Positions 1 through 64,000 of a stretch of 64,000 nucleotides of DNA are shown here, piece by piece. Positions within the stretch are counted from its first letter, which is position 1. The number at the start of each line of letters is the position of its first letter. The notes beneath the pieces are model-generated. The model did not search any database. It saw nothing but the letters and a program-made list of their open reading frames with translations, and was not told the DNA's origin. The position numbers were made by a program, and so were the translations under genes. This stretch comes from the human T2T-CHM13v2.0 reference genome, Homo sapiens, in assembly GCF_009914755.1 (NCBI RefSeq), contig NC_060940.1; one strand, 5' to 3'.

Positions 1-1553
1 TGTGTCTCCTGTTCGTTACTTAACACTGCATCGTAGGTGTCTGGAGTATTCCTCCATTGTCCTCATGAACGTGTTTTTTTAGTAGCTGCACAATATTCCA
101 CTAAAAAGATAAGTGTTGAAAATTGCCTTCTGGGTTTTTTTTTTTTTCTACACTCACCTAGGGGAGGGAGAGAAAAGAAAGATGGCTGGGAAGAGCTTTT
201 TCTGTTTAGGATTCTGAGAAAAGCATCTCCAGGTCTGATTTGATATTCGGTTATCGGTCTAGTGTGCCCCTCCTAATCCTGACCTTCAAGCCAGCATAAA
301 AGAACCTGGCCCCTTAGCAGGGGCTGACCGCTTTGCCTCCAGCAGAGCAGAGGCCCCTTAATTTGAAATGAAACGATTCTTCCATCAAAGGAGAGGGAGA
401 CTGGAGTTAAAATCGAACCATTCTAACGGCAGCACAGGAAAGTCCTTAAGCCTGCTTCTTCAAACATAGCACCTGGAAATGGTCCTGATTACACAGTGCT
501 TGTCAGTAAGAGGGGAAAGTTATGAAAGAATAACTTTGTTTGGTGGTAGCTGCCTTGCTGTAGTCAAGGCACACACTTTCCACTTTGAATTATGTATTAA
601 CTAGCATTGCAGCTGAAGCCGCCTTGAAGAGAAAGCCCTGTTTGGGCAGCTGCGGGAACATAACCTGCTACTATTCGGGAGCCATTTTCAGTTCGCCCTC
701 CTTAGCTTCAAGAGGTTTTCATGGTGGTCAGCCCAGGGAAAGTGGATGGGGATGAAACTTGGAGGGTTGGAGGCAGCCTGGGTAGCTTGGCTGCCATCCT
801 CCATTCTGTTTTGCTTTGCTGGAAGTGATGGGCTGGATGCCAGGGAGGAGCAGTGAAGCGTTAAGGGCAGAGGGTGAGGGGGCAGCCTATAGAGCTTGGA
901 TGCCCCTCCTCCCGCCTCCCCTGCTCAAGCCACTCACTAGGAGACAGCGGAGCAGAACCGTGGGACGATGGAGCACCTGGGTCCTGGCAAGGTTGCTCTG
1001 CAGCTTCCGGCACTGGTGATGACAGAGAGGTTACGGGTGCAGGATATTTGAGCATTTCGTGAGTTTGGATTTGGAATTTCATTGAAAGGTGAAATCTTTG
1101 TGGAACTGTCAGCTTCAGTTACCTCCAACCTGCTAAAGCTTTGAGAAAGGCCCCTTGAACTCTCTGCACCGTCGAGTACTTTTCTCTTGGTTATGCCTCC
1201 AGTGTTGGAGGATTATTCCTGGCGTGCAAGGCACTCATTTAGGATTATTCCTTGTCACTGCCTGTGCTCACCTCCACCTCCAGAAGGCAGCACCCACACT
1301 TCTCATCGTGGCTTCTCCTCAGCCTTTTATTGTTGCATCTGCCTCCTAACAGATCTCCCATACCCCATTCCTAGTCCTTACCCCAAAATGCTGCCAGCCC
1401 AACCTTCCCCAAACAGTACTTGCAATCTACTCCTATCTTGCTCAGACATGTTCGGTAATTCACCATAACCTACTGGATACAATTCAAACTCCTTATTTGG
1501 TCACTCCAAGTCCTCCACTCCGGTCCTAGCATCCTCCTCCTCACAGCAGCTAG

Positions 1554-1844
<291 letters not shown>

Positions 1845-1986
1845 TAGATTTCTTCTTCCACCCTGGCCTCTCTTGGCTGTCCTCTAAACACATGTCCCCC
1901 ATTCCTACACCTGGTCTTGTACTTAAGCTATCCTTCCTACCTAAAATGTTCTTCCCTTTCTACATAGCAGCTCAGGTTCCCCATGA

Positions 1987-2399
<413 letters not shown>

Positions 2400-3317
2400 T
2401 ATACTTGTACTCTCAAGCACATTTGTCTTCAAAATGGGTAACGTTCTAGATGGCAGGGACCAGCCCGAGATCTCCAGGTGCCAAAGCAGTGTTCTCTACT
2501 CAGAGCAGGGCTTCAGCGTTTGTTAAATGAGTGTTGTAAGTGCAGCGTGAATCTTCTACTACTGAGCCAAATAGGAAGGCTTATTTATCCTCTGGAACCT
2601 GTGGAAAAGCCAATTCAGCAACATCTGAATTCATGTTTTTAAGTGATTGGGTGTGGAATTAGCCCTATTTCTAAATCCCCAGTGGTAAGCAGAGATAAAC
2701 TCGAGCTTGATTGTAGCAGCCCCTTAAAGAAACCCCTCCCCACCTCCCCGTGAAGGGATGAATGCAAATAGGACACCACAAACTGGATGCTAATTACAGG
2801 CAAATCCTCCCTGGCATAGACTGCCATAAAGGTAAAGACTCTCTTATCTGCCTGATAACACCAGGTCCCTGGCCCTGCAGATCAGAAAAAAAGAGAGTGC
2901 TCCCTAGGGCAGGCCATTTAGGGGGCAAAGCCAATTAATTGGTACAGGCAGGGTGTTTGTTGTCCTCATGAGGTTCTATCTGGACCCACTGTTGGTTAAG
3001 GAGGTTTTCATGGACTCGTGAGGTTGTGCTGAACCAGCCCCACCACCTGGAAAACTCCGTGGAGCTGGCGGCGTGAGAAGGGCAATAAGCCTTGGGACAC
3101 AGTTGGAGTCTAAGAAACTAACTAGGCATGAGATGGTCCTGGCCCAGCCCCAGGGAGACAAACTTGCACCCAGAGAAGTCATGTTGCTGCTGAGTGAGGA
3201 CGGAAGGGATCCTTCCAAACTGGCTTCTCCATTCCTTGGGCTTCTAAACAGGTCACTTACAAGCAGCCAGTTGGCTGGATATGACTCAGACACATTATGT
3301 CTGGCCTGTGGAGTGTG

Positions 3318-3320
<3 letters not shown>

Positions 3321-3364
<44 letters not shown>
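3321..3364. repeat. (GT)22 microsatellite
   Basis: Perfect dinucleotide run. Confidence 0.97.
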
Positions 3365-3366
<2 letters not shown>

Positions 3367-3711
3367 CCTTCAACATTTGAATTACCAATGCTTAAAAAAA
3401 TTAGGAGATTTCACATACAAAATCTGGATTTCTGGCTTCTCTTGACAACAGAGCACCTGGCCACATGAGGCCCTCCCTCCACAGGGAGATGAGCCTCTAA
3501 ACGGAGCGTTTGCTCTCCACCAGGCTGATGCACTCATTTTTGCCCTTGCCAAGCCCCTGCTTATTTTCTCTGATGTTGCAGATTGCAAATCTGGGAAGGA
3601 GGAAGGATCAGAGATATCCTCATCTGCAGCAACTCCAGGGGTCTGTGATGCCTCTGGGTGTGCAGGAGGTAGCCCAGGGCTCCAGGGTTCATAATGCAAG
3701 AGAGACAAGAC

Positions 3712-4018
<307 letters not shown>

Positions 4019-4290
4019 AGGCAGTTTTCTTTTATTCAAACACTGATCCTTGAACTTGCTGTCACTGAGTGCTCTAGAGGGATGGCCATGTAGAACCCGT
4101 GGCATGGGCAAAGGATGCTGCTGTCTGGTTTACTAACACTTGCTGAGCGCTTACCCTCAGCCAATCTCTTCAAACTTCCTATCAGTCCGCCTAGCAATCC
4201 CATCTGTGGGATGAAGACACTGGGGCTTACTGGCAGACTCTAGAGCCCTCCCCTCCACCAACCTAAGGCTTCTTCTCCATCTTTGTGTAA

Positions 4291-5072
<782 letters not shown>

Positions 5073-5191
5073 TAAGATGGGATTGTGTGGAGTAGGTGTG
5101 CCTGGGGTCTTTGCTTGCCTGCGGGGACTGAGGTGTGAGGTCTGTGGCCCAGACTGAGCAATGGTGGGCAGGCAAGTCCCTGAGCCCCTAA

Positions 5192-5530
<339 letters not shown>

Positions 5531-5959
5531 TAAAAACTAGTTATTAATTATAATTTCTCTTCAAGTTTTCCTGAGATGTAAAAACTCATCGCCTTCAGCT
5601 GGTTCTAAACTTCTTGTCTCTGCTAACAACTCTCCCCCCTCCTCGATCTCACCCCACCCCAGTGCACCCCAACTCACTTCATCTCACTTTACTCGAGTCT
5701 AGCACTATCTTTTAGGGACCTGAAAACTACTGTCGATAAGGTCAGTTGGGAATTTAGGAGGTCATGGATGTCGGAAATAAAGGTGTGAAAAAGAAGAGGA
5801 GGAATTGTTTTGGCTTTAAGACACCGGAACCTCCAAGGTTCCTACAAAACCGTTTGCAGCTTTTGCAAACCGCCTTAAAGTCATCAGCGCCCCACTGCGG
5901 AATTCAAAGCTAAGCTGTCACAATTGTTAACACCTTCTTTGACCAGCCTTTTTACATTT

Positions 5960-6097
5960 GACAATTCTCTTCAGCGCCTCTTTCCTGCCAGCAGGAAGGT
6001 TTTGCTGCCTTGGCTTTCGGGAGCCCCCTAGACAGCGAACTGCCCCTTCGCGTGCAGAAGTCGGGGAAGAGTGCTCTCAGCTCGCCTTCCTTGCAGG
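5960..6097 (+). other. HAS3: Candidate upstream alternative non-coding first exon of HAS3 (start approximate)
   Basis: Strong donor AGG|GTGAGT at 6097/6098 at the edge of the CpG island. Confidence 0.5.
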
Positions 6098-8300
6098 GTG
6101 AGTAGGTTTTGCGGGTTAGAGAGCGGGGCGTGGGGGCGGGGAGGGAGAGTAACAATTTTGGAAGTCCCTGCGTGGTATCTGGAAAGTTAACGACGCTTCA
6201 GGTTCTAGGTTGAGCCCAATGACCGTCTTGCCTTGGCAGCTGGTCCCAGGGCGATTGCAGAGCCGCGTGGCCTTCGGCCCCACTCGGGGGACCCAGCTTC
6301 GGAGAGGGCGCAGGGGCTGCGAGTCTTGCGAGCCGGAGCCGCGTCCACCCGGGACTAGGCGTCCCCGCCGAGCGCTGGCTTGTGGCGCTCCCTGGGACCG
6401 CGCGGGGTCGGGGGTGCGCCCGCGGGGGCCCTCCCACTCTGGTCAACTTTCCCGGCCCCAGGGCCGGGGGAGGCGCCTCTCCTGGCGGGCACGCGCCGGG
6501 TACTTAAGGGCGGCTCGGCTGGGCAGGCGGCAGTCGGAGCGCGCGGCGGCGCGGAGCGGAGCGGGAGGAGGGGCATGGAGCCGCCGCGGGCCTGCTGAGC
6601 TCCGGAGCGCGGCAGCCGGCGGCACGGTGAGCGCGGGCCGGCCGGCACCCAGGAGGGGAGGGCCGCGCGGGGCTGCGCCGAGGCCGGGGCGCGCCGGGTG
6701 GCAGGGGTGCCTCTCGCCGAGCCCCCCGCACCCGGCCAGCTCCCAGCCCTGCGGGCGCCGCGTCCGGCGCGGGGAGGCGGGTTGGGGGCGGCGGCAGCCC
6801 CGGGCTTCCCGGCGGCCGTTCCTGCAGCCCCCTCCCCACTGACCCCTCCTCCCTTTCTTCCTGCATCCTCTCCTCTTCCAGCCTCGCCTCCCTCCTCCCC
6901 GGCGGCTCCTGTTTTGTGAATGAATTAGGAGGCGGACGCCGGTGCGGGGCTCCAGGCTGGCTGGGGTACCCCTCCCCCGCACCTTCTACGACCTCCCGGG
7001 GGTTTGCACCTGTCCGGGCACCAAGGTACCAGGCGCCCACGTTCCTGCGGGTTAGCCGGGCCGCGGCAGCACGTGTCCGGGGGAGTGGGCTCCCCTCCCC
7101 TGGCCGGCCTGGAGGGGCCCGGAGGGCGGCCGGGCACAAGAGGAGGAGCCCCGTTGGGCGCACAAGTTTCCATGCCGCTGCGTGTGGCCCTGCCGCGGGG
7201 CGCACCTGTCAGCGGGAGAGACGCTGCACACCAGCAGCCCCTCAAAGTTTCGGAGGCTTGATGGAGAAGCGTGCGTCCTTGACTGGGGGTTCTCCTTCCG
7301 TAGTCCTGGGAGCCGGACTTGAGAGCGCCCCCAACCTTGTGCCCTTGAAAGCCGAGTGCGCGTTAGTTTGCCTGGGCTGGGCTCCCGTGGATGAGCGAAG
7401 GGCATGAGGAGGCGGCGGTCCAGGCTGTAGGATCACCCCACAGCCTCTGCCGGCTTGGGGTGACACAGCCCCCCGCCCCAGGTCTGGGCAGGAGAACCTC
7501 GACCACAGCCTGCACCAGCGCCTGATTGCACGTGGGGTATCTGGTTGAGGGACATTTTGGGGGCCTCTATTTGGGGGTGGGGGTAGTAACCTGGGTAATG
7601 CCTCTAATTCCTGCGGGGGAGGGGTCCCGCCCAGGGAAGGAGAGGGCCGGCTACACCGGGGATGCGCCTTTGTCTACAGGCACACTTTGCCAAGGTAGCT
7701 GGGGTACCAGGAAGAGCAGGGCCTGGTCCGACTGGGATCCCTTGGGTTTTCCGTTCCTTCCCGGTTGGGTCGTGGGAAAGCGGCACGTGGGTGTGGCCGG
7801 CGCCGCCTTTGCCAAGAGGCGAGGCTCGAGCGGGGATGAGAAGCGTGGCGAGTGCGTTCGCGGCTGCTTTGACCTGGTGGGCGCCGCCTCCGGCACTGCA
7901 CCGAGGCGGGGCGCCAGCGCCCAGGTTGCTGGGCTGGCCTTGGCGCCCCCTTCCCCTACCCAGAGCGCAGGCAGGCAGGGGGGTCCCGCCGCGCCCCTTC
8001 AGCATGTAAGCTCCGGAGGGGAATGGGGGCGCTCCTAGGCTGCGGATGCAGGCCTGGGGACTCCTGGGCCGCAGGCGCGAGCAGTAGGGTGGCAACAGGG
8101 AGGGCTGGGAGTCCTGTGAAGGAAGCACACGGCGGGCTCCCCGGGACGGTGGGGCAGAGCGCCCGGAGGCCGCGCTTCCCGGAGAGGCTAGGCTGCCAGC
8201 AGCTCTTTTCGGGCCAACGCTGCTGGAAGGCTGCTAGTGCCGGAGTCTCAGGTCGATTTAGGCAGTGACTGCGTGTTCTTCGTCCCTTCTACGTGAGAGG
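6050..8300. promoter_or_regulatory. HAS3: CpG island / HAS3 promoter region
   Basis: Very GC- and CpG-rich, with GC boxes and a TATA-like TACTTAA at 6501-6507; lies upstream of the first coding exon. Boundaries approximate. Confidence 0.85.
6530..6626 (+). other. HAS3: HAS3 non-coding first exon (start approximate)
   Basis: Begins ~25-30 nt after the TATA-like TACTTAA; donor ACG|GTGAGC at 6626/6627. Confidence 0.7.
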
Positions 8301-9429
8301 CGTCCCGACAGGAAAGTGTGTTTGTTTTGGGGGCTCCGTTTCCTGAGACCTAAGAGTTGGAGCAAGCTTGGAAGCGAGGCATCATTGTCTGTAGACCTCA
8401 GTGAACATGGGGTTCTCTAGATCAGGCAGGTGGCAGAGAGGAGATAGTGTGGGTCAGAATGGGAAGGCCGGCAGCCATCCTTGCCACCTTTTCTTTCCCC
8501 TCCCTCACATCCCCCTCCCCACCTGCTCTGGAGGAAACCACAGTCACCCTCACCACTAGGGTAGCTCTTCGGGGCCGGAAGTGTTTCCATTTTTAGGGAA
8601 ATGACTTACCTGAGACATGAGGCAGGAATCCATTAGAACTCCCATTGTGCTATGGGGAGACCAAGTCTCAGAGAACTGGGGCAAGGTCAGGCAGCCAGGA
8701 GGCAGAAGTGCTGTCTTAAACCCAATTCTCTAGTGCCAAGTCCTGGGCTGTTATAAAATACAGCTGTTTCCAACAGGGGAGATGTTAGGAGCCCTGACTT
8801 AGTTGCAAATGGAAACCGGGCATTGTTTCCAGGAGTGGCTGGGCAGGGGGACACGCACAGAGACGCATGCTGCACGGGCACTAGGACCAAGCGGATGGGA
8901 TGCCCAGGCAGCCACTGTGGAGGCTGCTGCAGTGGTGGCTGCAGTTCCCTGTGCTTTCTTCAGCCCTGGGCTCTAGGAGGCTGTCCACTCCCCAGCTTGC
9001 ATTTCCTGGTCTGCCTCTCCCCCTGCTTTCCCTTTCTTTCCTGCCTCTCAAGTAAAAGGTGAGAAAGTGGAGGACACAGGGAAAGTTTCTCTAATAACTG
9101 TCTTGAGAAAGGGAAGCTGCTGCTTTTTCCCAATGCCCCTTTGTTTGCTGTTTCTTTTGCTCCTGCACTTTCTTCTTGGGTCTTACTGGTGGCTGCACTT
9201 TACTGGTGAATATCCCCTCCAGGAGTGGGTGCAGGGTAGGGGGAAGCTCTTAGGCCACTGGCTGCCTCCCTGGCCCTCAGGTGCCCAGAGCTGCCTCAGG
9301 CTCACCCCCTTGAAGCTTACCTCTTCAGCGCTTTGGGCCAGGTAGAGCCCAGTTCTGCCACCCACCAGCCAGATGTCACGTGACCCTCTGGGCCTTGGCT
9401 TGTCTACCCCAGTGCTACACTAAGGGCTT

Positions 9430-9575
9430 TGTATGTGTCGCCCATTTAACCCTCAAAGATGCCTTGAGGTTAGTCCTGCAACCCACATTTTACAGATGAC
9501 GTAAGGGGGCACAGACATCAAGTGGCAGAGCTGGGATCTGAACCCCAGTAGTCTGGCTTCTGAGTCTACCAAGTC
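9430..9575. mobile_element. MIR fragment upstream of the first HAS3 coding exon
   Basis: ATTTTACAGATGA core and GAGCTGGGATCTGAACCC motif. Confidence 0.65.
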
Positions 9576-9705
9576 TTATGCTCAGTAAGCGGTAACGGTT
9601 TTGATCAGTGGGTCATGTCCACTAGTAACAGAGAACACCCATGCTCCCACGGACTGGAAATGCTGCCTCCTGCCTGACCCTTCATCTCCTGCCTTCTCTC
9701 GCCAG

Positions 9706-10341
9706 ATGCCGGTGCAGCTGACGACAGCCCTGCGTGTGGTGGGCACCAGCCTGTTTGCCCTGGCAGTGCTGGGTGGCATCCTGGCAGCCTATGTGACGGG
9801 CTACCAGTTCATCCACACGGAAAAGCACTACCTGTCCTTCGGCCTGTACGGCGCCATCCTGGGCCTGCACCTGCTCATTCAGAGCCTTTTTGCCTTCCTG
9901 GAGCACCGGCGCATGCGACGTGCCGGCCAGGCCCTGAAGCTGCCCTCCCCGCGGCGGGGCTCGGTGGCACTGTGCATTGCCGCATACCAGGAGGACCCTG
10001 ACTACTTGCGCAAGTGCCTGCGCTCGGCCCAGCGCATCTCCTTCCCTGACCTCAAGGTGGTCATGGTGGTGGATGGCAACCGCCAGGAGGACGCCTACAT
10101 GCTGGACATCTTCCACGAGGTGCTGGGCGGCACCGAGCAGGCCGGCTTCTTTGTGTGGCGCAGCAACTTCCATGAGGCAGGCGAGGGTGAGACGGAGGCC
10201 AGCCTGCAGGAGGGCATGGACCGTGTGCGGGATGTGGTGCGGGCCAGCACCTTCTCGTGCATCATGCAGAAGTGGGGAGGCAAGCGCGAGGTCATGTACA
10301 CGGCCTTCAAGGCCCTCGGCGATTCGGTGGACTACATCCAG
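9706..10341 (+). CDS. HAS3: Hyaluronan synthase 3, first coding exon (aa 1-212)
   Basis: Pyrimidine tract + CAG|ATG; translates [13 protein letters not shown]...DYIQ with TM helices and GT2 motifs (AAYQED, VVDGN, GGKR); donor CAG|GTAAGG; 636 nt. Confidence 0.98.
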
Positions 10342-10478
10342 GTAAGGGCGCCTCCCTAGGAGCGTGTGTACATGGGGATAAGTCTGGACAGCCTGGCAAA
10401 CTCTCCGCCAAGAATCTGAGGTCTGGTCTAGGTCCCTTGGGTTGTGCACACACCTGTGCACTTAAGAAGGCAACAAGG

Positions 10479-10713
10479 TGGCCGGGCGCGGTGGCTCACG
10501 CCTGTAATCCCAACACTTTGGGGGGCCGAGGCGGGTGGATCACAAGGTCAGGAGATCCAGACCATCCTGGCTAACACGGTGAAACCCCATCTCTACTAAA
10601 AATATAAAAAATTAGCCGGGCATGGTGGCAGGCGCCTGTAGTCCCAGCTACTCGGGAGGCTGAGGCAGGAGAATGGCTCCTGGGGAATAAGGCGTGAGCC
10701 ACCACACCCGGCC
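10479..10713. mobile_element. Truncated + strand AluY-like element fused to the 5' tip of a - strand Alu
   Basis: Alu + 10479-10677, then AGGCGTGAGCCACCACACCCGGCC at 10690-10713. Confidence 0.85.
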
Positions 10714-10893
10714 TTATTATTATTATTTTTTAAAGACAAAGGGTCTCACTATGTTGCCCAGGCTGGAGTGCAACGGCTATTTAAAGGCATGATCAATACG
10801 CACTATAGCCTCAAACTCCTGGCCTTGGGCAGTCCTCCCACCTCATCCTCCCTAGTAACTGCGATTACAGGCACATACACCACCGCACCCAGC
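10714..10893 (-). mobile_element. FAM (fossil Alu monomer)
   Basis: Retains the 7SL-derived segment GGCTATTTAAAGGCATGATCAATACGCACTATAGCC (cf. FAM GGCTATTCACAGGCGCGATCATAGCGCACTACAGCC), absent from dimeric Alu. Confidence 0.75.
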
Positions 10894-10904
10894 TCCATGT
10901 TAGC

Positions 10905-11060
10905 CCTTTTAATCCTCTTAACACTCCCAGGGAGAAGTGCTATTATCTCCACTCATAGAAGGTGAAAGCAAAGCACAGAGAAGCTAAGTAACTTGCCTAA
11001 TGTCCCATTGCTAGTAGGGTGCAGAGCCAGGATTTGCGCCCAGGCCGTCTGTCTCAAGTC
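10905..11060. mobile_element. MIR fragment
   Basis: GCACAGAGAAGCTAAGTAACTTGCC core. Confidence 0.65.
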
Positions 11061-11464
11061 TTCTCTTACCTGTGATGCAGCACTGCCTCAGCAATGGCAA
11101 CGTGGGGCTGAACCTCTTCATAAGAAAGCGTGGTGAAGAGCAAAAGAAACCATCCTCAAAAACACTCAAAATATTCTAGTTATGGCCAAAAAGTCCCATT
11201 CTTCCTAGTGTCAAAGTCATGTCTGGGCGGTGAGAGACACAGGTGCGAATGACTAGCTTCATTTTGTAGGAGCATCGGCAGGGGCGGGACCCTGATTAAA
11301 CCCTGCCCAGCTTTGGTCAAAGCAATCACTGACATAAGCCTGGAAATTGTACTAGGTTGATATGGTTTCCATCTTCAAATAAAAAAAACTCAAGAGTTGA
11401 AAAGATTAAAGACCACATCTTTCAGTACAAAGTAGAAACCCTAGGACCCTGGATTTCTAGGCCA

Positions 11465-11779
<315 letters not shown>

Positions 11780-13754
11780 TGATCAGTGCTTGAAGGTGCA
11801 GTGGCTGTCCTGCCAGCCCACCTGTGTACCAACTCAGTCTGCTGACAGCATTTTGAGTCCCCTAATACGATTTTTCTCTGGTGTACCCACCTAAAATTAG
11901 CTCACTCAGATTGCGTGTCTGGCTTTTTTGACAGTTGTCTCTGCATGAGGGTTGATATGTTTATCTTTTTCTGGCTTCCTAGGCCCAGGACCTCCTCAGT
12001 CATGGAGGGAGTTAGGAGAGCTTAGCAGGCTGTTTTGACTGCAGTTCACCTGGGGTCGTGGGACCTTGTGAAACTTTCCTGGGGACCCAAATGCTTAGGG
12101 AAAAGCCCTTGAGCCCTGGCACAGGCTCAAGCCACAGTGACTTTGTCATCTATTCCCTTCAAGCACAGGATCTCACCCCCACCCCACCCTGCCATCTCCC
12201 TTTCCTGGCCATCTGGGTTCTGGTGGATCAGCAAACAGGCTCACACACCTGAGCTGTCTCTTTACAGCCCTGGGATCACTGCATAAGGTTGCCCTGGGCC
12301 AGAGCCAGTGAGCGCTTGCTGGATCTCAGCCTGTCTTCTAACCGCCTGCTGCGGAGGTATCTCTCCCTCCTAGGCAGAACTCTGCCCGAGCCAGTGGGGA
12401 AACCCAGGCAGCACGAGAGCTCTTCTTTCCCTAACCTTGCTCAGTTAGAAAGACATCCAAGACATCCCTGGACTGAAGGAAGCAAAGCAGCATATAAAGA
12501 ATGGGCTAGGGCAGGGGCAGGGAGGAGCAGTGAGACCAGCAGAACAGCAGCAGTGCTGGGAGTCTTGGCCTGTAAGTGGAGGAGGCTCTGCTAGTCTGGC
12601 CTGAGGCTTCCTGGGCCCTTCCCAGGCATGGACCAGGATGTAAGGATATGCCTGGTGGGGAGGTGGGAAGAAGCACATATGAGGGACTCAGCCTGGTGCT
12701 GATGCTGTTCTGATTCCCCCTTAGCCTTCTACTGCTTATCTGTGGCCACCCTGTCTTCCAACATAGAGAAAGCTGGGTGGGGTTGTGGTGTCAGAGGCAG
12801 CCTCCTTTCCTGCAGGAATCTTACTCAGCAACTTTAATACAAGGATCTTAGGCTTCTACAGAACAGGGTTTTGGTTTATCTGTGGATCTCTTTGTTGCTC
12901 TCCTAACAGTGACCACAGAGTAAATCAGGTCTGTAAACCAGTTCTCCTGGCCAATGCTCACTGGATTTGTGTACCACTTCACTAATTTTTTAGAAACCAG
13001 AAAAGGAGTCAGCCACTAGGGCAACTAGTGGCCTGGGTTCAACTCATAATGAGACCACCTGTTAGAATCAGGCCATAAGCCTCCCAAGAGCTGGGCAGAG
13101 TTGGCCCTGGGGTCTGCCTGGAGGCAGCTGCTGCAGCTTCCATGCCTATTCAGAGCAGCCTCCAGGGGGAGCCCTCAGCCATACCGTGCCCTGGTCCGAG
13201 AGGCTCGGCCAAGGGAGTCTGTTGAGGGCGCAGAGGCCAGCAGCCTTATTACTGGTCTCATAGAGGTGCCTGCAAGTAGGTAGTCTGGTAACCACCAGTG
13301 GGCTGCAGGTTGTCCAAGGGGTCAGAGGCTGACACGGGGACCCCTGTGGTTAATTCTGTGGGGTCACTTAAGGCCATATGCAGCCTGTTAGTCCTGGGCT
13401 ACCCTACTGTGCCTGCCATCTGATTTCAGTGACGTTTCCCTTCTGCCGAAGGACCCCAGAGCAATTTTTTGCGTCCAGTGCTAAGCATGTCTCTCTCCAC
13501 GCCTGGCACCTACTGTCTTCAGGGTTTCTCCCTCTCAGCCTAGTGGCTGTCAAGTCTGGTAGCTGTACACTTTTACTAGCTTTCATTTTACCTCTGGCAC
13601 CTTCTGGTAGCGCAGATCTCTTAGCTAGAGGCTGGAAGTGAGTCATGTGTGAAGGGGTCATGTCTCTCAGGCAGTGAGCAGCCTGGCAGTGGGGTGGGGG
13701 ACAGGGTGTGCAGGTCTGAGGTCAGAATGGGCTGACGACGCACTCCCTCTGCAG

Positions 13755-13856
13755 GTGTGCGACTCTGACACTGTGCTGGATCCAGCCTGCACCATCGAGA
13801 TGCTTCGAGTCCTGGAGGAGGATCCCCAAGTAGGGGGAGTCGGGGGAGATGTCCAG
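13755..13856 (+). CDS. HAS3: HAS3 second coding exon (VCDSDT...GDVQ, DxD motif)
   Basis: ctgcag| acceptor, CAG|GTAAGA donor, 102 nt, phase 0. Confidence 0.98.
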
Positions 13857-14656
13857 GTAAGATGAGACCAGGGATATCTGTGGGGAGGGGTCTGGACTCT
13901 TTTTCCTAATCCAATTGGATATGCCTGGGAAATGGGTGTCTTGACTTCCTAGTATTGGGGGGAGGTTCCTCGCTGGCAGTTTTCACTGACACCAAAGAGC
14001 TCGCCCCCCTCACTGCCCAACCCCTTTCTTGCTCTTCTTCCACATGAGGGGAAGTCACTTAAACAGGTATGGAGCAGAGTCTATACTGCAGGAGGGGCAC
14101 AGTATTTTGAGGCCATACATCCTAGAAGGTACTTCCTTTTTGGCCGGTGGTACAGCAAGTAGCTCCAAAGTCAGATCCTTGAGCAGCCCTTGCTCTTAGG
14201 AGATGGGCTGAAGAGCTCTGGTCAATACGGTAAGAATAAGGGCCCCAATCTGCCAGAGATACTGAAGCAGCATCCCAGGTCCCCTACAACTTTCCAACCA
14301 CAGAAATCTCAGGACAGGTGGTTGTGGTGGTGTTTTGCATTCTTCCCAAGCCCCCTTCTCTGCCACCACCACAGGCTGCCTCCTGAGACCGAAGGTGGCT
14401 TTGACTGCTAGAGCCACTTAGTGGGGAAAATCTCTGCAGATAAGATGACACAGTAGGGAGGTAGAGCTGGTGCTGGGGACAGGGATTGTGTGTGGTTGGC
14501 TCCTCTGAGCCTCAGGTTTCCCAGCTCCAAAGGAACCGATGGCCAGGAATCTAAGCAGCGGGCCACAGAAGCCATGGTAAGGAGGCCTCGTGGTCTCTGA
14601 TGTCTGTCCTCCGGACGTGCAACCTTAGGAGGCCCAGCATCTCTATTCCCTTGCAG

Positions 14657-15580
14657 ATCCTCAACAAGTACGACTCATGGATTTCCTTCCTGAGCAGCGT
14701 GCGGTACTGGATGGCCTTCAACGTGGAGCGGGCCTGCCAGTCCTACTTTGGCTGTGTGCAGTGTATTAGTGGGCCCTTGGGCATGTACCGCAACAGCCTC
14801 CTCCAGCAGTTCCTGGAGGACTGGTACCATCAGAAGTTCCTAGGCAGCAAGTGCAGCTTCGGGGATGACCGGCACCTCACCAACCGAGTCCTGAGCCTTG
14901 GCTACCGAACTAAGTATACCGCGCGCTCCAAGTGCCTCACAGAGACCCCCACTAAGTACCTCCGGTGGCTCAACCAGCAAACCCGCTGGAGCAAGTCTTA
15001 CTTCCGGGAGTGGCTCTACAACTCTCTGTGGTTCCATAAGCACCACCTCTGGATGACCTACGAGTCAGTGGTCACGGGTTTCTTCCCCTTCTTCCTCATT
15101 GCCACGGTTATACAGCTTTTCTACCGGGGCCGCATCTGGAACATTCTCCTCTTCCTGCTGACGGTGCAGCTGGTGGGCATTATCAAGGCCACCTACGCCT
15201 GCTTCCTTCGGGGCAATGCAGAGATGATCTTCATGTCCCTCTACTCCCTCCTCTATATGTCCAGCCTTCTGCCGGCCAAGATCTTTGCCATTGCTACCAT
15301 CAACAAATCTGGCTGGGGCACCTCTGGCCGAAAAACCATTGTGGTGAACTTCATTGGCCTCATTCCTGTGTCCATCTGGGTGGCAGTTCTCCTGGGAGGG
15401 CTGGCCTACACAGCTTATTGCCAGGACCTGTTCAGTGAGACAGAGCTAGCCTTCCTTGTCTCTGGGGCTATACTGTATGGCTGCTACTGGGTGGCCCTCC
15501 TCATGCTATATCTGGCCATCATCGCCCGGCGATGTGGGAAGAAGCCGGAGCAGTACAGCTTGGCTTTTGCTGAGGTGTGA
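14657..15580 (+). CDS. HAS3: HAS3 last coding exon (ILNKYDSW...AFAEV*)
   Basis: ttgcag| acceptor; GDDR and QQTRW (QxxRW) motifs plus TM helices; total CDS 636+102+924 = 1662 nt = 553 aa. Confidence 0.98.
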
Positions 15581-17943
15581 CATGGCCCCCAAGCAGAGCG
15601 GGTAAAGTGCAATGGGTAAGGGAGGGAAGGGGAATGGAAGAGAAAAGACAGGGTGGGAGGGAGGAGGGAGTGCTGTGTTTTAGTCTCTTAATGGTCCAAA
15701 GGACAAATCTAAAATGCAAAGAACGGTGATGTAGTATGGCCTGACAGCTCTGTTTAGAGGAGGCAACACTGATCCCCCAGATGCAGGGCTGCAGGGGATT
15801 CTGTGTTTTCAGACTGCCTGTCTGCTTGCATCTGCACATAGGCAGTAGCCTCCTCCTGGGCTCCAGAGGGCACTCAGAAGTTGTGCTAAACCAAGTTAAG
15901 TCCCATTCAGTGGCAACTTGTGATAGGTACCTGAGTGACGGCAACCTGCGGAAGGAGGTTCTCCCAGCCCATCTGAACACAACCAGAGGTGGCAGGAGAA
16001 TTTCTACTGAGCGAGCTGGGCCGGTTAGTGTATGTCACCCCCACCCCACCCCTAAGTAGTCATCAATGCAATAAGATTGCGCCTGAGATACAAGGCCCAG
16101 AAGCCTGATCTTTGGGCATCAGAAAACAGGGTCCAGGAATGGTGCTTTATGTGAGATACCCCACTCCACATCAACATTCCAGGGATGAGCCAAACCAGCA
16201 GGGAGTTAGCACTGAACTGCTTTTAAAAGTGCACATTAAAAAGGAAAGTTTGCCAGGAGGAACAAAGAGATTGTGGTGGTGCTAAAGGAGGCCATAAGCT
16301 ACACAGAGGCCTTGGGTGTTCCACCTGGAAACTGCTCAGACGTCTAGATGGGTTCTTAGCTTGTCTGTGATCTCTGCTGGGGAGATAAAAAGATTAAGCC
16401 CCAACATGTTCAGAAAAGAAGTGAAGTCTTGGGTATTTTAACCTGTATACTCTTGAATTCCTCTCAAATTCAGCTCTGATCTGAGGCTAAGACACACTCC
16501 CCACTTCACTTTCTTCAAAGCCACATTTTTTGAGGTATCACTGCAGTCACCTCTTCTACCCTCATCATCATAGGTAAGGTTTTCAAGGTGGCAATTGGGG
16601 CGGAGCCCCGGCTCTTATAGAAGCTTCAGCAGGAGGCAAGCGTGTTCTCAGCACATATGGGAACTATGAGGAGCCTCTGATCAAATTGGCTACAATCTTG
16701 GAGCTGCTTGGACGGATTCCTTGGCAGCCGGGTTAGCATGTGTGACTTTCAGGCTACTGTTCTTGACAATCATCTCCAATGGAAAGCTTTTCAGTGTTCC
16801 CAAAGTGAACTCTCAAATCCAAAATGGTTATCTTTGAGACCATCCATTCTCCTCAGTGGCTTCTCCAGGGAATTCTTACAGCCAAGTTGTGACAGTCACT
16901 GCATTTGCCTGCTTCTTTCCAGAAACCAAACTAGGAGATGAAACTGGTTCCTACATCCTAAGGTTCTTGCTTTCTCTCTCATGCCTCCTGAGGCTGTTTT
17001 TGGCTGTTTTCCCTCTGCTGCTTTTGGGGAATGAGGGGAAGCCATTTTCCAGTGACTTGCAATCCAGGCTGTTCTCAGCGTTTTGAGTTTAAAACCTGGG
17101 ATCCTGACTAAGCCTTTGACTTAAGGGTTGCTTGCTTGCCCTCCAAATGTCCTTTCTCAGAGGGGCCAGCTAACCCGTGCAGAACCAGCACTAAGGTGGA
17201 CAGCAGACAAGAGGGCAAGCCTCTAGTGTACCAAGTGCTTCCTACAAAGACGCAAGGTGTGCTCTGAGCCACAGATGGGCAAACCCTGGTGCTTTCCTTC
17301 ATCTCCCACGAACTCAAGGGTTTTCCAGGTGTAGCTAACAGTTGCCACATCACACAGACCTCGAGTTTCTGGTAAGACTGCTGGTTGACATCAGACCCAA
17401 CCCATGAAGGCTGGAAGGCAGCAGGCATTTGCTAAGGCAGCTGATCCAGGCAATCGTTCTGCTGGCCAAGAAGTTAAACTATTTTGAGCATTAGAATGGA
17501 GGAAATCCGGTCAGCCAAGTGCAGAGTTCAGACTTCGCTAAGGGCTTGTTTTTCTTCAGCATTTACTTGAAGATTAATGTAGGATGACAGGCTCTCCTGG
17601 CTGTCCTACCATCAGCTCTGCCTTGCACTGTGGTCGTCAACTTTCCTCAAATCAAAAACAGGCAGGTACAGGTAGTGGGCTCACAACGTTTGACCTCGAC
17701 TGGTTTTTCTAAGTTATTTTGTACATTTTTCAGCAGCAAAACCAAACTGGGTCTTCAGCTTTATCCCCGTTTCTTGCAAGGGAAGAGCCTTTATACAATT
17801 GGACGCATTTTGGTTTTTCCTCATTGAGAATTCAAATCCTCTTTTGTATTGTTTCTACAATAATTTGTAAACATATTTATTTTTACCTGCTTTTTTTTTT
17901 TTAATTTTCAGGTCAAGTTTTTTATACTGCACTTATTTGTCAA

Positions 17944-17949
17944 AATAAA
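17944..17949 (+). terminator. HAS3: HAS3 polyadenylation signal AATAAA
   Basis: AATAAA preceded by U-rich sequence, ~2.36 kb after the stop codon. Confidence 0.85.
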
Positions 17950-18009
17950 GATTCTCACATATGCCGGTTATCTCGAAACTACTACTTTGTATTTAATGAA
18001 AGCTAGCTC

Positions 18010-18015
18010 TTTATT
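18010..18015 (-). terminator. CHTF8: CHTF8/DERPC distal polyadenylation signal
   Basis: TTTATT on + = AATAAA on -, ~1.15 kb downstream of the DERPC stop. Confidence 0.75.
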
Positions 18016-18664
18016 CCAGTTTCCAAAGAGGGACTTAAAATAGAAAGTTTAGTCAGGTGGGACTCAAGACCTGGGCAATATGTCCATCCTGGTAACTACA
18101 CCCATGGGGGCTTAACTTTTAGTGTAGAGGGTCTTTGGTGAAATAACTAACTGGCAGATGAATGGGCCCTTGCTAAGACTAAAAACCAAAGCTTGCTTCC
18201 TCTTGGAGCAAAAGCATTTTAGCCGACATGATGTAAGACTGTAGCCAAGCTGAAACAATGAAAAGCAGAGGAAACTTCCTTCCCTATGAAACAGGTAACA
18301 AAACACAGTGACACCAGCAGCCCTCTCATCCCATTTATTAAAGAAACAGTAAGAAAAGATACAATGCAGGAAAACCACCAACCATCCTTGCACACCAGGC
18401 CGAACAAAGCACAGTGATTTCTTCCCTTCATCCCCCACCCCCACCCTAATTCCCATATTCCCATCCACATCAGTTTAAATTTTGAGGTTCTTTGATTGAT
18501 TGGGAGTACCAGTGAAGAGGGAGTTGGATGAGTAGAGGGGCCTTAAATCTGGCCACCTCTAAGTCCCAGGAGAAGGGAGCTGCAGGCCCAGTCAGTCAAG
18601 CAGAAACTGCATTCGGTGGGTCTTTCTTTGAAGTGGTTGTCCATCTCCCTGTTCTGTGTTCAAG

Positions 18665-18772
18665 CCCCCAGGGAAAGGTATGGCAGTAGAGGATGACCAG
18701 GTCCAAGCTGCCCAGGTCAGAGCTACGGAAGCATGGTCCGTTCACCAACGCCACGTTTCTAGAGAGCAGTGA
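18665..18772 (+). CDS. HAS3: HAS3 alternative terminal coding exon (short isoform C-terminus PPGKGMAVEDDQVQAAQVRATEAWSVHQRHVSREQ*)
   Basis: Acceptor ctccctgttctgtgttcaag|, phase 0 and compatible with the 13856 donor; gives 246+35 = 281 aa, matching my recollection of HAS3 isoform b. Confidence 0.75.
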   Translation, partial: PPGKGMAVEDDQVQAAQVRATEAWSVHQRHVSREQ

Positions 18773-19163
18773 GCTGATTCTCCAATGGTGAGCAGGGGAC
18801 TACATGTGAACTGGGACCTGCAGGCCAATGTATCCCTGAGGAAAAGTCCACAAGAACAATTCAAGAAACTAGTAAGAAACAATGGGCAGAAAGCTGTGGG
18901 ACGAAAGCACAGCAGGCTTCTGGGAGGCTGGAGATCCTTTCTCTCAAGGGCAGGATTATTCCCACCTGCCACAGTTCACATGCCACAAATAACATCTCAC
19001 CTTCAGTCAAGAAAAACGCAAAGGAAAAAGATGGCTCATTTGAACTTGAGCCCAAGCTATGTTCTTCAGACTGTAGCTCCACAACTACCCTTTTACCTAA
19101 GACAGCCCCTGCCAAGAACCACAGTGCCTAGAAACCAAGGTGGTCCTGGAGGGAAAATGGTGT

Positions 19164-20738
19164 TTAAGGGGGCAACATTCCATTTGGGTACATTGCAGCC
19201 ATTGGACCCCCTGGTCTGGGGAAAGCAGCTGGGTTTGTGCCAGGGAGGCTCCCCACTCTAGGAAATGGGACGAAACTCTTGCCTGCAGGGCCATTCATCC
19301 TTGGAAAGGAAGCTGGGTTGAGACCCAGGGTCCCAGTTGGCCTTGTGAAAGGAGCTGGGTTGATACCCACAGGGCCAGCTGGAGAAGGGCCCAGATGCCC
19401 GGCAGCTGGCCTGGGGAAAGTAACTTGACCAGGGCCTAATGGGCCAGTAGACCTTGGGAAGGTAGTTGGACTTGGACCCTGCAGGCCAGTGGCCCTTGGG
19501 AAGTTAGCTGGGTTGGGGCCAAGTGGCCCAGAGGCTCTTGGGAAAATGGTTGGATTTGAGCCCTGGAGGCCAGCGGACCTTTGGAAGGTAGCTGGGTTTG
19601 ATGCCAATGTGCCAGAAGACTGAGAAAAGGCAGATGAACCTGCTCCCCTGGGAAAGGGATTGGCATTTACCCCCATGGGGCCAACTGGCCTTGAGAAATG
19701 AGCTGAATTAGGGCCTATGGGGCCAGGAGCCCTTGACATGGGAGATGGATTTGGCCCTGGAAGGCCAATTCCCCGAGAGCTAGGACCCGAGTTTGGGCCC
19801 ATGGGGCCAGGTACTCTTGCCATGGAGGATGGGCTTGTGCCCATGTTTCCAGAAGCCTGTGAGAAAGAAGCTGAATTTGCTCCTAAAAGACCTGCTGCTC
19901 TTAGAATGGGGGCAAGATCGAGGCCTTGAGGTCCAGCCATTCTTAAGTTAAGACCAGATCCTGTGCCCAAGAGGCCACCTGCTCTGGCATCTAGATTAGG
20001 GCCTGGGCCCAGGCCACTTGGTCTTGGGTTGGGCCCAAGGCCTGGGCCTGGAAACACACCTGACCTGGGGGCAGGGTTTGTCCCTAAAAAGCCTGATCTC
20101 AGATTGGGGTTTGGTCCTGGGCCCAGGCCAACTGGCCTAGGATTGGGAGGACCATTCCCAGAGGTTAACAGAACACCGGCTCTCAGGTTAGGTCCAGATC
20201 CAGGGCCCATGGGACCACCACCTCTGGGGTCAGGACCTGCTCCCAGGAGACCACCTGCCCTTGGGTTGGACATAGGACCTGGTCCTGGGAGACCCCCTAA
20301 CCTGGGGTTAGACAGAGGCCCTGGGCCTGGCAGAGCCCCTGTCCTAGGGTTTAGGGTGGGGCCTGGGCCTGGGCCTGGCCCCAAGAGGCCACCAGGCCTT
20401 GGGAAAGAAACTGCACCTGTGCCAGTGGGATTCATCCCTCTTGGAAAAGAAGCCATACTTGGGTCACGAGCACCAGCCGGGAAAGGTGCTGGATTTGAAG
20501 CCAATGAGCCTGATGAAGCTGGAAAAGGAGATGGGTTCCTTGGAAATGGGGTCAGATTTCCACCAAGAGAACCGGCCGCCATAAGGAAGGGATCCGAGTT
20601 CACACCCAGTGGGTGGCCTGTGTTCAGAACAGGACCCCCCTGTGGTCCCAGGGAACCGTCGAGCCGTCCTCGAGGTGGCAGCGGAGCACGAGTCCAAGGA
20701 GTTGGCCGCTCTCTAGGGAAAATCCGAGGTTCTTTCAT
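19164..20738 (-). CDS. DERPC: DERPC, proline/glycine-rich protein, 524 aa, single uninterrupted ORF in the CHTF8 last exon
   Basis: 1575-nt open frame [10 protein letters not shown]...MLPP; ATG with A at -3; internally repetitive; matches the known second product of the CHTF8 locus. Confidence 0.9.
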
Positions 20739-20959
20739 ACTTTCTTGGGGACGCTGGTGATAATGGGCTTGGGGCGGGTTTTGAAAAGGATCTTGTCTTT
20801 GATGAGTGCTGTCACCAGGTACCGGGTGCCAGTCTCGCGGCCAAGCTCATCACAGTCCTGATCCCCAGGAGTGTGTTTGACAAGGACTGCAAAAGGTTTC
20901 TCCAGGTGGATGATTTTCCCATACAGGATATGATGCCCCACGATCAGCACAGGGATTCC
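20735..20959 (-). CDS. CHTF8: CHTF8 last coding exon (GIPVLIVG...VPKKV*)
   Basis: Acceptor ttctgccaaag| on -; 74 aa + TGA; Ctf8 family (CTF18-RFC clamp loader subunit). Confidence 0.96.
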
Positions 20960-21362
20960 CTTTGGCAGAACAAGAACGAGATTCCTGAGGTTCCGGGGCA
21001 AGGCCATAACACTCAGGCGCCTCCTAAAGCTGCTCTTGGCAGGCTATGCTGGCACCTCCAATCCCTGGTCTGGCTCTGCCATTGTTGAGCAGCCACACTG
21101 GACCACCCACCCATGTGCCCTTTTTACTTTCTAGCCCCACATAGGAGAATTTCCACTTTCAGAAATGTGAGCTTTCCAGATTCCCCAAAATTAAATTTCC
21201 CTGCTACTGCAGAGGTAGGGGGAGAACAAGCAGAGAGCATCGCAGATTAGCTAGGCCTTGAATAACAAACCTGAGGCAGTCCTCACTCTGGGTCCTGGGA
21301 GCACCACCTTGGTGTAGCTTGCTTTCCTGAGGCATTAGGCAGGGAAAGAAAAGCCCCCTCAC

Positions 21363-21480
21363 CTCAGTGGTGTAATGTAGGTCTCCCAGGAGGTTTCCAG
21401 CTAATCCAGTGCTGTAGCGAGCCTCGATCTCCCCCTGTAGCTCCATCAGCACCCATTCTGCCAGGCCTCCAGCCCTCGCA
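21363..21480 (-). CDS. CHTF8: CHTF8 middle coding exon (118 nt; [17 protein letters not shown]...YTTE)
   Basis: ttgcag| acceptor, GAG|GTGAGG donor; conserved Ctf8 ELQG motif. Confidence 0.96.
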
Positions 21481-21745
21481 CTGCAAGCAAAGGGCTGGCG
21501 GTTACAATATTTTTGAGGGGTGAAGGATGAATAGTGTCCTCACACCACCATTTGAGGCCCAAAGGACCTCTTTGTTGGATGTCAAGTTCTTGGGAAATTG
21601 GGCAGTGCTAGGCATGGAACTAGAGATCAGAATGCAAGGATTTGTACAAGATGCACCTAAGGACCCTGATTCTTCCAGACACATGGCACACCTCTATAGC
21701 CCTCATCATTTCAAGCCAAATTTTAAAATCTCAAAATGTACTTAC

Positions 21746-21768
21746 CTGGAAATAACAATTTGCACCAT
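21746..21768 (-). CDS. CHTF8: CHTF8 first coding segment MVQIVIS(S); exon spans 21803-21746
   Basis: ctctacag| acceptor at 21803, ATG at 21768, CAG|GTAAGT donor; total 23+118+225 nt = 121 aa. Confidence 0.95.
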
Positions 21769-21861
21769 GAGCTTTCTGTCTTTAAAAAGCAAGTGAAAAC
21801 AAGCTGTAGAGAGAAAAAAAGAGATTTAGGGTAATAACAACAACAACTAATAATGACACCT

Positions 21862-25514
<3,653 letters not shown>

Positions 25515-27244
25515 AACTCACTAGACTTTTTAAATTCAAATATAAGTAGCAGCTAACATGTTTTGAATTTTTACTGTGGAATTTTTACTGTGCATATATA
25601 TTGGTGGTTTCTCATTCAACCATCATCACAAGTCTATGATATAGGTATTTATTCCTATTTTGCAGATCAGGCTACTGAGGCACACACAGATGAAGTCACT
25701 TGCTTGTATGTTGGACACACACAGCTGCTATGTGACAGAGTAGAAATCTGGGCCATCTGACTATCTACACTCATAATCACTACACAATTCTGCCTTCCCA
25801 AAGGAAAAAAAGTATTAATGAGAACGAAAAAGAATCAAGGCATCAGGCAGGCATGGAGTATATGCAATAGCTGGTCAGAAGGGCAATATGGAATCAAGAG
25901 AGCATCCTTGAATTGAGTCAGACCTTCTGCACCAGCACAGGTTGTGGGACCACTGGAAAAGGGGTAATACCCAAGCTCAGAACCCAAACATTTCCAAAAG
26001 AGGCCCCACCACTACTCTCAACAGAACTAAAAGCACTTTAAAAATCCTTTTATAAGGTTTCTTGAAGAAGGATAACAATTTAAAATCAGAAGGCCTAAAT
26101 TTAGCTCTCCTGCCTGTAAGTGTGGACCTCTTTACTGTGTAGTCAAGAACAAGTCACTTTGTGACTATGACACCTAGATTATGTCCTATGAAACTATTGC
26201 AAAGACCAAATATAACATCTGCTGAGGTGCTTTAAAGACCCCAAGTTCTATTGAGATGAACTAAGTTTTTTGAGACAGTGAGATAAGAAAATCAGCATTC
26301 TGACCCATAATTTTGACAATTTAAGGAATGGTACATTTTAGCCACGAATCAAAAAAAGGCTCAATAATGCACACAGAGAAGGGGCTCTTGCAAATATGCT
26401 TTTGAAGATGATGTAGTATATTTTCCTGGATGGGTACAAGTGACAGTAAAATACAGGTGGTTTTAGAGAAGCAATAAGGTGTTCACATAGGTACACGGTA
26501 TATTCTAGGAAGATCAAGGCAGGGAAGGAGACAGAGCCTACTTCCTGACAACCAAAATCAATCGTTAAGCACTGTGACCATGTGCTTGAGAAAAATGCCG
26601 AAATATTTTCAGTGCATTCTCCATTTCCTGGACAGTCTCCTGTTCTGAACAGGAATTCAGAACAATGGTGTCGAAAACACATTTGGTTGCTGGGATGGCA
26701 CAGCTGTACTTGCATACCAATCCCCCATGCCTCAATAACAATGCACACCTTTACACACTGATGCAGGAGGCTCTGCCTGTGTACATCTATGGCATTACCA
26801 GACATCTAGCAATGCTCCTGCAAATAGTTCTGTGGCCCACAGGCCTCAGCATCTTACCACCATGCTCAGTCAGGCTGGTAAAAACTTGTCTTATCCTAGA
26901 ACTATTGGGATGCTGCAGATGTATGTAGAAATGAAGTTCGAGCCCAGCTTCTAAGAGTTTAGTTCACAGGAACTTACAGACTGCTCTGGCTACAGTTAGG
27001 TAATTTATACGCACGTGGGTGTATTTACTACTAGTCAGGAACGTAGAGGAGGGCATCCTTTAGTGAATTTTAAAATTCTACTTTAGCACCTTAAAATATC
27101 CTGTAACACCTGAATTCTGTTATTTCTTTTCTTGCTCCTTGAGATTCTACTCCACACAACTGTTTCTAGGGCACAGTAGGTAGGGATTCCTGAGTACTCC
27201 CCTGAGGACACACCTGATGGAGGTGGCAGGGAGTATATATTTCA

Positions 27245-29760
<2,516 letters not shown>

Positions 29761-32700
29761 GGAAGAAAAGTAAAGTCCAGGCAGAACATTATTTTTATAA
29801 TACAAAAGGCTTCATTTCTCACAAGCTAGCCTCGTTCACTTATCTGTATCCTCTTATTTCACCCTGACACCCTATGCTTTTAGCAAGGTCTTCTCACTCC
29901 CATTTCACAAATGAGGAAACAGGCTTAGAGGAGCTAAATGTTAACTGGTCACACAGCTACTTAAGTGGAGAGCTGGGATATGAACCCTAACCCCTCCACA
30001 ATCTGGCCCCTCTTGCAGTTCTCCTCACACAGCCCCCTCCTGTAAAGCACCTCTGTATGATAACTTCCCTTGCTTTACAAATATTAGCCTCGTTCTCACA
30101 GCATCTCTCACAAAATGGCAAAGTAACCTATGGAAAGACCTTGTAACTTGCCACCAAAGTATTATATCTGTGGGGTAGGCAGCTAAAAACAAAGAAGCAG
30201 CTTGCTTTTTATCATACCCAATTGAGATGTTTCAGTTTTTGAAACTTTTAGAAAAATCTACTCAATGCCACCTCTAGGACGCAAAGCTTTACCCTCTGCT
30301 CCTGAATGTGAAAGTCAAGAGAATAGAGGACATTCTTTGTCAAGTATTCATTTTAATCTTCCACAGAATTTAATTCTTACCCTCTGGTCTCTGAATTGTT
30401 AAATATTAAATTGTTAAAAGATTACTGTCTTACAGAGAACAGAACAGCCTGAGCAATGATCCTCATAATCCTTCAAAATAAAATGTGGCAGAAGAAAGTG
30501 TGATATGTATCCAATTAAACCGAACATATGGCTTATAGCAAAAAAGAGGCTTTGACTCAACGGTTTAACCTCAATACAAATAACTAAATTTTAATAAAGC
30601 TAAACAACGTTTTAGAAATTTTTTTTTTCAAACAGGAAACCAAGCCTTTAAATTCTCAACCCTTAAACATTCTTTTCTAAACTGGGGTGAAATCAATTAT
30701 TTCAGAGTGTAAATATTCACAATTTTCTATTTTTTGCTAGGCCAACAGTTGGCATTTATTGAGCTTTTGTTTTTTGATCCCAGGGTGGATACTTTGTTTA
30801 CGAATATAGTGAAGCACTCACTTGTCATACAGACCTGGATTCTGTGATTTTGCCACCTATCCCATATGTGACAGTGGGTAGTTTAACCTCACGTGTTTTC
30901 CTAACAATACACTGGGCATAAACACCTATTTTGAAAGGCTGTTGCAAGAACGAGTAATGAATGTAAAGCTTTTAGCACATTGTCTGACACATGGTAAGCC
31001 TTCAGGGTCAAGCTATCGATTTCCCAGAGAAAGGTGGCATTTTCTTAGTATTCATCAAATAGAATGTCTTAATACTACACTGTGTTAGCATATTAATGTT
31101 TATAACGGACTAAAGCATTCTACGAAAGCAGCAGGTCATCAGAATAAAATCAAGTTTTCATAACAGTAGAATTCAAACATGGCAGTTGTGGTTCACCAAA
31201 CTGCTTCAGGGATTAAGTTCTGGAAGGTAATTTCTCTAAATATGATGACTATGTCTCTATGTGCCTTTCTACCAAGTGAACAACTCAGAACGTTTTACAT
31301 ACAACCGAATACAGATTATTTTTATTTGTAGTGTTATCGTGGTTTTGTAACTGAAGGGGACAGGTCTATACTTTTGAAGGGGATCTTGTCTCTTGAAAGG
31401 CTTATGTTACTAAGTCTAAAATCCTGTTTCCAAATGAGAATCTTGCTCCCCTCCAAAAAGGGGCTTATGGAGGGTTGGTGGAATTGAATGCTTCCAAACT
31501 TTACATTAGTGAAGTGTGTTCAAAAACGTGTGTGGATGCTATGCATACACGTGATACTTCCCATCACATTTTAGGATTCCCACGTTGGAGGGAATCAATT
31601 ACTGGTATTTGTAGCAATGGGTGGAAAAGATGGCTTCAGTCGATCTGAGTTACTGCAGTTTTCTCCATCTTCTGCTACTCTGCAGCCCCATCTTAGCCTG
31701 TCCTCCTCTTAATGGTACGGCCCCCTGTACTCCCCCAAACCCTTTCCTTTCTAGCCCGGCGTAGAGTCTCCCTCTGTGCTCTTCCTCCCACCCACCCCCA
31801 TCTTCTCCACCCACTCCCTCTCGGCCCCCTCCCACCCTTTCTGCTAGAGCTACAAACACTTCCTATTTCTAGTCCCACCCACTTTCTGGGACTTCTCAAT
31901 CCGCTTCCCCCCTCTTCTCCACCCCCCTCCAAATTACAAGCTGTTTTAACCCCTTTTCCTGCCTCCCAGGGAAACTATTCTTTAAACCGCCTTCCTCCAC
32001 ACCACCCACTGGAGTGGTCTTCCAAACCGTTCACCCTCTTCCCAAAGATTACTCTTTAAACGTCCTTTCTCTACCACCCTCGTTCTCCAAATTGTTCCCG
32101 GTTCTCAAGTACTCCACTCCTCCAGGACCCCACCCCACTCGTCTCTCGGCTTCCCTCCCACAAAAGAACCTGGAATGACTCTCCAACCACCCTTCCAATT
32201 ACCTCTCCCAGAAGCCTCCCCCCTCCACGATTACAAATGTTACCTGGAACAAAACCTCACGGTCCTAACCCCCACCCCGAACTCCCCTTTCTGCTCTTCC
32301 CGCTACTTCCTAGGTTCCAGTTCTACTCCGCTCCCGCAAGCATAGCGGGCTGGGCTCCCTCCCAACCCCGGGAAGAGCCCCTTCCCGCACGTACCTCGAG
32401 ATTCCGGCCCTCGCCGCCCCCTTCTCCGTCCTCCGCCCGCGCTCGGCCACCCTTTCCGCCCTTCTCCCGCTCCGCCCCGCTCGCTCCCTTCCTTCCCTCC
32501 GCCTTCCGTCTCCACACCGCTCCCTTCCCCCACACTCCTGGCCCTCCCACCCCGGAGGCCCCTCCGGGCTTGCCCCCACCTCCGCGCCGCCCTCCCGCCG
32601 CCCTCCCCCTTCCCGGCCACCCCTCCCCCGCCCGCGCTCCCCGCCCCTCGGCTCGCCATTCTTCTCTCCGAGCCGCGCGCCCCGCCCGGCCCCGGCTCCC

Positions 32701-32790
32701 TAGCTTCCCGCTCCCTCGCGCCCTCGCCCCCAATCCCGGCTCGGCCCTCGCTCCCCGCAGCCTCCCGTGCCCCCCCGCCCGCGGCCTGAC

Positions 32791-32885
32791 CTGCAATGGC
32801 GGCCGCCGAGCGCGGCGCCGCGCGGCCAACGGGCGACAACCGAACCTCCCGCCGCCGTCGCCGCCGCCGCGAGCACTGCCTGCGC
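32791..32885 (-). other. CHTF8: CHTF8/DERPC non-coding first exon (TSS approximate)
   Basis: Donor CAG|GTCAGG on - at 32791 within the CpG island; a second possible donor GAG|GTACGT at 32395. Confidence 0.75.
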
Positions 32886-32914
32886 ACTTCCGACTATGCG
32901 CCAGGAGCACTTCC

Positions 32915-32996
32915 GGGGCAGAGCCTGAGAGCGCGCGCGCACGTGGGGCCGGGGCGGAGAGAGGCGAGCACCGGGAAGGGGAGCGTGGGGCCGCTG
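32915..32996 (+). other. UTP4: UTP4 non-coding exon 1 (TSS approximate)
   Basis: Donor CTG|GTGAGT at 32996/32997. Confidence 0.8.
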
Positions 32997-33766
32997 GTGA
33001 GTTGGGGAAGGGGCGTGGGAAGCGGCTGCGAGAGCTGGGGGGGTCTTACAAGGTGGCCGGCCCAGGGTCGGCGTCCGGCTGAGCTCCTTGTCCCGAGGGT
33101 CTCCTTGTCCCGAGGCGGGGTGGGGGCTACTCTGTAGACTCGGGGAGAGGGAAGGGGAGGCGAAGACCGCGCGCGCCTCAGACGCCCCGGCCCGACCGAA
33201 CGCGCTTGCTCTGTCTGCGGGTTCCTAACCTTGAAGCTAGGCCAGTGAGGGGCGAACAAGACCTGGTCTCTACTCTCGGCCAGTATATATGTTGGCGGGC
33301 GTCGGGGGGACGGGGTAGGGTAAGTGACAGACGTCAGACCAGGCAGCCAGATTAAGTCAAACCCTGTCGTTTCTTCCTCAAGAGGAGCTCGGTTCTGCCT
33401 GCCCCATCAGCCTCACTGTCACTACCTCAGTTTAGGTCTGTTGTTTGCAAACTTAGCAATAGAGTTGAGGAGAGATGCTTGCTAAAATGCGGATTCCTAG
33501 GCGCCCCGAGATAGGAACTCTGGAGCTATGGAGTAGGACCCTTTTTGATTTTTTGCTGAAGCCTCCTTATTATTCAAGCCATTCTGAGCTTTTGAAGATT
33601 GAGTAATTCTTGTGGGGGGCATTGTTAGCAGCCATTTGGAAATGAACTTCAGGGAGATGTTGTTGGAGCCTTCCAGCCAGAACAGTGATATTAAGGAACT
33701 GAATACTATATGTGACATACTGCAGTTAACATATAGCAATAATGACTCTCTTTTCGCCCCCTAGGA

Positions 33767-33925
33767 ATGGGTGAATTTAAGGTCCATCGAGTACGTTTCT
33801 TTAATTATGTTCCATCAGGAATCCGCTGTGTGGCTTACAATAACCAGTCAAACAGATTGGCTGTTTCACGAACAGATGGCACTGTGGAAATTTATAACTT
33901 GTCAGCAAACTACTTTCAGGAGAAA
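33767..33925 (+). CDS. UTP4: UTP4 (cirhin, WD40 SSU processome protein) exon 2, aa 1-53
   Basis: cccctag|GA ATG; MGEFKVHRVRFF...QEK; donor GTAAGT. Confidence 0.96.
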
Positions 33926-34962
33926 GTAAGTCATTTGGGAGTCTGATATGGTGTTTTGATGTTAATTTCTTCTGAAGTTCAAGAAGCTTGTATGTCTTTT
34001 ATAATCAAACTGATTGAGTGACTTCCTAGCCCCTCTGAAGTTGCTTAGAACTACCAAACTTCTGAGATCTCCTAACTGATAAGAGAAGCTCAGTTTCAAT
34101 CTGTGTAATGTTGATTAGAAGGGTCCTACCTAGAAATGTGACATCTCACTGCCTGTCATTGGAAACTGAGGTTTGCTGGATCTTTTGGACACAGGAAGGG
34201 AAATTGTTGGTATATCAGTCTCAACACCATTGCAGCTTTGGTAAGCAAAATTTCCTGCAGGGAGTATCAGTACTGTTTCATTGTCAATTCAGAAAAAATG
34301 ATAACACGTTTTAATATCAGAAACTTTTTGGTGATGTGGGAAGATGGATTCCAAAGTTCATCTGTCTGAGAGAATGTAGACCTACATGTCTACATTTGGG
34401 AGTAAAGGAGATTTAAAATTAGGTAAAATGTCCTTTGGGTGTATGCAGAGGTCTATTAGTCCTTTTTCTTCTCCCCTCCAAGGGCACTGACTAGTGATTT
34501 TCTTCGGGTGCAACATCTTAGTTCATGTTGAATGACTGTTATGTACTGGGTGCTGTGATATAAATGAGTAGATGGGCAAATGAGTGAATTCAGTGCCCAG
34601 CAGCCTGGTACCTGGAATTTAGGCATTCTGTAAATGTTTCTCGGTGAATGAGTGGCAAATACTGGGCACTAAGACAAATGTCAGAGGCCCTAACTTTACG
34701 GAGCTCAAAGACCAGTGGGAGAAAGATAAGTGTACAGTTTCCAACCTGTAAAATAAATATGATAAACCGAAACACAGGCATAGAACCTTCATAGAGAATT
34801 GCCTTCCCTGAGAGGTGGGTTTAGGAAATGTGGAAAGGGATGATTTACTGAGCTCACCCCTGAAGAACTAATCAAAAGGTAAAAACTACAGGACCACCAC
34901 AAATGGGTTACATTCTGTGGTATGAAGAACATGCGCTGGCGTGTGCTTATTGCATCCTGTGA

Positions 34963-36731
<1,769 letters not shown>

Positions 36732-36976
36732 TTCAAACCTTTTCTGCTGAAAATGTTTTGCCGAACTAGTCCTAGTAAAAGAAACAAATTTAACTGTATA
36801 AAAGTAATTAGAATTTGAGCTGAAAAAATGAAAATGTCATTAGGCATGATCTGATAGCACAAAACCCCACACTAGTTATTTATGGGGAAGTTGTTTTTAC
36901 CATGTTGCCTGTGACCACTCAGTACCGGTACCTGATGAATTTGTGGTAATGTTGAGAAGTTATGGTGTTTCTGCAG

Positions 36977-37168
36977 TTTTTCCCAGGTCATGAGTCTCGG
37001 GCTACAGAAGCTTTGTGCTGGGCAGAAGGACAGCGACTCTTTAGTGCTGGGCTCAATGGCGAGATTATGGAGTATGATTTACAGGCGTTAAACATCAAGT
37101 ATGCTATGGATGCCTTTGGAGGACCTATTTGGAGCATGGCTGCCAGCCCCAGTGGCTCTCAACTTTTG
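36977..37168 (+). CDS. UTP4: UTP4 exon 3
   Basis: FFPGHESRATEALCW...SQLL; 192 nt; AG/GT bounded. Confidence 0.95.
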
Positions 37169-38081
37169 GTTAGTAAGCAACTATTGGTAATTCAAACCAA
37201 AATTTCTCTCGTGCCTGCTCAGACTTTCTTCCCTGTGCTCATAGGAGAGTAACGATATATTATGGCATGTGGCAACCCCAACTATAAGATTGGAATTGAT
37301 AGTGAAGATTTTAAAAATCCCCAGCATTCTTTTTGCTACTAGTCTGGACCTTGTTGATTCATTTATGAAATGAGAGGATTACATCAGTTCAACATTTCCC
37401 AAACTGTGTTCTGTGGAATTTGGAGATGTAGAGGTTTTTTTGTTTTGGTTTGTTTTGTGTTTTATGGTAAATTTCATTTCACAAATACAGCATATTTAAT
37501 CCTGCTGTAAATTCACAATGCACATCGGTACATGAAGAGTTCTGAGAGTCCCTTCAGCAAGTTAACCTGTGCACTTGTGTTTCAGCCCAGTGTTTCTCAA
37601 AAATATGACCACACACTGAGCCCCTTCCCATAATTACCATTAGAGTGGGTGCTTCCAGATCTTTAATTCTGTGATGAGTCTGATTATTTTTGATCTGCAC
37701 TAATTTGCACGATATCTGAAGGTGTTTCCATTTAGGTTATAATGTTAGTAGGTCTTTTATTTAGGCCAAGGGTCTCTAGCAGAAGTATTCTATGAAATCC
37801 TACTTCTAATCCATGTCATACAGAGGAATGGGGCCACTAATTAGAACTCTTAATATCAGTCTGTTTTCTGTCTAGGATATGAAGGCTACTGAGAATACAC
37901 TATTAGTTTCTTGATAACTAGTACTTTCTCTCACAAATGATTTTTCTTTTTCACGGCAACTGATAGCTTTAAGGAGGAAGAGAGAATAGAGAGAGTGTGT
38001 GTTGGGGGGTGTGTGTGTGTGTTTAGTCCTATAAAATGTTTACTATTGATTTTTTCTGTTTACTACCTCTTTCTCAAATAG

Positions 38082-38166
38082 GTTGGTTGTGAAGATGGAT
38101 CTGTGAAACTATTTCAAATTACCCCAGACAAAATCCAGTTTGAAAGAAATTTTGATCGGCAGAAAA
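38082..38166 (+). CDS. UTP4: UTP4 exon 4
   Basis: VGCEDGSVKLF...RQK; 85 nt, ends phase 1. Confidence 0.95.
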
Positions 38167-38933
38167 GTAAGCGTCATTTTTCATGGGGCGGTAAATAGCC
38201 TTAACAAGAAATTAAGTTTCTGTGCCACTGGGGATGGGATATTTTCCCATGAATCCAGGTAATATTTTATCTCTACTGGGTACAGGGAGGGTATGTGCTA
38301 GAAGCCATCCCCAGCCCAGGCTTTACCCATTGTATAGCATAGTTGTGACTGCTTGGTTAAGTAATAATATAGAAAACCAGAAATCCAAAATTGGAAAGCT
38401 AGTGTTTCTGTGGAAGTCAATTTGTTAGTTATCACTTACTTTTGTGATGTTTTAACAAGCGTACATGAAGTCTTGAACTACAATTTTGTCATTAGGAACT
38501 ATGGTTCTTTTCTTTCTTTTTTTTTTTTTTTTCTGGAGGCAGAGTGTCACTCTGTCATCCATGCTGGCAGTGGCGGTGGCATGATCTCGGCTCACTGTAA
38601 TCTCCGCCTCCCGGCTTCAAGTGATTCTGGTGCCTCAGCCTCCCAAGTGACTGGGATTCCAGGCACGTGCCATCGTGCCCTGCTAATTTTCGTATTTTTA
38701 GTAGAGACAGGATTTCACCATGTTGGCCAGGCTGGTCTCGAACTCTTGGTCTTACTCAAGTGATCCACCTGCCTTGGCCTCAAGTGCTGGGATTACAGGC
38801 CTGAGCCACTTGCCCTGGCCAAGGAACTGTGGTTCTTAATCCTTCTGGTGCATTCAAGTTGAATGAGGGAGTTTATAAACAGTTGCCCATCCTTGGGCTC
38901 CACCTGGGCTGAATTGGCATTGACCCTTTAGAA

Positions 38934-39147
38934 CAGGGGTTGGCAGACTGTTTCTGTAAAGGACCAGATAGTAAACATTTTAGGCTTTGCCAAACCTACA
39001 TTGTCTGCCAACTCTGTCAGTGTAGTGCAAAAGCAGCTATAGACGATACTGAAACTAATGGGCAGGCTGTGCTCCAGTAAAAACTTTATTTACAAAAACA
39101 AGCAGTGGGCCTGATTTGGCCTGTGGGCCACAGTTTGGTGACCCATC
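38934..39147. mobile_element. MER58A-like hAT-Charlie DNA transposon (MITE)
   Basis: Starts CAGGGGTTGGCA, ends TTTGGTGACCCATC (degenerate TIR); 8-bp near-TSD CTTTAGAA / TTCTAGAA typical of hAT targets. Confidence 0.8.
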
Positions 39148-39224
39148 TTCTAGAATAGCAAATGTCCTCTGTGTCCATTAGTAATACTTATCCTCTGCTA
39201 ATCAGATTCTTGCTTCGTTTTTAA

Positions 39225-39485
<261 letters not shown>

Positions 39486-39568
39486 TGATCCACCCACCTC
39501 GGCCTCCTGAAGTGGTGGGATTACAGACATGAGCAACTGCACCCGGCCTGGGTGTTCTTTCTCAATTA

Positions 39569-39976
<408 letters not shown>

Positions 39977-40106
39977 TCAAGGAGTACTATAGATGAGAGA
40001 GCTAAGATTGTAGAACACTCTAGAGATAGTTGTGGGAAGAGAGCTCAGTTACTCTTCGTATATTTATGTGTATGTCACTTTCTTTTTTTGTTGTCCAACT
40101 CCCAAG

Positions 40107-40196
40107 GTCGCATCCTGAGTCTCAGCTGGCATCCCTCTGGTACCCACATTGCAGCTGGTTCCATAGACTACATTAGTGTGTTTGATGTCAAATCAG
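40107..40196 (+). CDS. UTP4: UTP4 exon 5
   Basis: (S)RILSLSWHPSG...VKS; 90 nt. Confidence 0.95.
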
Positions 40197-42101
40197 GTGA
40201 TTGTTTTTTTCAGTTCATTTGGGGTGTGGGTTTTGTCAGATTCACATTTCTGAGTTTTCAAAAGCTTGAGCCTTTGTCATGGTTTCATGACCTTTATGGC
40301 CTAACATGTCATTAATCTTCTGAGATGTCCACAATTAATTTTACTCCTTTCTTGGATTACTACCACTGCTTTTAGGGGAATCTTGGATCTTCAGTAAGAT
40401 ATAGTATTTTTCATTCATCGTAATAAGAATTCACAATAAAATACTCTGAACTAGTACATTCGTGTACTATAAACAGTAGAATTACCTATTTATAGATCCC
40501 AGTCCTTGGTAAAAATGGGCTTCTGTCATTGAGGAACATAAGATTTTTGTAGCATAATTGGTGAAACATGAGATCAGAAAAGCAGAGAACCATGATATTT
40601 TCTGTTCTTGGCCTGGAAAATTGGCTTCATAGAATCCTTCATTGATAGGGTTGATCTCAACTTGTTAGGTGGACATGTCTGTATTTCCGTCTGAGATGCA
40701 GAGATAAAACAGGTTGGCTGGGCGCGGTGGCTCATGCCTGTAATCCCAGCACTTTGGGAGGCCGAGGTGGGTGGATCACCTGAGGTCGGGAGTTCAAGAC
40801 CAGCCTGACCAACATGGAGAAACCCTGTCTCTACTAAAAATACAAAATTAGCCGGGGTGGTGGTGCATGCCTGTATTCCCATCAACTCAGGAAGCTGAGG
40901 CAGGAGAATCGCCCCATTGCACTCCAGCCTGACAACAAGAGTGAAACTGCGTCTCAAAAAAAAAAAATCCCTTAAGCTTATTACAAAAAAGAGGGAGTCC
41001 TTCTATATCTCTCTCACTCTCCTCGAGGCAACCACTTGTGACCCTTAGCTGATTCTTTTGGTATCTATCACTGCAGATCCTAGCATGCTTTTTATGCTAC
41101 GTTTTGATTTTTCAGCTTTAGACCATTTTTTACTGACTTCTGCAACTTGCCCCTCTTTTTCTACCGTCTGCCACAGGCATCCACACTTCCTCCCGATCCT
41201 CCCAGTATGGTTATATTATAACTTTGTTCAAATTAGTAATTGATGTTTTCATTATTATGACTATGTATATACTACTCACATAGTAAATTTTCTTTCTTTT
41301 CCGGTATACTTATTGTTTAATAGTGTCTCTGTCTCTCTGTCTTACTGATACATTCCCACATTTTTCCAGTTGCATAAATTAGGTTCAAGTCCATCTGATT
41401 TTCTTTCTCCACTTTTATCTTTGTGAATAAGTCCCTCCCGGTGCCTTCTGACCCACTCCCATCTGGCTTAGCCACTCTGGGCCTGCTGCACAGCTGTGAG
41501 ATCTGAAACTCTGATTGATTTTTCCATTGTTCTCGGGATCTCCTTTGCTTCTCTATCGGATAGGATCTCCCATTTCTGTGTTATTCACTTTCTTGGTTTA
41601 CCCTTTGGTGGATCCTGAGTAAGAGTGCATGAGAAAGAATTCTAGGTTGGAAATTCTTTTCCCTTAGAATTCTGAAGCCCTGGCTCCGCTGTCTTCCAGC
41701 TCCTCGTATTATTAGCAAGTAAGCTGCCATTCTGAGAGTTATCCCTTTGTGTAGGACCTGTTTTATTTTTTTTTCCCCCAGGAGCTTTTAGGATGTTTTA
41801 TCCTTACTGTTATGAAATGTAATAATTAGGTTTCTTGGTATGTGGATCAATTAATTGTTCTGGACACCTGGTAGGTTCTTCTAATCCAATACCCACGTCC
41901 TTCAGTTCTGGGGGGAAATTCTTTTACTCTTATTTTTCATTTCTTTGTCTTTTTACTATGCTTTCTGGGAGAGTTTGTCTTTTTTATCTTTGAATCCTCT
42001 ATTGAGTTTTTCATTTTTGACATTTCCAGAGTTCTTTTTTTTCGTGAATCTTCTTTTTTACAGCATTCTCTTTATGTTTCATTATACAGAAACTCTTCTC
42101 T

Positions 42102-42282
42102 TTCTTTTTTTATTTTATTTTATTTTATTATTATTATACTTTAAGTTTTAGGGTACATGTGCACAATGTGCAGGTTAGTTACATATGTATACATGTGCCA
42201 TGCTGGTGTGCTGCACCCATTAACTCGTCATTTAGCGTTAGGTATATCTCCTAATGCTATCCCTCCCCCCTCCCCTCACCCC
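42102..42282 (-). mobile_element. 5'-truncated L1PA2/L1PA3-like 3' end with 13-bp TSD GAAACTCTTCTCT
   Basis: Classic L1 3' UTR (GGGTACATGTGCACAATGTGCAGGTTAGTTACATATG...), GAG rather than the Ta ACA diagnostic; TSD at 42089-42101 and 42283-42295. Confidence 0.92.
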
Positions 42283-43459
42283 GAAACTCTTCTCTAAGGC
42301 TATTAATAATTGTCAAGTGTTTTTCACTCTGCCTGTTTCTTCCCTGTTATTCATTTATTTGTTTCTGTTAGTCCGTTTGGCCTCTGCCTTTCATGTTAAA
42401 GGCTTTCCTCATGTCTGGTGATCATCTCATCACTGCATCATGTGGCTTACTGAGCTTGGGTTTCACTGAAGAATGATCTGGCTGGACTGCTTATTTGGGG
42501 TAGCCCTGAAGCCAGAATCTTCAGATCTTTTCTTTTGTGTCAGTTATGTTCCTCAGAAATGGTTTTTCATTCTCCTGCCTGGTGAGTATTGGCCTGGCTA
42601 TCAGCATTCTAAGGGGAAAAAAAAGAATGGTGTTCTCAACATTCAGTGAGAAATGTTCACTTAATCCTGGTTTTCATATACTGCTTCTGCCTGATAGCCC
42701 TCCTCAGACAACGTCTCCAGTATTCTGCTGACGTGCATTTTGGGAGCTTCCCACCTTCTTAGTCAGGGCATGGCTATCTGAGGGGTCTACCAGCTGTTAA
42801 CGGATCCCTCTTTGAAGCCCCACTTACTCCTTTTCTAGAATATCTGGGGTCCCCAATTCCTGAGTCCAAGGATTCCATAGTATAAATCAGGTGGCTTCTT
42901 GGCTTTCCTCTCTGCCGACCTGGGACTTAGTTTCAGGGCTCTGCTAAGTCAGTGCCACTACTTGTCTGCTTTCCAGTTCCCCAAATTTTGTCACTGATCT
43001 CTCCCTTTCCTGTGGGATTTTGGAAAAGAGCAGAGTGTAATGTGTGTGTGCAGTTGACCAGCTTTAAGTGAATGTCCCAAATGTCTCTTTCCATTTCACC
43101 CCACCAAAGGGGTTTCTGTTCTCATTCTCTTCCCTCCCTTCCTCCCTCCCTTGCACCTTCTATCCCTTTCCTGTTAGGCTCTCCCAACACCCCTTCTCTT
43201 CAGGTAACCATTTTGGAGTTCCGAGATCAGGTTCACCAGAACTACCATTTATAGGCTGACTGTTCAGTCAGCTCACCTACCATATCATGCTTACCGCAGG
43301 CGGGTTTGTTATGTTGTTTCGTAGAGATGAGGTCTCACTTCGTTGCCTAGGCTGGCCTTAAACTCCAGGGCTCAAGCAGTCCTTCCACTTTGGCCGCAGG
43401 CAGATTTTGAAGACAGAGAAATAAGTACCATTTGAAGGTGTGCTTTTCTGATTTTTCAG

Positions 43460-43671
43460 GCAGCGCTGTTCATAAGATGATTGTGGACAGGCAGTATATG
43501 GGCGTGTCTAAGCGGAAGTGCATCGTGTGGGGTGTCGCCTTCTTGTCCGATGGCACTATCATAAGTGTGGACTCTGCTGGGAAGGTGCAGTTCTGGGACT
43601 CAGCCACTGGGACGCTTGTGAAGAGCCATCTCATCGCTAATGCTGACGTGCAGTCCATTGCTGTAGCTGAC
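43460..43671 (+). CDS. UTP4: UTP4 exon 6
   Basis: (G)SAVHKM...KVQFWD...AVAD; 212 nt, restores phase 0. Confidence 0.95.
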
Positions 43672-44009
43672 GTGAGTACAGTCCCTGTTTAGAGTGGTTG
43701 ATGTACACCCTTGTGGGGTGAGTTGAGAAAGCAGCCTTAGTGACGTGCCATGAACACTGGTTCCTGATCCTGATGTTGTACTGGAGGAAGATGAGTTTAG
43801 GAAAATGCATCTGAAAACCCACATTGTTTCCATAGTACCTAACAATTGGTTAGAGAATACAGGATACTCCAAGAGATTAGTTAGCAGGGAGATTTTCTTT
43901 AGACACTGCTCACTTCCAGTTCGTCTTGTTTGATTGTAGATAGGGCACAGCAGCCTAGAAGAATCTGGAGAAGCGCTATGTTTATACCTTTGTATTTATG
44001 CATTTATTT

Positions 44010-50332
<6,323 letters not shown>

Positions 50333-50616
50333 TAATGAAATAAACGTTATTAAGAAACACCTGTTCTAGTTCCAAATAAAGGATTTTCAGTATTTTTATT
50401 GGTTTAATACATTTCTTTAGTGATAATAACTTGATCATGTTAAATATTCGTATTAAATAACATGATATGAATTTCTTTGTTAGGTTTTCTCTTATGTTCT
50501 TTCGAAGGATTTAAATTTCTCAAGTAGGTCCTAGGTATTTTCTCTCTCTCAATGCTATTCTAAGGAGATCTATGTTGGGTATATGAAGCGTTGCTGTACT
50601 GTAGACGTTAATTTTG

Positions 50617-50631
50617 TCAGTAGGGGGCGCA
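50617..50631 (+). promoter_or_regulatory. Candidate CTCF site ~190 nt upstream of UTP4 exon 7
   Basis: TCAGTAGGGGGCGCA matches the CTCF core; motif match only. Confidence 0.45.
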
Positions 50632-50822
50632 TTGTTACCAGTGTCTGAGCTTGCTCCTTTGATGGAATCCTTAGCTTCTGGAAGGAAAAGACCCTTGTAA
50701 CTTTCCTACTGATTCTGGGCATAGGTTTACCCCTAAGCTGCTGAGACAGAAAGCCTCGGAATATTTTTCCAACCAGACCTTGTTTTGCTTACGTGTACCT
50801 CCCTCATGATTTAATTCCTCAG

Positions 50823-50994
50823 CAAGAAGACAGTTTCGTGGTGGGCACAGCCGAGGGAACAGTCTTCCATTTTCAGCTGGTCCCTGTGACATCTAACAGC
50901 AGTGAGAAGCAGTGGGTGCGGACAAAACCGTTCCAGCATCACACTCATGACGTGCGCACTGTGGCCCACAGCCCAACAGCGCTGATATCTGGAG
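50823..50994 (+). CDS. UTP4: UTP4 exon 7
   Basis: QEDSFVVG...HTHDVR...LISG; 172 nt. Confidence 0.95.
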
Positions 50995-51098
50995 GTGGGT
51001 TCCCCCTCTGGTGAGGCTGCTGCTTTACCCTGCCCAGTTCTGGCTGTTCTCGTGAGGATGACTTCTAATTCTGTACACCTTCTCCCCTGCTTTCCCAG

Positions 51099-51190
51099 GC
51101 ACTGACACCCACTTAGTCTTTCGTCCTCTCATGGAGAAGGTGGAAGTAAAGAATTACGATGCCGCTCTCCGAAAAATCACCTTTCCCCAC
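51099..51190 (+). CDS. UTP4: UTP4 exon 8
   Basis: (G)TDTHLVFRPL...ITFPH; 92 nt; donor GTAAGT. Confidence 0.95.
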
Positions 51191-51218
51191 GTAAGTGTCC
51201 ATTCCAAGCCCCTGCTAA

Positions 51219-51529
<311 letters not shown>

Positions 51530-52286
51530 TGATCTGCCCGCCTCAGCCTCCCAAAGTGCTGGTATTACAAGTGTGAGCCACCACGCTCAGCTTTGTGGTC
51601 CTTTTTTTTCTTTTTTTTTTTTTTTGAGACTGAGTCTCTCTCTGTCGCCCAGGCTGGAGTGCAGTGGTGCGACTCCACTCACTGCAAGCTCCGCCTCCCA
51701 GGTTCATGCCATTCTCCTGCCTCAGCCTTCCGAGTGGCTGGGACTACAGGTGCCCACCACCACGCCCGGCTAATTTTTTTATTTTTAGTAGAGGTGGGGT
51801 TTCACTGTGTTAACCAGGATGGTCTTGATCTCCTGACTTCGTGATACGCCCGCCTCGGCCTCCCAAAGTGCTGGGCTTACAGGCGTGAGCCACTGTGCCC
51901 AGCCCCTGCCTTTTTTTTTTTTTAACCATCTGGGACATGGAGATATTGTAGGACTTTCTGTAGCTACCTTCTTCATTCCTTCTGTTTTTGAGGCAAGCCA
52001 CTGCAAAGACATTTATGGGGGCAGGAGATATGCAGCAGCACACCTAGTTCAGTTTCTGGGGAAATTTTTCCCTTTTCCAAATAGTTGTGGGTTATGGGAA
52101 TTTTGTTAGTTTGTCTTTCAGGGTAGGCTCTATTCTGGGTGGGAGCGGGAAAACCCAGGCTTCCAGTGTTCTAGGTAAATGGTACCATCTTCCCAAGCTA
52201 GAAAACTTGCTCCCCACACCTGCTGCCCCATTCATTCAAGCAGTAAACCTCATTGAGTCTACTCATCAGTATCTTTATACATATGT

Positions 52287-52315
52287 TATAGATATAGATA
52301 GATAGATAGATAGAT
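52287..52315. repeat. (GATA)n short tandem repeat
   Basis: tatagatatagatagatagatagatagat. Confidence 0.85.
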
Positions 52316-52772
52316 CAACAGCTCTATTGAGGCATACTTGATATATTAAAAATCATACATATTTAATGCATATGGTTTGATGAGGTTGAACATAGTCCTC
52401 ATAATCTCTTGAATCGAGTCATTCATTTCTCTTTGTCTACGCTGGCATCATCCTAGTTTGGATCAGTGTCTTTTCTCATCTGGGTTCCTTTACAGTAGCT
52501 TCTTAATCATGTCCTTTTATTTGCATTTGTGTCATTCTAGCCTATTCTTCATTGATCTTATTTTATTTTATTTGTTTTTGTTTTTTTGAGACAAGGTCTT
52601 GCTCCGTCACCCAGGCTGCACTGCAGTGGTGTAATCTTGGCTCACTGTAACCTCTGCTTCTTGAGCTCAAGCAGTCCTCCCACATCAGCCTCCCGAGTTG
52701 CTGGAGCTGCAGGCATGCGCCACCAGGCTCAGCTAATTTCTGTTTTTCTTTTTTTTTTTTTTTTTTTTTTGA

Positions 52773-52913
<141 letters not shown>

Positions 52914-52916
52914 TAG

Positions 52917-53219
<303 letters not shown>

Positions 53220-53867
53220 TAAAGCACCTTTGTTCATCACTCCATGCTTCAAAGCCTCTGGTTATCCCTGTTGGCTTCAGCATAAAGACAGTTTCCTTAG
53301 TGTGTCTTATAGAACCTGTCTCCATCCAGGCCTGGCCCTTCAGCTTCTTTTTGCACCTCTCGTGCTTGTAGCACCCCCACCCAGGCTAGCCATTCTCAAG
53401 GTCTTTTTGTTCCCTCAAATACTCTTACCTTTGAGCTATGTCACATGCCATCACCCTCCTCAGAATGTTCTGCCCTGCCTCCTTCGCCTGACTGGTCTTT
53501 CCCAGTGAACCTCATCTGGGCTTCTGTATTTACCACCACACAGCTAGGTTAGATGTCTTGTCTCCTTATTTTTCAGTACATACTGTGTTTAGCCGTGTTA
53601 AAATTCTTGGCACACTGAAGTCTAATTGCTGATTTAATTCTGTGTCACCCCTTTAGAAGCATGTTGAGAGCAGTAGCTATGTTTTAATTCATCATCGTGT
53701 TCATAGATCTCAGGGCAGTGCCTGGCATATGGGAGTACTTAGGAAATATTTATCAAGGAAATGGATTTCAGCAGTAAAAAATGTGCTAAGGTGGTGCTAC
53801 TGTATCTGGTACTAAGGCAGTAGATGACCCTGACTTATTTTTTTAACTTCTTGATTCTTGGATATAG

Positions 53868-53964
53868 CGATGTCTCATCTCCTGTTCTAAAAAGAGGCAG
53901 CTTCTCCTCTTCCAGTTTGCTCATCACTTAGAACTTTGGCGACTGGGATCCACAGTTGCAACAG
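53868..53964 (+). CDS. UTP4: UTP4 exon 9
   Basis: RCLISCSKKRQLL...STVAT; 97 nt. Confidence 0.93.
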
Positions 53965-54676
53965 GTAAGATGGGAGCACGTTTTTTTCAATAAGAAAACT
54001 GGAGAGAGAAGCCAGAAATCAGAATTGCGGTTGGAATTCTGCTTATAGAAAAACTGAAGTAGACTTTTGTGTCCATTTTAACTAATGGTTTTCCCACCCA
54101 TTAGATAAAGCAAATAAGCTGTTTAGAGTATTAGAATCTTTAGCAGGATATTGGATCATCTCTTAAAAGTTTATGGCTCTAGGTGGTGCGCTGCAGGGTG
54201 TAGTCAAGGTAAGGGTTGAAGAATCGTAGTTTGCGCTAGCTTAACTGAGGTGAAAACAGGCTGTTGAAAAACAACAAGATTTAATGATGGGTAATGATAA
54301 TCCTGTAGAAAAAGAAGATCACATGGATCTTATTGGAGTGACAGCCTAGTGGCCTTTTTGACTTATTAAGGAAATGTTTGAGTCCTCTCATTTGCAGTGG
54401 ATTAAAATCGAGGCCACACAAACTCCACCTGTGTCCCTGGCTATGGACTAGAGCTTCAGGGAATTAGTGATGTATCAGAGGATAGAAGCAAAGGAAGTAC
54501 TCACTGCTTTCTCTTCATATACCCCTCAAAAATTGTGAGCTTACTCAGTGAGCTTGTATTTTTCTGATTTCCCACTGATAGAGATTCCATTTTTCCAAGG
54601 AGTAACTTTTTAGAAGAAAAATGTACAAATACTCTTTCTTTCATAAGAAAAATCTCAGGGAAGTTTCTTGTTTCAG

Positions 54677-54741
54677 GCAAGAATGGGGATACTCTTCCAC
54701 TCTCTAAAAATGCAGATCATTTACTGCACCTAAAGACAAAG
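54677..54741 (+). CDS. UTP4: UTP4 exon 10
   Basis: (G)KNGDTLPLSKNADHLLHLKTK; 65 nt. Confidence 0.93.
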
Positions 54742-54989
54742 GTAAGGAAGTTTGTTTAGGCTCTGAATTCTAGAGCCTGAATTCTAGGCTCATAATTCCC
54801 ATTCTGAATTTTGAGGTTACTTAGTTTGCATCATAAATTGTATAAATTCTAAAACTATTTGAATGAAGGACTGTGTCACCAGGACTGGGTTTCCTGTGAT
54901 TATAAGTAGGACGTTGAGGATTTATTAGATGGATGTATACAGGAAATAGGTTTCTCTTCTTTTGATATTATTATGAAAATAATGTGCTT

Positions 54990-55028
<39 letters not shown>

Positions 55029-55035
55029 TTTTTGA

Positions 55036-55413
<378 letters not shown>

Positions 55414-55444
55414 TTATTCTCCAGATTCTTTTTTGTTTGGTTAG

Positions 55445-55672
<228 letters not shown>

Positions 55673-56158
55673 TGAACTCCTGGGCTCAAGCAATCCTCCA
55701 CCTCAGCCTCCCAAAGTGCTGGGATTACAGGCATGACCCACTGTACCTGGCCTTCAAATGTTCTTCATTTGCTATTTCTTAGAAGTCTTTAAAGCAGAAC
55801 GCCGTACACAAAACAGAAAATAAGTACTTCAAACCACCTATCCTCCAGAGCTTTCCTTCAGTAAATGCCTCCCTGCTCAGGTTTCTGAAGTTGGGGTCTA
55901 GTATGAGGCTATCTATGAAGTATTCAAAGGGCCAAAATAAGAATAGACCTCCATTCTTGGATTTGGAAATCAAAGCCATGCCTTTTAGGTGCTCTGCCTC
56001 TGAAATAATCATATTAATGCAGACCACACGAGGATCGAGATTATGTGTAGATATCTGTGGGTATGTCCAGAGTGGCAAGAGCTTGAGGCGTCATGTCCCA
56101 GTGCACCTTGTTATGTGAAGTTTAATTGCACATTCATCTTGATTCCTGATATTGCCAG

Positions 56159-56281
56159 GGTCCTGAGAACATTATCTGTAGCTGTATCTCCCCATGTGGA
56201 AGTTGGATAGCCTATTCTACAGTTTCTCGGTTTTTTCTCTATCGGCTGAATTATGAACATGACAACATAAGCCTCAAAAGG
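56159..56281 (+). CDS. UTP4: UTP4 exon 11
   Basis: GPENIICSCISPCGSWIAYS...SLKR; 123 nt. Confidence 0.93.
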
Positions 56282-56738
56282 GTAAGTGATAGTCCAATAT
56301 CTGGTCACATAAGAGGAAACTTCCTAAATATGTCATTTTTGTGTGAAGTGGAAATCAACTGGATGTGAATCCTTGCTCAGTTAAAAACTATTTGGAGATT
56401 TGGAGAAGGCTGTTATGAAACAGTGTTTTATTTCTTTCTTTCTTTTTTTTTTTTTTTTTTTTGAGACGGAGTTTTGCTCTTGTCACCCAGGCTGTAGTGC
56501 AATGGCACAGTCTTGGCCCACTGCAACCTCCGCCTCTTGGGTTCAAGCGATTCCTGTGCTTCAGTCTCCCGAGTACCTGGGATTACAAGCACCCACCACC
56601 ACACCTGGCTGATTTTTGTATTTTTAGTAGAGATGGAGTTTCACCACCCGTTGGCCATGCTGGTCCTGAACTCCTGACCTCAAGTGATTCACCCGCCTCA
56701 GCCTCCCAAAGTGCTGGGTGCTGGCATTACAGGCGTGA

Positions 56739-57028
<290 letters not shown>

Positions 57029-57374
57029 TGAGACACTGCGCCCGGCCCACACCCAGCCTTTATTTCCATTTTGAAATTTTGAGGTATGTTCTTAGAGGGA
57101 TAGGGTAATGCCCTACAGGCAATAAAATTAAAGCTTTTCTGTTTAGTGGTTTCACGTGCGACTTAGTTATTTCCTTGATAGAGAAGTGAATATTTAGTAA
57201 AGAGATGAAAGGGGGATGTATAGATTACTGGAGAGAAACCAGTGTTCTGTGCCGAGTCAGTTGGCTTACTTAGAGACAGGAAGCATTAATGTACCTTAAG
57301 CCTAGCTGTGATTGTTTCTGATGGGCTGTAGGTCTCCCTTCTCTCACTGGCTTTTATTATTGGTTCACCCAAAG

Positions 57375-57531
57375 GTTTCCAAAATGCCAGCATTCCTTCG
57401 CTCTGCCCTTCAGATTTTGTTTTCTGAAGATTCAACAAAGCTCTTTGTAGCATCAAATCAAGGAGCTCTGCATATTGTTCAGCTGTCAGGAGGAAGCTTC
57501 AAGCACCTGCATGCTTTCCAGCCTCAGTCAG
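57375..57531 (+). CDS. UTP4: UTP4 exon 12
   Basis: VSKMPAFLRSALQILFSEDS...QPQS; 157 nt. Confidence 0.94.
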
Positions 57532-58127
57532 GTGGGAATCTGGTAACTGGCCATGGGGAGACTTGTCGTGTCTAAGATGTAACTTTTTTGCTTTTAAGCC
57601 TCCATGTCGGGGGTTCCCTCATGTTCCTCCTACCCTGCAGATACACTCACTCACATGTTTGCTGTTTCAAGTAGGAGGAGATAGCTGGCAGATGAAGACT
57701 CTCGATGAGATCTGCAATGTTCTTCACACCTACTCTTTTCTCACTGGGTTTTTGATTCCTTATTTGGGGCCAGAGAAATTTCATCATCCTTAGTTTGTTA
57801 GCAGAACGAGAAGAAAGTTAAAGTCATTTGCAATCCTGACACCCAGAAATAGCTACCATTAATATTTTGGTATTTTCTAATATGTATTTGTATATAAGTA
57901 TTTTGTGGGCATGTTGCCTTTTTTGGTTGTTTGTTCATAAAAAGGTACAATCATAGATGGCTGCCACCTCGACCTCTTGGGCTCAAGTTATCTTCCCATC
58001 TCAGCATCCTGAGTAGCTGGGACTATAGACACTCACCACTATGCCCAGCTAATTTTTTCATTTTTTTTGTAGAGACGGGGTCTCATTATGTTGACAAAGT
58101 TGGTCTTGAACTCCTGGGGTCAAGTGA

Positions 58128-58515
<388 letters not shown>

Positions 58516-58770
58516 TTATACATACAGTTTAATTACCTGTGTTCATATAATGTTCCTGAGAATTTTTCTGTTTTCATTGAGAATGTGAGTATTAATGAAT
58601 GAGTGTGGCTATGTAGCTAGCTATGGCTAACTGTTAAGGACTTGGACTCAGTTTCCAGATTAAGCTGGTAGTTGTTTTGATACTTCCTATGGGCCTTTCA
58701 CCTCTCCCTTGTCCTGGATTTTAGCTGCTGCTTCACTGTCATTTACACTCCCATCAGCCTGGAAAGTCAA

Positions 58771-63530
<4,760 letters not shown>

Positions 63531-63695
63531 AATGCAAGTTCATTGGTTGGGGAAATGCCTGAAATTTTTGGAACTTCCCTAGAACCCTTTTGAATTATGA
63601 GGAGCAGTATTTAAACCCCTGACCTAGACCATTCAATCTTTGCTGAGGAAAAGTGTCACTTAGAGTTGCCACTTGTGTCTGTTATTTGTTCCCAG

Positions 63696-63791
63696 CTTCA
63701 CTGCACGGTGCCTGCTTACAATTTCCCAGTGACTGCTATGGCTATTGCCCCCAATACCAACAACCTTGTCATCGCTCATTCGGACCAGCAG
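63696..63791 (+). CDS. UTP4: UTP4 exon 14 (gene continues beyond the window)
   Basis: LHCTVPAYNFPVTAMAIAP...SDQQ; 96 nt; cumulative CDS 1647 nt = 549 codons with no stop. Confidence 0.95.
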
Positions 63792-64000
63792 GTAAGGGAG
63801 ATTCCAGTGCTTTCTATTCCCTTCCTGCTGGATAGTAACCTAGAAGCTGGAATATTGGGCAGTTGCGGGGAGCTTTTTTTTGAAGGTGTTGGAGGATATA
63901 AGGTAGTTTTCTCCTGTGTGAAGTAAAGCTTCCTTGCCGGTCTGGGCTCATCATAGGCCAGCAGTATGCATTGGTTTGATGGGATGCAATTTAAATGGAG

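What the first reader, a model, noticed from the sequence alone, without database searches (positions are those of the whole stretch)
20735..20738. Operon-like ATGA stop/start overlap: CHTF8 and DERPC form a bicistronic last exon
Seen: on the minus strand CHTF8 ends ...AAG AAA GTA TGA, and the A-TG of that junction is the ATG of a 524-codon ORF in another frame (4-nt ATGA overlap). Known: this geometry is the hallmark of translational coupling in bacterial operons and of termination-reinitiation in caliciviruses, and it is rare in human mRNAs. DERPC is, from memory, an annotated product of this locus, so the ORF itself is not new. Inference: ribosomes finishing CHTF8 may reinitiate on DERPC, coupling a CTF18-RFC cohesion subunit to a low-complexity protein. 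Caveat: the only UGGGA (TURBS-like) motif I see in the coding part of this exon is ~180 nt upstream (20921-20917), further than in viral TURBS elements.
Basis: partly seen in the sequence, partly recalled or inferred. Interest (0 to 1): 0.85.

Follow-up and report, generated by a model that had tools for sequence, protein, structure and literature searches.

The report
CHTF8 stop overlaps DERPC start (ATGA)
The four-letter stop/start overlap between the human CHTF8 and DERPC reading frames is real and already annotated, but DERPC is more simply explained by spliced mRNAs that lack the CHTF8 frame than by ribosomes restarting at the overlap.

Summary
On the minus strand CHTF8 ends AAG AAA GTA TGA (stop 20737-20735), and the ATG at 20738-20736 opens a 524-codon ORF, which is RefSeq DERPC.

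The ATGA itself is not unusual. In 120 randomly drawn chr16 RefSeq Select mRNAs, 6 have ATGA at the stop and 11 have an ATG sharing bases with the stop, but those ORFs are only 3-108 codons long. The long ORF is the unusual part.

I found no support for virus-like coupling:
- The only UGGGA in this exon is 180 nt upstream and is expected by chance.
- There is no unusual RNA structure (z = +0.49).
- There is no excess complementarity to 18S rRNA.

A simpler route is annotated. Five of the 7 RefSeq DERPC mRNAs, including the Select one, skip exon 3 (four alone, one together with exon 2). Where the CHTF8 AUG remains, its frame is cut to a 12-codon upstream ORF. The chrX retrocopy CHTF8P1 derives from exactly that exon-3-skipped form.

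One paper has already shown ribosome density on this ORF in human and mouse and raised the same question of bicistronic mRNA versus separate transcripts.

The locus is already known. Coupling remains untested and is the minority reading.

The parts
20735..20738 (-). ATGA stop/start overlap: ATG of DERPC at 20738-20736, TGA of CHTF8 at 20737-20735
20735..20959 (-). Last coding part of CHTF8 (75 codons including the stop, phase 0 at the exon start). The rest of the CDS lies at 21363-21480 and 21746-21768.
19164..20738 (-). DERPC ORF, 524 codons plus stop. It is proline/glycine-rich (P 109, G 99), has no Pfam match, and has GC1/GC2/GC3 of 0.63/0.69/0.43.
21363..21480 (-). Cassette exon 3 (118 nt, not a multiple of 3). 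Including it gives the 121-codon CHTF8 ORF. Skipping it turns the CHTF8 AUG into the start of a 12-codon upstream ORF.
21746..21803 (-). Exon 2, which carries the CHTF8 AUG at 21768-21766 (context AAGCTCATGG). It is skipped in NM_001040144.3 and NM_001366603.2.
20812..20922 (-). 36-codon upstream ORF (AUG at 20922, stop codon beginning at 20814) present in all transcripts. An inner AUG at 20850 is in the same frame. It ends about 73 nt before the DERPC AUG.
20847..20852 (-). TGATGA double stop in the DERPC frame, 36 codons upstream of the ATG. No ATG, GTG or TTG lies between it and the ATG, so 20738 is the first start in this frame.
20917..20921 (-). The only UGGGA in the CHTF8-coding part of the last exon, about 180 nt upstream of the junction. 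It is expected by chance.
20232..20351 (-). 42-nt (14-codon) tandem repeat array inside DERPC, 2.9 copies
19433..19616 (-). 42/84-nt tandem repeat array inside DERPC (3.8 copies of 42 nt, or 2.2 copies of 84 nt)
18836..20416 (-). Optional GT-AG intron (1581 nt) inside the DERPC ORF. It gives the 132-aa short isoform (CDS 20417-20738 plus 18759-18835).

Best explanation
This is the known, RefSeq-annotated two-gene locus CHTF8/DERPC. The last exon holds the end of the CHTF8 frame and, starting one base before the CHTF8 stop, the whole DERPC frame. I think DERPC is made mainly from alternatively spliced mRNAs rather than by restart at the overlap. Skipping the 118-nt exon 3 shifts the frame, so the CHTF8 AUG opens only a 12-codon upstream ORF. 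A second upstream ORF of 36 codons follows. Both end before the DERPC AUG, which ribosomes then reach by ordinary leaky scanning or by reinitiation after short ORFs. Exon 3 therefore acts as a switch between a CHTF8-coding and a DERPC-coding message. The ATGA is then a by-product: an ATG lies on the stop in about 1 gene in 20, and here it became the first start of a frame that grew long, partly through 42-nt in-frame repeats. What is shown: the geometry, the transcript models, the layout of upstream ORFs, the retrocopy of the skipped form, and the absence of viral-type signals. What is inferred: which mRNA actually feeds DERPC synthesis.
For:: of the 7 RefSeq DERPC mRNAs, 4 skip exon 3 and 1 skips exons 2 and 3, and this group includes the Select transcript NM_001002847.4. 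In the 4 that skip exon 3 alone, the CHTF8 AUG gives a 12-codon ORF with its stop at 20946, and the next ORF (AUG 20922) stops at 20814, upstream of the DERPC AUG. The upstream AUGs have only moderate contexts: -3 C with +4 G, -3 T with +4 G, and -3 G with +4 A; the chrX processed pseudogene CHTF8P1 aligns as one piece to positions 11-2803 of the exon-3-skipped mRNA (93.0% identity over 2797 columns). It joins exon 2 directly to exon 4 and ends in an A-rich tail, so this isoform was a real germline mRNA; exon 3 has the least pyrimidine-rich acceptor of the three internal acceptors (a qualitative reading); on the full-length mRNA 5 AUGs, one in strong context, and a 121-codon ORF precede the DERPC AUG, which makes scanning access unlikely there; no TURBS-like motif, structure or 18S complementarity near the junction. 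ATGA at a stop occurs in 6 of 120 sampled genes, so it needs no special explanation. (passages read): Michel et al. 2015 show ribosome density on this ORF in human and mouse and say it may come from different transcripts of the locus.
Against: I have no measure of how abundant the exon-skipped mRNAs are relative to the full-length one. The retrocopy shows existence, not abundance. Two of the 7 RefSeq DERPC models keep a CHTF8-frame ORF that ends at the ATGA: NM_001366602.2 has the full 121 codons, and NM_001040144.3 has 102 codons from an inner AUG. RefSeq therefore does not itself exclude a bicistronic reading. The Select DERPC mRNA still has 3 upstream AUGs, so DERPC translation from it would be damped. 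The authors leave both readings open. The start MKEPRIF... is kept in 3 of 3 primate short-isoform proteins, which is what either model predicts.
Confidence: 0.55

Rival explanations
1. Termination-reinitiation. On the full-length mRNA a fraction of ribosomes (or 40S subunits) that terminate at the CHTF8 UGA stay on the message and restart at the overlapping AUG. DERPC output would then be tied to CHTF8 translation, without a viral-type TURBS.
For: The stop and start share bases, which is the geometry used by caliciviruses and influenza B (review passages). Both full ORFs lie on NM_001039690.5 and NM_001040146.5, and NM_001366602.2 is annotated as a DERPC mRNA despite carrying the full CHTF8 ORF. 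Gould et al. 2014 (abstract and two Results sections read) found that 5 of 24 tested human mRNAs with overlapping ORFs lost ORF-2 expression when the ORF-1 stop was moved, so cellular coupling after long ORFs exists. The DERPC AUG has a purine at -3.
Against: The upstream ORF is 121 codons, and reinitiation after long ORFs normally needs a special element. No such element is visible. The nearest UGGGA is 180 nt upstream, and the pentamer occurs 340 times in the window. The fold of 20640-20860 has z = +0.49, and 139 of 200 shuffles fold as well. The longest 18S complement in the 100 nt upstream is 8 nt, reached by 881 of 1000 shuffles. The CHTF8 tail is basic, not aspartate-rich. Known coupling efficiencies are 3-20%, which would make DERPC a minor product. 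describes 'high' ribosome occupancy, but I could not see the figure.
Confidence: 0.2
2. Access independent of the upstream ORF on the full-length mRNA: leaky scanning past all upstream AUGs, or internal or eIF4G-driven initiation in the 3' part of the message.
For: The CHTF8 AUG lacks a purine at -3. The search listing includes a paper on eIF4G-driven translation of downstream ORFs in mammalian cells (PMC7544200, listing and abstract start only). In Gould et al., 8 tested genes showed ORF-2 expression that did not depend on the ORF-1 stop.
Against: Five AUGs, one in strong context (GGCAGAATGG), precede the DERPC AUG on the full-length mRNA. There is no unusual structure near the start. Nothing here tests internal entry.
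Confidence: 0.07
3. A -1 ribosomal frameshift near the end of CHTF8 makes a CHTF8-DERPC fusion protein. The DERPC frame is the -1 frame and is open for 36 codons before the ATG.
For: Frame relation and the open stretch. One seal gene model joins CHTF8-like and DERPC-like sequence (P0001), but it does so through a predicted splice, not at the junction.
Against: There are 0 canonical X XXY YYZ heptamers in the CHTF8 frame of the last exon, and no stable downstream structure.
Confidence: 0.01

Closest known systems
TURBS-dependent termination-reinitiation of caliciviruses and influenza B segment 7 (UAAUG / AUGA overlaps)
   Same: Out-of-frame stop and start share nucleotides at the end of a long upstream ORF (review passages).
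   Different: There is no 18S-complementary motif within about 100 nt and no supporting structure. The downstream ORF is four times longer than the upstream one. Dependence on upstream termination is untested.
Human mRNAs with overlapping ORF-1/ORF-2 tested by Gould et al. 2014 (PMC3923131)
   Same: A cellular mRNA whose second ORF starts at the ORF-1 stop and runs into the '3' UTR'. The reporter design used there (moving the ORF-1 stop) is exactly the test needed here.
   Different: CHTF8 does not occur in the main text of that paper (listing, 0 occurrences). The one mechanism they defined needs an aspartate-rich ORF-1 tail, which CHTF8 lacks.
RefSeq loci annotated as two protein-coding genes with identical extents (for example RPP14/HTD2, PYURF/PIGY, ZBED6/ZC3H11A, MFRP/C1QTNF5, SLC35A4 and its upstream-ORF gene)
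   Same: CHTF8/DERPC is one of 10 such pairs among 20,089 protein-coding genes. The two unrelated proteins share exons and mRNA ends.
   Different: From the annotation available I could check only this pair at sequence level. Here the ORFs abut with a 4-nt overlap, and splice variants that remove the first ORF are annotated.
Main ORFs controlled by upstream ORFs and reached by leaky scanning or reinitiation after short ORFs (general model, reviewed as 'scenario 1')
   Same: In the Select DERPC mRNA, two short upstream ORFs (12 and 36 codons) end before the DERPC AUG.
   Different: The first upstream ORF is the truncated start of another real gene and is created by exon skipping.

Membership tests
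TURBS-type termination-reinitiation | Stop of ORF-1 and start of ORF-2 overlap or lie within about 20-30 nt | tested here: met
   ATGA at 20738-20735. The distance rule comes from the review passages.
   The nearest minus-strand TGGGA is at 20917-20921, 180 nt upstream, and the pentamer occurs 340 times in the window. The longest perfect complement to 18S in the 100 nt upstream is 8 nt, and 881 of 1000 shuffles reach that.
TURBS-type termination-reinitiation | Structured RNA element presenting the motif | tested here: not met
   The fold of 20640-20860 (-) gives MFE -59.4 kcal/mol, against a shuffle mean of -61.85, z = +0.49.
TURBS-type termination-reinitiation | ORF-2 expression depends on translation and termination of ORF-1 | not testable with these tools
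   This needs reporters with a moved stop or a removed CHTF8 AUG.
Amino-acid-dependent coupling (Gould et al. 2014) | Aspartate-rich repeat at the C-terminus of ORF-1 | tested here: not met
   The CHTF8 tail reads ...[15 protein letters not shown]. The feature is taken from the abstract.
Bicistronic human locus (two proteins, one mature mRNA) | At least one annotated mature transcript carries both complete ORFs | tested here: met
   NM_001039690.5 and NM_001040146.5 hold the 121-codon and 524-codon ORFs. NM_001366602.2 holds the 121-codon and 132-codon ORFs.
Bicistronic human locus (two proteins, one mature mRNA) | Both ORFs are translated from that same molecule | not testable with these tools
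   Ribosome density on the DERPC ORF in human and mouse is reported, but the authors state it may come from other transcripts.
Splice-switched two-product gene with upstream-ORF-controlled second product | Annotated isoforms remove or truncate the first ORF | tested here: met
   Five of the 7 DERPC mRNAs have no CHTF8-frame ORF reaching the ATGA. The retrocopy CHTF8P1 lacks exon 3.
Splice-switched two-product gene with upstream-ORF-controlled second product | The remaining upstream ORFs are short and end before the main AUG | tested here: met
   The ORFs are 12 and 36 codons, with stops at 20946 and 20814. The DERPC AUG is at 20738.
Splice-switched two-product gene with upstream-ORF-controlled second product | The skipped isoforms are the ones carrying ribosomes on DERPC | not testable with these tools
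   This needs isoform-resolved ribosome or polysome data.
Programmed -1 frameshift fusion | Slippery heptamer X XXY YYZ in the upstream frame | tested here: not met
   There are 0 hits in the CHTF8 frame of the last exon.

The most novel reading that the evidence does not exclude
The full-length CHTF8 mRNA is a true cellular bicistronic message. After the 121-codon CHTF8 ORF, post-termination ribosomes restart at the overlapping AUG without any TURBS-like tether. This would fix a ratio between a CTF18-RFC subunit and a 524-residue proline/glycine-rich nuclear protein. It would also suggest a route for gene birth: DERPC could have arisen from one of the many chance ATGA stops, because such an AUG is the best placed in a 3' UTR to catch terminating ribosomes, and the ORF then grew by 42-nt in-frame repeats. 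This would be one of the longest downstream ORFs served by stop-start coupling in a cellular mRNA.
Probability: 0.15. Interest if true: 0.65.

Novelty: already known. Interest (0 to 1): 0.3.

Why it matters
If coupling were shown, CHTF8/DERPC would be a natural human model for reinitiation after a long ORF without a viral element. It would also link the dose of a replication/cohesion factor to a protein of unknown function. As it stands, the value of this check is a correction. The overlap is annotated and has been discussed in print. The ATGA motif at a stop is common. An exon-skipping switch explains DERPC without unusual translation. A practical consequence follows for variant interpretation: changes in exon 3 or at its splice sites may shift the CHTF8/DERPC balance, and 'CHTF8' expression values that count reads in the shared last exon mix two genes.

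Tried and rejected
Routes that led nowhere or were rejected:

- TURBS-like signal: rejected on the motif position, the fold and an unbiased 18S complementarity scan.
- -1 frameshift fusion: no slippery site.
- Pfam domains in DERPC: none at E <= 1.
- Cross-species conservation of the junction at DNA level: not possible, because no vertebrate genomes other than this reference are reachable.
- Protein searches gave little. The full-length DERPC search found 2 proteins among 1141 scored candidates, with 6859 left out as unnamed; both are seal and raccoon-dog gene models that look mispredicted. The N-terminal 110 aa found 3 primate short isoforms among 8 scored, with 23 left out. Region 1-110 of the full protein found 1 among 76 scored, with 316 left out. 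All 3 primate proteins start [12 protein letters not shown]..., but they are homology-driven predictions.
- Literature. CHTF8 or DERPC: 160 papers, 30 listed. CHTF8 + bicistronic: 1 paper. CHTF8 + reinitiation: 0. CHTF8 + polycistronic: 0. DERPC + ORF: 4. Searches were too broad to be useful for CHTF8.
- Papers not held: Sun et al. 2002 (PMC2039945). An id that I guessed from memory for Kim et al. 2014 was also not held.
- Vanderperre et al. 2013 does not name CHTF8 in its main text; its supplements are closed.
- Supplemental Table 1 of Gould et al. and the figures of Michel et al. and of the TOGA2 preprint could not be seen and may bear on the claim.

Full report
**1. The observation**

The minus strand reads ...CCC AAG AAA GTA TGA AAG AAC.... 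The TGA at 20737-20735 closes the frame that RefSeq calls CHTF8. The ATG at 20738-20736 opens a 524-codon ORF running to 19164, which RefSeq calls DERPC. In the DERPC frame a TGATGA double stop lies 36 codons upstream (20852-20847), with no ATG, GTG or TTG in between, so 20738 is the first possible start in that frame.

**2. Is it more than chance?**

I drew 120 chr16 RefSeq Select mRNAs at random, keeping only those whose stop lies in the last exon and leaving out CHTF8 and DERPC. I fetched the sequence from 30 nt before the stop to the end of the exon, capped at 6 kb.

- All 120 were usable, and 68 end in TGA.
- Six have ATGA at the stop and 5 have TGATG, so 11 of 120 have an ATG sharing bases with the stop.
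- The ORFs opened there are 3-108 codons long.

The four-letter geometry is therefore common, about 5% for ATGA. The rare thing is the length of the downstream ORF. It has 0 stops in frame, against 19 and 13 in the other two frames, and the longest ORF in 2000 shuffles of 19164-20959 was 345 codons.

The ORF looks like a real coding frame. Its G+C is high at codon positions 1 and 2 (0.63, 0.69) and lower at position 3 (0.43), as expected for a frame full of Pro and Gly codons (109 P and 99 G). It contains two arrays of 42-nt, 14-codon tandem repeats. It has no Pfam match.

**3. What the locus is**

CHTF8 and DERPC are one of only 10 pairs of RefSeq protein-coding genes with identical extents among 20,089. 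RefSeq lists 9 mRNAs. I rebuilt each from its exon coordinates and listed every AUG up to the DERPC AUG.

- The two CHTF8 mRNAs carry both full ORFs. On them the DERPC AUG is preceded by 5 AUGs, one in strong context, and by the 121-codon ORF.
- Of the 7 DERPC mRNAs, 4 skip the 118-nt exon 3 (21363-21480); this group includes the Select transcript NM_001002847.4.
- One DERPC mRNA skips both exon 2 and exon 3.
- One skips exon 2 only. It keeps a 102-codon CHTF8-frame ORF from an inner AUG, and that ORF ends at the ATGA.
- One, NM_001366602.2, keeps the whole CHTF8 ORF ahead of a 132-codon DERPC isoform.

Because 118 is not a multiple of 3, skipping exon 3 turns the CHTF8 AUG into the start of a 12-codon ORF with its stop at 20946. 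A second ORF of 36 codons (AUG 20922, stop 20814) follows. The DERPC AUG lies downstream of both. That is an ordinary upstream-ORF layout.

**4. Independent evidence for the skipped isoform**

A search of the whole reference with 560 nt around the junction found one other copy, on chrX. It is annotated as the pseudogene CHTF8P1.

- It aligns in a single piece to positions 11-2803 of the exon-3-skipped mRNA model, at 93.0% identity over 2797 columns (131 mismatches, 65 gap positions).
- It is followed by an A-rich tail and is flanked by Alu-like sequence.
- Against the full-length model it lacks exactly the exon 3 positions, and exon 2 is joined directly to exon 4.

The pseudogene named after CHTF8 is thus a retrocopy of the DERPC-type message. 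It keeps GTATGA and has a 1-nt deletion three to four codons into the DERPC frame.

**5. Tests of the coupling idea**

- The only UGGGA in the CHTF8-coding part of the exon is at 20917-20921, 180 nt upstream. The pentamer occurs 340 times in the window on both strands, roughly once per 380 nt per strand.
- The 221 nt around the junction fold no better than shuffles: -59.4 against a mean of -61.85 kcal/mol, z = +0.49, with 139 of 200 shuffles folding as well.
- I took an 18S rRNA gene from the same genome. The longest perfect complement to it in the 100 nt upstream of the AUG is 8 nt, and 881 of 1000 shuffles do as well.
- There is no slippery heptamer for a -1 frameshift fusion.
- The CHTF8 tail is basic. 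It is unlike the aspartate-rich tail needed in the one cellular coupling mechanism that has been defined.

None of this excludes coupling by an unknown mechanism. It removes the sequence-level support.

**6. What is in print**

- Michel et al. 2015 (PMC4832365, passages read) show high ribosome occupancy on the ORF in the '3' UTR' of human CHTF8 and of the mouse orthologue. They cite reports that its product was detected. [quoted passage not shown] - A 2026 preprint lists DERPC orthologues in eight placental mammals (passage).
- Gould et al. 2014 (abstract and two Results sections) screened human mRNAs with overlapping ORFs. In 5 of 24, ORF-2 depended on the position of the ORF-1 stop. CHTF8 is not in the main text, and the supplement is closed.
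- In the searchable library, CHTF8 co-occurs with 'bicistronic' in 1 paper, with 'reinitiation' in 0 and with 'polycistronic' in 0. I found no test of coupling at this locus in that library. About 1.7 million PMC articles and most subscription journals are not searched.

**7. Comparative data**

These are thin. The protein searches returned 3 primate short-isoform DERPC proteins (gibbon, green monkey, lemur). Their first 27 residues match the human ones and they start at the same Met. They also returned two carnivore gene models that look mispredicted. Many candidates were left out as unnamed (6859, 23 and 316 in the three searches), so blanks mean little. I could not see the junction DNA of any other species.

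**8. Verdict**

The most likely mechanism for DERPC synthesis is exon-3 skipping followed by ordinary scanning or reinitiation past two short upstream ORFs (confidence about 0.55). Stop-start coupling on the full-length mRNA stays possible (about 0.2) but has no sequence support beyond a geometry that 1 gene in 20 shares. The decisive experiments are simple reporters and isoform-resolved ribosome data. Interest 0.3; novelty: already known.

Noticed in passing
L123 (G000:C23:44039900-44043100), match at 220-2955; parent exons at window 18320-20959, 21746-21803, 32791-32895: The chrX pseudogene annotated as CHTF8P1 is a retrocopy of the exon-3-skipped, DERPC-type mRNA, not of the CHTF8-coding mRNA. 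It shows 93.0% identity over 2797 columns, has an A-rich tail, appears to be inserted in an Alu-like element, and carries a 1-nt deletion early in the DERPC frame.
   Followed up: yes
window 18665-19029 (+) versus 18759-18835 (-): The alternative last exon of HAS3 (NM_138612.3, coding 18665-18772) lies antisense to the 3' end of CHTF8/DERPC. Its coding part overlaps the last coding part of the short DERPC isoform by 14 nt (18759-18772), which is a tail-to-tail overlap of two coding sequences.
   Followed up: no
window 18836-20416 (-): An optional 1581-nt GT-AG intron lies wholly inside the DERPC ORF (an intron within a coding exon). It yields a 132-aa isoform whose last 24 residues come from beyond the long isoform's stop. 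The same 132-aa form is annotated in gibbon, green monkey and lemur.
   Followed up: partly
window 19433-19616 and 20232-20351 (-): There are two arrays of 42-nt (14-codon) tandem repeats inside DERPC. The protein has apparently grown by in-frame duplication of ...NP..FPR...-type units.
   Followed up: partly
window 19963-20760 (+): A 265-codon ORF runs antisense to DERPC. It is most simply a mirror effect of the Pro/Gly codon composition (CCN/GGN) rather than a gene.
   Followed up: no
window 32791-32996: The first exon of CHTF8/DERPC (ends at 32895, minus strand) and the first exon of UTP4 (starts at 32956, plus strand) are 60 bp apart, head to head, which suggests a shared bidirectional promoter. 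Two 'silencer' elements are annotated across this region (32474-33004).
   Followed up: no
window 21446-21456 (-): Exon 3 holds an AUG in strong context (21456, GGCAGAATGG) in the DERPC frame, which opens a 30-codon ORF. It also holds an in-frame CHTF8 AUG (21446) that would give a 102-residue N-truncated CHTF8 on the exon-2-skipped mRNA NM_001040144.3.
   Followed up: no
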